Shown here: piece after piece, positions 1-64,000 of the stretch
Layout of the letters: each line of letters starts with the position of its first letter
Position numbering within the stretch: the first letter of the stretch is position 1
From: an uncultured Solirubrobacteraceae bacterium
GTDB taxonomy: Bacteria > Actinomycetota > Thermoleophilia > Solirubrobacterales > Solirubrobacteraceae
Length of the DNA: 64,000 nt
Direction of reading: 5' to 3'
NCBI GenBank assembly: GCA_963830725.1
Contig: CAWHNO010000016.1
Coordinates: 888,249-952,248, forward strand
Made by a program: the position numbers and the translations under genes
Notes under the pieces: generated by a model
Seen by the model: only the letters and a program-made list of their open reading frames with translations
Database searches by the model: none
Told to the model about the DNA's origin: nothing

Positions 1-128
1 ATCTCGTGATGCCCGCGGGCACCGTCGGGCGCGCAGCGCGCGGCGGCCGCGTCGACTCGGGTCCGCGAGGACCAGACGAAGAACTACTTCATCCAGAAGG
101 CCATCGACCCGACGATCACTACGGCTGA

Positions 129-413
129 CCCCTGGCCAATCACCTGAAGATCGAGCACCAGGACGGCACGTGGGGCTGGTACTTCCACATGCCCAAGAAC
201 GGCGTGATCCCGCAGGAGCAGGACATCGTGGAACGCGGGCAGAAGGTGCTCACGGTCGGCCAGACGGGCTACGCGACGGGCCCGCACCTGCACTTCCAGA
301 CCAACCATCCGCCGGGCGGCGCGAGCATGCGGCTGCGCTACGAGCTGGGGCACTTCCCGAACGGCGATTGTGTCAGTGTGCGATGGGGAGAGGTGGTTAT
401 AAAAGGGGCCTAG
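129..413 (+). CDS. M23/LytM-family metallopeptidase, C-terminal fragment
   Basis: Translation LKIEHQDGTWGWYFHM...GQKVLTVGQTGYATGPHLHFQ carries the M23 zinc-site signatures (HxxxD, HxH). There is an in-frame TGA at 126-128. The expected upstream M23 segment (VMPAGT..AARGGRV) is only readable in other frames, so the 5' part is off-window and/or frameshifted. Confidence 0.55.
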   Translation, partial: PLANHLKIEHQDGTWGWYFHMPKNGVIPQEQDIVERGQKVLTVGQTGYATGPHLHFQTNHPPGGASMRLRYELGHFPNGDCVSVRWGEVVIKGA

Positions 414-1723
414 CCCGCGCGCGCCTCGCCGGCTCTCAACAGGCGGTCGCGCAGCGCCGCCTCGTCCTCCGGGCTCGGGTCCCACTGCTCGATCGCCGGC
501 AGGTCGTCGAGCGAGCTCAGGCCGAACAGCTTCAGGAACAACGGCGTGGTGCGGTAGAGGACGGCGCCGAACTGCGAGCGGCCGGACTCCTCGATCAGGC
601 CGCGCTCGACGAGCGCCGCCGTCGCCGACTCCGACGCCACGCCGCGGATGCGGGCGACCTCGGGGCGCGAGACCGGCTGCAGGTAGCCGACGATGGCCAG
701 CGTCTCGGCCTGGGCCGCGGTCAGCGCCGGCGTTCGCGGGCGCGCGAGCAGCCGCCGCGCGGCCTCCTCGGCGTCGGGGTGCGAGGCGAGCGCCCAGCCG
801 CCGGCGACCTCGCGCAGCACGACGCCGCGGCCGTCGAGCGCGGCCCGCAGCTCCTCGAGCGCCTCTCGCACGGCCTCCTCGCCGGCCTGCAGCGCGTCGG
901 CCAGCTCGTCGAGCGCGACCGGCTCGGGGGCGAGGAAGAGCAGCGCCTCGACCTGGCGCGCGAGCGGGGTCATGCGACCGCCTCGCGCGCGCGCCGCGGC
1001 GCTGACCGTGATCGGCCCGAACGGCTCCGCCTGCTCCCACGCCGCCTCGCCGCGCTTGTACAGCTCGAGCAGCGCGAACAGCGTCACGGCCACGGTCACG
1101 CGGTCGGCGCCCTCGACGGCGTCGTCGAACGAGAAGCGGCCGCGGGCCAGCAGGCGGCGCAGGACGGCCAGCCGGTCGGCCACCGACACGCGCGGGCCGG
1201 CCATGTGGCGCAGGTCGAGCGGCGGCGGCGTGCGCAGCAGCGAGCCGAGCGCCTCGCCGAGCACCGCCGGGTCGTAGGCGCGCTCGGCGATCTCGACCGA
1301 CACGCGGCGCAGCGCGGGCGGCAGCGGCGCGGCCCGGTGCAGGTAGGACTGGCCGGCGGCGTGCGCGGCGGCCGTCCAGCGGCCGGCGCCGCGGAAGCGC
1401 GCGTACTGGAGCATGCGCTCGAGCAGCTCTTCGGCCGCCTCGGCGGGCGCGAGGCCCTCCAGCTCGTCGAGCGGCTCCTCGCCGGGCAGCATCAGCCGCG
1501 ACTTGAGCTCCAGCAGGGCCGCGATCAGGACGAGGAACTCGGTCGCGGACTCGAGCTCGAGCTCGCCCTCGGCCTCGAGGTGGTCGACATAGGCGATGAC
1601 GATCTCGGCCAGCTCGACCTCGAGCAGGTCGAGCTCCTCGCGCAGGATCAGCGACAGCAGCAGATCGAACGGCCCGGCGAAGACGTCGAGGTCCAGCTCG
1701 AGGCGGTGCACGATCGTGGCCAT
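410..1723 (-). CDS. scpA: Segregation/condensation proteins ScpA (N-terminal ~250 aa) and ScpB (C-terminal 187 aa) in one stop-free ORF
   Basis: The N-terminal part has the ScpA hallmark (FAGPFDLLLSLILREELDL...ATEFLVLIAALLELKSRLML). From MTPLARQVEALLFLAPEPVAL (Met at ~973) the ScpB hallmark follows (LTAAQAETLAIVGYLQPVSRPEVARIRGV). The track shows a single 437-aa ORF. Confidence 0.85.
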   Translation of the reverse strand: MATIVHRLELDLDVFAGPFDLLLSLILREELDLLEVELAEIVIAYVDHLEAEGELELESATEFLVLIAALLELKSRLMLPGEEPLDELEGLAPAEAAEELLERMLQYARFRGAGRWTAAAHAAGQSYLHRAAPLPPALRRVSVEIAERAYDPAVLGEALGSLLRTPPPLDLRHMAGPRVSVADRLAVLRRLLARGRFSFDDAVEGADRVTVAVTLFALLELYKRGEAAWEQAEPFGPITVSAAARARGGRMTPLARQVEALLFLAPEPVALDELADALQAGEEAVREALEELRAALDGRGVVLREVAGGWALASHPDAEEAARRLLARPRTPALTAAQAETLAIVGYLQPVSRPEVARIRGVASESATAALVERGLIEESGRSQFGAVLYRTTPLFLKLFGLSSLDDLPAIEQWDPSPEDEAALRDRLLRAGEARAG

Positions 1724-1735
1724 GCGCCCGACAGG

Positions 1736-2743
1736 CTATGCCTCGGGCCTGACGGAGCGGCGCGGGCCGACCCCCATCGCCTCGCGCACGTCGGCCACCG
1801 TGACGCTCGCGATCGCGCGCGCCTTGTCGGCGCCGGCCTCGAGGATCCGCTCCAGCTCGCCCTCGTCGGCGCGCAGCTCGTGGTAGCGCTCACGTACCGG
1901 GGCCAGCCACTCGATCACGGACTCGGCCACGGCGTCCTTGAAGTCGCCGTAGCCGGAGCCCTCGAACTCGCGCTCGATCGCCTCCGGCTCCGTGGCGCGC
2001 ACCACGGCCAGGATCTCGATCAGGTTCGAGATCCCCGGCTTGTGCACGCTGCGCACGATCTCGTGCCCCGAGTCCGCAACCGCGCGCTTGAACTTGCGCC
2101 GGATCGTTTCCGGCTCGTCGAGCACGTAGAGGGTTCCCTGCTCGCTGGCCGCGGTGGTCGACATCTTGCGCTCCGGCTCCTGGAGGTCGCCGATGCGCGC
2201 GCCCACCTCGGGGATCCGCGCCTCGGGCACCACGAGCAGCTCGCCGAAGCGGGAGTTGAAGCGCACGGCCACGTCGCGCATGAGCTCCAGGTGCTCGCGC
2301 TGGTCCTCCCCCACGGGCACCTCGTGGGCGCGATACGCGAGCACGTCGGCGGCCTGCAGGACCGGGTAGAAGAGCAGGCCGGCGGACACCAGCTCGCGCT
2401 GCGCGAGCGACTTGTCGCGGAACTGGTGCATGCGCTGGAGCTCGCCCAGGGGGGTGACGCTCGACAGCAGCCAGCTCAGCTCGGTGTGCTCCATCACGTC
2501 GCCCTGCCGGAAGAGGATGCAGCGCTCGGGGTCGAGGCCGGCCGCGATGAGGATCGCCGCCGTGTCGTAGGTGCGCTCGCGCAGCTCGCCCGGCTCGTAC
2601 GCGACGGTCACCGCGTGCAGGTCGACGATGCAGTAGATCGCAGGGTCGGCGCGATCCTGGCCCGCCACGTACTGGATGATCGCCCCGATGTAGTTGCCGA
2701 GGTGCTTGCGCCCGGTGGGCTGGATGCCGGAGAAGATGACCAC
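1736..2743 (-). CDS. trpS: Tryptophan--tRNA ligase
   Basis: 335 aa class-I aaRS. The N-terminus IFSGIQPTGRKHLGNYIGAI and the KMSKS-type loop KMSTT are typical of TrpRS. Confidence 0.95.
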   Translation of the reverse strand: MVIFSGIQPTGRKHLGNYIGAIIQYVAGQDRADPAIYCIVDLHAVTVAYEPGELRERTYDTAAILIAAGLDPERCILFRQGDVMEHTELSWLLSSVTPLGELQRMHQFRDKSLAQRELVSAGLLFYPVLQAADVLAYRAHEVPVGEDQREHLELMRDVAVRFNSRFGELLVVPEARIPEVGARIGDLQEPERKMSTTAASEQGTLYVLDEPETIRRKFKRAVADSGHEIVRSVHKPGISNLIEILAVVRATEPEAIEREFEGSGYGDFKDAVAESVIEWLAPVRERYHELRADEGELERILEAGADKARAIASVTVADVREAMGVGPRRSVRPEA

Positions 2744-2781
2744 GGGGGGCGGCAGTCTATTCCGCCGCCCCCGCGGCCGGG

Positions 2782-2961
2782 TCAGCCGGCCGGTCTGGCC
2801 GGGACCAGGGCGAGCAGCGCGTTGAGCACGGCGGACAGGTCGTTGAGCGCCGAGGCGCCGACCGGGTGGGCCATCGCGGCCGACAGCTGGACGTTGGCGC
2901 CGGCCTGGACGGCCAGCAGCGCTCCGACGAGGAGCAGGAACGGGATTGCGAGGGCTTCCAT
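2782..2961 (-). CDS. 59-aa hydrophobic ORF resembling the N-terminus of a DMT/YdcZ (DUF606) transporter; possible remnant
   Basis: Hand translation gives MEALAIPFLLLVGALLAVQAGANVQLSAAMAHPVGASALNDLSAVLNALLALVPARPAG*. It lies divergent to the TetR gene and has no room for a full-length transporter before trpS. Confidence 0.25.
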   Translation of the reverse strand: MEALAIPFLLLVGALLAVQAGANVQLSAAMAHPVGASALNDLSAVLNALLALVPARPAG

Positions 2962-3045
2962 GGCGTCTCCAAGAACTTGACTCGGGTCAAGTTCAGCCTA
3001 GCAGTAACTTGTCCGCGGTCAAGTTCCTGATACCGTCCCGGGACG

Positions 3046-3687
3046 ATGACCGACCTCCCCGGCACCCGATCGCTGCGCGACGAGCGCGATGAGGCCGGCG
3101 GCCCGCGCGGCGGGCTCCCCGTCGCCGGGCGCCCGCGGGCCGAGCGCGCCGACGCCGCGCGCAACCGCGAGCGCGTGCTCGCGGCCGCCCGCCGCCTGTT
3201 CGCCGACCGCGGCGTGCACGGCGTGACGATGAGCGAGGTCGCGCGTGAGGCCGGCGTGGCCAAGGGCACTGTCTTCCACCGCTTCGGCGACCGCGCCGGG
3301 CTCGCGCTGGCACTGCTCGACGAGCACGAGCGCGCGCTGCAGGAGCGGATCCTGCGCGGTCCGCCGCCGCTCGGCCCGGGCGCGCCGCCCCGCGAGCGGC
3401 TGCGCGCCTTCCTCGCCGCGCTGGCGGAGCTGACCGTCGAGCACCGCGAGCTGCTGCTCGAGGTCGAGCGGGGCACCCCCGCCGGCCGCTACCGCACCGG
3501 CGCCTACCGCGCCTGGCACCAGCACACGGTGCTGCTGCTCGAGCAGATGGGCACCGAGGGTGACCGCGCGCTGCGAGCCCACCTGCTGCTCGCCCCGCTC
3601 TCCGCCGACCTGGTCACGAGCCTGGCCGAGGAGGGCGTCTCGCCCGCCGAGCTGACGACTGCGCTGGACGCGCTCGCCGGCCCATGA
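3046..3687 (+). CDS. TetR/AcrR-family transcriptional regulator
   Basis: TetR_N HTH: RNRERVLAAARRLFADRGVHGVTMSEVAREAGVAKGTVFHRFGDR. ATGA overlap with the next gene. Confidence 0.9.
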   Translation: MTDLPGTRSLRDERDEAGGPRGGLPVAGRPRAERADAARNRERVLAAARRLFADRGVHGVTMSEVAREAGVAKGTVFHRFGDRAGLALALLDEHERALQERILRGPPPLGPGAPPRERLRAFLAALAELTVEHRELLLEVERGTPAGRYRTGAYRAWHQHTVLLLEQMGTEGDRALRAHLLLAPLSADLVTSLAEEGVSPAELTTALDALAGP

Positions 3688-4661
3688 GCGACGTCGCCGT
3701 CGTCGGGGCGGGTATCGTCGGCCTTGCGACCGCCTTCGCGCTCGCCGAGCGCGGGGCGGCGGTCACCGTGTACGAGCGCGGCGTCCCCGGTGCGGGCCAG
3801 TCCGGCGGCGAGTCGCGGATCTTCCGCCACGCCCACGACGACCCGCGGCTGATCGCGTTCGCGCGCGAGTCGCGCGCGCTCTGGAGGACGTGGGAGGAGC
3901 GGTTCGGCGTCGAGCTCCTCGCGCCGGTGGGATCGGTGGCGGTCGGCCCGGCGGTCGAGCGGCGGCTCGAGCTGCTGCGCGACGCCGGGGTACGCGCGCG
4001 GCCGGTCGACGCGGCCGGGGCACTGCCGATCCTCGCGCCGCGGGCCGAGCCGGCGATGCTGGACGAGGACGGCGGCGTGATCCGCACCCGCGCGACGGTC
4101 GCGGCGCTCGTCGGCGCGCTGGGCGACGCCCTCGTCGCCGACGAGGTGATCGAGGTGCTGCCGTCGGGCGAGGTCCGCGCCGGCGGCGCCGTCGCGCGCC
4201 ACGACCGCGTGGTCGTGTGCGCCGGCCGCGACACGGCGACGCTGGCGGCGGGCGCCGGTCTCGAGCTGCCGGTGCAGACCGAGACGCACACGCGCTTCGC
4301 CTATCGCGTGCGCGACCCCGCGCCGCTCGCCTGCCTACTGGACGGCAGCGCCGCCGCCTACGGAGATCCGCTGCCCGGCAACGACCGCTACGCAGTCGGC
4401 CTCGGCAACGACGAGGAAGCCACCGCCGCATACGTCGCCGAGGCCCTGCCGGGGCTCGAGCCGCGGCCCGTGGAAGCGCGAACCTGCTGGGTCACGGGGC
4501 TGCCGTGGGGCCACGACGGCCTCGCCGTCTGGGAGGCCGGCGCACTGCGCTTCGTCGCCGGAAACAACCTCTTCAAGCACGCTCCGGCACTCGGCCGCCG
4601 GATCGCCGCCGACGCGCTCGCCGAACTGCGCCCCGAAGCCAGGCTCGGGCGCGCCGCTTAG
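3684..4661 (+). CDS. FAD-dependent oxidoreductase (DAO / sarcosine-oxidase-like)
   Basis: N-terminal Rossmann dinucleotide fold VAVVGAGIVGLATAFALAERGAAVTVYERG; 325 aa. Confidence 0.85.
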   Translation: MSDVAVVGAGIVGLATAFALAERGAAVTVYERGVPGAGQSGGESRIFRHAHDDPRLIAFARESRALWRTWEERFGVELLAPVGSVAVGPAVERRLELLRDAGVRARPVDAAGALPILAPRAEPAMLDEDGGVIRTRATVAALVGALGDALVADEVIEVLPSGEVRAGGAVARHDRVVVCAGRDTATLAAGAGLELPVQTETHTRFAYRVRDPAPLACLLDGSAAAYGDPLPGNDRYAVGLGNDEEATAAYVAEALPGLEPRPVEARTCWVTGLPWGHDGLAVWEAGALRFVAGNNLFKHAPALGRRIAADALAELRPEARLGRAA

Positions 4662-4962
4662 CCAGGCCGACGAGCTGCCGGCACATCGCTCACCCGGGGT
4701 CGGAACACCGTTCCTGCGGCTACGCGACACCTGTCGAATCACGCGAGCGCGAGCTGTCCGCCGGGTGAGGCCTGGCGATCGGCACCCGGCACGCGATGGG
4801 CGTTCCCGCGGGAACGTCCGGGACGCGATGCCGCGTCGCCCGACCGGCCGGGCCGTGGACCGGGAGCGCGAAGCGCAGCGATCGTTGAGCGAGGTCCCGG
4901 GCCACGGCGCCGCCGCGGAGACAGCGGACGCCGTCCGGACCGAGTCTCCGATCGCGACGTCT

Positions 4963-5508
4963 CTAGCCAACAACCCGGCTCGGATCGCCGAGCGCGCTCC
5001 CGATCAGCTCGCCGCGCCTCCGCCGAGAGTCGGCCGGGTACCGGGGATCCGGCCGCAGCGAGGCCGCCGGGGCGAGGGCCAGCAGCCGCCCGATCAGCAC
5101 GAAGAAGGCGGCCACCCGCTCAGGCGTCCACGCGGCATCGGGCCACCAGAAGAACTGGATCTCGTCGGCGAAGAGGAACATCTCGACCAGCGGCAGCTCG
5201 ATGCCGTCGACGACGATGCGCTCGGCGCCGAGACAGGCGTGCGACGCGCGTCCCTGCGCGACGAGCCGGGCGGCCTCAGGCCGCTCATGCAGCGTCACGT
5301 CGACTCCCTCGGCATCGATGTGGTACGTGCGGTCGTTCCACTTCGGCGCCGACTCCGCAATCGCCGCAAAGCAGCGTTCGAGGTCGCCGGGCTGCAGTCC
5401 GACGAGGTGCAGCTCCGGCGCGTCGCCGCGATCGATCTCGCGCGCGAACCAGTCGACGAGCTCGGGAGCGAGCCGCGCGCGGACGCCCTCGACACCCGGT
5501 TCAGCCAC
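4963..5508 (-). CDS. Hypothetical protein (181 aa), co-transcribed with the LigD-type polymerase gene
   Basis: Normal amino-acid composition and GC3 bias. Its start overlaps the stop of the upstream gene by 8 nt. No recognisable motif. Confidence 0.6.
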   Translation of the reverse strand: MAEPGVEGVRARLAPELVDWFAREIDRGDAPELHLVGLQPGDLERCFAAIAESAPKWNDRTYHIDAEGVDVTLHERPEAARLVAQGRASHACLGAERIVVDGIELPLVEMFLFADEIQFFWWPDAAWTPERVAAFFVLIGRLLALAPAASLRPDPRYPADSRRRRGELIGSALGDPSRVVG

Positions 5509-6406
5509 TGGAGCGCGGCAGCGGCGCCGCGGCCGCGGCGATGCCCTCCCACGGGTCGCCGCGCTGCGACAGCCGCTCGGGCACGTCGGCGAGCGTCCAG
5601 CGCCGCGGGTGCAGGTCCGGGTCCGAGAGCTCCTCCCAGGCCAGCGGGGTGGCGACCGGCGCCCCGGGCTTGGCCCGCACCGCGTACGGCGCCACCGCGG
5701 TCTGGGCGTACGTGTTGCGGGCGGCGTCGACCAGCACGCGCCCGCCGCGGCCCGCCTTGCGCCACGACGTGGTGAGCTGGTCCGGCAGCCGCTCGGCGAC
5801 CTCCTCCGCGAGCTCGCCCGCGACGGTGCGCACGTGGTCGGAGTCGTGGCGCCGGCGCAGCGGGGCGACGACGTGGATGCCGCGCGAGCCCGACGTCATC
5901 GCGTACGGCGTCATGCCCTTCTCCCGCAGCAGGTCGCCGACGGCGATCGCACCCGCGCGGATCGCCTCCAGGTGGTCGTCGGCGTCGTCGGGCGGGTCGA
6001 AGTCGAAGACCAGGCGGTCGGGGTTGTCCGGCTTGTCCGCCTTGGCGGTCCAGACGTGCGGGGTGATGCAGTTCTGGTTGGCGAGCCAGACGAGCGTGGC
6101 CGGCTCGCCGCCGACCGCGTGGGTCACGTCGCCCCCGCGCCGGCGCGGCACGGTCACGCGCCGCACCCAGTCGGGCGCGCCCTTCGGGATCGCCTGCTGG
6201 ATCACGACCTCGTGGTCGATGCCGCGGTTCCAGCGCCAGAGGTTGAGCGGCCGGTCGCGCATGTGCGGCGCCATCGCCGGGGCGACGGCCGCGTAGTAGT
6301 TGGCGAGGTCCTCCTTGGTGATGCCGTCGGCCGGGAACAGCACCTTGGCGGGGTTCGAGATCCGCACCCGCCGGCGCCCCGCCCGGATCGTCGTCTCCGG
6401 TGTCAC
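5501..6406 (-). CDS. Stand-alone LigD-type primase-polymerase (NHEJ PolDom) protein
   Basis: VRISNPAKVLFPADGITKEDLANYY...LVFDFDPP...GSRGIHVV...NTYAQTAVAPYAVRA matches the archaeo-eukaryotic primase catalytic motifs of the LigD polymerase domain. GTG start in a GTGA overlap with the gcvPB stop. Confidence 0.85.
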   Translation of the reverse strand: MTPETTIRAGRRRVRISNPAKVLFPADGITKEDLANYYAAVAPAMAPHMRDRPLNLWRWNRGIDHEVVIQQAIPKGAPDWVRRVTVPRRRGGDVTHAVGGEPATLVWLANQNCITPHVWTAKADKPDNPDRLVFDFDPPDDADDHLEAIRAGAIAVGDLLREKGMTPYAMTSGSRGIHVVAPLRRRHDSDHVRTVAGELAEEVAERLPDQLTTSWRKAGRGGRVLVDAARNTYAQTAVAPYAVRAKPGAPVATPLAWEELSDPDLHPRRWTLADVPERLSQRGDPWEGIAAAAAPLPRSSG

Positions 6407-7857
6407 ATCGCCTGGCGGATCACCGGCCGCTTGGCCGCGCCGGCCTCGTCGAGCCGCCGCACCGGCGTGTCGTAGGGCGCGCCGCGCGCCACCGACGGGT
6501 CCTCGGCGGCCTCGGCGAGGATCGCGGCGACGCCCTCGGCGAACGCGTCGAGCGTCTCGCGCGTCTCGGTCTCCGTCGGCTCGATCAGCAGGGCCTCGTC
6601 GACCAGCAGCGGGAAGTAGACCGTCGGCGGGTGGAAGTCGTGGTCGAGCAGCCGCTTCGCCAGATCCAGCGTCCTGATCCCGAGCGCCTTCTTCATCGGC
6701 CCGCCGGTGAGCACGAACTCGTGCATGCAGGTGCGGTCGAACGCGGCCGGCAGGTGCTCGCCGCACAGCTCGCGCAGCCGCGCCATCAGGTAGTTGGCGT
6801 TCAGCACCGCGGTGTCGCTCGCCTCGGCCAGCCCGTCGGCGCCCAAGGACAGGATGTAGGCGTACGAGCGCACGAAGACGCCGAAGTTGCCCTGGAAGCC
6901 GCGCACGCGCCCGATCGACCGCGGGCGGTCGAAGTCGAGGTCGAAGGCCCCGTCCTCGTGGCGCACCACCTGCGGCCGCGGCAGGAACGGCTCGATCCGC
7001 TCCGACACGGCGATCGGCCCCGCCCCCGGCCCGCCGCCGCCATGCGGCTGCGTGAACGTCTTGTGCAGGTTGTAGTGGACGATGTCGAACCCCATGTCGC
7101 CCGGCCGCGCGCGGCCCATCACCGCGTTGAGGTTCGCGCCGTCGTAGTAGAGCGTGGCGCCGGCGCCGTGCATGATCCGCGCGATCTCCTCGATGTTGCG
7201 GTCGAAGACGCCGAGCGTGTTCGGGTTGGTGAGCATCAGCGACGCGACGTCGTCGGAGACCTTCGCGCGCAGGTCGTCGAGATCGACGCCGCCGTCGGCG
7301 TCGGTGCCGAGCTTGACCACCTCGTAGCCGGCCATCGTCACGGTCGCCGGGTTCGTGCCGTGCGCGGTGTCGGGCGTGAGGATCTTGCGCCGGCGCTCGC
7401 CGCGCGACTCGTGGTAGGCGCGCGTGAGCAGCACCCCCGCCAGCTCGCCCTGGGAGCCGGCCGACGGCTGCAGCGACACGTGCGGCAGCCCGGCGATCTC
7501 GGCCAGCGCCCGCTGCAGCTCCCACATCAGCCGCAGCGCGCCCTGGGCGCGGCTGGGCGCCTGCAGCGGGTGCAGCCGCGCGTGCCCGGGCAACGCCGCC
7601 ACGCGCTCGTGCAGCCGCGGGTTGTGCTTCATCGTGCAGGAGCCGAGCGGATAGAAGCCCTTGTCGACGTGGAAGTTGCGCGTCGAGAGCGTCGTGTAAT
7701 GGCGCACGATCTCGGGCTCCGCGATCTCCGGCAGCCGCGGCGGCTCGGCACGGCGGAAGCGGCCGGGCAGCGCGCCGGGGTCCTCGGGCACGTCGAGCGC
7801 CGGCGCCACGAACGCGCGCCGGCCCTCGACCGACTTCTCGAAGATCGTCTGCGTCAC
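6403..7857 (-). CDS. gcvPB: Glycine dehydrogenase (decarboxylating) subunit 2
   Basis: TQTIFEKSVEGRRA...HYTTLSTRNFHVD...NLHKTF (PLP lysine region); 484 aa from a GTG in a GTGA overlap with gcvPA. Confidence 0.95.
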   Translation of the reverse strand: MTQTIFEKSVEGRRAFVAPALDVPEDPGALPGRFRRAEPPRLPEIAEPEIVRHYTTLSTRNFHVDKGFYPLGSCTMKHNPRLHERVAALPGHARLHPLQAPSRAQGALRLMWELQRALAEIAGLPHVSLQPSAGSQGELAGVLLTRAYHESRGERRRKILTPDTAHGTNPATVTMAGYEVVKLGTDADGGVDLDDLRAKVSDDVASLMLTNPNTLGVFDRNIEEIARIMHGAGATLYYDGANLNAVMGRARPGDMGFDIVHYNLHKTFTQPHGGGGPGAGPIAVSERIEPFLPRPQVVRHEDGAFDLDFDRPRSIGRVRGFQGNFGVFVRSYAYILSLGADGLAEASDTAVLNANYLMARLRELCGEHLPAAFDRTCMHEFVLTGGPMKKALGIRTLDLAKRLLDHDFHPPTVYFPLLVDEALLIEPTETETRETLDAFAEGVAAILAEAAEDPSVARGAPYDTPVRRLDEAGAAKRPVIRQAM

Positions 7858-9212
7858 GCCGTCACCGTCTCGCGCTCGGCGGCCACGGCCGCGCCCAGCA
7901 CCTCGGCGAGCCGGTCGATGTCGGCGCGCGAGCGCTGCTCGGTGATCGCCACCAGCAGCCCGTCGCCGTACTCGTCGTAGTCGGCGCCGAGCGGGTAGCC
8001 GGGGTTCACGCCGGCGGCGGCGCAGCGCTCGATGACGCGGTGGACGGGCGCGGCCAGCCGCACGGCGAACTCGCGCACCACCGGCTGCTCGTGCAGCAGC
8101 TCGACGCCGTCGAGGGCGGCCAGCGCCTTGCGCGCGTAGGCGGTGCGGTGCAGCAGCAGCTCGCCGAGCTCGACGATGCCGCGGCGCCCGAGCCACGACA
8201 GGTAGATGATGCCGGCCAGCGCGTTCAGGGTCTGCGCGGTGGTGATGTTGTGCGTCGCCTTCTCGCGCCGGATGTGCTGCTCGCGCGTCTGCAGCGTGAG
8301 GACGAAGCCGCGCTTGCCGTCGGCGTCGACCGTCTCGCCCGCGATCCGGCCCGGCATCCGCCGCAGATAGGCCTCCTGGGCGGCGAAGAAGCCGAACGAC
8401 GGGCCGCCGTAGTCGAGCCGGTTGCCGAGCGACTGCCCCTCGCCCACGGCGATGTCGACGCCGAACTCGCCGGGCGGCTTGAGCACGCCGAGGGTGAGCG
8501 GGTCGACCTGCACGACGACCAGCGCGCCGGTTTCCTTCGCCATCGGCACGAGGGCCTCGAGGTCCTCGACCGCGCCGAGGAAGTTGGGCTGCTGCAGGAA
8601 CACGGCCGAGACGTCGTCGTCGACCTCGAACCGCTCGGTCACGCCGCCCGAGAGCGGGATCTCCTCGACCGCGGTGCCGTAGCCCTTGGCGGTGGTGGCC
8701 AGCGCCTCGCGCGAGTGCGGATGCAGCCCGCGGCTCACCAGGAACCGGCCGCGGCCGTTCTGCAGCCGCGCCAGCCAGCCCGCCGAGGCGACGGCCGACG
8801 GCGCCTCGTACAGCGTCGCGTTCGAGACCGGCAGGCCGGTCAGCTCGCTGATCGCCGTCTGGTACTCGAACATCACCTGCAGCGTCCCCTGCGAGACCTC
8901 GGGCTGGTACGGCGTGTACGGCGTCAGGAACTCGGAGCGCGAGAGCAGAGCGTCGATCAGCGCCGGCACGTAGTGGTCGTACATCCCCGCGCCGAGGAAG
9001 CAGATCTCGTCCTCCGCCGACACGTTGCGCGCCGCCAGATCGCGCAGGTAGGCATACACCTCCTGCTCCGGCTTGCCGGGCGGCAGGTCGATCGGGCGGC
9101 CGAGCCGCATGCCCTCCGGGATGTCCGCGAACAGCTCGTCGATCGAGCCCGCGCCGATGCTCTCCAGCATCGCCTGCCGGTCGGCGTCGGTGGCGGAGGT
9201 GTAGCGACTCAA
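7854..9212 (-). CDS. gcvPA: Glycine dehydrogenase (decarboxylating) subunit 1
   Basis: 452 aa; FLGAGMYDHYVPALIDALLSRSEFLTPYTPYQPEVSQGTLQ is typical of GcvPA. Confidence 0.95.
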   Translation of the reverse strand: MSRYTSATDADRQAMLESIGAGSIDELFADIPEGMRLGRPIDLPPGKPEQEVYAYLRDLAARNVSAEDEICFLGAGMYDHYVPALIDALLSRSEFLTPYTPYQPEVSQGTLQVMFEYQTAISELTGLPVSNATLYEAPSAVASAGWLARLQNGRGRFLVSRGLHPHSREALATTAKGYGTAVEEIPLSGGVTERFEVDDDVSAVFLQQPNFLGAVEDLEALVPMAKETGALVVVQVDPLTLGVLKPPGEFGVDIAVGEGQSLGNRLDYGGPSFGFFAAQEAYLRRMPGRIAGETVDADGKRGFVLTLQTREQHIRREKATHNITTAQTLNALAGIIYLSWLGRRGIVELGELLLHRTAYARKALAALDGVELLHEQPVVREFAVRLAAPVHRVIERCAAAGVNPGYPLGADYDEYGDGLLVAITEQRSRADIDRLAEVLGAAVAAERETVTA

Positions 9213-9589
9213 GTGAGGCTGCCCTCGTAGGCGTCGCGGTCCAGCAGCTCGTCGACCTCGGAGGTGTTGCTGAGGCGGACCTTGACCAACCAGCCCCCGC
9301 CGTACGGGTCCTCGTTGATCTGCTCGGGCGCGTCGCCGAGCACCTCGTTCACCTCGAGGATCTCGCCCGACAGCGGCGCCACGACGTCCGAAACCGCCTT
9401 GACCGACTCGATCTCCGCGTAGGGCTCGTCCTTGGTGACGGTCTTGCCGACCTCGGGCGGGTCGACGAACACGACCTCGCCGAGCTGGTCCTGGGCGTAC
9501 CAGGTGATCCCGAAGGTCGCGACATCACCTTCGATTCGGGCCCAGTCGTGTTCAGGGTGGTACTTGAGGTCGTCGGGATACGCGGCCAC
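9209..9589 (-). CDS. gcvH: Glycine cleavage system H protein
   Basis: YHPEHDWARIEGDVATFGITWYAQ...EIESVKAVSDVVAPLSGEI contains the lipoyl-lysine motif ESVK. 126 aa from a GTG. The track fuses it in-frame to the frameshifted gcvT. Confidence 0.9.
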   Translation of the reverse strand: MAAYPDDLKYHPEHDWARIEGDVATFGITWYAQDQLGEVVFVDPPEVGKTVTKDEPYAEIESVKAVSDVVAPLSGEILEVNEVLGDAPEQINEDPYGGGWLVKVRLSNTSEVDELLDRDAYEGSLT

Positions 9590-9591
9590 GT

Positions 9592-10669
9592 TCAGCGCTC
9601 CTTGGAGTACAGCGGCTTGGCCCGCACCTCGGCCTGGCGCGGCTTGCCGCGGACGTCGATCTCGATCGGGGTCCCGGGCTCGGCCTTCCCGGCGGGCACG
9701 TAGCCCATGCCGATGCCGATCCCCAGGCACGGGGACATGGTGCCGGAGGTCACCTCGCCGCCGCCCACCACCGGGTTGCCCTGGCGGGCGATACCCGGCC
9801 CGGTCATCGCGAACGGGACGAGCGTCTCGTGCGGCCCGGCCTCGCGCGTGGCGCGGACGGCGTCGGCGCCGATGAAGCCGGTGTCCTCCTTGCAGCACCA
9901 GCCCAGGCCCGCCTCGATCGGGCCGCGCTCCTCCGTCAGGTCGTTGCCGTACAGGTGGAAGCAGACCTCGAGCCGCAGCGTGTCGCGAGCCCCGAGGCCC
10001 GCCGGCGTGGCGCCCGCCTCGCATCAGCGCGTCCCAGACCTGGGTCGCGTACCCCGGGGCGATCAGCAGCTCGACCCCGTCCTCGCCCGTGTAGCCGGTG
10101 CCGCAGACCAGCGTGCCGGGCGCGCCCGCGATGTCCAGCCGCGCGCTGCGGAAGCGCTTGGGCAGCTCGCCGTCGGCGAGCCCGGCCACCAGCTCGCGGG
10201 CGTGCGGGCCCTGGACGGCGAGCATCGCGTAGTCGGCCAGCCGGTCGTGGACCGTGACGTCGTAGCCGCGGGCCTGCGTGCGCATCCAGGCGAGGTCGCG
10301 CTCGTGGTTGGCGGCGTTGGTGACGGTGAGGAACCCGGCGCCGTGGCGGTAGGTGAAGAGGTCGTCGAGCACGCCGCCGTTCTCGCGGCACATGACCGAG
10401 TACTGCGCCCCGTCGCGCGCGATCTTCGACACGTCGTTCGACAGCACGCGCTGGAGGAAGGCCTCGGCATCGGGGCCCGTGGTCTCGACCTCGCCCATGT
10501 GCGAGACGTCGAACACTCCGACGTCGCGGCGCACGGCGACGTGCTCCTCCCGGATCCCCGCGTACTGGACCGGCATCTCCCATCCTGCGAACGGGACGAG
10601 CCGGGCGCCCGCCGCCACGTGGCGGTCGTACAGCGGGGTGCGCTTGAGCGTCTCGGCACCTGCGGCCAT
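9592..10669 (-). pseudogene. gcvT: Glycine cleavage system aminomethyltransferase T, interrupted by one +1 frame shift near 10021
   Basis: The N-terminal 215 aa (TPLYDRHVAAGARLVPFAGWEMPVQY...) are in one frame. The C-terminus (LMEAGATPAGLGARDTLRLEVCF...GKPRQAEVRAKPLYSKER) is in another. Length 1078 nt is not a multiple of 3, and an extra C is visible in ATG-C-GAGGCGGGCGCC. Confidence 0.9.
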
Positions 10670-10699
10670 GCGAGGCCGGACCCTATCGGCTGCGACCGG

Positions 10700-11773
10700 C
10701 TACCGCAGGAACGGCGGGATGTCGAGATCGTCGTCGCGGATCTCCAGCGAGGACCGCTGGCGCTCGTCGATCCGCGGGCCGCGGTCGCGCGGGCCGCGCT
10801 CGCGCTCGGCCCGGGTGGCGCGCAGCCCGGCGCGGTCGAAGCCGGTGGCGATCACCGTCACGCGGATCTCGTCCGCCAGCCCGTCATCGATCACCGCGCC
10901 GAAGATGATGTTGGCGTTGGAGTCGGCCGCCGAGTGGATGATCTCGGCCGCCTCGTTGACCTCGAACAGGCCGAGGTCCTTGCCACCCGTGATGTTGAGC
11001 AGGATGCCGTTCGCGCCCTCGACCGACTCCTCGAGCAGCGGCGACGAGACCGCCGCCTTGGCCGCCTCGGCGGCGCGCGACTCGCCGGTCGCCGTGCCGA
11101 TGCCCATCAGCGCCGAGCCTGCGTCCTGCATGATCGTGCGCACGTCGGCGAAGTCGAGGTTGATCAGGCCGGGGATGGTGATCAGGTCGGTGATGCCCTG
11201 CACGCCCTGGCGCAGCACGTTGTCGGCCTCGCGGAAGGCGTCGAGGATGCTGGTGCGGCGCTCGACGATGCTCAGCAGGCGCTCGTTCGGGATCACGATC
11301 AGCGTGTCGACCATTTCGCGCAGGCGGTCGATGCCCTCCTGCGCCTGGCGCGCGCGCTGCGCGCCCTCGAACTCGAACGGCCGGGTGACGACGCCGACCG
11401 TGAGCGCGCCGATCTCGTTCTTGGCGATCTCGGCGATCACGGGCGCGGCCCCGGTGCCGGTGCCGCCGCCCTCGCCGGCGGTGACGAACACCATGTCGGC
11501 GCCCTTCAGCGCCTCCTTGATGTCGTCGCGCGACTCGGCGGCCGCGCCCTGGCCGATCTGCGGGTTGGCCCCGGCCCCCAGCCCCTTGGTGAGCTGGTGC
11601 CCGATGTTGAGCTTGATGTCGGCGTCCGTCATCTGGAGCGCCTGGTTGTCGGTGTTGCAGGCGATGAACTCGACGCCGGAAAGGCCGGCATCGATCATCC
11701 GGTTCACGGCGTTGGTTCCCCCGCCGCCGACACCGACGACCTTTATGACTGCGAGATAGCTGCCAGCTTCCAT
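10700..11773 (-). CDS. ftsZ: Cell division protein FtsZ
   Basis: Tubulin signature [10 protein letters not shown], with NTDNQAL and [17 protein letters not shown]; 357 aa. Confidence 0.97.
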
Positions 11774-11844
11774 GAGTGTTCCGTCCGGACCTCTACTTAT
11801 AGTCGAGCGTTTCGAACTGCTCGTTCAAGGGCGCGGATTCTGGC

Positions 11845-11874
11845 ACGTTACGGCGCTTTCATCCCTGAAGTCAA
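11845..11874 (-). promoter_or_regulatory. Candidate sigma-70-type promoter for ftsZ
   Basis: Minus strand reads TTGACT-18 nt-TAACGT, inside the only AT-richer spacer of the dcw cluster (11774-11952). Confidence 0.25.
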
Positions 11875-11952
11875 AGAACCGGAGGCTCCGGCAAGACCCC
11901 TTGCAGAGCCCCGAAGTCTCGACTAGTGATCGAGGGTTGCCTCATTCTCACC

Positions 11953-12693
11953 CTATGGTTGAGGCATTGGTGAGGGCGCTTCCTGGGGCACCGGTCCGAG
12001 GCCTCCGGCGGCGACCCGGCCGGGGACTCTGAGGTCGAGATAGGTCGCGCCGGCCGCGCTGGGCTCGGCCAGCACGCGGGCGGCGGCAGCCCACTTGGCC
12101 GTCGCCTCGTCGCGCGTCCCGAAGACCAGCGGCGGGCCGTCGCGAAGGTCCAGGGTGAGCCCTTCCGGTTCCCAGTGCAGCCGCTCGCTGCGCTCGAGCA
12201 GCTCCTGCGGGGCCGCCGCGGCGATCGCGAGGGCGGAGCGCGTACGCGAGTCGTCGACGCGCTCGGCCGGAAGCCGCCCGCGGCGGATCGTGGGCACGCC
12301 GTCGGCCCGGACGCCGTTGAGGACGAGCCCGCTGCCGGTCACCGGCGTCCGGCGGCCGTCGACGTCGATCGCGGCTACCGGCCGGTGCTCGAGCACCTCG
12401 ACGGACATGCCGTGCGGGAAGTCGGTGTCGATCCGCAGGCCGGCGACCGACGGGTACGGCGCGACGGCGTCGTGCAGCGCCTGCTCGCGCACGTGCAGCG
12501 TGGTCATCTCGCGCGCCGCTCGCTCGACCGCCGCGCGGATCCGGCGCTCGTCGCTGGTCGTCGCCCCGATCACGGTGACCTCGGTGACGCGGGCGAGCGA
12601 CGAGTCGCGCACCCACAGCCAGCCGCCGGCGAGCAGCCCGCCGACCACGAGGACGGTGGCGAAGCCGCGCACGAACGTCCTGCGGAAGGTCAT
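11953..12693 (-). CDS. ftsQ: Cell division protein FtsQ (POTRA + FtsQ domain)
   Basis: One N-terminal TM (FATVLVVGGLLAGGWLW) followed by POTRA-like VTEVTVIGATTS. Sits at the canonical position between murC and ftsZ. Confidence 0.8.
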   Translation of the reverse strand: MTFRRTFVRGFATVLVVGGLLAGGWLWVRDSSLARVTEVTVIGATTSDERRIRAAVERAAREMTTLHVREQALHDAVAPYPSVAGLRIDTDFPHGMSVEVLEHRPVAAIDVDGRRTPVTGSGLVLNGVRADGVPTIRRGRLPAERVDDSRTRSALAIAAAAPQELLERSERLHWEPEGLTLDLRDGPPLVFGTRDEATAKWAAAARVLAEPSAAGATYLDLRVPGRVAAGGLGPVPQEAPSPMPQP

Positions 12694-12717
12694 CGCCGCG
12701 CCCTTCGACGGCCGCGG

Positions 12718-14031
12718 TCAGACCCCTGCCTGCTCCACCAGCCGGCGCCCGAGGGCGTCGACGTCGCCGGCCCCGAGCGTGAGCAGCAGATCGCCTGCAC
12801 GCAGCTCGGTGCGCAGGAACGCCTCGGCGTCGTCGAACCGCGGGAGCCAGGCTACGCGGCGCCCGTCCGCGGCGTCGGCGGCCGCCGCGGCCACGAGGCG
12901 GCCGGTCACGCCCGGGAAGTCCTCCGCCCGCTCGCGCGCCGGGTAGACGTCGAGCACGACGACGAGGTCGGCCTGCGCGAGCGCGGCGCCGAACTCGCGG
13001 AACTGGTGGCGGGTGCGCGAGAACAGGTGCGGCTGGAAGACGGCGACCACGCGCTGCGGGGCGAGCGTGCGGGCGGCGGCGATCGTGGCCCGCACCTCGG
13101 TCGGGTGGTGCGCGTAGTCGTCCACGACCTGCGCGCCCGTCGCCGTGACGCCGAGCCGCTCGAACCGCCGGCCGGCGCCGCTGAAATCCGCCAGCGCGGC
13201 GGCGGCCGCGGCCGGGTCCGCCCCGGCCAGCCGCGCGGCGGCGAGCGCGGCGGCGGCGTTGCGGGCGTTGTGCTCGCCCGGGACGGTCAGGGTGACGGTG
13301 GTGTCGCCGAACGCGAACGTCGAGCCGCCGGGCTCGAGCTCGACGTGCTGCGGGCTGGCGACGGTGCCGGGGAAGCGAGTGAGGCCGGGCTCGTCGCCCA
13401 GCACCACGTGGTCGGCCATGGCCAGGAAGGCGCGGAACGTGTCGTCGACGTCGCGCTGGGAGGCGTAGGTGGCGTGGTGGTCGAGCTCGGCGTTGGTCAG
13501 CACGGCGATCGTCGGCGCCAGCTCGAGCAGCGAGCGGTCGGACTCGTCGGCCTCCACGACCAGCCACTCGCCCGCGCCCCAGCCCGCGTTCGAGCCGGTC
13601 GAGCGCACCTCGCCGCCGACCAGGTAGCCGGGGTCCAGGCCGCAGCCCCGCAGGGCGTGGACGATCATGCTCGAGGTCGTCGTCTTGCCATGCGTGCCGG
13701 TGACGGCGATCGTCGGCCGCAGCCGCGTGACCTCACCGAGCAGCTCGGCCCGGTGCAGCTCACGCAGCCCGCGCTCGCGGGCGGCGGCCCGCTCCGGGTT
13801 GTCGGGCGGGATCGCGCTCGAGTAGACGAGCTCGGCGCCGTCCGGCACGTTGGCCGCGTCGTGCGGCAGGGCGGTCAGCCCGGTGCGCGCGAGGTACGGG
13901 GAGTCCGGCGAGCGGTCCGACCCGGTCACCTGCGCGCCGAGCGCGCGGGCGACGACGGCCAGGCCGCTCATGCCGGCGCCGCCGAGGCCGACGAAGTGCA
14001 GCCGGCGGCCACTCCACGGACCTTCGCTCAT
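12718..14031 (-). CDS. murC: UDP-N-acetylmuramate--L-alanine ligase
   Basis: HFVGLGGAGMSGLA, TGTHGKTTTSSM, EADESDRS, DYAHHP. Confidence 0.95.
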   Translation of the reverse strand: MSEGPWSGRRLHFVGLGGAGMSGLAVVARALGAQVTGSDRSPDSPYLARTGLTALPHDAANVPDGAELVYSSAIPPDNPERAAARERGLRELHRAELLGEVTRLRPTIAVTGTHGKTTTSSMIVHALRGCGLDPGYLVGGEVRSTGSNAGWGAGEWLVVEADESDRSLLELAPTIAVLTNAELDHHATYASQRDVDDTFRAFLAMADHVVLGDEPGLTRFPGTVASPQHVELEPGGSTFAFGDTTVTLTVPGEHNARNAAAALAAARLAGADPAAAAAALADFSGAGRRFERLGVTATGAQVVDDYAHHPTEVRATIAAARTLAPQRVVAVFQPHLFSRTRHQFREFGAALAQADLVVVLDVYPARERAEDFPGVTGRLVAAAAADAADGRRVAWLPRFDDAEAFLRTELRAGDLLLTLGAGDVDALGRRLVEQAGV

Positions 14032-14041
14032 CGGCGGCCAC

Positions 14042-14069
14042 CCTAGTGGTCCGTCTCTTGACCACTAGG
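14042..14069. repeat. Perfect 10-bp inverted repeat (CCTAGTGGTC-8 nt-GACCACTAGG) abutting the murC start
   Basis: Read directly from the sequence. It lies 10 nt upstream of the murC ATG on the minus strand. Confidence 0.5.
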
Positions 14070-14290
14070 CTAGCCGCCGGTGCTCAACCGACCCAGCGGG
14101 TGAAGACCGGCCGGTGGCGGTCGTGGGTCCAGCGCAGCCGCGGCTGCGGGCGGATCGAGGTCGGGCGGGCGGTGGCGAGCCCGTAATAGTGAATTGAGGG
14201 GGGCATGGGAGCTGTCCTTGATTCGTGGGTCGATCAGAGGACGCCGTCCCGCCCCGATTCATTCCCTCGCGCGCGCCGACACGTCATGCC

Positions 14291-14310
14291 TTCTCGTCAC
14301 ACGACGAGAA
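14291..14310 (-). terminator. Hairpin (TTCTCGTC-4 nt-GACGAGAA) just downstream of the murG stop; possible U-tail-less terminator
   Basis: 8-bp stem 13 nt after the murG stop codon, with no U-tract. Confidence 0.3.
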
Positions 14311-14322
14311 ACGCTCCGGCCG

Positions 14323-15390
14323 CTATTCGGCGGTCTCCGTCGTGCCGGCGGCGGCCAGCACCTCGCGGGCGATCGCACTCGCCGCGTCGGGCCGCGCCAG
14401 GCGGGCGGAGGCGGTCGCCATCGCGCTCCGCCGAGCCTCGTCCTCCACGAGCGCGTCGACCTCGGCGCGCAGCCGCTCGGGCGTCAGCTGGGCGTCGGCG
14501 ATCACGGTCGCGGCGCCCGCGCGCTCCATCCAGGCCGCGTTCGCCGCCTGGTGGTTGCCGGAGGCGTGCGGATACGGGATCAGCAGCGCCGGCAGGCCGT
14601 ACTGGGCGAGCTCGAAGACCGATCCGCCGGCCCGCGCCACCGCGAGGTCGGCGGCCGCCAGCGCCGTCCCGAACGGCACCACGTAGTCGCGCAGAACGTA
14701 GTGCGCCCCGGGCGCGCTGAGCGTGTCGAAGTCGCGCCGGCCGGCGACGTGCAGGATCCGGTACGGCGCGTCGTCGAAAGCCTGGATCGCCGTCTCGTTG
14801 ATCGAGCGCGCGCCGAGCGACCCGCCGAACACGAGCACCACGGTCTCGCCGGGCTCGAGGCCGAAGGAGGCGCGTGCGCCGTCGCGGTCGGTGACGGTCG
14901 GCGGGACCGGACGGCCGGTCAGCAGGTAGCGCTCGCCGTCACGGCCGTCGATCGGGAACGCGAGGCAGACTCGGCGCGCGCGCCCGGCCAGCAGCCGGTT
15001 GGTCAGGCCGAGGTGCGAGTCGGCCTCCGTCAGCACGAGCGGCGTGCCGCGCAGGACGGCCGCGAGGCCGACCGGACCGGCGACGTAGCCGCCTCCGCCG
15101 AGCACGACGTCGGCCTTGTGGCGCCGCAACAGGCGGCCGGCCGCCCCGAGCGCGGTCACCGCCCTGGCCGCCGCGCGGGCGGCCTTGAACGGGTTCGTGC
15201 GCGAGATCCCCTCGACCTTGAGCGCGTCGATCGAATAGCCGGCGGCCGGGACGAGCTCGGCCTCGGCGCGCTCGCCGCCGGCGAAGCAGACTTCGGCGCC
15301 CTCAGCCCGCAGCGCGTCGGCGACCGCGATCGCCGGCACCACGTGGCCGGCGGTCCCGCCCGCCGCGATCACGACGCGCGGGCCGCTCAC
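14323..15390 (-). CDS. murG: Undecaprenyldiphospho-muramoylpentapeptide beta-N-acetylglucosaminyltransferase
   Basis: VVIAAGGTAGHVVPAIAVADAL at the N-terminus, plus the C-terminal GT28 motifs. Confidence 0.95.
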   Translation of the reverse strand: MSGPRVVIAAGGTAGHVVPAIAVADALRAEGAEVCFAGGERAEAELVPAAGYSIDALKVEGISRTNPFKAARAAARAVTALGAAGRLLRRHKADVVLGGGGYVAGPVGLAAVLRGTPLVLTEADSHLGLTNRLLAGRARRVCLAFPIDGRDGERYLLTGRPVPPTVTDRDGARASFGLEPGETVVLVFGGSLGARSINETAIQAFDDAPYRILHVAGRRDFDTLSAPGAHYVLRDYVVPFGTALAAADLAVARAGGSVFELAQYGLPALLIPYPHASGNHQAANAAWMERAGAATVIADAQLTPERLRAEVDALVEDEARRSAMATASARLARPDAASAIAREVLAAAGTTETAE

Positions 15391-16531
15391 GCGCTCCCTC
15401 CACCGCGCTCAGGTGCGCGGAGCCGCCGCGCGCGACGTTGAGCAGCAGGCCCATCGAGCACAGCAGCACGATCAGCGACGTCGAGCCCGACGAGATGAAC
15501 GGCAGCGGGACGCCGGTGAGCGGCGCGAGACCGAGGACGGCGTAGACGTTGAGCAGCGCTTGGCACAGGATGAGGCTGGTGAGTCCACTCGCGAGCAGCT
15601 TCGCGTAGGCACCCTTGGCGTTGCGGGCGGTCCGCAGCCCGGCGTACCCGATCATGCCGTACAGGCACAGGAGCGCGCAGATCCCCGCGACCCCGAGCTC
15701 CTCGCCGATGACGGCCAGGATGAAGTCGGTGTGGGCCTCGGGCAGGTAGAAGATCTTCTGCACCGACTGCCCGGGGCCGAGCCCGAACAGCCCGCCCGAG
15801 CCGATCGCGATCTGGCCCTGGACCGACTGGAAGCCGGCGCCGGCCGCGTCCGCCCACGGGTTGACGAAGGTGGTCAGCCGCGAGGTCCGCTCGGCGTCCA
15901 TCAGCGCGTACAGGAGCACGAGCAACATGCCCGCGCCGGCCACGAGTCCGAGCTGGCGCAGCGGCAGGCCGGCCGCCACGAGCATCGCCGCCAGCGTGAA
16001 GCAGATCACGAGGGCGGTGCCGAGGTCGGGCTGGGCGAGGATGAGCAGCACGGCGGCGCCGCCCACGCCGAGCACCGGGCCGGCGACCGTGCGCAGGCTC
16101 TTGGCGAGCTTCGGGCGCGTGCCGAGGACGGCGGCGGCGTGCAGCACGAGCGCGAGCTTCATCACCTCCGAAGGCTGGAACGTGAGCGCGCCGGCGCCCA
16201 GCCAGCGGCGCGCGCCGTTGACCGAGATGCCGATCCCGGGGATCAGCACGAGCACGAGCATCACGGCAGCGGCGAACAGGAGGAGCGGCGTGTAGCGCCG
16301 CGTGGCCGCCAGCCCGTGGCGTGAGATGACGTGCATGAAGGCGAGGCCGACCGCGCCGTAGGCGACGTACTTGACCAGGTAGGCGGTCCCGTCGCCCTGC
16401 CCCTCGAGCAGCGTGCGCGCCGAGGAGGCCGAGTAGACCATCACGGCACCGCCGGCCAGCAGGCAGAAGGTCGCCGTCAGCAGCAGCCGGTGCTCGAGCG
16501 GCTGCTGCTTGGCGCGCGCGGACCTGGCCAT
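15302..16531 (-). CDS. ftsW: SEDS-family peptidoglycan glycosyltransferase FtsW
   Basis: 10-TM SEDS protein (RWLGAGALTFQPSEVMKLAL, LPEAHTDFILAVIGEELG). The last ~30 codons overlap murG and are Arg/Gly-rich, so the 3' end is uncertain. Confidence 0.9.
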   Translation of the reverse strand: MARSARAKQQPLEHRLLLTATFCLLAGGAVMVYSASSARTLLEGQGDGTAYLVKYVAYGAVGLAFMHVISRHGLAATRRYTPLLLFAAAVMLVLVLIPGIGISVNGARRWLGAGALTFQPSEVMKLALVLHAAAVLGTRPKLAKSLRTVAGPVLGVGGAAVLLILAQPDLGTALVICFTLAAMLVAAGLPLRQLGLVAGAGMLLVLLYALMDAERTSRLTTFVNPWADAAGAGFQSVQGQIAIGSGGLFGLGPGQSVQKIFYLPEAHTDFILAVIGEELGVAGICALLCLYGMIGYAGLRTARNAKGAYAKLLASGLTSLILCQALLNVYAVLGLAPLTGVPLPFISSGSTSLIVLLCSMGLLLNVARGGSAHLSAVEGARERPARRDRGGRDRRPRGAGDRGRRRAAG

Positions 16532-16656
16532 CGGAGCTGGGTTCGACGCGCGGCCGCAACCCCCTGCGCCGAGGCGAGCGACCGGCGGGAATCAGCGCCG
16601 CGAGCCGCGCCCGACCGGCGGCGAACCGCGCGCCCAACGGCGGCGAGCGGCGCGAT

Positions 16657-17976
16657 TCAGCCGCCGGTGACGAGCGAGCGGAAGTGCTCGCCGCGCTCCT
16701 CGAACGAGCGGTACTGGTCGTAGGAGGCGCAGGCCGGCGAGAGCAGCACGACGTCGCCCGGGCGGGCCGCCGCGCGGGCGGCGGCGACGGCCGTGGGCAG
16801 GTCTCCGCAGTCGTGGAGCGGGACGCTCGTGGCCTGGAGCGCCGCGCGGAGCTCGCCGGCCGCCTCGCCGATCAAGTAGGCGGCCGCGGCCCGAGCCGCG
16901 AGCGGCGCGGCGAGCGGCTCGTAGTCGCTGCCCTTGCCGCGGCCGCCGAGGATGGCGTGCACGCCGCCCGCGAACGACGCGATCCCCACCACGGCCGAGG
17001 CGACGTTCGTCGCCTTCGAGTCGTTGACGTAGAGGACGCCGTCGACGGTCGCGATCTCCTCCAGCCGGTGCTGGACGCCGGCGAAGCCGGCCAGGGCGGA
17101 GCGGACGGCGGCGGCCGGGATGCCGCGGGCCATGCATACGGCCGCGGCCGCCATCGCGTTCTCGAGGTTGTGCGCGCCGCGCAGGCGGACCTCGGAGGCC
17201 TCCATGAACGGCTCCCCGCGCCACCACAGGCGGCCGTCGCGATGCTCGAGGTCGCCGCCGGCGCCCAGCGATATGCGCTCGGCTTCCCCGGGCAGCAACG
17301 CCATCAGGTCCCGGGGGGCGACCGCGACGGCGCCGGCCGGCTGGCGCGCGAAGGCCTGCAGCTTGGCGGCGCGATAGGCGTCGAAGCTCCCGTGGCGGTC
17401 GAGGTGGTCCTCGGCGAGGTTGAGCAGGACCGCGGCGTCGGGCGCGAAGGCCTCCGTGTCCTCCAGCTGGAACGAGGAGGACTCGCAGACCACGACGGCC
17501 GCGCCGTCGATCGACCCTGCGAGGGCGGTGAGCGGTCTGCCGACGTTGCCGGCGACGACGACCGGCACCGCCGCCCCGCGGTGGATGTGACCGATGAGCT
17601 CGGCCGTCGTCGTCTTGCCGTTCGACCCCGTGACCGCCACGAACTCGTTGGCCAGCAGCCGCCATCCGATCTCCAGCTCGCCCACCACGCGCACGCCGCG
17701 CCGGCGCGCGGCGGCCACGACCGGCGCCTGCTGGGGCACGCCCGGGCTCTTGACGACGGTCCCCGCCGCCTCGAGCAGCCCGACGCCCTCCGACGGCGCG
17801 TGCACGGCCACGCCGACGGCGGCCAGCTCGGCCCGCACGTCGTCATCGACGGCCTGTGCGTCGCAGCCGACGACCTCGGCGCCGCGCGCCCGCAGGGCCA
17901 GCGCCGCGGCGACGCCCGAGCGGGCGAGGCCGACGACGACGAACGGCCCGGGCGGCAGCGGCGGACGCGCGATCAC
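16657..17976 (-). CDS. murD: UDP-N-acetylmuramoylalanine--D-glutamate ligase
   Basis: VVVGLARSGVAAA, VAVTGSNGKTTTAELI, and Mur ligase C-terminal domains. Confidence 0.95.
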   Translation of the reverse strand: MIARPPLPPGPFVVVGLARSGVAAALALRARGAEVVGCDAQAVDDDVRAELAAVGVAVHAPSEGVGLLEAAGTVVKSPGVPQQAPVVAAARRRGVRVVGELEIGWRLLANEFVAVTGSNGKTTTAELIGHIHRGAAVPVVVAGNVGRPLTALAGSIDGAAVVVCESSSFQLEDTEAFAPDAAVLLNLAEDHLDRHGSFDAYRAAKLQAFARQPAGAVAVAPRDLMALLPGEAERISLGAGGDLEHRDGRLWWRGEPFMEASEVRLRGAHNLENAMAAAAVCMARGIPAAAVRSALAGFAGVQHRLEEIATVDGVLYVNDSKATNVASAVVGIASFAGGVHAILGGRGKGSDYEPLAAPLAARAAAAYLIGEAAGELRAALQATSVPLHDCGDLPTAVAAARAAARPGDVVLLSPACASYDQYRSFEERGEHFRSLVTGG

Positions 17977-18006
17977 GCCCGGGCATTCAAGCGGGTCGAG
18001 AGGGAA

Positions 18007-18031
18007 TCGACCGCCGATCGGCGGCGGTCGA
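18007..18031 (-). terminator. Hairpin (TCGACCGCCG-5 nt-CGGCGGTCGA) between the MGMT-like gene and murD
   Basis: 10-bp GC-rich stem downstream of the 18079 stop, with no U-tract. Confidence 0.3.
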
Positions 18032-18078
18032 CCGCCGAGCGCGGGTGCCGGCGCGCCGTCGGCCAGGCCTGGTCGCCC

Positions 18079-18387
18079 TCAAGCGGCCTCCGCGCGGTCC
18101 GGCGGCCTTACCCGGGCCGCCGGGTTCGCGCGGCGGCCCTCGAACTCGAGCCCTTCGGCCTCGAGCCGGCGCCGGACGTCCGCCGGGTCGCCGAGCGCGG
18201 TCCCGCCGACCGTCCCGTCGGACTTGAGGACCCGGTGCGACCCGGGGAACTGCTCGCGGATGAAGCGCTGGTTGAGTGCGCGGGCGTGGACGTCCGTCCC
18301 GCCGGCGGCGTGGGCGACGTCGCCGTAGCTCATCCAGGCGCCGGGCGGGATCTCCGCGACGATCTCGCGGATGCGGTCGGGATCCAT
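18079..18387 (-). CDS. MGMT-family DNA-binding protein lacking the acceptor cysteine (alkyltransferase-like)
   Basis: [25 protein letters not shown]...[16 protein letters not shown]. The canonical PCHRV active site reads GSHRV. 102 aa from the internal ATG at 18387. Confidence 0.75.
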
Positions 18388-18506
18388 GGTGCTCCTCCTC
18401 TCGTGGGCATCGTGGGCGACGACGCTACGCCCGGATCGGCCGATCGAACCCGAGTGGGGGTGAATCGGCACAGATCCGGAGCTGAATCGGCACAAAGCAA
18501 CCCAGG

Positions 18507-18776
18507 TTGACACCACATGACTTGTCAACTAAGGTTGCTCGCGTGCCGATGCCGGTCGATTACGAGCCGCCCCGCGACCCGGCCGACGGCCTCGCCGCGG
18601 TCGTCGCCCTGCGCCGGCTGGCCGACCAGCTCGAGGCCGGCGAGGTGGAGCGGGCGGTGCGCGACGGCTGGACGTGGTCGCTCGTCGCCGAGGCGCTCGG
18701 CGTCACCCGCCAGGCGGTCCACAAGAAGCACGCCAAGCGCCTGAAGGCCGTCGGCGTCGAGACGAGGAGGCGCTGA
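18507..18776 (+). CDS. Small helix-turn-helix protein (sigma region-4-like)
   Basis: C-terminal [26 protein letters not shown]. Its stop overlaps the ATG of the Clp_N gene (ATGA). The true start may be at ~18543/18549. Confidence 0.6.
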
Positions 18777-19258
18777 TGTTCCAGCGGTTCACCGACGACG
18801 CGCGGGCGGTCGTGGCCGCCGCCGAGGCCGAGGCCCGCGAGCTCGGCAGCCCGACGGTCGAGGCCGAGCACCTGCTGCTCGCCCTCACACGTCAGGAGCA
18901 CCCGACCGCGGCGGCCGCCGCCCTGGCCGAGGTCGGGCTCGACCACGACCGTATGAGCGACGCGCTGGCCGCCGAGCGGGAGCGGAGCCTGATGGCCGTC
19001 GGCATCTCGATCGGCGACTTCGACCTCCCCGCACCGAGGCCGGCGGCCAGGCCGCGCCTCTCGGCCACTGCGAAGAGCGCGCTCGAGCACGCGCTGAGGA
19101 TCTCGCTGGTGCGCGCCGACAAGCGCATCGAGTCGGGGCACATCCTGCTCGCCCTCCTGCGCGCCGAGGCCGGGACCGTTCCGCGCGCGCTGCGCGAGGC
19201 GGGCGTCGACCGGACCGAGCTAAACGACCGGACGGCCGCTGCGCTCGCGCGGCGCTAG
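18776..19258 (+). CDS. Clp N-terminal (Clp_N repeat) domain protein without an ATPase module
   Basis: Two Clp_N repeats: FTDDARAVVAAAEAEARELGSPTVEAEHLLLAL and LSATAKSALEHALRISLVRADKRIESGHILLALL. 160 aa. Confidence 0.8.
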   Translation: MFQRFTDDARAVVAAAEAEARELGSPTVEAEHLLLALTRQEHPTAAAAALAEVGLDHDRMSDALAAERERSLMAVGISIGDFDLPAPRPAARPRLSATAKSALEHALRISLVRADKRIESGHILLALLRAEAGTVPRALREAGVDRTELNDRTAAALARR

Positions 19259-19397
19259 TGGGCGCTCGAACGTGCACTGCGAAAGACGGCCGCCGGCGCC
19301 GCCGCGAGGACGCACCGCAGGAATCCCTCTGGATTTCAAGTGGTCGAGGACGAACGTGGCGGGATCGGCGGTCGCCGACGGGTGGAACGTTCGCCCA

Positions 19398-19799
19398 CTA
19401 GGCTGGGCTGACTTCGCGCGGTTCAGTCGCATCGGCCTCGATCTCCACCCGCCAGCGCGGATCGAGGAACCCGGAGACGACGATGAACGCGCTCGCGGGC
19501 CGCACCGACCCGAACACGCGGCCGTGCACCGCGCCGACCGCCGGGCCGTCCGCAGCGTCGACGAGATAGACCCGCGTGCGGACCACGTCGGCCAGCGACG
19601 CCCCCGCCTCATCAAGCGCCGCCCCGATGATCTCCAGGCAGCGCTCGGCCTGCCGCGTCACGTCTCGATCGACCTCGCCGTCGGGCTGGATCGCCGCCGT
19701 CGCCGACACCCAGACGCGATCGCCGACCCGCACGGCACGGCTGAAGCCGATGTCGCGCTCGTACGTCGAGCCGGACGAGACGAGCCGCCTCAGCGTCAT
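19398..19799 (-). CDS. ridA: RidA/YjgF-family reactive-intermediate deaminase
   Basis: 133 aa; YERDIGFSRAVRVGDRVWVSATAAI...VRTRVYL... has the YjgF/UK114 pattern. Its ATG overlaps the mraY stop (ATGA). Confidence 0.85.
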   Translation of the reverse strand: MTLRRLVSSGSTYERDIGFSRAVRVGDRVWVSATAAIQPDGEVDRDVTRQAERCLEIIGAALDEAGASLADVVRTRVYLVDAADGPAVGAVHGRVFGSVRPASAFIVVSGFLDPRWRVEIEADATEPREVSPA

Positions 19800-20753
19800 C
19801 CCACCGACTGCTGGTAGAGCGTGAACCCGATCGCCGCGCAGACCGAGGCGACGATCCAGAAGCGCAGGATGATCTTCGTCTCCGACCAGGCCTGCAGCTC
19901 GAAGTGGTGGTGGATCGGCGCCATCAGGAACACGCGCTTGCGGAACGTCTGGAAGGAGAACACCTGGATCAGCACCGAGAGCGCTTCGATCACGAAGATC
20001 CCGCCGAGGATGATCAGCAGCACCTCGGTCTTGGTCATCACCGCCATCGCCGCGATCGCGCCCCCCAGCCCCAGCGATCCCGTGTCGCCCATGAAGATCG
20101 AGGCCGGGAACGAGTTGAACCAGAGGAAGCCGACGCACGCCCCCACCAGGCAGCCGGCCACCAGCGCGAGGTCCTCCTGGCGCGTCGTGAAGGTGATCGC
20201 GATGTAGGCCAGCAGCACGATCGCCGCGCAGCCGGCGGCGAGCCCGTCGAGCCCGTCGGTCAGGTTGACCGCGGACGTCGTCCCCGCCACGACGAAGTAG
20301 ATCAGCACCGGGTACAGGTAGCCGAGGTCGATCTGGGCGTCGACGATCCGCAGGTTCAGCGTGTCCCCGAGCTCGGCGCCCTCCGAGGCCGCGATCCAGA
20401 GCCCGATCGCGATCAGCATGGTCACGACGAGCTTGGTGCGGCCGCGCAGCCCGAGCGAGCGCCGCTTGACGAGCTTCGTGTAGTCGTCGGCGAAGCCCAG
20501 CAGCGCGCACGCCACGGCCACGCCGAACACCGCCAGCGAGCGGGGATCGCGGTTGGTCAGGAGCAGGAACGGGACCGCGATCGCGGTGAAGATGATGATC
20601 CCGCCCATCGTCGGCGTGCCCGCCTTGGCGTGGTGCTCCTGCGGGCCCTCCTCGCGGATCTGCTGGCCGAACTCGCGCTCGCGCAGGAACTCGATGAACT
20701 TCGGCGAGAGGAAGACGCAGATCAGCAGCGACGCCGTCCCGGCGATCAGCACC

Positions 20754-20761
<8 letters not shown>
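19796..20761 (-). CDS. mraY: Phospho-N-acetylmuramoyl-pentapeptide transferase
   Basis: HHAKAGTPTMGG, NLTDGLDGLAAG, MGDTGSLGLGG, APIHHHFE. Confidence 0.95.
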
Positions 20762-22050
<1,289 letters not shown>

Positions 22051-22054
<4 letters not shown>

Positions 22055-23450
22055 GAGCGCAGCGCCTCCCGCGCCACCGCGACGTCGTCGAACGGCTCCT
22101 TGCGCCCGCCCGCGAACTCCTGCCCCTGCTCGTGGCCCTTGCCCGCGATGACCACGACGTCGCCGGGCTGCGCCATCGCGACCGCGCGGTGGATCGAGCG
22201 CCGCCGGTCGACGTCGTGCTCGACCTCGCGACCCGCCCCGGCCACGATCTCGGCGATGATCGCCTCGGGATCCTCGGAGCGCGGGTTGTCGGAGGTGACG
22301 AGGGCGACGTCGGCCAGCCGCGCCCCGATCTCCCCCATCAGCGGCCGCTTGCCGCGATCGCGATCGCCGCCCGCGCCGAAGACGGCGATGACGCGCCCGG
22401 AAGCCAGCTCGCGCGCCGCGCGCAGGACGTTCTCGAGCGAGTCCGGCGTGTGCGCGTAGTCGACGAGCACGGCGAACGGCTGGCCCTCCGCGACCGGCTC
22501 GAACCGCCCCGGCACACGCGCCGCCTCCGGCAGCGCGGCAGGCTCGCGCGCCGAGCGCGCGCGCCGCGATCCAGGCCCCGAGCGCGTTGGCGACGTTGAA
22601 GCGCCCGGGCAGCGGCACGTGCACGTCGAACGCGCCGTCGGGCGTCTCGAACGTGCAGTCGCTGCCCGCGAAGCCGGTCCGCAGGCCGGTCGCGCGGTAG
22701 TCGGCCGGCGCGTCGATCGCGAACGTGACCGTGCCCGGGAACTCCCGCGCCAGCCGCCGGCCGTACGGGTCGTCGACGTTCGCCACGCGCATGCCCACGA
22801 GCTCCGATGCGAACAGCCGCCGCTTGGCGGCGAAGTAGTCCTCCATCGTCGGGTGGAAGTCGAGGTGGTCCTGGGTCAGGTTGGTGAACAGCGCGACCGC
22901 GACGTGGATGCCGTCGGCCCGGCGCAGCTCGAGCGCGTGCGAGGAGATCTCCATCGCGCACGCCGCGTCGCCGCCGTCGAGCATCTCGCGGAACGTGCGC
23001 TGGAGGTCGATCGCCTCCGGCGTGGTGCGCACGGTCGGGCGCTCCTCGCCCGCGACGACCGACGTGACGGTGCCGAGCAGGCCGCAGCGCAGCCCGGCGG
23101 CCTCGAGCAGCGAGCGCACGAGGAACGCGGTCGTGGTCTTGCCGTTCGTGCCGGTGATCCCGACGACCCTCAGCTGCGCCGTCGGGTCGCCGTAGAAGCG
23201 CGCCGCCGCGGTCGCCATCGCCGCCCGCACGTCCTCGACCAGCACCTCGGGCACGCCGAGCGCCGAGCGGGCGCGCGACGACCAGCGCGGCGGCGCCGCG
23301 CGCCACCGCGTCGGGGGCGAAGTCGTGGCCGTCGCGCGTGAAGCCGGGCACGCAGAAGAACAGCGTGCCGGGCTCCACCGCGCGGTTGTCGTAGGCCAGG
23401 CCGCCGACCTCGACCGCCGGCCCGTCGCCGAGCAGCTCTCGGACGGTCAT
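22051..23450 (-). pseudogene. murE: UDP-N-acetylmuramoyl-L-alanyl-D-glutamate--2,6-diaminopimelate ligase, broken by at least 2 frame shifts
   Basis: N-terminus MTVRELLGD...FFCVPGFTRDGHDF; middle VVGITGTNGKTTTAFL...DHLDFH; C-terminus VDYAHTPDSLENVL...VFGAGGDRDRGKRP...DNPRSEDP. These lie in three frames, with shifts near 23265 and 22540. Confidence 0.9.
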
Positions 23451-23496
23451 GCGCCCGGGCAGTCTACGAGCGCCTGCGGCGCCTACCATCGGCGGC

Positions 23497-24252
23497 GTGC
23501 CGGTCGCCGAGGAAGACGGAGCGCGGCGGATCCTGCTCGACGCGGACGGGGCGCGCCGTCGCCCGCTTCGAGCACGCCGAGCGCGACGGCGGCGTCTACG
23601 CCGACGTGTTCGTGCGCGAGCCGGGGGTCTCGGCCGACCGCGCCGCCGCCGCGGTGCTCGCCGACCTGCGCGGGCTGCGGATCGCCGGCGACGAGGAGCT
23701 CGGGCGCGTGCTGATCGCGGCCGGAGGGCGCCTGCTGCGCCACGCGCCACGTCCTGTCGCGCGACCTGAGGCGCGACCCGGCGGCCGGCTGGAGCGACCC
23801 GCCCGGCTACCGGCTGACCACGATCGACCGGCCCGCCGGCGAGCTCCTCGACGCCCAGCTCGCCGCCTACCCGCTGGGTCACGTCGACCATCGGGACGAA
23901 CCGCGCGAGCGCTCCGCTGAGCGACCTCGAGGCGATGCTCGCGGGGCGATACGGCCCGCTGCTGCGAGGGCAGCGGCGTCGCGATCGCGCCCGACGGAAC
24001 GGTGGCGGCGCGGTCCTGCTCGGCAGGGTCCCGGGCGAGCCGCCGCTCGGTGGCCCATGGGTGCTCGAGCTGTTCCGGCACCCCGCGCACCGCGGGACCG
24101 GCCGGCCGCTGCTCGAGCGCGCGCTGGCGCTCGCGACCCGCGCCGGGCTGCCGAGGATCGGGCTCGCGGTCAGCGAGGGCAACCCCGCGCGCGGGCTCTA
24201 CGAGGCGCTCGCCTTCGCGCACGTGACGACGTTCCTCGTGGTCCAGATCTAA
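23497..24252 (+). pseudogene. GNAT-family N-acetyltransferase, multiply frameshifted
   Basis: C-terminal frame PWVLELFRHPAHRGTGRPLLERALALATRAGLPRIGLAVSEGNPARGLYEALAF carries acetyl-CoA motif A (RxxGxG). The N-terminal pieces (VARFEHAERDGGVYADVFV..., YRLTTIDRPAGELLDAQ) are in other frames. Confidence 0.55.
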
Positions 24253-25791
24253 AGGGCGAGCGCGCGCTCGACGATCGCGTCCCCGTCGACGCCGGCGGGC
24301 AGCGTCCCGAAGACGCGGCCGCGCGCCTCGCCGAGCCGGCCGGCGCAGAACGCGTCGGCCACGTCCGGCGGCGCGTGCCGCACGAGCAGCGAGGCCTGGA
24401 AGGCCAGCGCCAGGTCCTCGACCCCGCGGCGCGCGGACCACTCGTCGCCCGGCGGCTGGGAGCGCGTCGAGGTGGGCGTCGAGCCGCCGGTCGCCGCCGC
24501 GGGCCAGCTCGCACTCGGCCAGGAACGCCGGCAGGCCCTCCGGCTCGCGCGCCAGGGCGCGCAGGACGTCGAGCGACATCACGTTGCCCGAGCCCTCCCA
24601 GATGCCGTTCAGCGGCGCGTCGCGCAGCAGCCGCGGCATCGGCGACTCCTCGACGTAGCCGTTGCCGCCCAGGCACTCGAGCGCCTCGGCCGCGTGCGGC
24701 GTGGCGCGCTTGCAGACCCAGTACTTGAGCACCGCGGTGGCGAAGCGGCGCAGCGCGTCGTCCTGCTCGTCGTAGGCGCGCGCGAGCCGCAGCGCGGTCG
24801 CGGTCGCGGCCTCGGACTCGATCGCCAGGTCGGCGAGCACGTTGACCATCGCGGGCTGCTCGGCCAGCCGGCGGCCGAACGCGCTGCGGTGGCGCGCGTG
24901 CCAGACCGCCTCGGCGACGCCGCGGCGCATGCCGGCGGCGCTCCCGATCACGCAGTCCAGCCGCGTGTGGGTGACCATCTCGATGATCGTCGCCACGCCG
25001 CGGCCCTCCTCGCCCAGCAGGCGGGCGGCGGCGCCGCGGAACTCGACCTCGCTGGACGGCAGCGAGCGCGTGCCGAGCTTGTCCTTGAGGCGCTGGAACT
25101 CCATCCCCGGCCCGCGCTCGAGCACGAAGCAGGACAGGCCGGCGGGGGCCTGGGCGAGCACGAGGAAGACGTCGCAGGGCGGATAGGAGCAGAACCACTT
25201 GTGGCCGGTGAGCTCCCACCAGCCGTCGCCCGCCGGCTCCGCCCGCGTGGTGTTGGCGCGCACGTCCGAGCCGCCCTGCTTCTCGGTCATCGCCATCCCG
25301 CACAGCGCGCCGCGCTCGTAGTCCGGCAGCGTCAGCCGCGGCTCCCACTCGGCGGCGAGCCGCGGGTCGGTGCGCAGCGCGGGCACGGCCGAGTAGGTCA
25401 TCGAGACCGGGCACATCACGCCGGCGTTGGCGTGCGTCCACAGCAGCTCGAGCGCGGCGCGCGCCGCGTGCGCGCCGGGCCGCGGATCGCGCCACGGCAG
25501 CGCGTGGATCTCGCGCTCGACGGCGCCGCGCAGCAGCCAGTGCCAGCTCGGGTCGAGGTCGACGCGGTCGAGCCGGTGGCCGAAGCGGTCGTGCGTGAGC
25601 AGCCGCGGCTCGTTGCGCTCGGCGCGCCGGCCGTGCTCCTGCGCCTCGGCCGAGCCCGCGACCGCGCCCGTGTCGCGCGCGCGGTCGAGCGCCCAGCCGG
25701 CGCCCTCGCGCTCGAGCGCCTCGCGCAGCGCAAGGTCGCTCTCGAACAGGTTGACGTCCTCGAACGGCGACGGACTGGTTGAGGACGTCAT
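24249..25791 (-). pseudogene. AidB-like acyl-CoA dehydrogenase with one frame shift near 24470
   Basis: MTEKQGGSDVRANTT, HKWFCS and GNGYVEESPMPRLLRDAPLNGIWEGSGNV are typical of the AidB/ACAD family. The C-terminal 70 aa (ALQASLLVRHAPPDVADAF...VERALAL*) are in another frame. Confidence 0.85.
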
Positions 25792-26405
25792 GCGTCAGCG
25801 TGCTCATGCGCGGTACCCACGGATCGGAGGACGAAGGTCTGGAGGCCGGCGACGAGCGCGTCGGCGCCCGTCTGGCGGCGCTGGAGCGGCCCCACGAGCG
25901 CCTCGGCGAGGGCGCCCACGATCGCGGCGGCGGTCAGCCGCGCGTCGAGCGGCGGCAGCTCGCCGCGCTGGACGCCGTCGTGCAGCGCGCGCTCGAACAG
26001 GTCGGCGTAGACGCGCCGGAACACCAGCCGCTCGGCCTCCACCGCGGGGTCGACCGGCTCGGCGATCAGCGCGTAGGCGCGCACCGGCTCGGCCAGCGCG
26101 CGGCGCACGAACGCCTCGACCCACGCGGCCAGGCGCTGCGAGACCGGCTCGTCGCGGTCGGTCATGGCCCGCAGCACGTCGACCTCGCGCTGCGACGCGC
26201 GGCGGAAGACCTCGGCGAACAGGTCGCCCTTGGACGGGAAGTGGCGGTAGACCGTGCCGGTGGCGACGCCGGCGCGGCGAGCGACCGAGGCCACGGAGGC
26301 CGAGGCGTAGCCGCCCTCGGCGAGCTGGTCGAGCGCGGCGTCGACGATCCGCTCGCGCGCAGCGGCCAAGCGCGCCCGGGTGCGCTCTGTCGGGCGATAG
26401 GGCAT
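25788..26405 (-). CDS. TetR/AcrR-family transcriptional regulator
   Basis: RERIVDAALDQLAEGGYASASVASVARRAGVATGTVYRHFPSKGDLF. ATGA overlap with the ACAD gene. Confidence 0.9.
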   Translation of the reverse strand: MPYRPTERTRARLAAARERIVDAALDQLAEGGYASASVASVARRAGVATGTVYRHFPSKGDLFAEVFRRASQREVDVLRAMTDRDEPVSQRLAAWVEAFVRRALAEPVRAYALIAEPVDPAVEAERLVFRRVYADLFERALHDGVQRGELPPLDARLTAAAIVGALAEALVGPLQRRQTGADALVAGLQTFVLRSVGTAHEHADA

Positions 26406-26455
26406 CCGCCTAGAATTGAATCACGATTCAGAAGTTCGCGCTAGTGTCGCGGACA

Positions 26456-27163
26456 CTAGAGCGCCGCGCGAATGCGCCGCTCGAGCTCCGGCGCGCAGTC
26501 CGGCCCGCCCGACTCGAGGTCGGCGAGCTGCTCCTCGGCGAGCTCGCGGATCGTGATCTCGCGCCGGTCCTCGTCGGCGCTGTGGGCGTCGTGGTAGGTG
26601 TAGGTCACGAGGTCGTAGGGTCGCCGGCCCAACTCGCGGATCAGCACCTCGGTCTGGCGCCGCAGGTCGCGCTCGACGTCCGGCTCCGTCAGCGCCTCCG
26701 GGCAGAGGTTGCCGAGGCTGAGCTCGATCGGCAGCGCGCGCTCGAGCGCGGCGGGCACGTGCTCGCCGCGCCGCACGGTTTCCACCGCGGCCCAGGCCGC
26801 GGGCAGCGCAGCGACGGCGAACAGGCCGAAGGCGAGCGGGGGCCCGAAGCGGTTGAGCGCCAGGCCCAGCGCCGTGAAGCCGACCAGCACCGGCGCGCCG
26901 AGGAACAACGCGAGCCAGGCGAGCCCCTCGCCGCCGCCCAGCAGGAACGCGACGACCGACAGCGCGACGGGCAGGGCCAGCACCCACGCTCGCCCGACGG
27001 CGGCACCGAGGCCGACATGGGCGAGGGCCAGGATCACCAGCAGCGCCCAGGAGTCGTCGCGGCCGGCGGTCAGCGGGTCGTACAGGGGCGTGACGAACGA
27101 CACGGCGAGCGCCGCGTAGAGCGCCAGGACCGACCCCCGCCGTGCGGACACTAGTGGGTCCAT
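26456..27163 (-). CDS. Hypothetical membrane protein (about 5 TM plus an acidic C-terminal domain)
   Basis: 235 aa, with hydrophobic segments over residues 10-130, coding-like composition and no family motif. Confidence 0.6.
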   Translation of the reverse strand: MDPLVSARRGSVLALYAALAVSFVTPLYDPLTAGRDDSWALLVILALAHVGLGAAVGRAWVLALPVALSVVAFLLGGGEGLAWLALFLGAPVLVGFTALGLALNRFGPPLAFGLFAVAALPAAWAAVETVRRGEHVPAALERALPIELSLGNLCPEALTEPDVERDLRRQTEVLIRELGRRPYDLVTYTYHDAHSADEDRREITIRELAEEQLADLESGGPDCAPELERRIRAAL

Positions 27164-27179
27164 CTCGCGTCGCCGCAGT

Positions 27180-28840
27180 CTAGGGCGCGATCCTCAGGTA
27201 GTTGAGCGCGAAGCTCGTGATCTCGCGCAAGGCGGGCGCGGCGACCGTGCCGCCGTAGATGTCGCCCTGCGGCTCGTCGACCATCACGGCGACGAGCAGC
27301 TTCGGCCGCTTGGCCGGGGCGAAGCCGACGAACGAGGCGACGAACTTCGTCTCCGAGTAGCCGCCGAACTCGTCCGGCTTCTCGGCCGTGCCGGTCTTGC
27401 CGGCCAGCACGTAGCCGTCGATGTCGGCGCCGGAGGCGGTGCCGCCCGGGCCGAGCACGCCCTCGAGCATCGCGCGCACCGACGCGGCCGTCGCCTCGGA
27501 GAGCACCCGCTCGCCCTGCGGCTTGCGGGCCGCGCGCGCGCCGACGCGCTCGACGATGTGCGGCGGCCGCAGGATGCCGCCGTTGGCGATCGCGGCGTAG
27601 CCGGCGGCCATCTGCATCGGCGTGACCGCGATGCCCTGGCCGATCGGCAGGTTGCCCATCGACGAGCCCGAGTAGTCCTCGAGCGGAGCACGATCCCGCG
27701 CTCCTCGCCGGGCAGGTCGACGCCGGTCGGCTTGCCGAAGCCGAAGCGGCGGATCCACTCGTCGAAGCGCTCGGCGCCGAGCCGCTGGCCGATCATGACC
27801 GCGCCGATGTTCGAGGACTGCTCGAGGATCTGGCGCGTGGTCAGCGGTCCGGTAGCCGGCCGCGTGCGCCTCGCCGATCTCGCGGTCGGCGACGACGATC
27901 GTCGGCGGCAGGTTGAAGCTCGTGCTCCGGCGTGACCTTGCCCTCCTCGAGCGCGGCGGCGACGGTGAACGCCTTGAACGTCGAGCCGGGCTCGTAGGTG
28001 GCGCCGATCGCGCGGTTCTGGCGCGCGTAGTCGGGCGCGTCGCCGGGCGCGTTGGCGTTCACGCGCGGCCAGTTGGCGAGCGCGAGGATCGCGCCGTCGC
28101 GCGGGTCCATGACGATCGCGGTCGCGCCCTTCGGCTGCCACTCCTCGCCGACCTGCGCCAGCACCTCCTCGGCGCGGTCCTGGATGTTGGCGTCGAGCGT
28201 GAGGCGGACGTCGCGCGCCCGGCACCGTCTTGCGCGTGTCGCGCAGCTCGATCGCGTCGCCGATCGCGTCCTTGACCAGCCGGCGCTCGCCGTCGCGTGC
28301 CGCGCAGGAGCTCGTCGAGCGAGTACTCGAGCCCCGCCAGGCCGTCGCCGTCGGTGCCGGTGACGCCGAGCAGCTGCGACGGCCATCCAGTCGCGCGGGT
28401 AGGTGCGCTCGAACTCGGGATGAACTCGAGCCCGTCGATCTCCATCCGCTGCACGCGGTCGCGCGCGGCCGGCCGGGACGCGGCGCGCGAGGTAGACGAA
28501 GCCGGTGTCGCGGCGGGCGAGCTGGCGCAGCAGCTCGTCCTCGCGGCTGCGCAGGACGGCGCGAGCCGTGCGGCCTTGCGCGGCGCGTCCTTGATCAGGT
28601 ACGGCGTGGCGGCGATCGTCACCGCCGGCTGCGGAGACGGCGAGCTCGGTGCCGTCGCGGTCGGTGATCGTGCCGCGCCGCGCGGGGACGGTGATGTCGG
28701 CCTCCTGCTGGGTCACGGCGGCGTGCTTGAGCGTCCCGGCCTTGACGACGCCGAGCCAGGCGGCGCGGCTCGCGCCGACGAGCGAGGAGCGCGAGGAAGA
28801 CGGCGAAGAGGAGGCCGATGCGGCGCTCGATCAGCCGCAC
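27180..28840 (-). pseudogene. ftsI: Class B penicillin-binding protein FtsI/PBP3, broken by many (at least 8) frame shifts
   Basis: Transpeptidase motifs STFK (YEPGSTFKAF), SSN (EQSSNIGA) and KTG (AGKTGTAE), plus an N-terminal TM ([18 protein letters not shown]), are all present but scattered over three alternating frames. Confidence 0.85.
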
Positions 28841-29486
28841 CCCGCTACCCCTGGGGCGCGGTCGCGGCGGTCGCTCGGGTCGACCGGGGCCGCCGTGGTC
28901 ACCGCCGCCGGGTCGACCGGAGCGGCCGCCGGGTCGACCGGCGCCACGCGGCGCAGCCAGGACGCCGGGCTCGAGGCCGCCGTTGGCCATGATCGCCGCC
29001 GCCTCCTCGCTCGGCGGCTGCATGCGGCCGGCCGCGCGCCTCGCGTCGCGCTCGGGGCGCGAGCGCAGGAACGCGACCGCGCCCGCGGGCGGGCATGACC
29101 ATGCCCTCCTCCTCCGCGGTCGGCGCGGACGCGGTCGCCGGACGACAGGCGGGCGATCTCGGCCTCGAGGTCGGCGTTCTGGCGCTCGAGCGTGCCTGCG
29201 TCGTCGACCGCGCGCGAGATGCCGGCGTTGAGCTTGAGCAGCGAGACCTGCATGGCGACGATCCCGCCGAGCAGGATGCCGATCAGCCAGATCCACGCGC
29301 GGCTGCGCAGCAGCCGGTCGACGACCGGTGGTCCGGCATGCGCGCGGAGCGCTCGAAGGCGCCGGTCGCCGCGCCGCGAGCGGGCCGGCGGGGGCGGCGG
29401 CGGGGGCGGGCCGCGACGGGCCGGAGACGCGGCGGGCGGCGGGGCGGCGCGCCGGCGCGGCGGGTGCGCGCGTGCGTGGCCGGCAT
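28831..29486 (-). pseudogene. ftsL: FtsL-like division protein (Arg-rich N-terminus, one TM, coiled coil, Pro/Ala repeat tail), frameshifted
   Basis: [54 protein letters not shown] sits at the canonical position between rsmH and ftsI. The pieces lie in at least 3 frames. Confidence 0.6.
28877..28941 (-). repeat. In-frame tandem repeat (21-nt unit, peptide APVDPAA) in the FtsL-like tail
   Basis: GGGTCGACCGG recurs at 28877, 28910 and 28931. The last two copies form a perfect 21-nt tandem. Confidence 0.5.
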
Positions 29487-30430
29487 CTAGCGCTCCTCCC
29501 TGAGCTTGCGGGCGGCCCGCAGGCGAGCCGACTTCGAGCGCGGGTTGGCCGCGACCTCGCCCGGCGTGGGCACGACCGAGCGGCGGAGCACGAGCTCGGC
29601 CTCCGGCGTGCTGCCGCACGACGCAGACGGGCAGGTCGGGCGGGCAGATGCAGCCGCGCGCCTGGTCGGCGAGGAAGCGCTTGACGCGCCGGTCCTCGAG
29701 CGAGTGGAAGGAGATCGCGGCGAGGCGGCCGCCGACGGCGAGCACGTCCCACGCCAGCGGGAGCGCCGCGTCGAGCTGGGCGAGCTCGCTCGTTGACCGC
29801 GATCCGGATCGCCTGGAACGTGCGCTTGGCCGGGTGGCCGCCGGCGAAGCGCGCCGGCGCGGGGATCGCGGCGGTGATCGCGTCGACGAGCTCGAAGGTG
29901 GTGTTGAGCGGGCGGCCGCGGCGGCGGACGATCTCGCCCGCGATCCGGTCCGCGAAGCGCTCCTCGCCGTACTCGCGCAGGGTGCGCGCGAGCCGGCGGC
30001 GGTCCCAGGTGTTGACGATCTCGGCCGCGGTCAGCTCCTGCTCCGGGTCCATCCGCATGTCGAGCGGCGCGTCGTAGGCGTAGGAGAAGCCGCGCTCGCG
30101 CGTGTCGACCTGCATCGCTCGACATGCCGAGGTCGAGGTAGACGAGGTCGGCGCGCACGCCCTCCTCGGCGAGCGCTCGCAGGCCGTGCACGAAGTCGGC
30201 GCGGATGAAGCGCGTGTCGCACGCGACCTCGGCCGCCAGCTCGGCGAACGCCTTCTCGGCGAGCGGGTCGCGGTCGATCGCGATCAGCGTCCCGGCCGGG
30301 CCGAGGCGGTCGGCGACGAGCCGCGCGTGGCCGGCGCCGCCGAGCGTGCAGTCGACCGCGATCTGGCCGGGCCGCGGGTCGAGCGCCTCGATCAGCTCGC
30401 CGGCGAGGACCGGGACGTGTCGCGGGGCAT
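29487..30430 (-). pseudogene. rsmH: 16S rRNA (cytosine1402-N4)-methyltransferase, with at least 3 frame shifts
   Basis: MPRHVPVLAGELIEAL...DCTLGGAGHA...DLGMSS / [11 protein letters not shown]...RIAVN / [14 protein letters not shown] / [15 protein letters not shown] lie in different frames. Confidence 0.9.
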
Positions 30431-30431
30431 G

Positions 30432-30867
30432 TCAAGCAGGATGGCCAAGGGATGCGGTGAGGTCAGGCGCCCGCTGGGTCAGGTCGGTGTCGTAGGCCTG
30501 CCCAGGCCGAGCGGTCCCAGAGCTCGAGGCAGTCGCCGACGCCGGTGATCACGACCTCGCGGTCGATCCCCGCGTGCTCGAGGAAGCGCGGCGTCAGCAT
30601 CACGCGGCCGGCCGAGTCCAGCTCCGTGTCCGTCGCGTTGCCGTAGAACATCCGCTTGAGCTCGCGCGCCTCGGGCGAGAACGGGTTCAGGCGGCGAGAG
30701 CGCCGCCTCGGTGAGCGCCGTGTAGGTCGGCTCCGGATAGAGCGAGATGCAGGGGTCGACGCCGCGCACGAGAAACACCCTCCTGCGAGCGCCGCTCGGA
30801 ACTTGGACGGGACCGTCAGCCGGTTCTTGGCGTCGAGCGTGTGTTCGAAGGTGCCGTGGAAGGCCAA
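30432..30867 (-). pseudogene. mraZ: Division/cell-wall cluster transcriptional regulator MraZ, frameshifted
   Basis: Two MraZ half-domains (FEHTLDAKNRLTVPSKFR and ELDSAGRVMLTPRFLEH). Putative TTG start at 30867. The middle and the C-terminus read in alternate frames. Confidence 0.85.
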
Positions 30868-30964
30868 GGCGCATGTGTCGTGCGGCGAGGAGGTCAGTCG
30901 ATCCGGGGTGGCGGAGTGGGAGGAGCCCCGCCACCCCGGAACGGCTTCGCGCAGTGCAACGTAC

Positions 30965-31010
30965 CCCACTGCGTCCCACTCTGCAACACAAATCCCGTCA
31001 TTCGTCCCAC
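30965..31010 (-). promoter_or_regulatory. Putative MraZ operator: three GTGGG boxes upstream of mraZ
   Basis: Minus strand reads GTGGGacgaa...(26 nt)...GTGGGacgcaGTGGGgtacg. The two proximal boxes are exactly 10 nt apart and lie ~100 nt upstream of the mraZ start. Confidence 0.45.
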
Positions 31011-31245
31011 GGAGCTTGAATCACGTCACATCACGGACCTCGAAGTCGCATGATTTCCAGGGGATTCGCTCGCCCGCGGGATTCGACGGCGCAGGGGTCG
31101 GCGCCTGCATGGGTGGTTGCATCCGTGCGTTCTGCATGGCCGCTTGCGCGCGGGGCTAGGCTTCGGCCGGCCTTGTGGAGGACGTCGATCCGTGCCGCCG
31201 CGCTCGTCGCGGCCCGGCTCGGCGCCGGGCTGCGCTGAGCCCGCT

Positions 31246-32073
31246 TCAGGCCGGCACGACGGCGGGCAGCAGCGCCGCGGCGACGAGCAGCAGCACGGCG
31301 GGCACGAGCAGCAGCGCGACGACGAGCTGGATCTTCGGCGCGGCCTGGGCGGCGGCTTCGGCGGCGTGCTGCGCGGCCCGGGCGAGCGCGCCTCGCGCGG
31401 CCTGGGCGGCGAGCGCGGGACCAGCGGGGCGCCGTGGCGCTCGGCCCGCTCGAGCGCGGCGACGAGCAGCGGCCGACGCCGGCGGCCGGGCAGCGCGCGC
31501 TCGAGCTCGCCGTAGGCGTCCGCGCGCGGGATCGCCGAGGGCGGTCGCGACGGCGGTGCGGCTGAGCTCGCTCGCGAGCAGGCCGGGGTGGCGGCGGCCG
31601 ACCTCGGCGAGCGCGCGCCGCGGCGCGAGGCCGGCGGCGACGGCGACCCGCAGCAGGTCGAGCACGTCGGCGAGCTCGGCCTCGATCGCGCGCGCGCGCC
31701 GGCGGGTGCGGCGCCGGAGCGCAGGCGTCGGGCGCGAGGAAGCCGGCGGCCGGCGCGGCCACGAGCAGCGCCACGCCGGTGCGGCCGGGCGCGGCCGGCA
31801 GCGAGCGCCAGCGCGACCGCGAGGCCCGCCAGGGCGGCTCCGGCCTTCACCGCCATGAGGTCCTGCACCGACACCCTCAGGCCGGCGGCCTCGATCCGCC
31901 GGCGCAGGCTGCGCGGGGCGCGGGCGCCGAAGCCGCGCCCGAGCCGGGCGAGCAGCGCGACGCCGGCGCGCCCGGCGCGACGCCGCGGCAGGCGCGCCCC
32001 GAGCAGCACGTCGAGCAGCCCGGGCGGCGGCGAGCGCGCCGGCGGCGGCGGCGAGGACGACCGCGCGCGTCAT
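31246..32073 (-). pseudogene. tadC: Tad/Flp pilus assembly inner-membrane protein TadC (T2SSF family), frameshifted
   Basis: Readable segments are MTRAVVLAAAAGALAAA, ELADVLDLLRVAVAAGLAPRRALAEVGRRHPGLLASEL, and the C-terminal TM IQLVVALLLVPAVLLLVAAALL. The intervening stretches are out of frame. Confidence 0.7.
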
Positions 32074-32917
32074 CGCACCCGCGCGAGCCGGGCGACGGCC
32101 AGGATCGCCGTCGCCTGGAGGACGGCGGCCATCGCCACGAGCCAGACCGAGAGCGGGTGCTCGAGCAGGCCGGCGAGCAGACCGGGGCTCGCCAGCTCGG
32201 CGAGCGCCGCGGCAGCGGCCGGGAGCAGCGAGCACGAGCCGTGCCGTGAAGCGCGCCTGGGCGGTCGCGGCGAGGGCGTCGCGCCCGATCCGGTCGGCCG
32301 CCTCGAGCGCGGCGGCGTGGTCGCGCAGGAGGCCGGCAGGTCGCCGCCCGCGTCGCGCTGCAGCAGGATGCCGGCGACCATCGCGTCCCACGCCGGGTCG
32401 AGCGGCGCGCCGACGCAGGGCTTCGAGCGCGTCAGCGGTCGGGTCGCCGAGCGCGAGCGCGCGGGCGGTGGTCCGGAGCTCGTGGCCGGCCGCGCCGGGG
32501 ACGCCGCCGGCCGCGACCCCGATCGCGCCGCGGATCGAGTGGCCGGCGCCGACCGCGTCGGCGAGCGCGCGGGCCGCGCCGCGGCTCCCGCGCGCACGGC
32601 GCCGCGCGTAGCGGCGCCGCCGCGCCCGCACGGCCGCCGAGCACGAGCAGCGGGCCGAGAACCGCCGCGAACACGCCGAGCGCAGGGCCGCCGAGCAGCC
32701 AGCCGGCGGCGGCCAGCGCACCGGCCGCGAGCAGCGCCAGCCGGCGGCGCTCGGGCCGCGTCGGCGCGCGGCCTTCGTTGCCGGCGCGCACGAGCGGCTC
32801 GACGGCGCGCTCGAGCGCGGCGACCACGCGCGAGCGCTCGACCGCGGCGAGCACCTCCCACGCGCCGAGCACGCCGAGCGCGCCGGCGCCGAAGGCGAGC
32901 AGGGCGGACGCGCTCAT
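32070..32917 (-). pseudogene. tadB: Tad/Flp pilus assembly inner-membrane protein TadB (T2SSF family), frameshifted
   Basis: Segments MSASALLAFGAGALGVLGAWEVL, LADAVGAGHSIRGAI, DPAWDAMVAGILLQRDAGGDL, and the C-terminal TM LSVWLVAMAAVLQATAILAV are spread over three frames. Confidence 0.7.
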
Positions 32918-32957
32918 CCGGCGCCCGCGGCCGACCCGCCCACGCCGCCGGACCCGG

Positions 32958-34220
32958 TCATCCGGCGCCCCCGAGCGAGCCGCCGCCGCGCGCTACGGGC
33001 GCGGCTCGGTCCGTGTCGTGCTCGGCAGGCGCCGCTCCGTCGCCGCGCGCGGCCGCGAGCCGGGCCGCCAGGCCGTCGGTCAGCGCGGCTCGCCAGCGGC
33101 CGCGGCCGTCGCGCCACGCGTAGAGCTCGCGCGCGGCCGGGCCGGCGGCGACCCGGACCACCTCGGCGACGGCGACCACGCGGCGCGTGCCGTCGCCCGC
33201 GCGGGCCTGGCAGACCACGAGGTCGAACGCGTCGGCGACCTGCTCGCGGATCGCCGCGTGCGGGAGGCCGAGCTCGGCCATCAGCGCGAGCGTCTCGACG
33301 CGCCGCAGCGCCTCGGCCGGCGTGCCGGCGTGGATCGTGCACAGCGAGCCGTCGTGGCCGGTCGACAGCGCGGTCAGCATGTCGAGCGCCTCGGCGCCGC
33401 GGACCTCGCCGACGACGATCCGGTCGGGCCGCATCCGCAGCGCGTTGCGCACGAGCCGCCGGATCGTGACCTCGCCGCGGCCCTCGAGGTTCGGCGGACG
33501 GGCCTCGAGCCGGACCACGTGCGGCTGGCGCAGCCGCAGCTCGGCCGCGTCCTCGATCGTCACCACGCGCTCGCCGGCGCCGATGAAGCTCGACAGCACG
33601 TTCAGCGTCGTCGTCTTGCCCGAGCCGGTGCCGCCGCAGACGAGGATGCTCGCGCGGGCGCGCACCGCGCGCGCGAGGAAGTCGAGCAGCGGGCGCGTGA
33701 GGGTGCCGTTGGCGACCAGGTCCTCCGCGCTGAACCCGCGACGGCGGAAACGGCGGATCGTGAGCACCGGGCCGTCGAGCGCCAGCGGCGGGATCACCAC
33801 GTTCACGCGCGAGCCGTCGGGAAGCCGGGCGTCGACGAGCGGCTCGGCCTCGTCGACGCGCCGCCCGAGCGGCGCGAGGATCCGCTCGATCGCGTCGCGC
33901 AGCTCGCGCTCGCGCTCGAATCGCACCGACGTCCGCTCGAGCCGCCCGCCGCGCTCGACCCAGACGGGCGCGGTTCCGGAGACCATCACCTCGTCGACCG
34001 CCGGATCGGCGAGCAGCGGCTCCAGCGGCCCGAGCCCGAACGCCCGCTCGGCGATCCGGCCCGCCAGCTCGGCGCGCACGCCCTCCTCGAGGACGGCCGC
34101 CTCGCGGTCCACCAGCGCCCGGATGCGAACCGTGAGGTCCTCCCCGGGCTCGCTCTCGTCGGCGAGCAGACGGTCGCGCAGTTCGGCGGCCAGCCGGTCG
34201 AGGTCGTCGCGCACGTCCAC
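32958..34220 (-). CDS. cpaF: CpaF/TadA-family type IV secretion/pilus ATPase
   Basis: Walker A GGTGSGKTT, VVTIEDAAEL, Walker B RIVVGEVRGAEA and His box GSLCTIHAG. 420 aa, intact. Confidence 0.92.
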   Translation of the reverse strand: MDVRDDLDRLAAELRDRLLADESEPGEDLTVRIRALVDREAAVLEEGVRAELAGRIAERAFGLGPLEPLLADPAVDEVMVSGTAPVWVERGGRLERTSVRFERERELRDAIERILAPLGRRVDEAEPLVDARLPDGSRVNVVIPPLALDGPVLTIRRFRRRGFSAEDLVANGTLTRPLLDFLARAVRARASILVCGGTGSGKTTTLNVLSSFIGAGERVVTIEDAAELRLRQPHVVRLEARPPNLEGRGEVTIRRLVRNALRMRPDRIVVGEVRGAEALDMLTALSTGHDGSLCTIHAGTPAEALRRVETLALMAELGLPHAAIREQVADAFDLVVCQARAGDGTRRVVAVAEVVRVAAGPAARELYAWRDGRGRWRAALTDGLAARLAAARGDGAAPAEHDTDRAAPVARGGGSLGGAG

Positions 34221-34348
34221 GCACGTATGAGGGCGCCGGCGCGCGGGTTCGCCCCCTCGCGTCGACGAACGTCAACCATCGCGGGTCGCTGGGCGGCGCC
34301 CCGGCTCACCACCCTCCTCACCCAGCAAGCAGTTGACGTTGTCCGACG

Positions 34349-35038
34349 CTAATCGGCCCCCACGCTCAGATCGTCGCCTACCACGGTCGCGCCGGCGCGC
34401 CGCCGGTCGCCGGGCGCCCGCGCGAGCAGCCTGATCTCGCCGGCGAAGGCGCCGGCGGCGGCGAGGTAGACGGCCTGGCGGACGGTGACGCGCAGAGTGG
34501 CCGCCACCTGCGGCGCGGCGTCTTCGCGTGCCGCGCGCGGGAGTGCGCGGGCGGCGAGCACCTCGACGTCCTCGAGTGCCAGCCGTGTGTCGCCGGCCCC
34601 GTCGCCGCCGCGCTCGCGCGTGACGACGACGTCGACGCGAGCGCCCGCCACGACGTGGGCCGGGGAGCCGTGTGCCACCAGCTCGGCCGCCCGCTCGCCG
34701 CGCCGGACCGCGGGCCCGGGCGCGAGCGCCCGCTCGAGCAGGTGCTCGCCGACCGGCGCTCCCGCGGGCACCGCGACCGCGAGCCGCTCGCCCACGACCA
34801 GCTCCGGCACCGCGGGGGCGCCCGCCGGCGCGAACCGCTCCGGCACGCCCCGCACGGCGAGATCGCCGGCCCCCACGCGCCGCCCCGCGGCGAGCGGCAC
34901 GCGCGCGACGAGCACCTCGACGGCCGGCCCGACCTGGGCGCGCAGAGCACCCTCGCGCCGCGCGACGTCGGAGGCCGCCAGCGACCCGAGCACGAGCGCG
35001 AGGCCGAGCAGGAGCGCAGCCCGCCGCCTACGGCTCAC
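34349..35038 (-). CDS. cpaB: Flp pilus assembly protein CpaB (SAF + RcpC domains)
   Basis: N-terminal TM RRRAALLLGLALVLGSLAA followed by VLVARVPLAAGRRVGAGDL (SAF-like). 229 aa, located upstream of cpaF. Confidence 0.8.
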   Translation of the reverse strand: MSRRRRAALLLGLALVLGSLAASDVARREGALRAQVGPAVEVLVARVPLAAGRRVGAGDLAVRGVPERFAPAGAPAVPELVVGERLAVAVPAGAPVGEHLLERALAPGPAVRRGERAAELVAHGSPAHVVAGARVDVVVTRERGGDGAGDTRLALEDVEVLAARALPRAAREDAAPQVAATLRVTVRQAVYLAAAGAFAGEIRLLARAPGDRRRAGATVVGDDLSVGAD

Positions 35039-35787
35039 GATCGATGGAGGGAGCCGGCCGCCCGCGCAGGCGGCTCGAGGGAACGAACCGGGGGCGAACG
35101 GACGGCCGGCGAGTCCGGTCGGGCCCGGTGGCGGGAAGCTCGATGACGAGGTGGGCGCCGCGCGCCGCGGGGACGCTCGTCAGCCGGCCGCCGTGGCGCT
35201 CGGCGATCGCGGCCGCGATGGCGAGGCCGTGGCCGCGCCGGGAGCGGCGCCCGCGCGCGGCGGCGACGAGCTCGGGGACGGGCGCGGGCAGGCCCGGGCC
35301 GAGGTCCGCGACCTCGATCCGGACGCGGGCGCCGGCCGCCCGCGCCGACACCCGCACGCTGCCGCCGCCGTGCTCGACCGCGTTTGCGACGAGGTTCCCG
35401 CAGGCCTGGGCCAGCCGCAGCGGGTCCCCGTCCACCCACGCCCGCTCAGGCTCGACCCACAGGACCGCGCCATGAGCCAAGGCCAGCGCCCGCCACGCAT
35501 CCGCGGCCTCGCCCAGCAGCTTGCCCGACATCGAGCCGCTCGCACCGCGAGCGCCCCCCACGCCCGCCGGCGAGGTCGTCCAGCGCGAGCGCGGCCCGGC
35601 GCAGCTCGAGGTCGATCGCCTCGACCCGCGCGGACCGCTCGAGCCCGTGCAATGCCAGCCGGGCCGTCGACAGCGGCCCGCGGACCTCGTGGCCCGCCCG
35701 CGCCGCCAGCACGAGCTGTCGCCGCCCGCGCAGATGGAGCGCGCTCGCGGCCAGCGCCCAGGCGAGCAGGGCCAGCCAGCCGCTCAC
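35028..35787 (-). pseudogene. Minimal sensor histidine kinase (one TM, DHp, HATPase_c), with one frame shift near 35560
   Basis: H-box HEVRGPLSTA, N-box NLVANAVEHG, G1 DLGPGL and G2 GHGLAIA. The GTG start sits in a GTGA overlap with the regulator gene. Length 760 nt. Confidence 0.8.
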
Positions 35788-36515
35788 GCCGCCCGCTCCT
35801 CGAGCGCCGGCCCGTCGATCAGCCGGTAGCCGACGCCCCAGACGTTGACCACGAAGCGGTCGCCGTCGACGGCGAGCTTGTGCCGCAGCCGGCAGGCGTG
35901 GCTGTCCAAGGTCCGGGTCGTGCCGAGCGACCTGAAGCCCCAGACGTCGCGCAGCAGCTCCTCCTTGGTCAGCACCCGGGTCGGCTCGGCGGCCAGCGCG
36001 CGGAGCAGCGCGAACTCCTTCTGCGACAGGTCGATCCGGCGGCCGCGCAGCCGCACCTCGCGCGAGGCGGGGTCGAGCTCCAGCTCCCCCGCGCGCAGCC
36101 GCCCGCGGCCGCCGCGGTCGCGCGTCCGCCGCAGCAGGGCGGCGATCCGCAGCCTCAGCTCCCCGTAGGCGAAGGGTTTCGGAACGAAATCGTCGGCCCC
36201 GCGCTCGAACCCGCGCACGCGGTCGAGCTCGGTCGCCCGGCCCGACAGCACGAGCAGCGGCAGCCGCGGATCGAGCCGCGAGGCGACCCCGTCCGCCGCC
36301 CGCACGCGCGCGATCAGCTCCAGCCCCGAACCGTCGGGCAGCGCGAGGTCGACGATCGCCAGGTCCGGCCGCCGGTACTCGAGCTCGCGCAGCCCGTCGT
36401 GCAGCGTCTCGGCCGGGATCAGCTCGTAGCCGTCGGCGGTCAGGTTGTCGGCCAGGAAGGTGCGTAGGACCGGGTCGTCCTCCACCAGCACGATCGTCGG
36501 GGCGTCGGCGCACAT
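35784..36515 (-). CDS. OmpR/PhoB-family response regulator
   Basis: Receiver domain (IVLVEDDP...DLAIVDLALPDGSG...KPF) plus a winged-helix output (LSQKEFALLRALA...TRTLDSHACRLRHKL). 243 aa from the ATG at 36515. Confidence 0.92.
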   Translation of the reverse strand: MCADAPTIVLVEDDPVLRTFLADNLTADGYELIPAETLHDGLRELEYRRPDLAIVDLALPDGSGLELIARVRAADGVASRLDPRLPLLVLSGRATELDRVRGFERGADDFVPKPFAYGELRLRIAALLRRTRDRGGRGRLRAGELELDPASREVRLRGRRIDLSQKEFALLRALAAEPTRVLTKEELLRDVWGFRSLGTTRTLDSHACRLRHKLAVDGDRFVVNVWGVGYRLIDGPALEERAA

Positions 36516-36567
36516 GCCGCCCCGATTAGCCCCCGGCGAGCAAACCTCGCCCCCGTAGAATCCCGCG

Positions 36568-36973
36568 ATGGCCCGGATCGTCCGCCGCACCGAGGTCAAC
36601 GAGTGCCGGCAGTGCTCGACGTTCTGCGATCGCGTGATCGCGCCTGCCACCTGCGTCGCTGACGACTGCCCGTACCTCTACGCGTACGACGACCCGCTGT
36701 CCGGCCGCCGCTACATGGGCTGCGTGCAGCAGGTGTTCGCGACCGAGATCGACGTCGACCTGTTCCGGGCGGCCGAACGGACCCGCGTCGGCTTCGGCAC
36801 CGTGCGCATGGCGGCCGCCCCGCTGCCCCGCTGCCGCTTCACCGTCGAGCAGGCCTACGACGGCCGTGGACGCAACGGCCTACCAGTGCGTCAACAAGCG
36901 CTTCTTCGACTGGCCGGAGGCCGGCCCCGAGGGCATCCGGGCGTTCGACCTGCGAGACCGTTGCGACCGGTGA
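36568..36973 (+). pseudogene. Cysteine-rich hypothetical protein (~134 aa), with one frame shift near 36870
   Basis: NECRQCSTFCDRVIAPATCVADDCPYLYAYDD...MGC...PRCRF then, after the shift, AYQCVNKRFFDWPEAGPEGIRAFDLRDRCDR*. Lies divergent to the response regulator. Confidence 0.5.
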
Positions 36974-37018
36974 AAGATCTGTCTCAGCGGCAGCACCCAG
37001 GGAGGACTCAGGCTTAAG

Positions 37019-37519
37019 ATGCAGACGCCCCGGCGGGGACCGGGCCCCACCACCATGGACCCACTTCCGCGCGGCAATTACGACTCAGGACAGGACTACG
37101 TCCTCGAGTACGGCGAGCTTCGATTCACCTTCAACGAGCGGGACTTCGCGGAGCGGGTCGAGCAGGCGGCGCGCAAGCTGGGATTCGTCGACGGACGGCT
37201 CGATCCGAACGAGCTCGAGGACCTCGTGAACCTCGCCGTCAACGGCGAGATCCAGGACCCGGCGTCCGCGCTCGGCGAGCACGTCAACGACTGCTGGCCG
37301 GAGCTCGTCGGCCCCGCCGACCGCTCGCTCGTGCACTGGCTGCGGCGGCTCGTGTTCCGCTCCGCCTGGCTCGACCAGCGCGTGAAGGAGGGCGAGCTCG
37401 ACGTCATCTACGACGACGCCACGTCCACCTTCGGCTACGTACAGCCGGAGCAGGACCGCGAGCCGATCGAGCTCTCGCCCGAGCCCAACTGGCAGCGCGT
37501 GGCGTACAGCCGGCGCTAG
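37019..37519 (+). CDS. Hypothetical protein (166 aa, acidic)
   Basis: Balanced composition and GC3 bias (YVLEYGELRFTFNERDFAERVEQAARKLGF...). No recognisable motif. Converges on rho with a 4-nt overlap. Confidence 0.55.
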   Translation: MQTPRRGPGPTTMDPLPRGNYDSGQDYVLEYGELRFTFNERDFAERVEQAARKLGFVDGRLDPNELEDLVNLAVNGEIQDPASALGEHVNDCWPELVGPADRSLVHWLRRLVFRSAWLDQRVKEGELDVIYDDATSTFGYVQPEQDREPIELSPEPNWQRVAYSRR

Positions 37520-38785
37520 CCCGACAGCGCGTCGGCGCGCGTGCGGGCGATCGCCTCGGCGCCCGCCTCGCCGACCAGCAGCTCCGGCCGCACGACGCCC
37601 GAGGCCGCGAGGTCGAGCGCCGGGAAGCGCCCGAGCGCGGTGAGCGTCGGGTCGAGCGCGACCACCGTGGTCTCGCCGCCGAACGGCGCCGCGGCCGTGG
37701 CCACCACCGTGAGCGAGCCGCCGTCGGCGATGTTGCGCGCCGCGGCCAGCGCGCGCCGGGCCGCCTGCGCGGGCAGGTGGTCGAGCGTGTCGACCAGGAC
37801 GACCGCGTCGCCGCCGCGGGCCGCGACGCGGCGACCCTGCTCGATCGCCTGCTCGACGGCCTGCGCCTGGGCGTCGTGCGAGGCGGCGAAGGACAGCGCC
37901 GTGACCGGCTCGACCGACCCGCCGCGCCACTCGGCGACCTCCTCCGGGCGAACGCCGGCGAGCACGAGCGACAGCTCGAGGCCCTCGAGCGCGCCCAGCG
38001 CGCCGGCCAGCCGGCGCAGGGCCTCGCTCTTGCCGGCCCGCGCCGGGCCGGCGATCACCACGCGCGAGCCCTTGCCGAACGGCGTCAGCCACTCGATCGC
38101 CTTGACGGTCGGGTCCTCGGAGCCGAGCTCGAAGCGCTCGCCCGGGAACGCCGCGGGCAGGTCCTCGAAGCGCGTGCCCTCGGCGACCTCGTCGGCGGGC
38201 CGGTCGTTGATCGTGTCGACGCGGATCAGCGACGGGAACCGCTCCGAGCGGCGCGCGGCCCGCACCGGGCCGGCGATCCGGTCGCCCGAGACCAGCTCGC
38301 AGCGCTTGACCTGGGCCGCGGAGATGTAGACGTCGTCGTCGGTCGGCTCGGGCGGCGCGAGGCGGATGAAGCCGGAGCCGTTGGCGAGCAGCTCGACGAC
38401 GCCCTCGACGACTCGGTCGTCCTCGGCGGCCACGGGCTCGTCGCCCGCGTCCTCGTCGGTGGCGCCGTCCTCGGCCGCGCGCCCCCGGCCACGGCCGCGG
38501 CCGCCGCGCCGCCCGCGGCGCGGGCGCTTGGCGCCCTCGTCCTCCTCGTCGGGGGCAACCTCCTCGGGGGCGGCTTCGCTCGGGGCGGCTTCCTCGGGGG
38601 CGGCTTCCTCGGGGGCGGCTTCCTCGGGTAGCGGCCTCGTCGCCCGACTGGCGCGCGACGATGGCGTCGATCAGCTCCTCCTTGCGCAGACGGCGGAAGC
38701 CGTCGACGCCGAGCTCGTTGGCGAGCAGGTGAAGGTCGGCGAGCGGGCTCTGCTCCAGCTCGGACCGGTCCAGGACGGCGGACAT
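37516..38785 (-). pseudogene. rho: Transcription termination factor Rho (divergent), with one frame shift near 38628 inside a repeat insertion
   Basis: Rho_N LADLHLLANELGVDGFRRLRKEELIDAI; an acidic/RG-rich insert; cold-shock-like GVVELLANGSGFIRL...YISAAQVKRCELVSGD; Walker A GPARAGKS; Walker B VVLVDTL. Confidence 0.85.
38561..38637 (-). repeat. 15-nt tandem repeat (peptide PEEAA, 4-5 copies) in the Rho insertion domain
   Basis: CGGGGGCGGCTTCCT-type units are read directly. The Rho frame shift falls at the repeat edge. Confidence 0.6.
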
Positions 38786-38862
38786 GTGTGTCTCCTCGGT
38801 GATTCGGATGGTTGGTTGGCATCCGGGCGCGTTGTGCGCAGCGCCCGGCAACCCCGTTTGCG

Positions 38863-39753
38863 TCAGTCAGGGTAGCGGTCGGGGGTGAGCCCTTCCTCCG
38901 GCGCCAGCTCGAGATCCCCGCGCAGAGCGGCGTGCACGCGCAGGAAGTCGGCGGCCGCCGCGACGTCGTGCACGCGCAGCACGTGCGCGCCCGCCTCGAC
39001 ACCGTGGGCGACCGCAGCCAGGGTGCCGGCCAGCCGCTCGCGCGGGGGGCGGCCGGTCAGCGCGCCGACGAAGTCCTTGTTCGAGATCGCCAGCAGCAGC
39101 GGGCGGCCGAGCTCGTGCAGCATGTCGAGCCGCCGCAGCACGGCCACGGTCTGCGCGGGCGTCTTCGCGAAGTCGGGGCCGGGGTCGAGCAGCAGCTGCT
39201 CGGGATCGACCCCGCGGGCGATCGCAAGCGCCATCCGCTCGTGCAGGAAGCCGGCCACGTCGGCGGCCACGTCGTCGTAGCGGCCGGGGTCGAGCAGCGT
39301 GCCCTTCGGCGCGACCCGCGTGTGCATGAGCACGAGGCCGGCGCCGGTCCGCGCACAGACGTCGGCCAGCGCAACGTCGCGCAGCCCGGAGACGTCGTTG
39401 ACGAGCACCGCGCCCGCGGCGACGGCCGCCTCGGCGACCTGCGGCTTGTACGTGTCGACCGAGACTGCCGCGCCGAGGCCGGTCAGCCGCTCGATCAGCG
39501 GCACGACGCGGGAGATCTCCTCCCCCGCCGAGACGGCCGGCGTGTCGCCGCGCGCCGACTCGCCGCCGACGTCGATCAGGTCCGCGCCGGCCTCGAGCAG
39601 CTCCGCCCCGCGCGCCACCCGCGCCTCCAGCGTCGGCAGGTCGTCGCCGTCGGAGAAGGAGTCCGGCGACGCGTTGACGATGCCCATCAGCAGCGGCCGC
39701 GACCCGAGCTCGATTACCCGGCCGCGCAGTCGCAGGAAGAGCGGTCTCGTCAC
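38863..39753 (-). CDS. folP: Dihydropteroate synthase
   Basis: MGIVNASPDSFSDGD, IDVGGESAR, SVDTYK, VNDVSG and DPGPDFAKT. The GTG start sits in a GTGA overlap with the upstream gene. Confidence 0.93.
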   Translation of the reverse strand: MTRPLFLRLRGRVIELGSRPLLMGIVNASPDSFSDGDDLPTLEARVARGAELLEAGADLIDVGGESARGDTPAVSAGEEISRVVPLIERLTGLGAAVSVDTYKPQVAEAAVAAGAVLVNDVSGLRDVALADVCARTGAGLVLMHTRVAPKGTLLDPGRYDDVAADVAGFLHERMALAIARGVDPEQLLLDPGPDFAKTPAQTVAVLRRLDMLHELGRPLLLAISNKDFVGALTGRPPRERLAGTLAAVAHGVEAGAHVLRVHDVAAAADFLRVHAALRGDLELAPEEGLTPDRYPD

Positions 39754-41231
39754 CCTCGCACGACGACGGTCTGCCGGCGCCCGCGCTCCGAGGCCTGCCC
39801 TCGCCGGTCGACGCCGACGACGTGGAGCCGGTGCTTGCCGGGCCGCAGCCGCCGCGTCCGCAGCGAGGTCGCGCTCGTGGTCCCGACGGCGCGGCCGTCG
39901 ACCAGCACGCGGTAGCGCTGGGGCCCGCCGAAGTCCTGCCCCGGCGTCCAGCGCACGAGCACACGGCGGCCGACGACGTCGGGCAGGTTGCGCAGCGCGG
40001 GCGCGCTCGGCGGCAGGTCGAACATCGCGGCGCCGACCGTTCCGCCCTGGACGAACGCGACGGCGACGTCGCCGACCCGGTTCGACGACGCCGACAGCGG
40101 GCCGGGGGCCACCGGGCCGAGGGTGCGGTGCGAGAGCAGCGCCTCGGGCCCGAGGCCGCCGTCGTCCGGCGCCCGCCGCCCGCGCACGACGGCGGTCGCA
40201 TCGTCGCCGGCGCGCCAGGCCAGCGCGGTGTCGTTGCGCTCCGACGTGGCGACCGCGGCGTTGGTCACGGCGCCCGAGCGGTCGTTGCGCCGGGCCGCCG
40301 CGAACGCGTCGCCGCGCAGCGGCGCGCCGAGCAGCAGCCCGCCCGCCACCGACACCGCGTGGCCGATCCCGCTCGAGCTCATCCCGATCGCCGGGCCGGC
40401 GCTGGCCGCGCCCGCGTCGAGCGCGTAGGGCGCCTCGAAGGTCGACGCGCGGAGCCGGCGGGCGACGCTGCGCGAGACGCCGCCGATGTCCTGCCGGTAC
40501 GCGACCCAGGCGTACGAGCGGTCGTACTCGATGTCGACCTCGGGCGAGTCGGCCGCGCCGCCGGTGGCGCCCGAGGCGTCCTGCGGCAGGACCGACAGCG
40601 TCGTGCCGTAGATGCGGCGCGCGAGCACGTGGCTGACGCCGTCCGCGAACACCTCGCCCCAGACCACGAGCGCGCTGCCGTCGGCGGCGACCGCCACCTT
40701 CGGGCGCCCGGCGCCGGCGCCGGCGGCCCGCGCCGGCTCGACGTCGAGCGGCGCCGGGACGGCCTGCCACGTGCCGCCGGCCAGGCGCGCGGCGAGCACG
40801 TCCCCGTTCTGCGCCCAGACGGCGTAGGCGACGCCGTTGACGCCCATCTCGATCGCCAGGCCGGCCGCGCCGCCGGCGGCCGAGAGCGGCACGGCGGCCG
40901 CGCCGACGAGGGCGCCGTAGACGATCCCGTTCTGGATCCAGGCCGCGGCCAGCCGGCCCTGCTCGCCGGCCGCCACCGCGACCTCGGTCGTCCCGGGGCC
41001 GCTCAAGCCGGCGGGCGGCGTCCAGCCGCCGGGGTCGAGCCGCGACAGCCATCCCTGGCCGTCCTTGACGTAGACGAGCGCGCCGCCCTGCTCGATCCCG
41101 AGGTCGACGACCGGGCGCGCGACCGCGCCCGGACCGTCGACGGGCTCGAAGGCGAACCAGCGGGCCTGAGCCGCCGGAGCGATGGCGAGGGCGAGCGCGA
41201 AAGCGAGGAGCAGGATCCGAAGAGCTGGCAT
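39750..41231 (-). CDS. Secreted repeat protein (signal peptide, propeller-like repeats, C-terminal Ig/FN3-like domain)
   Basis: Signal peptide MPALRILLLAFALALAIAPAAQA. Recurrent AxAW/VW motifs (AAAWIQNG, AYAVWAQNG, ALVVWGE, AWVAYRQ, ALAWRAG). C-terminus RVLVRWTPG...YRVLVDG. 493 aa, intact. Confidence 0.6.
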   Translation of the reverse strand: MPALRILLLAFALALAIAPAAQARWFAFEPVDGPGAVARPVVDLGIEQGGALVYVKDGQGWLSRLDPGGWTPPAGLSGPGTTEVAVAAGEQGRLAAAWIQNGIVYGALVGAAAVPLSAAGGAAGLAIEMGVNGVAYAVWAQNGDVLAARLAGGTWQAVPAPLDVEPARAAGAGAGRPKVAVAADGSALVVWGEVFADGVSHVLARRIYGTTLSVLPQDASGATGGAADSPEVDIEYDRSYAWVAYRQDIGGVSRSVARRLRASTFEAPYALDAGAASAGPAIGMSSSGIGHAVSVAGGLLLGAPLRGDAFAAARRNDRSGAVTNAAVATSERNDTALAWRAGDDATAVVRGRRAPDDGGLGPEALLSHRTLGPVAPGPLSASSNRVGDVAVAFVQGGTVGAAMFDLPPSAPALRNLPDVVGRRVLVRWTPGQDFGGPQRYRVLVDGRAVGTTSATSLRTRRLRPGKHRLHVVGVDRRGQASERGRRQTVVVRG

Positions 41232-41248
41232 CGGGCGAGCAGGCTAAC

Positions 41249-42049
41249 GTGAGCGGCGGAATGCATCCTCGCTCCGGCACCGTCACCGGCCTCTGGCGCT
41301 GGCCCGTGAAGTCGATGGCGGGCCAGCGCGTCGACGCGCTCCGGGTCGATGCCCGCGGCGCCGGCGGCGACCGCACGCACGCCGTTCTCCACGACCACAA
41401 GGGCTCGCGCAAGCCGCTGACCGCCCGCGAGGCGCCGCGGCTGCTCGCCTGGAGCGGTGCCTACTCGCTCAACGGCGGGCTGGACCCCGCCCGGCCGCCG
41501 CTCGCGCTCGTGACCGCGCCGGACGGCCAGCGCTTCGGCTGGGGCGATCCGCGGCTGCCCGGCGCGCTCGAGCAGGATCTCGGCCGGCCCGTGTGGCTGA
41601 CGCGCGACGTCGGCGGCATCCAGGACCTGCCGGGCACTCTGCTCGTCACCACCCGGGCGACGCTCGACGCGCTCGGCGACGAGCTCGGCGAGCCGGTCGA
41701 CCTGCGCCGCTTCCGCACGAACCTGCACCTCGACCTCGACGCCCCGGGCTGGGCCGAGCTGGACTGGGAGGGCGCCGAGCTGGCGTTCGCCGGCGGCGTC
41801 CGGCTGCGGCTGCTGCATCCGTGCGAGCGCTGCGCGATCCCCACCCGCGACCCCGACACGCAGGTCAAGTGGGCCGGCCTTCTCAAGCACCTGACCGCCG
41901 CCCACCGGCAGTGCTTCGGGATCAACGCGCAGGTGCTGGCCGGCGGCCGGATCGCCGCCGGCGAGGCGGTGGAGGTCGCGCTCAGTCCGGCCGCAGCCGC
42001 GCCACCTGAGGGTCGTGGTCGGACTGCTGCTCGGCGAACTCGGCGTTGA
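41249..42049 (+). CDS. MOSC domain-containing protein
   Basis: GLWRWPVKSMAGQ (MOSC_N beta-barrel), FRTNLHLD and the conserved Cys in CERCAIPT. Confidence 0.85.
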   Translation: MSGGMHPRSGTVTGLWRWPVKSMAGQRVDALRVDARGAGGDRTHAVLHDHKGSRKPLTAREAPRLLAWSGAYSLNGGLDPARPPLALVTAPDGQRFGWGDPRLPGALEQDLGRPVWLTRDVGGIQDLPGTLLVTTRATLDALGDELGEPVDLRRFRTNLHLDLDAPGWAELDWEGAELAFAGGVRLRLLHPCERCAIPTRDPDTQVKWAGLLKHLTAAHRQCFGINAQVLAGGRIAAGEAVEVALSPAAAAPPEGRGRTAARRTRR

Positions 42050-44540
42050 CGTGCACCGAGTCGTACTCGGGGACCGGGAACAGCAGCGCCGGCGAGGCCA
42101 GGATGTGGTCGAGCGCCTGCGAGTTGCCCTCGAACACGTATGAGTAGCGCTCGCTCGGCGGCAGCAGGAACATCAGGTCGAGCATCTGGAAGCCCTGCAG
42201 GATCTGCATGGTCTCCGAGAACTCGAAGTCGTTGATATCGCCGAGCACGACGTAGTTGGCGAGCGGCTCGATGCGCTGGATGTCGCGTGCGAAGCCGTTG
42301 ACGATCGTCGCCTGCGCGTGCCGCTGCGGCTCGGTGACGCGCGTGGGCGGCTGGAGGTGTCCGAACAGCGGGTCGTCGCCGCCCTTGGAGTTGAAGTGGT
42401 TGGCGACCGCGATCACGGTCTCGCCCCTCCACGTGAACTCGCCGGCGAGCGGCTTGCGGCTGTTGCCGAACGCCGGGTCGGCCGGCTGGATCCGCCCCGG
42501 GCTGAACGTCAGCCGAGCACGACGGCCCGACCGGACGACCTCGGTCGAGTTCGTCGACGTGCCGCCCGGGCGGTCGACGAAGGCCAGCCCGCGGTCGGTC
42601 CGGAACAGGAAGCCCTGGCGGATGTTGCCGCCCGGTGCGCCGCCGTCCTCGTCGTCCTCCGGGTCGATCTGCCGGTACTCGTAGGTCGGCCCGCCGGCCG
42701 CCGTGATCGCGGCGATCAGCGTGGTCCAGGTGAGGCTCGCGTCCGTGACCGTGCTGTCGGTCCCGTCCCTGACCCCGTCGTTGTCCTGGATCTCCTCGAC
42801 GGCCACGATGTCCGGCGACTTGAGGTTGTCGATCAGGGTCCTCGCCAGGGCGGCGAACTTGGCCGGCGGGTCGGTCGGCGCCAGGTTCTCGACGTTGAAC
42901 GACGCCATCGCCAGCTCGTTCGCGTTCGGCGTCTCGGTGACCTCGCGCTGAAGGTCGCCCGTCGCCGTGACGTCGGCCAGCGGGTAGTACTTGAAGTTGT
43001 CGAACGAGTAGTCGCCCACGGCGACGATCGGCGTCGAGAGCCGGTCGCCGGTGTTCGCGACCGGCGTCTCGCCGATCACGTCGTCGAGGATGAAGCGCTC
43101 CGGGTTGAAGTCGTTCGGCCCGACGATCACGCCGCCGCGGCGCGTGCGCGGACCCGCGAAGCGCCCGGCGTCGCCGATCATCGAGACCTCGCCGAAGTCG
43201 TTCCGCGGCCCGGTCGCCACGGCGTCGTTGAACCGCAGCAGCATCCCCTCGACGCTCTCGTGGAAGTCGATCCCGTCCTGCTGCGGGTCGAAGATCGGGT
43301 TGGTGTCGACGTCGCCGGTCGAGTCGTTGTCGATGATCCGGCTCGGCGGGGTGCGGCCGCCCTGGCCGATCACCGTCGGGGCGATCGGGCTGCCGCCCTC
43401 GACGGCGGTCACCGTCGGCCGGAAGATCTCGGTCAGCGAGAGGCTCTCCGGCCCCCAGTTGGAGGCCTTGAACTCCGAGACCTCGCCGCTGAACAGCACG
43501 GCCGTCCCGATCGGCGGCCGCGCGCTGGGCTGGAACAGGAAGATGCCCTCCGACGTCCGGTTGTCGGCGTCGGGCGAGGCGTCCTGGACCCAGATGCCCT
43601 GCGAGCTCGCCGCCGTGACGACGCCGGGCACGCCGCTGACGATCCGGTCCTCGTAGGGCGAGCGGTGCTGTGCGCCCTGGATGTCGTGGATGCGCAGGCC
43701 CTCGAGCCCGAGGGTCGAGAAGCTGAAGTCGTCGTCCAGGTCCTCGGTGTGGACGGTCACGGTGCACGTCTCGCCGCGCGCGAAGTCGGTCGCCGGGTCG
43801 AGCGTGAACTCGGTCGGACCGCCGCTGGTGGCGAACGGGTGGTCGCCGCTGCTCGAGCAGCTGATGCCGAACGTCGGCTCGACCGGCGCGCTGAAGGTGA
43901 TCGTCACGTCGCTGTCGAGCGGCACGTCGTCGGCGCCGTCGGCCGGGTCGGTGGCGGTGACGCCTGCGGGCGGCGGGGTGTTGCGGGGGTTCGGGGCGCC
44001 GACCGTGAAGTCGGCCGCGTTGTTGTCGGTGTCAACGGCCCCGTCGCCGTTGCGCAGCGCTGCGGTCGTGTTGCTGAGCTGCGGCGTCGGGGCGGTCTCG
44101 GACTCGTTGGCGGCGCCGTAGCCGACGAGGTCGCGCACCTCGCCCGTGTTCGTCACGACGCGGACCTTGCCGGACGTCGCGCTCATGGCGATACCGCCGC
44201 TGGCGTTGGGCGTCGGGAGGTCCTGCGTGCCGCCGCTGCCGGCCGCCTCCTGCACGAGGTAGTGCCGGCCGGGCAGGATCCTGCCCGTGAGCGCGGTCGA
44301 CGAGAAGGTGCTGCCCGTGGCCGATCCGTACTGCACGCTCCAGCCGGCCACCGGCACCGGTTCGGTGCCGCGGTTGTAGAGCTCGATGAAGTCGTTCCTG
44401 AAGGTGGCGCCCGCGTTGCCGCCCCCGCCGTAGACCTGGCTGACGACGATGTCCGGCGAGACGGCCGAGGCCGGAGCGGCCAGGGCGAAGAAGGCTGCGA
44501 GGGCGATCAGGAGTGCGCGCATCCCGCGGACCCTAGCCAT
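41982..44540 (-). CDS. ExeM/NucH-family extracellular endonuclease (lamin-tail domain + EEP nuclease)
   Basis: Signal peptide, then the LTD signature IVVSQVYGGGGNAGATFRNDFIELYN...GWSVQY. The EEP core is ASFNVENL...DIVAVEEIQDNDG...SDHDP. 852 aa, intact. Confidence 0.85.
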   Translation of the reverse strand: MARVRGMRALLIALAAFFALAAPASAVSPDIVVSQVYGGGGNAGATFRNDFIELYNRGTEPVPVAGWSVQYGSATGSTFSSTALTGRILPGRHYLVQEAAGSGGTQDLPTPNASGGIAMSATSGKVRVVTNTGEVRDLVGYGAANESETAPTPQLSNTTAALRNGDGAVDTDNNAADFTVGAPNPRNTPPPAGVTATDPADGADDVPLDSDVTITFSAPVEPTFGISCSSSGDHPFATSGGPTEFTLDPATDFARGETCTVTVHTEDLDDDFSFSTLGLEGLRIHDIQGAQHRSPYEDRIVSGVPGVVTAASSQGIWVQDASPDADNRTSEGIFLFQPSARPPIGTAVLFSGEVSEFKASNWGPESLSLTEIFRPTVTAVEGGSPIAPTVIGQGGRTPPSRIIDNDSTGDVDTNPIFDPQQDGIDFHESVEGMLLRFNDAVATGPRNDFGEVSMIGDAGRFAGPRTRRGGVIVGPNDFNPERFILDDVIGETPVANTGDRLSTPIVAVGDYSFDNFKYYPLADVTATGDLQREVTETPNANELAMASFNVENLAPTDPPAKFAALARTLIDNLKSPDIVAVEEIQDNDGVRDGTDSTVTDASLTWTTLIAAITAAGGPTYEYRQIDPEDDEDGGAPGGNIRQGFLFRTDRGLAFVDRPGGTSTNSTEVVRSGRRARLTFSPGRIQPADPAFGNSRKPLAGEFTWRGETVIAVANHFNSKGGDDPLFGHLQPPTRVTEPQRHAQATIVNGFARDIQRIEPLANYVVLGDINDFEFSETMQILQGFQMLDLMFLLPPSERYSYVFEGNSQALDHILASPALLFPVPEYDSVHVNAEFAEQQSDHDPQVARLRPD

Positions 44541-44565
44541 CAGCGGCGCGACGATGTGAAGATCC

Positions 44566-45939
44566 TCACAGCGCCTGGATCTCGGCCAGCACCTCGCCCA
44601 CCGAGGCCTTCGCGTCGCCGAACAGCAGCGCCGTCTTCTCGTCGTAGAAGAGCGGGTTGTCGATGCCCGCGAAGCCGCTGTTCATGGAGCGCTTGAGCAC
44701 GATCACCGAGCCCGCCTTGTCGACGTCGAGGATCGGCATCCCGTAGATCGGCGAGTCCGCCACCGTGCGCGCCGCCGGGTTCGTGACGTCGTTGGCCCCG
44801 ATCACCAGCGCCACGTCCGTGCGCGCGAACTCGGGGTTGATGTCGTCCATCTCCTTGAGCTGGTCGTACGGGACGTCGGCCTCGGCCAGCAGCACGTTCA
44901 TGTGCCCGGGCATCCGCCCCGCGACCGGGTGGATTCCGTACAGCACCTCGACGCCGCGCTTCTCCAGCTCGGCGGCCAGGTCGGCGACCGCGCGCTGGGC
45001 CTGGGCGACCGCCATCCCGTAGCCGGGCACCACGACCACCAGCCGCGCGTAGGAGAGCTGGATCGCCACGTCGGCCGCGCTGGTCGAGCGCACCGTGCCG
45101 CCGTCGCTCGCCGCCGCCGCGACCGCGCCGCCGGCCCCTAGCCCGCCGAAGAACACGTTGGCGATCGAGCGGTTCATCGCGTCGGCCATCTGCTTGGTCA
45201 GGATCGAGCCCGACGCGCCGACGAGCATGCCGGCCACGATCAGCGCCGTGTTGTCGAGCGCCAGGCCCGCCGCGGCGGCGCTCAGGCCGGTGAACGCGTT
45301 CAGGGTCGAGATCACCACCGGCATGTCGGCGCCGCCGATCGGCAGCACCGCCAGCACCCCGAGCGCCCCCGCCACCAGCAGGATCAGCCAGAACAGGGCC
45401 GACGACTCGGCGCCCGCCGCGATCACGACCGCGAGCGCGATCGCGGTGAGGGCGAGCACGCCGTTGACCGCCTTGGGGATCCGGAAGCCGCGCTTGAGCG
45501 TCTCCTGCAGCTTCAGGAACGCCACGTTCGAGCCCCAGAAGGAGATCGAGCCGATGATCGCCGCGAACAGCATCGGGATCAGCGTCTCCAGCGGTGGGTT
45601 GCCGCCCTCCTCGAGCGCCTCCAGGTACTCGACGATGCTGATCAGCGCCACCGCCCCGCCGCCGACGCCGTTGAACAGCGCCACCATCTGCGGCATCGCG
45701 GTCATCTTCACGTTGCGCGCCGCCGGGATGCCGACCGCCGTCCCGATCGCAAGGCCGACCACCAGCAGCGGCCAATCCCCGATCCGGTCGTCGAGCAGCG
45801 TCGCCCCCACCGCGATCGCCATGCCGGCCGCCGCCACCAGGTTGCCGCGGACCGCCGTGCGCGGCCCGCGCAGCATGTGCAGGCCGAGGATGAAGAGGCT
45901 GAAGGCGACGATGTAGAGGGCGGCGATCAGGTCATCCAT
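44566..45939 (-). CDS. pntB: NAD(P) transhydrogenase subunit beta
   Basis: 457 aa; MPQMVALFNGVGGG, VPGYGMAVAQAQ and HPVAGRMPGHMNVLLAEA. Confidence 0.95.
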   Translation of the reverse strand: MDDLIAALYIVAFSLFILGLHMLRGPRTAVRGNLVAAAGMAIAVGATLLDDRIGDWPLLVVGLAIGTAVGIPAARNVKMTAMPQMVALFNGVGGGAVALISIVEYLEALEEGGNPPLETLIPMLFAAIIGSISFWGSNVAFLKLQETLKRGFRIPKAVNGVLALTAIALAVVIAAGAESSALFWLILLVAGALGVLAVLPIGGADMPVVISTLNAFTGLSAAAAGLALDNTALIVAGMLVGASGSILTKQMADAMNRSIANVFFGGLGAGGAVAAAASDGGTVRSTSAADVAIQLSYARLVVVVPGYGMAVAQAQRAVADLAAELEKRGVEVLYGIHPVAGRMPGHMNVLLAEADVPYDQLKEMDDINPEFARTDVALVIGANDVTNPAARTVADSPIYGMPILDVDKAGSVIVLKRSMNSGFAGIDNPLFYDEKTALLFGDAKASVGEVLAEIQAL

Positions 45940-46219
45940 CGCGCTTCCTGCCCTTGAACATCCCGAGCATCCGGTCCGTCACCAGGAAGCCGCCGATCAC
46001 GTTGATCGTGCCGAACGCGATCGCGATCACCAGCAGCACGCTCTCCAGCACGCCGTCGGCGGGCCCGATCGTCAGCAGCGCGCCCAGCAGCACGATCCCG
46101 TGGATCGCGTTCGTCCCGCTCATCAACGGCGTGTGCAGCGTGTTCGGCACCTTCGAGATCACCTCGAAGCCGACGAACGCCGCCAGCACGAGGATCGCCA
46201 GCTCGGTCAGGAGGTCCAT
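45932..46219 (-). CDS. pntA: NAD(P) transhydrogenase subunit alpha part 2 (membrane)
   Basis: 95 aa; LAILVLAAFVGFEVISKVPNTLHTPLMSGTNAIHGIV. ATGA overlap with the upstream subunit. Confidence 0.88.
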   Translation of the reverse strand: MDLLTELAILVLAAFVGFEVISKVPNTLHTPLMSGTNAIHGIVLLGALLTIGPADGVLESVLLVIAIAFGTINVIGGFLVTDRMLGMFKGRKRDG

Positions 46220-47329
46220 CAGCCGGCCACCTTTCTCGCGCCCTCGTGCACGATCTCGCCGTCGCGCACGATGCAGGCGCCCTTGATCACCTCGTCGTCC
46301 CAGTCCAGCTCCAGCGCGCCGTCCTCGCCGGTCATCAGCTCGAGCAGCGACAGCACGTTGCGCGCGTACAGCTGCGACGCGTGCTCGGGCATCGAGCTCG
46401 GCAGGTTGAGCGGCGCGGCGATCGTCACCGCGTTGTCGGTCCGGTACGTCTCCCCCGGCCGCGCCAGCTCGCAGTTGCCGCCCGCCTCGCCGGCGAGGTC
46501 GACGATCACCGCGCCGTGCTTCATGCGCGCGACCGCCTGGGCGGTGATCAGCTTCGGCGCCGGGCGGCCGGGCACGAGCGCGGTGGTGATCACCGCGTCC
46601 GACTTGGCGATCTGGTCCTCGAGCGCCTGCCGCTGGGCCTGCTGCTCCTCTTCGGTCAGCTCGCGCGCGTAGCCGCCGGCCGCCTCGGCGTCGGCCGACC
46701 CCTCGACCTCGAGGAACCGCGCGCCGAGCGACTGGACCTGCTCCTTGACCGCGGCGCGCACGTCGAACGCCGTCACCACGGCGCCCAGCCGGCGCGCCGT
46801 GGCGATCGCCTGCAGCCCGGCCACGCCCGCGCCCAGGACCAGCACCTGAGCCGGCGGGATCGTGCCCGCGGCGGTCATCAGCATCGGCAGGAAGCGGCCC
46901 AGCTCCTGCGAGGCGATCAGCACCGCGCGGTAGCCGGCGACCGTCGCCTGGCTCGAGAGCGCGTCCATCGACTGCGCGCGCGAGATGCGCGGGATCGCCT
47001 CCATCGCGAACGCGGTCGCGCCGGTGGCGGCGACCGCGGCCACGCCCTCGCGGTCGGTGAGCGGCGCCATGAAGCCGATCAGCACGTGCTCGGCGGTCAG
47101 CCCGCCGGGCGGCGACGGGGCCACGCGCGCGATCACCTGCGCGCTCCACGGGTCGCCGATCTCGGCCCCGGCGGCGGTGAAGTCCTCGTCGAGCACGCCG
47201 GCCGCGGTGCCCGCGCCGGGCTCGATCACCACCTCATGGCCGGCTGTCGGTCATCCGGCGCACGACGTCAGGCACGAGCGCGACGCGCCGTTCGTCCGCG
47301 CCGGTCTCCTTTGGCACGCCGATCCTCAT
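46219..47329 (-). pseudogene. pntA: NAD(P) transhydrogenase subunit alpha part 1, with a frame shift near 47245
   Basis: AlaDH/PNT domains (VLVLGAGVAGLQAIATARRLGA). The true N-terminus MRIGVPKETGADERRVALVPDVV lies in another frame, 90 nt upstream of the track start. Confidence 0.9.
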
Positions 47330-47354
47330 CGGGGCCGGGAAGGTATCGAGTCCT

Positions 47355-48477
47355 CTACGGCAGCGCGGCGATCAGCGCGCCCGCGGCGGGCACGCGCGCA
47401 GCGGCCGCGAGGGCCGGCGTCTCGGCGGGGGCGGCCGTGGCCACCGGCGGCAGCGGCTGCGGCCTCGCCTTGCGCGGCGCGGGGCGCGCGGCCGGCGTCG
47501 GCGTGGCCGTCGGAGCGGGCGCGGACGCCGCCGCGGCGCTGCGCGCTCGCGGCACCGGCTTCAGGGGCAGCGTCTTGCGCGACAGCGCGGCGACCGCCTG
47601 GCCGGTGACCCACACCGGCGTCTGGCGGCTCGTGCGCGAGTAGCGGACCTCGCCGTCGGCGTCGGTCAGCGAGCGCAGGTAGCCCAGCGGGTCGCGCGAG
47701 CCGCCGCGGCGGACCTTGGCGGGGTCGCGTCCGGCGGCGAGCAGCCCCTGGACGGCCCAGGCGGTGGACTGCGCGTTCGAGCCGCCGCCCGGGATCAGCG
47801 CGAAGCCGCCGTCCGACGCCTGGTTGCGGACCACGAAGCGCGCGGCGCGCTCGACCGTGCGGCTGCCGCGGCGGCCGGCGGCCGCCAGCGCCTGGAGCGC
47901 GGCTCCGGTGTCGTCGATCCCCGACGGGCCGCCGCGGCCGGCGAAGTTGAAGCCGCCGTCGTCGTTGGCCTGGCCGGCGATCCACGAGGCGGCGCGGCGG
48001 ATCGCGCGGTCGTTCCGTGGCCGGCCGGCGGCGCGCAGCGCGAGCACGGCGAACGCGGTCGTGTTCACGCGACCGGCGAACGAGCCGTTCGGCCGCTGTC
48101 CGGACGCGCACCTCGCGCTCGAGGTCGCGGCCGCCGAGGCGCGGCTCGAGCCCGGCCGCCGCGAGCACGATGATCGTGCGCTGGATCTCGCCGAGGTCGT
48201 TCAGTTCGCTCGCATGCGCGCGCATGTAGGCGATCGCGCTCGGCGAGCCGACGTCGCGCGGATTGCGGCCGGCGGCGGCGAGCCCGATCGCCGTCCAGCC
48301 CGTGAAGAGCTGCGATGAGGACTGCCCGGGCGCGCCGCCCCAGCCGCCGTCGTCGTTCTGCGCCCCGGCCAGGTAGCGCACCGACTCGCGGACGGCCGCA
48401 TCGGCGGCGGGCGGCTGCGCCCCGGCGGCGACCAGCGCCAGCAGCAGGGCGGTCGCAGGCAGCGCCAGCCAGCGGAT
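47355..48477 (-). pseudogene. Secreted alpha/alpha-toroid protein with prenyltransferase/squalene-cyclase-type repeats; one frame shift near 48100; 5' end continuous with the S-component ORF
   Basis: Five repeats: AGAQNDDGGWGG, QRPNGSFAG, GQANDDGGFNF, RNQASDGGFAL and LTDADGEVRY. Signal-like WLALPATALLLALVAAGAQPPAADA. Pro/Ala-rich tail. Confidence 0.7.
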
Positions 48478-49071
48478 CTCGAACCGTGTCCGGTAGCGCG
48501 ACAGGGCGCGCACGAGGGCGGGCCCGAAGGCGAGGCAGAACACGACGCTGCCCGCCACGTGCGCGATGTCGAACGGCAGCGAGGTGGCGAACGTGGCCGC
48601 CAGCTTGGCGACCGTGTGGTCGCCGGAGTAGGTGACCCACAGGTGCAGGTTCATCACCGCCCCGAAGCCGGCCGAGGCGACCGCGCAGGCGGCGGCGAGC
48701 GAGACCCGGCCGAGCTCGCGCCCGGCGAGGCGCGCGAGCACCGCGCCGCCGACGCCGACGCCGCCCCACGCGACCATCTGCCACGGCGTCCACGGACCCT
48801 GGCCGAAGAACAGGTTCGACGCCAGGGCAGCCACGGCCCCGACCGCGAACCCCGGCGCGCCGCCGAGCACGTAGCCGGAGATGAGCACGATGTCGGTGGT
48901 CGGCTTGACGTTCGGCAGCGGCGCGAAGGCGATCCGGCCGAGCGCGGCGAGCGCGGCCAGCGTGGCCACGAGCGCGATCACCCGCGCGGTCGGGTGCGAG
49001 CGCTCGTACCAGGCGAAGCCCGCCAGCAGCGCGGCGCCGAGCAGCAGGAAGGAGGCGGCGACCCAGCTCAC
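48478..49071 (-). CDS. ECF-transporter substrate-specific (S) component-like membrane protein
   Basis: About 200 aa with 5-6 TM (VATLAALAALGRIAFAPLPNVKPTTDIVLISGYVLGG..., GPWTPWQMVAWGG...). GTG start in a GTGA overlap with ecfA. No stop before the next domain. Confidence 0.65.
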
Positions 49072-50636
49072 GTGCGTGCCTCCGGCGCGGTCACGACGTC
49101 CTCGGGCGCGGCCTCGTGGCGGAGCAGCGCCGCCCCTTCCTCGGGCAGCAGCGCGCCGCCGGCGCCGCCCAGCACGCGCGCGGTCTGGGTGGCGAAGTAC
49201 CAGCCGCCGCCCAGCACCTCGGCGGTGGCGGCGTCGGCGACCGGGCGCCCGTCGCCGAGCAGCACGGTCCGGCCGGCCCAGCGGGCGGCGAACTCGGCGT
49301 CGTGGGTGGCGACCAGGACCGCGATCCCGGCCTGCGCCAGCTCGCGCAGGCGGGCGGCGAGACGCGTGCCGTGCCCGCGGTCCATGCCGCGCGTCGGCTC
49401 GTCGAGGCAGACGGCGACCGGCGGCTCGCCGGTCGCCAGCACCAGCTCGAGCGCGAGGCGCTGGCGCTCGCCGCCGGACACGTCGCGCGGATGGCGGTCG
49501 GCGAGCGCGCCGGCTCCGGGCACGTCGTCGCCGATCCGGTCGTGAAGGAAGTAGTCGCCGGGGTTCTGCAGCAGCAGTGCCACCCGTCCCGCCCGGGTCA
49601 CGCGCCCGCGGGTCGGCTCGATCAGCCCGGCCAGCAGCCGCAGCAGCGTCGACTTGCCGGCGCCGTTGCGGCCCATCAGCGCGACGGTCTCGCCTGCCGC
49701 CAGCGCGAGGTCGACGCCGCGCACGATCGCCGGCCCGTCGGCGATCTCGTACCAGCCCCGTCGCAGCGCCACGACGGCCTCGCGCCGCGGAAGGGGGTCT
49801 GTCCCGATTTCGCCGGGCAGCGCTGGGAGCCGGGAGCCCAGCGCGCGCCGCGCCGCCTTGACGGTGGCAGGCCGTTCGGGGATGCCGACGAGCGCGCACA
49901 GGCGGGTCACCGGCGGCTGCAGCTCGGGCGGCGCCCAGGCCGCGAACGCCTCCGGCGTGCCGTCGAACGCCACGGCGCCGTCCTCGAGCGCAACGACGCG
50001 GTCGGCCGCCGGCAGGCAGCGCTCGAGCCGGTGCTCGGCGAGCAGAACGGCGGTGCCCCACTCCTCGTTGACGCGCCGCAGCACGCCGAGCAGCTCGTCG
50101 CCCGCCACCGGGTCGAGCTGCGAGGTCGGCTCGTCGAGCAGCAGCAGCCGCGGGCGGCCGGCGAGCGCGGCACCCAGCGCCACGCGCTGCAGCTCGCCGC
50201 CCGAGAGGTCGCGCGTCGAGCGGTCGAGCAGCGGCGCGATGCCGAGCGCGAGCGCCGCCTCCTCCACGCCGCGCGCCACCGCGGCCGCGCTCCAGCCGCG
50301 GTTCTCGAGCGGGAACGCGAGCTCGGACCGCACGCTTCCCATCACCACCTGCGTCTCCGGGTCCTGGACCAGCGTGCCCGCGACCGCGGCGAGCGCGGCC
50401 GGCCCGTGCTCGCGCGTGTCGAGCCCGCAGCACGCCAGGCGGCCGGCGAAGCTGCCGCCGTGGAAGTGCGGAACGAGCCCGGCGGCGGCGCGCAGCAGCG
50501 TCGACTTGCCGGACCCCGAGCCGCCGGCCACGACCACGAACTCGCCCGGCTCGACCGCCAGCGTCACATCGCGCAGCGACGGCGCGGCGGCGCCCGGATA
50601 CGCGTACGTGACGTGCTCGAGCGCGAGCGCTCTCAC
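49068..50636 (-). CDS. ecfA: Duplicated ECF/ABC ATPase (EcfA1-EcfA2 fusion)
   Basis: Two cassettes with Walker A (GGSGSGKST and GRNGAGKST), signature motifs (LSGGELQR and VSGGERQR) and Walker B (LLLLDEPT and VCLDEPT). 522 aa. Confidence 0.9.
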   Translation of the reverse strand: MRALALEHVTYAYPGAAAPSLRDVTLAVEPGEFVVVAGGSGSGKSTLLRAAAGLVPHFHGGSFAGRLACCGLDTREHGPAALAAVAGTLVQDPETQVVMGSVRSELAFPLENRGWSAAAVARGVEEAALALGIAPLLDRSTRDLSGGELQRVALGAALAGRPRLLLLDEPTSQLDPVAGDELLGVLRRVNEEWGTAVLLAEHRLERCLPAADRVVALEDGAVAFDGTPEAFAAWAPPELQPPVTRLCALVGIPERPATVKAARRALGSRLPALPGEIGTDPLPRREAVVALRRGWYEIADGPAIVRGVDLALAAGETVALMGRNGAGKSTLLRLLAGLIEPTRGRVTRAGRVALLLQNPGDYFLHDRIGDDVPGAGALADRHPRDVSGGERQRLALELVLATGEPPVAVCLDEPTRGMDRGHGTRLAARLRELAQAGIAVLVATHDAEFAARWAGRTVLLGDGRPVADAATAEVLGGGWYFATQTARVLGGAGGALLPEEGAALLRHEAAPEDVVTAPEART

Positions 50637-51487
50637 TCGATCCCCCGGCGGTCGGCGAACGGCGCCAGCGCGCACGCGGCGAGCGCGGCGGCCGCCGCGA
50701 GCAGCTGCCCGCCGAACGGCAGCACGACGCTCGGGTACGCCTCGAACCCCTCCCAGCCGCCGACGCCGGAGGCGATGGCCAGCGCGGCGACGGCGGCCGC
50801 CGAGGCGGCGAACGCCAGGTCGTGGCGGGAGAGCGGCCGGCGGCGCCGCTGCGGGCGACCGCCGGCGCCGAAGCCGCGCACCTCGAGCGTGGCCGCCACG
50901 TCGGTGGCGCGGTCGAGCGCACCGGCGGTGACGGCGCGCAGCACGTGCACGCGCATGGCCGCGGTCGGCGGGCCGCCGGTGAGCGCGCGCTGGGCGTCGG
51001 CGAGGCGCCGGCCGTCGCGCGCCAGCACCGGGATCAGGTGGGTGGCGAGCGCGGCCGTGACGCCGGCCCGCAGCGAGCCGCGGCGCAGCCCGCGCAGCAG
51101 CTCGTCGGCGTCGACCGTGGCGGCCAGCAGCGCGGCCGCCGCGATGATGACGATGGCCCGCAGGCCGAGCACAGCTCCGTAGGCAAGCGCCTCCGCCGTG
51201 ACGTCGAGCCGGCCGAGGCCGGGCACCGTCCCGCCGCGGAACAGCACGGTCAGGCCGTCGCGGACGACGATCGCGTTGACCGCCGCGATGACCACCGCGA
51301 ACGGCAGTGACCAGCGCAGGGTGCGTGCCGCGGCAGGCCACACGCCCGCCGCCGCGGCGGCGGCCAGCGTCGCCGCCAGCAGCGTGCCCAGCAGCAACGG
51401 GTGCTCGAACGACAGGGCGGCGGCGCCGAGCACGAGGCACCAGGTGGCGGCGATACCGGCGCGGGCGGCGTGCAGCGGGCTGGTCAC
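50633..51487 (-). CDS. ecfT: ECF transporter transmembrane (T) component, CbiQ family
   Basis: 284 aa multi-TM protein. The ARDGRRLADAQRA...TLEVRGF coupling-helix motifs are typical of EcfT/CbiQ. Confidence 0.85.
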   Translation of the reverse strand: MTSPLHAARAGIAATWCLVLGAAALSFEHPLLLGTLLAATLAAAAAAGVWPAAARTLRWSLPFAVVIAAVNAIVVRDGLTVLFRGGTVPGLGRLDVTAEALAYGAVLGLRAIVIIAAAALLAATVDADELLRGLRRGSLRAGVTAALATHLIPVLARDGRRLADAQRALTGGPPTAAMRVHVLRAVTAGALDRATDVAATLEVRGFGAGGRPQRRRRPLSRHDLAFAASAAAVAALAIASGVGGWEGFEAYPSVVLPFGGQLLAAAAALAACALAPFADRRGIE

Positions 51488-52402
51488 GGCTCCGCCACCG
51501 GCAGCGGCACGTCGGTGCCGGCCTCGACCGCCACCGCGAAGTGCTGCTCCAGCCGCTCCTCGGTCAGCGCGGCGGCCGCGGCGGCCACGCCGACCTGGTC
51601 GGTCCCGGTGACGATCCACGTCGGTCCCTGGCCTTCGAAGCCGGTCGCGGCGACGAGCCCGCCGCCGGCGCGCAGCGTCCGCGCGGGCCGGCCCTCGGCG
51701 TCGAGCAGCGCGATCGCATCGCCGCTGCTCGCCGGCTGGGCGAACACGCCGCTGGCGGCCGGCCCGCGCTCGAGCCGGCGCACGACGCTGTCGCCGCGCG
51801 CGGCCGACCACGGACCGACGATCACCCGCAGCACGCCCTCGCCCGGCGACTGGTGGATGACCGAGCGCGAGACGGCCGTCACGCCCGCGTCCTCGAGCCG
51901 CTCGGTGACCTCGTCGCACGAGCGCTCCGCGCCGCCCACGCACACGAGCTTGACCGGGAAGCGCTTGCCTTCGAGCCCGGTCACGAACGGCTCCGGGAAC
52001 GAGCCGACGACCGCGGGGATCCGCTGCGCCGCCTCCCACTGGTGGTGGTCCCACCAGACGCGCTCGCCGGCGGTGACGCGCCGCTCGGCCGCCCCGACCG
52101 ACGCCTCGATCCCGTTGACGTAGTAGAACCAGTCGGCCCGGCGGCCGTCCTCGCGGCCGCCGGCCAGGCCATCGATCTCCTGGACGAAGCCGCCGCCGTA
52201 GCGGGTCTGGACGTCGTAGGACTGCCTGCAGCAGGCGCATGACGGTGTCGCCGTCGGAGGCGGTCTGGGAGTCGACGCCCTCGTGCAGGGCCTCGGTGCC
52301 GAAGTCGCGCGTGACGGTCAGCGTGACGTCGCCGCGCGTGGCGCCCTCCCCGAAGCCGCAGCCGGCCAGGAGCAGGCAGGCGAGGAGGGCGAGCCGCTTC
52401 AT
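51484..52402 (-). pseudogene. Lipoprotein with a DUF4430 (transcobalamin-like C-terminal) domain, with one frame shift near 52222
   Basis: Lipobox MKRLALLACLLLAGCG. DUF4430 core RYGGGFVQEIDGLAGG...DWFYYVNGIEASVGAAERRVTAGERVWW. Confidence 0.65.
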
Positions 52403-53092
52403 CGCACGGTCACCTCGCGCGGGAAGGCGCGCACGAGACCGTCCTTGGAGGCCTCGAGCCAGCGGCCGTCGATCACCGTGAGAAGGGCGACCCCGTCGGC
52501 GCCGGAGACCGCGGTCGCCGAGCCGAGCGTCACGGTGGCGCCGGCGACCGCGACGCCCCGGCCCTGGTCGTCGTAGCCGCGCACGGTCACGCGCAGCGTC
52601 TCACCGGGCGCTGCGGCCGCGCGGTCCGGCTGCGCCTCGAGCGTGCGCTGGCAGCCGCCGGACGGCTCCTGCTCGCACCAGAACCACGTCACGCGCTCGC
52701 CCTGGCGCAGCCGGCGGCCGCCCGTGTCGGCGGCGCCCGTGCTGCCGGCGCGGCGGCCGACCTTGTAGACCCAGCCGCCGCGGCCCCTCTCGCGCTCGCC
52801 CGCGACCTTGCTCACGTACAGCCCGGCGGCGTCGCGCGGGCGCCGGCCGCAGCTGCCGTAGTCGCGGACGGCGAGCGGCAGGCGCGTGGCGACGAGCACG
52901 GACAGCGGCGTGCGCGCGCCGACGCGGCAGCGCCGGCCCGCCGACCTTGACGGTGCGCACCTTGAGCCGTACCTCGGCCGGCGCGCGCAGCACGCGCTCC
53001 TTGCCGACGACCATGACCTCGGCGGTGGCCGCGGCGGCCGGGGCCGGCGCGGCGACCAGGAGGGCCGCGGCGATCGTCGCCAGCCGCCTCAT
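52399..53092 (-). pseudogene. Secreted DUF4430-like + Ig-like domain protein, with one frame shift near 52935
   Basis: Signal peptide MRRLATIAAALLVAAPAPAAAA. Core GLYVSKVAG...GGWVYKVGRRAGSTGAAD...LRQGERVTWFWC, followed by ETLRVTVRGYDDQGRGVAVAGATVTLG. Confidence 0.5.
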
Positions 53093-54205
53093 CGGACGCG
53101 GAACGCCACCCGCCGCTCGCTCGCCGCTGTTGAACGCGTTGTCGACCGCGTAGACGTCGAGCACGTAGCGGCCGCGCGGCAGCCGCGCCGGCAGCAGGTA
53201 GCTCCAGCTCGGTCCGCTCGCCGACCTTGAACGCGTACTTCTTGCCGCACGTCGCGCTTGAGGAACCGCTCCTTGCTGCCGGAGAAGTACCAGCACGTGC
53301 CTCGGAGCCGGCGCGTGAGGCGGATCTTCACGGCCCACAGGCCGGACGGGTCGGCCGACACCGTGCCGCGCAGCTCGCGCGGCGCGCGGCGGCGGGTGAA
53401 GCGCTGGCCGTCGCGGATGCCGAGGATCGTGGCCGGTCGGAGCCGTGGTGTCGGGCGCTGACGGCGGGATGCGACGTCGCCGCACGGCGCCGTCGCGCGC
53501 CGTCGGTCACGCGGTCTGCCCGGTCGCGTGGCCGTGATGGCGATCGGCCGGGCTTCGGTGCGCGTCAACGTGCGCGTGGCCGTCGCCGGCGAGTGATCGC
53601 GCGACGCCGAGCCGGCGACGCACGGTCGGCGCCGGCCGCAGACGGTGCGCACGGCCGCACGGCGACGTTCGCGCCCGGCCGGTACTCGCGACGGTCACGG
53701 CTCGAGCGCGCTCACCGCGACGCGGCCGTCGAGCCGGCGACGCCCTCGCGGGCGACGCGGGAGGCGCAGCGGCAGCGTCGCACGGCCGGCGCCGCGAAGC
53801 AGTCGGACGAGCAGCAGCACATCGTCGCCGCTCGTTGAGCGTCGTCGTTGCAGACGCCGGTGCCGACTTGTAGCGCTGCCGCGAGTCGACCCACTCGGCC
53901 CAGTACCGGGCTCGCGAACGGGTCGTGCGTCTCGCCGACGGATCGGTCGCGGTGAAGGCCGCCCGGTCCCAATCGCGCGCCGGTCGCGCGGCTCGAGCGC
54001 GTCCGCCGCGGTGGTGCGCGTCGCATGCATGGCCGGGCCTGCCGTGACATCGGGACGCGCGACGTCGTGGTCACCGCCTCGAGCAAGGTCGCCGCGGTCC
54101 CTCCACCCGGACGGTCACGGTTGGCCGCGGCGAATGCAGGCGCCGCCGTCACCAGCAGCGACGAGCGACGAGGCCGGCGAGGCCGGCGGGAAATCGGAGC
54201 TTCAT
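53089..54205 (-). pseudogene. First gene of the riboswitch operon: secreted protein, heavily frameshifted
   Basis: Starts MKLRFPAGLAGLV 35 nt after the riboswitch. The readable islands are TAATLLEAVTTTS, LRGTVSADPSGLWAVKIRLTRRLRGTCWYFSGSKERFLKR and SWSYLLPARLPRGRYVLDVYAVDNAFN. At least 4 frame changes. Confidence 0.4.
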
Positions 54206-54239
54206 CGGTGGAGCCACCCCTTTCCGCGAGGGCGAATCG

Positions 54240-54415
54240 GCTTGCGGTCGGAGGGAGGTCTCCTGGCTCCCGGGCCTACCCTCCGCGCCTTCCCGGCTCG
54301 CGCTGCGAGACAGTGGCTGCGGCCTACGGCCGCGTGCGGACGGCTTCCCCGGTGACAGTGGCGGGTCCGCGCCGGATTCGCACCGGCTTCCCTGTCCACC
54401 GACCTGGTCGGGCCT
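54240..54415 (-). promoter_or_regulatory. Cobalamin (AdoCbl) riboswitch
   Basis: Minus strand reads GGTCGGTGGACAGGGAAGCCGGTGCGAATCCGGCGCGGACCCGCCACTGTCACCGGGGAAGC...GCAGCCACTGTC...CCGGGAAGGCGCGG...GGGAGCCAGGAGACCTCCCTCCGACC. This contains the conserved core and the B12 box. Confidence 0.88.
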
Positions 54416-54438
54416 CATGCTATACCCCGGACCGGCCC

Positions 54439-55002
54439 GTGACCGTCAACCTCACCCGCATCTACACCCGGCTCGGCGACGGCGGCGAGACCCACCTCGG
54501 CGACATGAGCCGCGTGCCGAAGACGCACGTGCGGATCGAGGCCTACGGCACCGTCGACGAGCTCAACGCGCAGCTCGGCGTGGCGCGCGCGATGGACGCT
54601 GCGCCCGAGCGCTTCGCCGGCTGGCTGGCGCGGATCCAGAACGACCTGTTCGACGTCGGGGCCGACATCTCCGTGCCCCACGGCGGCGACCGCGAGCGGC
54701 TGCGCCTGGTGCCGGAGCAGACGGCCTGGCTCGAGCAGGCGTGCGACGAGGTCAACGGCGAGCTGCCGAACCTGAAGTCGTTCGTGCTGCCCGGCGGGAC
54801 CGCGGTGGCGGCGCAGCTGCACGTCTGCCGGACCGTCTGCCGGCGGGCCGAGCGGCGGACGATCGCGTGCGGCGACGACGTCAACGCCGAGTGCGTGCGC
54901 TACCTCAACCGCCTCTCCGACCTGCTGTTCATCCTCTCGCGCGCCGCCAACGTGGCGGCAGGCGCCGGCGAGCCGCTGTGGGAACCGGGCCGCTACCGGT
55001 GA
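54439..55002 (+). CDS. pduO: PduO-type ATP:cob(I)alamin adenosyltransferase
   Basis: TRIYTRLGDGGETHLGD...VDELNAQLG...IQNDLFDVGADI...LPGGT...HVCRTVCRRAER. 187 aa from the GTG at 54439. Confidence 0.9.
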   Translation: MTVNLTRIYTRLGDGGETHLGDMSRVPKTHVRIEAYGTVDELNAQLGVARAMDAAPERFAGWLARIQNDLFDVGADISVPHGGDRERLRLVPEQTAWLEQACDEVNGELPNLKSFVLPGGTAVAAQLHVCRTVCRRAERRTIACGDDVNAECVRYLNRLSDLLFILSRAANVAAGAGEPLWEPGRYR

Positions 55003-55598
55003 CGAGCGCGGGGTTGTTCCCGGCCGAGCACCGCGCGCTGCGCGAGCTGCACGCGATGGTTCGCCAGCTCTGCGGGCATTGGGCGAGGCTGGCCGCGCGA
55101 CTCGGCGGCGAGCCGGGCGCTGTGCTCGGGCGCGGAGCCGCCGACGCGCAGGAGCTGCTCGCCGAGATCAACGAGCGCGCCGCGGCCCACGGCGTGCACG
55201 GGTTCCCGGCGGCGGAGGGGGTCGGCGGCGGGCTGGCGGGCGCGCACGGGATCGGCGACCTGATGCTCGAGCGCAACCAGGCCCTGCGCAGCGCGGTGCA
55301 CGACATCCAGCACGTGACGATGCTGCTCGGCTACCTTGCCGAGCTGGCGAAGCTGCGCGACGACACGTCGTCCACGGGCTGGCTCGGCGGCTGGGAGGCG
55401 CGCCTGCGGGCGGTCGAGGCCGAGGCGCGCGAGGCCGCGGTGGCCGAGGGCCGCCACCCGGAGCGGGCGATCGAGCCGGCCGGCCCGGGCAAGCTCGGCC
55501 GCGCCGGCCACGCCGTGGCCAACGGGCTCGGCACGCTCGGCGAGGCGGTCGACACCTCGGTCGTGGGACGGGCCGCGCGCAAGCTGCGACGCGACTAG
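54999..55598 (+). CDS. Hypothetical helical protein (199 aa) translationally coupled to pduO
   Basis: GTG in a GTGA overlap with the pduO stop. The composition is coding-like (LFPAEHRALRELHAMVRQLCGHWARLAARLG...). No motif recognised. Confidence 0.55.
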   Translation: MTSAGLFPAEHRALRELHAMVRQLCGHWARLAARLGGEPGAVLGRGAADAQELLAEINERAAAHGVHGFPAAEGVGGGLAGAHGIGDLMLERNQALRSAVHDIQHVTMLLGYLAELAKLRDDTSSTGWLGGWEARLRAVEAEAREAAVAEGRHPERAIEPAGPGKLGRAGHAVANGLGTLGEAVDTSVVGRAARKLRRD

Positions 55599-56009
55599 CG
55601 GAACGCGGCGCAGCCGCAAGCGGACGTCGCGCACCTCGGGCGGCACCGACATCAGCTGCCAGCCGCGGGCCGACAGGGCGTAGATCTCGCCGTTCTCCCG
55701 CAGCAGGACGAGTGTGCCCTCCGGCGTGGTGGCGAGCGGCGCGTCGCTCAGCGGCCAGTCGCCGTACTCGGGCAGATGCGCGATCGCCCGGCGCACGTCG
55801 CGATGGCGGACGCCACGGCGCAGCAGCTCGTTGACGATCACAGCCTCGGCGACGTCCTCGACCGAGTAGACGTGCGGATCGCCGTCGGACTGCGAGGCGC
55901 GGATGTACCGCCGGCGCGCCCACTGGCCGATCGTGTTGCCCGACACGCCGGCGAGCTCACCGACCTCGCCGGCGGTGAAGTGCCCGTGGAGCTTTGGCGT
56001 CGTGGCCAC
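55599..56009 (-). CDS. MerR/excisionase-like HTH protein (3' end uncertain)
   Basis: N-terminal HTH FTAGEVGELAGVSGNTIGQWARRRYI. Beyond ~137 aa the ORF runs antisense through the neighbouring gene without a stop, so a lost stop or an indel is suspected. Confidence 0.55.
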
Positions 56010-56096
56010 GAGAAAGATATGCCCGGCCCGGGCCTGCTTGGCAAGCCCGGGCCGGATTCATGCGGTGCGGGTCGGTAGCGCCGGCAGCCGGACTGC

Positions 56097-56513
56097 TCAG
56101 CCGCCGGTGACCTCGACGTACCGCAAGCTCACTCGCCCGATGCCGATCCAGTCGCCGTCGTTGAGCGCGGCCTCGCCGACGCGCTGCCCGTTGACGTAGA
56201 TGCCGTTCAGGCTCCGGTCGTCGAGCAGCACGGCGCGGCCGCCGCGGTGCGCCACCACGGCGTGGCGGCGCGACACCGATGGATCGTCGAGCAGGATGTC
56301 GGCGGCGGGGCTGCGCCCGATGTGCAGGCTCTGCCCCTCGCGCTCGCCGAGCGCGAACAACACGAGCTCCCCGCGTTCCTCGGTGGCGAGGTAGCGGCCG
56401 GGAGCGGGTCGCGGCGGCGCGGCGGCGACCTTCGGGCCGTCCGAGATGCGCGGGAGCGGGCCGGTTTCCTGCGTCGGAGCCTCGGAGCGGAGAGCGGCGA
56501 GGGCGTCGGTCAT
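56097..56513 (-). CDS. FHA domain protein (GarA/OdhI-like small FHA regulator)
   Basis: 138 aa; the C-terminal FHA core is LHIGRSPAADILLDDPSVSRRHAVVAHRGGRAVLLDDRSLNGIYVNGQRV; the N-terminal tail is disordered and contains Thr. Confidence 0.8.
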   Translation of the reverse strand: MTDALAALRSEAPTQETGPLPRISDGPKVAAAPPRPAPGRYLATEERGELVLFALGEREGQSLHIGRSPAADILLDDPSVSRRHAVVAHRGGRAVLLDDRSLNGIYVNGQRVGEAALNDGDWIGIGRVSLRYVEVTGG

Positions 56514-56871
56514 GCTCGGGATGCTCTTGCTCGATTCCAAGCGGGGGATAAATGTCCCGCGCCACGAATCGAAGAGTTGTGCGCAGGCTGACGAAAACAC
56601 GCCGCGCCCGCCGCCGCCCGCGCTATCCGGGGCGGTAGCCGCGGGCCTCGGCCGCCCTCGGGCAGCAGGACGAGCGCGACGGTCGAGGCGAGGGCCAGCA
56701 GCGCGGCGAGCCTCGTGTGGGTTGTCGCGATGAGGTGGAGCCTGGTCACGGCCTGATACATCGGGTCCTCCTTCGGTTGGGCTTGTCACCCGACCGTATG
56801 GCGACCGGTCCGGGGAGCCACCCACCCTGGGTATCAAACGGACCATCCCGGCGCGAGCAACGACCAGAGAA

Positions 56872-56896
56872 CGAGAAAACCCTGCGATCCGCAGGG
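56872..56896 (-). terminator. Intrinsic terminator after tRNA-Glu
   Basis: Minus strand reads CCCTGCG-GAT-CGCAGGG followed by TTTTCTC. Confidence 0.6.
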
Positions 56897-56906
56897 CTTC
56901 CGGGAG

Positions 56907-56979
56907 TACCGCTACGGGGATTCGAACCCCGGTTTCCGCCGTGAGAGGGCGGCGTCCTAGTCCCCTAGACGATAGCGGC
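56907..56979 (-). tRNA. tRNA-Glu (anticodon CUC)
   Basis: GCCGCTATCGTCTAGGGGACTAGGACGCCGCCCTCTCACGGCGGAAACCGGGGTTCGAATCCCCGTAGCGGTA folds as a cloverleaf with anticodon loop CTCTCAC and T-loop GGTTCGAATCC. No CCA is encoded. Confidence 0.9.
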
Positions 56980-57034
56980 AGGCGACCGTGTCGCCGGGGC
57001 AGTTTAGCGAGCACTCGAGGCACTCTCAGGGCGG

Positions 57035-57814
57035 TCACGCCTTCGGCCCGATGAAGTCGTCGAGCCGCGCCACATCGCGCTTCTTCGACACGTACACGGT
57101 CCGCGGCGCGGCCGTCCAATGGACACCGATCGCCTCGCACGCCTCGCAGAAGATCGCTCGGATGTCGTTCGCGACGTTGCTGAAGGAATAGCGCGGGTGC
57201 CGCCAGTTCGTCCCGGTGTTGATGAAGCGGCACCCGTCGGAGTGGATGAGGCCGCGGAGCAGCGACTCGGGGTGAGCCTGGAGCAGCTCCCGCTGCCAGT
57301 CGGCGAGGACGATCGGGCGCTCGTGCTTGCGACCGGACCCGTGCTGGGGGAACAGACACGGCCAGCCCCGCCAGTACGCCGACAGCTCCACGTTCGAGCC
57401 CTGCGCACTGTTCGCGTAGCCGCCGGAACGGGCGAGGCGAGCGACCTTGCTCCCGGGGCGCAGCTTGCGGATCGCGGCCTCGCACTCCTCGATGATCCGT
57501 GGATAGCGCGCGTCGAGGAAGAGCCTCAGCCGGTAGACGCCGCGCCGGTGCGCGGAGATGCAGCCGTCGCCGAGGTAGATGCCCAGGAGGTACATGTACT
57601 CGGCCGGCAGCGCGCCGAAGTGATGTGCTCCGCCGCCGCACGCCGGGCATTCGCCGCCGGCACTGCTTCGCGGAAGCGCGCCGCGCAGCCAGCCTCGCAC
57701 CGTCGATCGCGGGAGTCCGGTGAGCCCGGCCACCTCCGTCGCCGTGCGCCCGGTTTCGGCAAGTGCAAGCGCCTGAGCTATGCGGTCGGCTCCGTGCATC
57801 GAGATCGAACACAT
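57035..57814 (-). CDS. Free-standing HTH + double-LAGLIDADG (homing-endonuclease-fold) protein
   Basis: N-terminal HTH (TATEVAGLTGLPRSTVRGWL), CPACGG...H, then two LAGLIDADG-type motifs: YLLGIYLGDGCI and LLRGLIHSDGC. 259 aa (alternative start at M6). Confidence 0.7.
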   Translation of the reverse strand: MCSISMHGADRIAQALALAETGRTATEVAGLTGLPRSTVRGWLRGALPRSSAGGECPACGGGAHHFGALPAEYMYLLGIYLGDGCISAHRRGVYRLRLFLDARYPRIIEECEAAIRKLRPGSKVARLARSGGYANSAQGSNVELSAYWRGWPCLFPQHGSGRKHERPIVLADWQRELLQAHPESLLRGLIHSDGCRFINTGTNWRHPRYSFSNVANDIRAIFCEACEAIGVHWTAAPRTVYVSKKRDVARLDDFIGPKA

Positions 57815-57882
57815 GTTCCCATGCAGGCCGGACGGAAGCGCGGGCCCAGGCGCGGCAATCGCGCTAGATTGGACGGGCCGCT

Positions 57883-57966
57883 GCGGCTGTGGCGGAATTG
57901 GCAGACGCGATAGCTTCAGGTGCTATTGGGCAAACGCCCGTGGGGGTTCGAGTCCCTCCAGCCGCA
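57883..57966 (+). tRNA. tRNA-Leu (anticodon CAG)
   Basis: GCGGCTGTGGCGGAATTGGCAGACGCGATAGCTTCAGGTGCTATTGGGCAAACGCCCGTGGGGGTTCGAGTCCCTCCAGCCGCA has a long variable arm and anticodon loop TTCAGGT. Confidence 0.92.
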
Positions 57967-58037
57967 TCAGATCGCTGCCCTAAAGGCGATCGGGTTTACT
58001 ACCTTTCCGGGTCCACCGTCCCGGAAGGAGCGTTCCG

Positions 58038-58529
58038 ATGAGCGTGACCGACGAGCTGGTCGCGAACAACGAGGCCTATGCCGCGCGGTTCGACAAGGGC
58101 GAGCTGCCGCTGCCTCCCGCGAAGAAGGTCGCCGTCGTGGCGTGCATGGACGCCCGGCTCGACCCGGCCCGCGTGCTCGGCCTCGAGGAGGGTGACGCGC
58201 ACGTGATCCGCAACGCCGGCGGCGTGATCACCGACGACGAGATTCGCTCGCTCGCGATCTCGCAACGGCTGCTCGGCACCGAGGAGATCGTGCTCATCCA
58301 TCACACCGACTGCGGAATGCTCACCTTCTCCGACGAGGAGTTCCGCCGCTCGCTCCAGGAGGAGACGGGCGTCGAGCCGGAATGGTCGGCCGAGGCGTTC
58401 AGCGATCTCGATCAGGACGTGCGGCGGTCGGTCGAGCGCATCACCTCGAGCCCGTTCATCCCGCGCACGGACAGCGTGCGCGGCTTCGTCTACGAGGTCG
58501 AGAGCGGCCGCCTGCGCGAAGTGAACTGA
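58038..58529 (+). CDS. Beta-class carbonic anhydrase
   Basis: Zinc ligands are in VVACMDARLD and HHTDCGM. 163 aa. Confidence 0.92.
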   Translation: MSVTDELVANNEAYAARFDKGELPLPPAKKVAVVACMDARLDPARVLGLEEGDAHVIRNAGGVITDDEIRSLAISQRLLGTEEIVLIHHTDCGMLTFSDEEFRRSLQEETGVEPEWSAEAFSDLDQDVRRSVERITSSPFIPRTDSVRGFVYEVESGRLREVN

Positions 58530-58542
58530 TCCGCCCGAACCG

Positions 58543-58570
58543 GCCGCCTGCAAGGAATCGTGCAGGCGGC
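58543..58570 (+). terminator. Hairpin (GCCGCCTGCA-8 nt-TGCAGGCGGC) after the carbonic anhydrase gene
   Basis: 10-bp perfect stem 14 nt after the stop, with no U-tract. Confidence 0.4.
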
Positions 58571-58571
58571 A

Positions 58572-58735
58572 GGAGTTCTCGCTGATAGAACGACGCCCGC
58601 CGAATCGCCGGCCCTCCGCGGGACGGCGAACGGGGGAACCGATGCGGCCGCACGGCCGCGGGGGCGAATCGCCGCGATCCTGCGCGGCGTAGCGAGCGAT
58701 CGCGAGCCCGTCAGCTCACCTCGTAGGCGACTCGG
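58572..58735 (+). promoter_or_regulatory. Cyclic-di-AMP riboswitch (ydaO/kimA class)
   Basis: CTCGCTGATAG...ACGGGGGAACCGA...CGGGGGCGAATCGCC...GAGCCCGTCAGCTCACCTCGTAGGCGA parallels the conserved blocks CGCUnAAUC / GGGGGACCCA / GGGGUGAAUC / CCCGACAGCUAACCUCGUAAGCG. Confidence 0.8.
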
Positions 58736-58761
58736 ACAGATGTGATGAGGACTGACGGATC

Positions 58762-59628
58762 GTGATACCGACCACCCGCCGCGCAGCGCTCGCCGCGCTC
58801 GTGGTCGCTGCGCTGCTCGTGCTGCCCGCAGGCGCGCCCGCCGCCTCGAGCAAGCCGCTCAAGCGCGGCTCGCACGGCGCGCGCGTGGAGCAGGTGCAGC
58901 GCTGGCTGGGCATCACGCCCGACCGCGTCTTCGGCCCCGCCACGCGCCGCGCGGTCAAGCGCTTCCAGCGCCGCCATGGGCTGGCCGCCGACGGGATCGT
59001 CGGGCCGGTCACGTGGGCCGCCCTGCGTCGCGCCGGCGCGCGGCGCGCCTCGAGCGGTGGCGGCTCGAGCCGGCGCGCGGCCGTCGTGCTGCTCCAGCGC
59101 GAGCTCGGCATCGGCGCCGACGGCGTGTTCGGCCCGCAGACCGAGCGCGCGGTCAGGAGCTTCCAGCGCAGCCGCGGCCTCGTGGCGGACGGGATCGTCG
59201 GACCGGCGACGTGGAGCGCGCTCGGCCATGGCGGCCGCAGCGTCGTGCTCAAGCGCCGCGGCGGCCCGAGCGGCGACGTCGTCGCGCGCGTGGTCCGCGC
59301 CGCCAACCGGATCGCCGGCAAGCCGTACAAGTACGGCGGCGGGCACGGGCGTTGGAACGACAGCGGCTACGACTGCTCGGGCTCTGTCTCGTACGCGCTG
59401 CACGGCGGCGGCCTGCTCTCCTCGGCCCTGACGAGCAGCGGCTTCATGCGCTACGGCTCACCCGGCCGCGGCCGCCGGATCACGATCTACGCCTCCCCCG
59501 GCCACGTCTACATGGTCATCGACGGCCGCCGCTTCGACACCACCGGCCGCAGCGAGACCGGCTCGCGCTGGCAGGCGTCCGACCGTTCCTCGGCCGGCTA
59601 CGTGGTCCGCCACCCGCCCGGTCTCTAG
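58762..59628 (+). CDS. Secreted peptidoglycan hydrolase: three PG_binding_1 repeats + NlpC/P60 domain
   Basis: Three copies of G..V..VQ/LQ..LGI..DGVFGP.T..AV..FQ. NlpC/P60 catalytic Cys in GYDCSGSVSYAL and His in PGHVYMVI. Signal peptide present. Confidence 0.88.
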   Translation: MIPTTRRAALAALVVAALLVLPAGAPAASSKPLKRGSHGARVEQVQRWLGITPDRVFGPATRRAVKRFQRRHGLAADGIVGPVTWAALRRAGARRASSGGGSSRRAAVVLLQRELGIGADGVFGPQTERAVRSFQRSRGLVADGIVGPATWSALGHGGRSVVLKRRGGPSGDVVARVVRAANRIAGKPYKYGGGHGRWNDSGYDCSGSVSYALHGGGLLSSALTSSGFMRYGSPGRGRRITIYASPGHVYMVIDGRRFDTTGRSETGSRWQASDRSSAGYVVRHPPGL

Positions 59629-59727
59629 CCTAGGCGCCGTCACCCTCATCCGCGACGCACCTGCTGGAGATGTACGCGAAGGCGGCCTGACCCGTGGCGC
59701 AGCGGGCGGAGCGCCGTGGGGTCCCTC

Positions 59728-60270
59728 CTACAGCCGCTCCAGTGCCAGCTCGGCGCCGCGGTCGGGCGGGAACACCGGGTAGACGACGTCGGCGATCCGG
59801 CCGCCGTCGACGATCAGCGTCAGCCGGCGGATCAGCGTCATCCCCTCGACCTCGAACGTCGGCAGGCCGAGCGCGTGCGTGAGCTCGAGCCGCTCGTCGG
59901 AGAGCAGCGGGTACGGGAGGTGCAGGCGTTCGACCGCTTCGCGCTGGTACTCGGTGTCCTGCGTCGAGAGCCCGAACAGCCGCACGCCGAGCGCGCCGAA
60001 GCGCGCGGCCTCGTCGCGGAACGAGCACGCCTCGGGCGTGCAGCCGCGCGCGCCCGGGATCGCGTTCCAGCCGGCCTCGCCGCCGGGCGGCTCCTCGCCG
60101 GGCCGTCCGGTGCGCGGGTAGGCGAAGACGACGCTGCGGCCCGCGAGCTCGTCGAGCCGCACGAGCGCGCCGTCGGTAGCGGGCAGGGCCACCGGCGGCA
60201 GCGCGCCGCCGCGCAGGTGGTCGGCCGCCCCGTCGTCGACCGGGACGGGCAGGTCGTGGGGCAGCTCCAT
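59728..60270 (-). CDS. bcp: Bcp-type peroxiredoxin (AhpC/TSA family)
   Basis: Peroxidatic Cys context GARGCTPEACSFRD. 180 aa from the internal ATG (MELPHDLPVP). Confidence 0.85.
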   Translation of the reverse strand: MELPHDLPVPVDDGAADHLRGGALPPVALPATDGALVRLDELAGRSVVFAYPRTGRPGEEPPGGEAGWNAIPGARGCTPEACSFRDEAARFGALGVRLFGLSTQDTEYQREAVERLHLPYPLLSDERLELTHALGLPTFEVEGMTLIRRLTLIVDGGRIADVVYPVFPPDRGAELALERL

Positions 60271-60420
60271 CGTCGCCCGAGTCTCCCAGGATCGAGGCCC
60301 GAAAAGTGTCCGAGCGCTAACCGGTTTGACCCCCTCGACCCCCGGCTCCCGCACCTGAACGGACGTTCAATCTGGACGAATGTCCTGCCAACTCGCCGAT
60401 CCGGCGTCTATATTCCGGGC

Positions 60421-60717
60421 GTGGTGGCCGATAGTGGTGGCATTCCCGGCAAGAGGTTGAGCGCACTCGCTCACCCGATTCGCCTACACATTCTCTCCGT
60501 CGCAGAGTCGGAGGACATCAGCGCGAGCGAGGTCGCAGTCGCGCTGAGCGAGCCCCTGGGCGTGGTCGCGTACCACTTCCGGGTGCTCCACACCGCGGGC
60601 CTGATCGAGCTGGTCGGCACCGAGCGCCGGCGCGGGTCGATCCAGAGCTTCTACCGCGCGACCACGACCGGTTGGGCCGAGCTGGCCGAAACGGTCGAAC
60701 AGATGATCGGCGAGTGA
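60421..60717 (+). CDS. ArsR/SmtB-family HTH regulator
   Basis: LSALAHPIRLHILSVAESEDISASEVAVALSEPLGVVAYHFRVLHTAGLIE. The start codon is uncertain (GTG 60421 or downstream). Confidence 0.8.
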   Translation: MVADSGGIPGKRLSALAHPIRLHILSVAESEDISASEVAVALSEPLGVVAYHFRVLHTAGLIELVGTERRRGSIQSFYRATTTGWAELAETVEQMIGE

Positions 60718-61073
60718 GGATCGCCGGCAAGAAGGGGCTCGCCGTGCGCGAAGGCGCCCGCGGCCGCGGCGTGTTCGCGACGCGCACCTTCGCCGAGGGC
60801 GACGTCGTCGAGGTCTGCCCGACGGTCGAGATCTCCGAGGGCGGCGGCGACCTCGCGGACTACCTGTTCGAGTCGACCACCAAGGGCCGGTTCCTCGTCG
60901 TGCTCGGCTTCGGGATGCTCTACAACCACGCCGCCGAGCCGAACCTCGACTACTTCCAGGACGAGGCCGACACGCTCGAGTTCGTGGCCCAGCGCCGGAT
61001 CGAGCGCGGCGAGGAGCTGACGATCAGCTACGGCGCCGAGTGGTGGTCGGCGCGCGGCGAGAAGCCGATCTGA
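60714..61073 (+). CDS. SET domain protein (putative protein-lysine methyltransferase)
   Basis: GRGVFATRTFAEGDVV, FGMLYNHAAEPN and GEELTISYG are SET motifs. GTG start in a GTGA overlap with the arsR stop. 119 aa. Confidence 0.8.
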   Translation: MRIAGKKGLAVREGARGRGVFATRTFAEGDVVEVCPTVEISEGGGDLADYLFESTTKGRFLVVLGFGMLYNHAAEPNLDYFQDEADTLEFVAQRRIERGEELTISYGAEWWSARGEKPI

Positions 61074-61342
61074 GGCGCTAGAACGTGAAGGGCGCCTCGA
61101 GGCGTCCCGCGCAGGTCGGCGACGACCCGCCCGCGGATGCGCGCGAAGCGCATGAGGACGGCCGAGCAGCCGGGACAGCGCAGCACCGTCCCCGGGCCCT
61201 GCGCATAGACCTCGACCGCCCCTACCGCCCCGGTGGCGCCGCACGACGCGCAGCGGACGACCGCCGTCGTGGCCTCTGCGGTGAAGACCTCGCTGAGCAG
61301 GCCGGCGGCGGCGTTGCCGTCGAGCCGCAGTTCGCTGTCCAT
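61028..61342 (-). CDS. DUF6510-like small Cys4 protein
   Basis: LRLDGNAAAGLLSEVF...VRCASCGATG...LRCPGCSAVL. Located directly downstream of the FNR-like gene. The 3' end may be shorter. Confidence 0.6.
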   Translation of the reverse strand: MDSELRLDGNAAAGLLSEVFTAEATTAVVRCASCGATGAVGAVEVYAQGPGTVLRCPGCSAVLMRFARIRGRVVADLRGTPRGALHVLAPQIGFSPRADHHSAP

Positions 61343-61344
61343 CG

Positions 61345-62100
61345 TCAACCTCCCGTTGCGCCGAAGCGCTCGGTCCGGATTCGCGACTGGTCGTAGCCGA
61401 GGGCCACGAGGTCGCGCGCGACTCCCTCCACGAAGCCGGTCGGCCCGCAGACGTAGATGCGCGGCCGTTGCGCGGGGTCGAAGCCCGCCTCGGCCAGCAG
61501 CTCGCGGTCGACGCGGCGTGCGGGGCCCGTCCACCCGGCCGGTGCCGCGCGCGTGTACGTGAGCACCACCGGTATGCCGAGCCGCTGCAGCTCGTCCGCG
61601 TACAGGACGTCCTCCGCGCGCCGCGCCGACAACAGCAGCCGCGCCGCGGCGTCGCTGCCCGCGTTTCGGCGGTGCCGCAGCATCGCCATCAGCGGCACGA
61701 GCCCCGAGCCGCCGCCGACGAGGAAGAGCGGCCCGCCGTCGGCCGCCGTCCACACGAACCAGCCGCCGACCGGCCCGCGCACCTCGAGCGCGTCGCCTGG
61801 CTGCGCCTCGTCGACGAGGAACGGCGACACCTCGCCGTCCTCGAGGCGCTCGATCGTCACCGCGATCCGGTCGTCCTCGGGCGCCGACGCGATCGAGTAG
61901 CTGCGCTGCGCCTGGTAGCCGTCCTCGGCGGTCAGCCGCAGGTCAAGGTGCTGGCCGGCGCGGTGCCCGGGCCAGCCGTCGACGTCGAGGATCAGCGTCG
62001 AGGCCGACGGCGTCTCGCGCACGACCTCGCGAACCTCGGCGGCCCGCCACCCGATCGCGCGCTCAGTGGGCCGCTTAGTCGCCCTGGTAGCGCTGCTCAC
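61345..62100 (-). CDS. Ferredoxin-NADP reductase-like FAD/NAD(P)-binding oxidoreductase
   Basis: RSYSIAS (RxYS FAD motif), GPVGGWF and LVGGGSGLVPLMAM (NAD motif). Confidence 0.8.
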   Translation of the reverse strand: MSSATRATKRPTERAIGWRAAEVREVVRETPSASTLILDVDGWPGHRAGQHLDLRLTAEDGYQAQRSYSIASAPEDDRIAVTIERLEDGEVSPFLVDEAQPGDALEVRGPVGGWFVWTAADGGPLFLVGGGSGLVPLMAMLRHRRNAGSDAAARLLLSARRAEDVLYADELQRLGIPVVLTYTRAAPAGWTGPARRVDRELLAEAGFDPAQRPRIYVCGPTGFVEGVARDLVALGYDQSRIRTERFGATGG

Positions 62101-62698
62101 GCCAGGGATCTCCGTAGTCGTGGTAGCCGAGCGACTCCCAGAAGCCGGGCTCGTTCTCCTCGATGAACTCGAGCTCGCGCACCCACTTCGCGCTCTTCCA
62201 CAGGTACAGATGCGGGACGAGAAGGCGCGCCGGCCCGCCGTGCTCGGGCTCGAGCGGGTCGCCGTCGTAGGCGTACGCGACCCAGGCCTTGCCGCCGGTG
62301 AGGTCCTCGACGGGCACGTTCGTCGTGTAGCCGCCGTAGCTGTGCGCCATCACGTACGCGCCGAGCGGCTCGACGTCCTCCAGCAGCGTGTCGATCGACA
62401 CGCCCTCCCAGCCGGTGCCGAGCTTCGACCACGACGTCACGCAGTGGATGTCGACGGTGAACGACTCGCTGGGCAGGGCGCGGAACTCGTCCCAGCTCCA
62501 GCTCTTCTCGGCGTCGACGGCGCCGCTGAGCGAGAGCCGCCACGTTTCGAGCGGGAGGTGCGGGGTCGGGCCGGCGGACAGCACCGGGAAGCCGTCGGTC
62601 AGGTACTGGCCGGGCGGCAGCGCCGTGCCGGGGGGCGGCTCGGCGTGCCGGCGGCGGAAGCCTCGGGTGATGCGCGACATGGTGCTTGATCCTCTCAT
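62075..62698 (-). CDS. Sulfite-oxidase-fold molybdopterin oxidoreductase (small, YedY/MsrP-like catalytic domain)
   Basis: FTVDIHCVTSWSKLGTGWEGV, GGPARLLVPHLYLWKSAKWV and GFWESLGYH. 207 aa. Confidence 0.85.
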   Translation of the reverse strand: MRGSSTMSRITRGFRRRHAEPPPGTALPPGQYLTDGFPVLSAGPTPHLPLETWRLSLSGAVDAEKSWSWDEFRALPSESFTVDIHCVTSWSKLGTGWEGVSIDTLLEDVEPLGAYVMAHSYGGYTTNVPVEDLTGGKAWVAYAYDGDPLEPEHGGPARLLVPHLYLWKSAKWVRELEFIEENEPGFWESLGYHDYGDPWREQRYQGD

Positions 62699-62801
62699 GC
62701 TGGCGTTCGGCGAGCAGACTGCACGCCAGATCGATTCCGTCTACACGACGTCCGACGTCGTCGAGCAGCGGATCGCCGGGCGTTGGCCGTGCGCCCGTAC
62801 C

Positions 62802-63578
62802 ATGGAGCAGGTGACCCCGGATTTCCTCGACCTGCCGGAGCGCACGGCCAAGCCCCGGCGGGCGGGCATCACCCATGTCCTGGATCGCGGGCTGTCGCCG
62901 CGGGCGCTCGAGTCGCTGCTCGAGACGGCGGGCGAGCACATCGACCTGATCAAGCTCGGCTGGGGCACCGCGTACGTGAGCCGCGGCGTCCGCGACAAGG
63001 TGGCGATCTGCCGCGAGGCGAACGTGAGCATCAGCCTCGGCGGGACGCTGCTCGAGATCGCGTACGAGCAGGGCCGCGTCGAGCACTACCTCGAGTGGCT
63101 GCGCGAGCTGGGGATCGACCATGTCGAGGTCTCCAACGGCTCGCTGCCGATCGCGGTCGACGACAAGCGCGCGCTGATCTCCCAGCTCGCCGCCGAGTTC
63201 ACCGTGATCGCCGAGGTCGGCAGCAAGCGCTCGCAGGACGCGGTCGCCGAGGAGTGGGTGGCCGAGATGCTGGGCGACCTCGCCGCCGGCGCCGCGCTCG
63301 TGATCGCCGAGGGCCGCGAGAGCGGGACGGTCGGCCTGTTCGACTCCACCGGCGCCGTCCATGCCGAGCTGGTCGAGGCGATCCTGCACGCGGTCGGTCG
63401 CGAGGTCGTCATCTTCGAGGCGCCGCTGCGCAGCCAGCAGACCTGGCTGCTCCAGCACGTCGGCCCCAACGTGAACCTCGGCAACATCAAGGTCGAGGAC
63501 GTGATCGCGCTCGAGACTCTGCGCCGCGGGCTGCGGTTCGAGACGCTCGACCTGCTGCCGAGCGCGGTCAGACCGTAG
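62802..63578 (+). CDS. comA: Phosphosulfolactate synthase (ComA) family protein
   Basis: FLDLPERTAKPRRAGITHVLDRG, IDLIKLGWGTA, GIDHVEVSNGS and IAEGRESG. 258 aa from the ATG at 62802; upstream in-frame starts are possible. Confidence 0.8.
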   Translation: MEQVTPDFLDLPERTAKPRRAGITHVLDRGLSPRALESLLETAGEHIDLIKLGWGTAYVSRGVRDKVAICREANVSISLGGTLLEIAYEQGRVEHYLEWLRELGIDHVEVSNGSLPIAVDDKRALISQLAAEFTVIAEVGSKRSQDAVAEEWVAEMLGDLAAGAALVIAEGRESGTVGLFDSTGAVHAELVEAILHAVGREVVIFEAPLRSQQTWLLQHVGPNVNLGNIKVEDVIALETLRRGLRFETLDLLPSAVRP

Positions 63579-63587
63579 CTCCCAGTC

Positions 63588-64000
63588 ATGGACTCGATCG
63601 CAGGCCTTCTAGACGGACCTCGCGCGCGGGAGGCGTTCCTGCTGCGCTCGAGCTTGGACCCGCCGTGGTCGATGCGGATCCAGGACGAGGCGCCGCTGAC
63701 CTTGGTGGCCGTCGTCCGCGGCGAGGCGTACATGATCCCGGACGACGGCGAGACGGTGCGGGTGAGCGCGGGCGACATCGCGATCGCGCGCGGCCCCGAT
63801 CCCTACGTCGTCGCTGACGACCCGGACACCGCGCCGCAGGTGGTGATCCACCCCGGCCAGCACTGCACGACCCCTGACGGCGACACCCTCACGCTGATGA
63901 AGGACATGGGCGTCCGGACGTGGGGCAACAGCCCCGACGGCGAGACGGTGATGCTCACCGGCACCTACCAGCTGCGCAGCGAGACCAGCCGCCGGCTGCT
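63588..64000 (+). CDS. AraC-family regulator, N-terminal cupin-like domain (3' end outside window)
   Basis: MDSIAGLLDGPRAREAFLLRSSLDPPWSMRI...VVRGEAYM resembles the AraC_binding_2-type N-terminus. The frame is open to the window end. Confidence 0.6.
   Translation, partial: MDSIAGLLDGPRAREAFLLRSSLDPPWSMRIQDEAPLTLVAVVRGEAYMIPDDGETVRVSAGDIAIARGPDPYVVADDPDTAPQVVIHPGQHCTTPDGDTLTLMKDMGVRTWGNSPDGETVMLTGTYQLRSETSRRL

Follow-up and report, generated by a model that had tools for sequence, protein, structure and literature searches.

What do the genes behind the cobalamin riboswitch of this locus encode, and could they form an importer that captures B12 outside the cell? ECF transporters are usually described as lacking extracytoplasmic binding proteins. 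An earlier note, made from the letters of the sequence, had nevertheless proposed an extracytoplasmic capture apparatus of split alpha and beta modules feeding an ECF transporter. We therefore analysed the locus within the window, the whole stretch of 64,000 nucleotides from an uncultured Solirubrobacteraceae bacterium.

Riboswitch and gene organization

The riboswitch claimed in the earlier note was recovered by cmscan, which matched model positions 1-189 of 189 of RF00174, i.e. the full length, with a score above the gathering score of 31.5 bits (Table 1). The B12-box GCCACUG was seen in the alignment. The proposed start codon, the ATG at 54205, was retained and is preceded by an SD sequence; its distance from the 3′ end of the riboswitch is 30 nt and not 35 nt. 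A search of 46900-55100 gave no intrinsic terminator-like site, and folding of the leader gave a z of -0.16. From its sequence, the leader is presumed to act as a translational expression platform.

Behind the riboswitch lie six co-directional genes (G1 to G6), with starts at 54205, 53092, 52402, 51487, 50636 and 49071. At each of the five junctions, stop and start codons overlap by 4 nt (ATGA/GTGA), in agreement with the overlap-coupled gene string described before.

Table 1. Coordinates of the riboswitch, the operon and the neighbouring gene in the window.
Feature	Coordinates	Strand	Evidence and remarks
Cobalamin riboswitch aptamer (RF00174)	54236..54432	-	cmscan 71.4 bits, E 1.3e-15
Leader, aptamer to start codon	54206..54235	-	SD-like GGAAAGGGG, 8-16 nt before ATG
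G1, secreted protein	53089..54205	-	signal peptide; heavily frameshifted in window
G2, secreted protein	52399..53092	-	signal peptide; extra base ~52943
G3, lipoprotein	51484..52402	-	lipobox LAGC, canonical DUF4430; extra base ~52224
G4, EcfT (T component)	50633..51487	-	PF02361 CbiQ 5.6e-14; intact
G5, fused EcfA-EcfA′ ATPase	49068..50636	-	PF00005 (ABC_tran) 7.5e-41, two stretches; intact
G6, N-terminal CbrT-type S-component domain	48472..49071	-	DUF6580 5e-9, ECF_trnsprt 6.5e-5
G6, linker, predicted extra transmembrane helix LALPATALLLALVAAGA	48409..48471	-	hydrophobicity scan of orthologs; AF2 helix
G6, single alpha/alpha toroid, ~290 aa	47556..48408	-	SQHop_cyclase_C 3e-11, Prenyltrans 6e-6; extra base ~48108
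G6, tail, Pro/Ala-rich spacer and C-terminal hydrophobic anchor	47355..47555	-	translation
PduO-type ATP:cob(I)alamin adenosyltransferase	54439..55002	+	TIGR00636 185.3 bits, cutoff 108.45

Interrupted reading frames

None of the secreted-protein genes (G1, G2 and G3) is intact within the window. G2, G3 and G6 each contain a single extra base at the approximate positions given in Table 1; that of G2 was located by comparison with the sister contig L081 and with L002, and that in the toroid of G6 by comparison with L081. G1 shows many paired indels. The frames of G4 and G5 are intact, and pntA, which lies outside the operon, is likewise frameshifted. L081 is 95.8% identical, with 145 gaps, mostly of 1 nt, and carries its own, different frameshifts, as does L001. 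At the G3 site L081 is intact, and the extra bases that the window has in G2 and G6 are absent from it; these two genes are broken elsewhere in L081, where G5 and pntB are additionally affected.

The sister contig and the orthologs either have unbroken frames at these positions or are interrupted at other ones, so the broken frames are most likely long-read assembly errors. Because four or more genes are broken in a 7-kb stretch, and G1 is garbled in both assemblies of the species, real frameshifts in a decaying pseudogene cluster were also considered. However, this is quite unlikely given the differing breaks in L081, the shift in pntA and the intact G4 and G5. Moreover, GC3 is 0.94-1.0 on either side of each shift in G2, G3 and G6. 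The frame of G1 is lost and regained repeatedly, and the conserved islands PTVTVRVEG, DWDRAAFT, YWAEWVD, LNE and GDDVLLLV switch between frames, a pattern that argues for consensus noise and not for decay. G1 is intact in L001 and L002, and it may have decayed in this species.

An ECF transporter with a fused S-component and toroid

The EcfT and the duplicated EcfA named in the earlier note were both found, as G4 and as the two ABC_tran domains of G5. G4 also matched TIGR02454 (2e-7), under the cutoff of that model. CbiQ, its family in Table 1, is used by Pfam for EcfT proteins in general.

The S-component and the repeat protein had been described as two proteins, but they form a single fused ORF, G6. 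Helix 1 of its N-terminal domain bears an AxxxA motif (ATLAA). The sole PDB match of this domain was 6fnp_A (CbrT), with E 1.9e-11 as a single sequence and 2.9e-20 as a profile. The match spans residues 9-179 of 182, and the matching 6fnp_A stretch itself belongs to ECF_trnsprt. Neither CbiM nor NikM was matched in this PDB search. CbrT of Lactobacillus delbrueckii is an experimentally proven B12/cobinamide S-component (PMC5997447). By sequence comparison, the N-terminal domain of G6 is a homologue of CbrT over its full length.

The extra helix in the linker, seen as a hydrophobic segment in the scan of orthologs and as a helix in the AF2 model, is predicted to lead the chain to the outer side of the membrane. 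For the part that follows, the proposed alpha/alpha-toroid fold was borne out by the Prenyltrans and SQHop_cyclase_C matches, the latter exceeding the gathering score. In the AF2 model of P0002, a protein 83% identical to G6, the toroid has a pLDDT of 93-98 and the tail a low one; hydrophobic C-terminal segments are also found in L002 and L013. Of the five xxDGG[WF] repeats counted before, three are exact in the DGG[WF] core and two are degenerate (NGSF and DGEV).

DUF4430-type domains in the secreted proteins

Signal peptides and the lipobox are readable in the sequences of the secreted proteins. The description of G3 as a lipoprotein with a DUF4430 core held: PF14478 was matched by the window fragment (1.2e-10) and by the L002 ortholog (1.3e-13), and an intact 305-aa G3 protein (P0121) is 98% identical. 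The ~180-aa C-terminal domain of G3 gave no significant match in sequence and fold searches, and the DUF4430 part failed in the AF2 model.

In G2 the N-terminal domain (GGWVYKV...GERVTWFWC) weakly resembles DUF4430, and the C-terminal domain is Ig-like. The DUF4430-like core noted earlier had no Pfam DUF4430 match in the window sequence; it is weakly assigned because PF14478 is matched by 5/15 orthologs (best 7e-6) and G2 aligns with the G3 profile (hhalign E 5.7e-4). CarboxypepD_reg is matched by 7/15 orthologs. G1, previously described simply as secreted, holds more than that: an N-terminal DUF4430/SLBB-like domain, with PF14478 matched by 8 of 14 orthologs (best 6.7e-8), an Ig-like domain (CarboxypepD_reg/Big) and a conserved C-terminal domain. 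Altogether, all three secreted proteins are predicted to carry DUF4430-type domains, clearly in G3 and weakly in G1 and G2.

Likeness to transcobalamin

The earlier note had likened the operon to the two folds of transcobalamin. For the beta module this link is real, since the C-terminal domain of human transcobalamin matches the same DUF4430 Pfam family, which represents the B12-contacting domain of transcobalamin (PMC1796856); the direct alignment of the G3 profile with the transcobalamin beta domain was not significant (hhalign E 0.097).

For the alpha module the likeness rests on the general fold class. The toroid of G6 did not match PF01122 (Cobalamin_bind), and chains of transcobalamin, intrinsic factor and haptocorrin were all absent from its PDB profile search at E<=10. 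Alignment with the alpha domain of human transcobalamin gave a hhalign E of 0.19, and the best 50 Foldseek matches were terpene cyclases and prenyltransferases, led by squalene-hopene cyclase-like proteins and prenyltransferase beta subunits. Membership of the toroid in the eukaryotic cobalamin-binding family was thus not detectable; by its sequence and modelled fold it is of the squalene-cyclase/prenyltransferase type. Transcobalamin combines alpha and beta domains, whereas here the toroid is fused to the S-component and the DUF4430 domains reside on separate proteins. Thus, of the proposed split-module apparatus, the importer, the DUF4430 proteins and the toroid stand, and a free-standing alpha module does not.

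Conservation and related systems

Among 80 Thermoleophilia loci, 75-80 contain the core of G3, EcfT, EcfAA′ and the fusion (G3 in 75), and the riboswitch lies 5′ of the operon in 72/72 related loci, counting those with enough upstream DNA. G1 was found in 54/80 loci and G2 in only 17/80; in Conexibacter arvalis G2 is fused to G1. The G6-type fusion occurs in more than 570 genome loci, including that of the isolate Conexibacter arvalis DSM 23288, and in 7725 database proteins (636 clusters at 50% identity; E<=1e-30).

The pduO gene diverges from the riboswitch and is associated with the operon from outside. A homologue lies close to the operon in 43/80 loci, and the L081 ortholog matches the Pfam family Cob_adeno_trans. 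In L. delbrueckii, cbrT adjoins pduO (PMC5997447).

The B12-scavenging design is not new: Burroughs et al. predicted in 2007 that bacterial SLBB and toroid proteins in CbiO/CbiQ operons are B12 scavengers (PMC1796856), and the fused S-component-toroid form is a variant of it. The earlier note knew of no experimentally characterized bacterial example; the homologous operon lsa1836-1840 of Lactobacillus sakei has the same parts list, namely an S-component, fused EcfAA′, EcfT and beta-like and alpha-like proteins, and was studied experimentally for heme uptake, not B12 (10.1101/864751).

Proposed function and alternative explanations

Sequence, homology and gene context together suggest that the operon probably encodes an importer of the ECF-CbrT type that is dedicated (group-I-like) to cobalamin or related corrinoids, repressed by the riboswitch at sufficient B12 and equipped with putative extracytoplasmic capture modules. 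At low B12, the leader would permit ribosomes to initiate at 54205, and translation of the coupled genes would follow. The G3 lipoprotein, with G1 and G2 where present, would expose DUF4430 beta-grasp domains on the outside of the membrane, and the seventh helix of G6 would place the toroid outside, directly over the CbrT pocket. The S-domain would pass the corrinoid inward, driven via G4 by ATP hydrolysis in G5, and the neighbouring PduO would adenosylate it. Three points count against this main reading: how an S-component could topple with a bulky domain on its outer side has no mechanical explanation, ECF transporters are usually described as needing no extracytoplasmic binding protein, and the L. 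sakei system was linked to heme.

It is unlikely that, in a B12 importer, the DUF4430 proteins and the toroid serve another envelope role instead of ligand capture, for instance in fixing the transporter to the wall or setting its position there, in shielding it or in cell-cell interaction. This would make the transcobalamin analogy superficial, and several observations fit: the toroid is nearest to cyclase/prenyltransferase toroids and not to transcobalamin, a distant homologue of the fusion bears SLH wall-anchoring domains, G1 and G2 contain Ig-like domains, which are typical of surface proteins, and many loci are without G1 and G2. However, essentially every locus retains the G3 DUF4430 domain and the fused toroid behind the riboswitch, DUF4430 is the family of the B12-contacting domain, and a toroid joined to the substrate-binding subunit speaks for a substrate-handling role. 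A substrate other than cobalamin, either another tetrapyrrole such as heme or cobalt ions, is very unlikely given that CbrT is the only solved S-component matched by the S-domain, with CbiM and NikM absent, that riboswitch control is universal in the clade and that PduO is close by. Heme is suggested by the L. sakei operon with the same parts, and cobalt by the CbiQ match of the T component, although this family is generic, and by B12 riboswitches, which control cobalt importers too (e.g. CbiMNQO).

Finally, we regard it as highly improbable that the toroid is a class II terpene-cyclase-like, protonation-dependent enzyme acting outside the membrane, with a corrinoid or a lipid of the envelope as examples of its substrate. 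The domain is a single ~290-aa toroid and not a beta-gamma didomain, and it is predicted to be extracytoplasmic within a transporter operon. Besides the SQHop_cyclase_C match above the gathering score, the idea draws on an invariant Asp in a DxDDT-like motif, which aligned with the catalytic DVDDT of drimenyl diphosphate synthase (7xq4/7xr7) and is a full DxDDT in 28/62 orthologs. Many orthologs have the motif in degenerate form, though (GIDDT in the window; NADVT and TADGT elsewhere), and in sequence D/T-capped inner helices occur in every repeat of the toroid fold.

Riboswitch and operon layout

The Rfam covariance model RF00174 matched the minus strand over its full length (model positions 1-189 of 189) with a score of 71.4 bits against a gathering score of 31.5 and an E-value of 1.3e-15, confirming the cobalamin riboswitch that the earlier note had read by eye. 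That note had placed it 35 nt before the ATG at 54205, but this distance did not hold: the ATG, which starts G1 and is preceded by GGAAAGGGG, lies 30 nt past the end of the aptamer. From there, an operon of six minus-strand genes (G1 to G6) extends down to 47355, each gene starting at the upper coordinate given in the table. At every junction between G1 and G6 the start codon overlaps the preceding stop by 4 nt (ATGA or GTGA). Such overlaps are the usual mark of translational coupling, and the genes are coupled throughout the operon. A search of the region around the operon (46900-55100) for terminators and promoter-like sites came back empty, and the MFE fold of the leader was no better than that of shuffled sequences. 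B12 control is presumed to work at the level of translation. The window has a G+C content of 74.6%, and the genomes closest to it belong to Solirubrobacteraceae and to other groups of Thermoleophilia.

Table. Features of the operon and its surroundings (window positions).
Feature	Position	Strand	Remarks
pntA/pntB, proton-translocating NAD(P) transhydrogenase	44566-47330	-	directly downstream of the operon
G6, fusion	47355-49071	-	S-domain, linker helix, toroid, Pro/Ala-rich spacer, C-terminal hydrophobic anchor
G5, fused EcfA-EcfA'	49068-50636	-	522 aa; PF00005 on two stretches
G4, EcfT	50633-51487	-	PF02361 (CbiQ), E 5.6e-14, 52.7 bits (cutoff 25)
G3	51484-52402	-	LAGC lipoprotein; canonical DUF4430 and ~180-aa C-terminal domain
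G2	52399-53092	-	signal peptide, weak DUF4430-like domain, Ig-like domain
G1	53089-54205	-	signal peptide, DUF4430-like domain, Ig-like domain, conserved C-terminal domain
Cobalamin riboswitch, RF00174	54236-54432	-	Rfam covariance model
PduO-type adenosyltransferase	54439-55002	+	185 bits; divergent from the riboswitch
tRNA gene	56907-56979	-	
tRNA gene	57883-57966	+	
c-di-AMP riboswitch (ydaO/yuaA-type)	58588-58744	+	49 bits

The ECF module and its fused S-component

G4, G5 and the N-terminal part of G6 make up a complete ECF module. The families expected for the first two were both recovered, CbiQ above its cutoff in G4 and two ATPase cassettes in G5. In contrast to the separate S-component and repeat protein that had been proposed, both are encoded by one ORF of 570 aa, G6; as a part of this fusion, the S-component is not small. 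An extra hydrophobic helix is present between the S-domain and the alpha/alpha toroid.

The window fragment of the S-domain scored 37 bits with DUF6580 (cutoff 27) and 23.5 bits with ECF_trnsprt, which is below the cutoff of 30.7. When the S-domain profile was searched against the PDB, the only match at E<=10 was 6fnp_A (E 2.9e-20), aligned over profile positions 29-200 and chain residues 9-179 of 182, a stretch that is itself recognised as an ECF S-component. This chain is CbrT, the S-component of the ECF-CbrT B12 transporter of L. delbrueckii (PMC5997447). In addition, the AxxxA motif in helix 1, which characterises S-components (PMC11109136), is retained, ATLAA of G6 aligning with ALLTA of CbrT.

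Two relatives of G6 differ in architecture. In P0378 (835 aa) the match to S-domain and toroid starts at residue 523, and the N-terminal extension of ~520 aa might stem from fusion to the upstream EcfAA' or from artefactual read-through. The distant homologue at L082 277-2376 (GCA_018434225.1; 699 aa, 38% identity) carries C-terminal SLH cell-wall-anchoring domains in place of the hydrophobic anchor.

The toroid domain

The AF2 model of P0002, a relative of G6 with 83% identity, showed a single toroid of ~290 aa after the membrane domain, with a pLDDT of 93-98. The best Foldseek matches were squalene-hopene cyclase-like proteins, drimenyl diphosphate synthase, MstE and prenyltransferase beta subunits. 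Transcobalamin, intrinsic factor and haptocorrin were absent from the top 50 matches listed, so that the fold search against such carriers suggested earlier was negative within this list, and a weaker match may lie below it. The expected cyclase/prenyltransferase repeats were found throughout: all 19 diverse toroids matched SQHop_cyclase_C (best E 1.3e-15; member 1 with 52.8 bits, the cutoff being 26.1), and all 19 also matched SQHop_cyclase_N, Prenyltrans and TED_complement.

A specific relation to transcobalamin was looked for by three further routes, each with a negative outcome. None of the 19 toroid sequences matched PF01122 (Cobalamin_bind) at E<=10, the toroid profile found no transcobalamin, intrinsic factor or haptocorrin chain in the PDB at E<=10, and hhalign of the toroid with the alpha domain of human transcobalamin (TCN2; reference sequence checked against 7qbf/2bb5) gave an E-value of 0.19. 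These results indicate that the alpha module resembles that of transcobalamin in its general toroid fold only.

The secreted DUF4430 proteins

Secretion signals are present in G1 and G2 and a lipidation signal in G3. With PF14478 (DUF4430; cutoff 23.8 bits), the window fragment of G3 scored 42.1 bits (E 1.2e-10) and its ortholog from the related locus L002 51.6 bits (E 1.3e-13). G1 and G2 reach this family only via some of their orthologs, 8 of 14 for G1 (best 6.7e-8) and 5 of 15 for G2. Alignment of G2 with the G3 profile by hhalign gave an E-value of 5.7e-4, pairing GGWVYKV...RVTW with DWFYYVNG...ERVWW. Names for G1-G3 were not found in NCBIfam.

Human TCN2 also matches PF14478 (24.9 bits), as well as PF01122. 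The homology of the beta modules, as proposed from the sequence, thus holds as far as the Pfam family goes, G3 and TCN2 both being members; hhalign of the G3 profile with the transcobalamin beta domain was not significant (E 0.097).

Searching G3 against PDB sequences returned one chance match only. An AF2 model of G3, built from its intact relative P0121 (98% identical, 305 aa) and 36 homologues, had a mean pLDDT of 52, with the DUF4430 part below 50, and retrieved nothing by Foldseek at E<=0.001. The C-terminal half of G3 (51484-52020, ~180 aa) is kept in every G3 ortholog and was modelled with a pLDDT of ~75-90. Neither Pfam nor the PDB sequences yielded a match for it, and Foldseek gave nothing significant, flavodoxin and BcsB being among the weak hits.

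Conservation of the arrangement

We scanned species-representative genomes for the fusion and found it encoded at more than 570 loci, of which the best 80 were used for counts. These have 45-82% identity, and one belongs to the cultured isolate Conexibacter arvalis DSM 23288. By tblastn, G3-G4-G5-G6 were present in 75-80 of the 80 loci, while G1 was seen in 54 and G2 in 17; in 43 a homologue of PduO was close by. As G2 is missing from most loci, the accessory set is modular. In C. arvalis (L013 4767-6347), a single ORF of 526 aa combines G1 and G2 and has two DUF4430-like domains.

The linkage of operon and riboswitch is strict. Rfam found the riboswitch upstream and on the operon strand in all six loci tested. 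A second covariance model, made from the Rfam riboswitch hits of related loci, found it in the same position in 72 of 72 loci with enough upstream DNA, and in L081, a sister contig of the window; the eight loci without a match all end too early upstream. The survey that the earlier note had called for bore out the core of its gene set. The locus is real and well conserved, and very probably serves B12 uptake. Among 8000 candidates scored, 7725 relatives of the fusion were found at E<=1e-5, and a search with E<=1e-30 gave 636 clusters at 50% identity. In public annotation the fusion goes under ECF substrate-specific component or prenyltransferase-repeat protein.

Frame damage in the window

Four of the six genes change frame internally, as seen when GC3 was plotted by frame and all three frames were translated. 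The breaks were placed by comparing the window with L081 (95.8% identical; own gene calls, ENA) and with the intact orthologs of L002. Single extra bases were located at 52943 in G2, 52224 in G3 and 48108 in G6, each of them a C in the minus-strand sense, and in G1 conserved peptide islands repeatedly drop out of the start-codon frame and rejoin it. Between the window and L081 there were 145 gaps (122 of 1 base; 102 inside 53460-54170), or overall ~1 indel per 125 bp.

These frameshifts could reflect real pseudogenisation. However, the related contigs L081 and L001 are broken at other places than the window, namely in G5, G6 and pntB, and in G2, G3 and G6 GC3 stays near 1.0 both before and after each shift. 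Together with the frame re-entry of G1 and a further shift in pntA, outside the operon at ~47250, this argues for noise in a long-read consensus and not for gene decay, which we consider the less likely explanation. Both assemblies of the species have a garbled G1, so that this one gene may truly be decaying. The window has the look of a long-read assembly without polishing, and its sequence needs polishing before any of its genes is used.

A 420-aa "G1" called in L081 proved to be a wrong-frame ORF and is no evidence of an intact G1 in the species. The N-terminal domain of G1 is 49% identical between L001 and L002, compared to 78-91% for the rest of the operon, and this fast-diverging stretch (53460-54170) is where the window and L081 barely align. 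Either a hypervariable surface module or poor assembly of the region could account for this.

Comparison with known systems

The closest proven transporter is ECF-CbrT of L. delbrueckii (6FNP, PMC5997447), a B12 ECF transporter with a plain group II S-component. CbrT is the sole solved S-component matched and the S-domain is homologous to it over the full length; both systems have EcfT and two ATPase cassettes, and a pduO adenosyltransferase gene adjoins in both. By this comparison, B12 or cobinamide would be the expected substrate of the operon. The ECF module here is a dedicated one, encoded in the same operon and with EcfA and EcfA' fused, whereas L. delbrueckii shares its group II module. 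Moreover, the S-component here is extended by an additional helix at its N-terminus, a linker helix (the seventh), a toroid predicted to be extracytoplasmic and an anchor at its C-terminus, and the operon adds DUF4430 proteins and a cobalamin riboswitch.

Bacterial SLBB proteins resembling the transcobalamin C-terminus were described by Burroughs et al. (2007, PMC1796856) as often toroid-fused, occurring as paralogues in one operon together with CbiO/CbiQ genes, and were proposed to scavenge B12 or its precursors. The operon resembles these systems in its secreted or lipid-anchored beta-grasp paralogues, its toroid and its ECF-type ATPase and T genes. There, the fusions are between SLBB and toroid and are found mainly in Firmicutes and archaea (PMC1796856), whereas here, in Thermoleophilia of the Actinomycetota, the toroid sits on a membrane S-component and a riboswitch is documented ahead of the genes.

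The earlier note knew of no experimentally characterised bacterial example, but lsa1836-1840 of L. sakei is a studied relative, which according to the available text of Verplaetse et al. (10.1101/864751) has been linked experimentally to heme uptake. Compared by described gene content, it shares with our operon an S-component, a fused EcfAA', EcfT and beta-like and alpha-like modules, and its authors propose that alpha and beta jointly scavenge the ligand that the ECF transporter takes up. Both modules of L. sakei are secreted, alpha as a protein of its own, and heme is the substrate proposed. In our operon the toroid forms one chain with the S-component, the DUF4430 proteins number up to three, and a B12 riboswitch is present, an element of which the available text of 10.1101/864751 makes no mention. 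With this operon and the prediction in PMC1796856, the central idea of the earlier note had already been published. In the literature searched (DUF4430, transcobalamin-like and ECF plus prenyltransferase topics) no paper on an S-component-toroid fusion was found, and the DUF4430 lipoprotein with its extra domain and the universal B12-riboswitch control of the arrangement in Thermoleophilia were likewise found undescribed there.

Transcobalamin, intrinsic factor and haptocorrin share with the operon a beta domain in PF14478 and an alpha/alpha toroid as its partner. These eukaryotic carriers are single soluble chains with a PF01122 alpha domain, whereas here there are two polypeptides and the toroid is tethered to the membrane on a transporter subunit.

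Proposed function

We consider it very probable that the locus encodes a B12-regulated corrinoid ECF importer. In the proposed mechanism, the linker helix would place the toroid outside the membrane, where the DUF4430 domains and the toroid may catch corrinoids and pass them to the CbrT-type S-domain; import would be powered by ATP hydrolysis and PduO would adenosylate the imported product. Whether the accessory modules capture substrate at all is a closer call, and we put it at slightly below even. ECF transporters are importers that normally need no soluble binding protein. The definition of the class as working without an extracytoplasmic substrate-binding protein would not describe this operon, with its lipoprotein, two secreted DUF4430-type proteins and a toroid predicted to lie outside, all putative binders. 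Further, and more tentatively, the CbrT-fused toroid and the DUF4430 lipoprotein might form a two-chain transcobalamin-like clamp that holds the corrinoid directly above the pocket of the S-component; we regard this as possible and rather doubtful. If true, the clamp would give an ECF transporter the kind of extracytoplasmic substrate-capture device that its class is defined as lacking, and would be a living example of the prokaryotic precursor, still in two parts, from which the B12 carriers of eukaryotes came.

Besides pseudogenisation, three other explanations were considered. The toroid could be a catalyst, as its best sequence and fold matches are class II terpene cyclases and prenyltransferase beta subunits, with which it shares QxxDGG[WF] repeats. 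In the class II cyclase SsDMS, the catalytic DVDDT is the counterpart of its GIDDT (~47790-47810) in the alignment; the central Asp, aligned with the DxDD acid, is near-invariant, and the full DxDDT is present in 28 of 62 orthologs, while others have GIDDT, NADVT or TADGT. Unlike these enzymes, which form a beta-gamma didomain or pair with an alpha subunit, the toroid is single, predicted to be extracytoplasmic and degenerate in its DxDD, and its operon is a transporter operon without isoprenoid context; a gene for a partner subunit is not found in the operon. The substrate could be heme or cobalt, heme being the one proposed for the L. sakei relative, whereas here a cobalamin riboswitch precedes the operon and the S-domain is of the CbrT type. 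The accessory modules could also serve a non-capture envelope role. Biochemical proof of B12 binding by a bacterial DUF4430 protein or toroid, predicted since 2007, was not found in the literature searched; the covalent fusion to a CbrT-type S-component is a "Rosetta-stone" link that ties the toroid physically to B12 transport.

For a corrinoid importer with capture modules, the fusion loci offer a defined and clean test bed for this old prediction, one member being in the cultured C. arvalis DSM 23288. Corrinoid capture by the modules, the way in which a toppling S-component copes with an outside domain and the bacterial origin of animal B12 carriers all become testable. The locus also points to a route of B12 acquisition in the abundant soil Thermoleophilia.

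Neighbouring genes

The synteny of pntA/pntB with the operon is kept in L001, L002 and L013. On the other side, the PduO gene is followed by an ORF of ~199 aa (region 54439-55598, plus strand), which is also called in L081 and has no Pfam match. The c-di-AMP riboswitch and both tRNA genes occur in identical order in L001.
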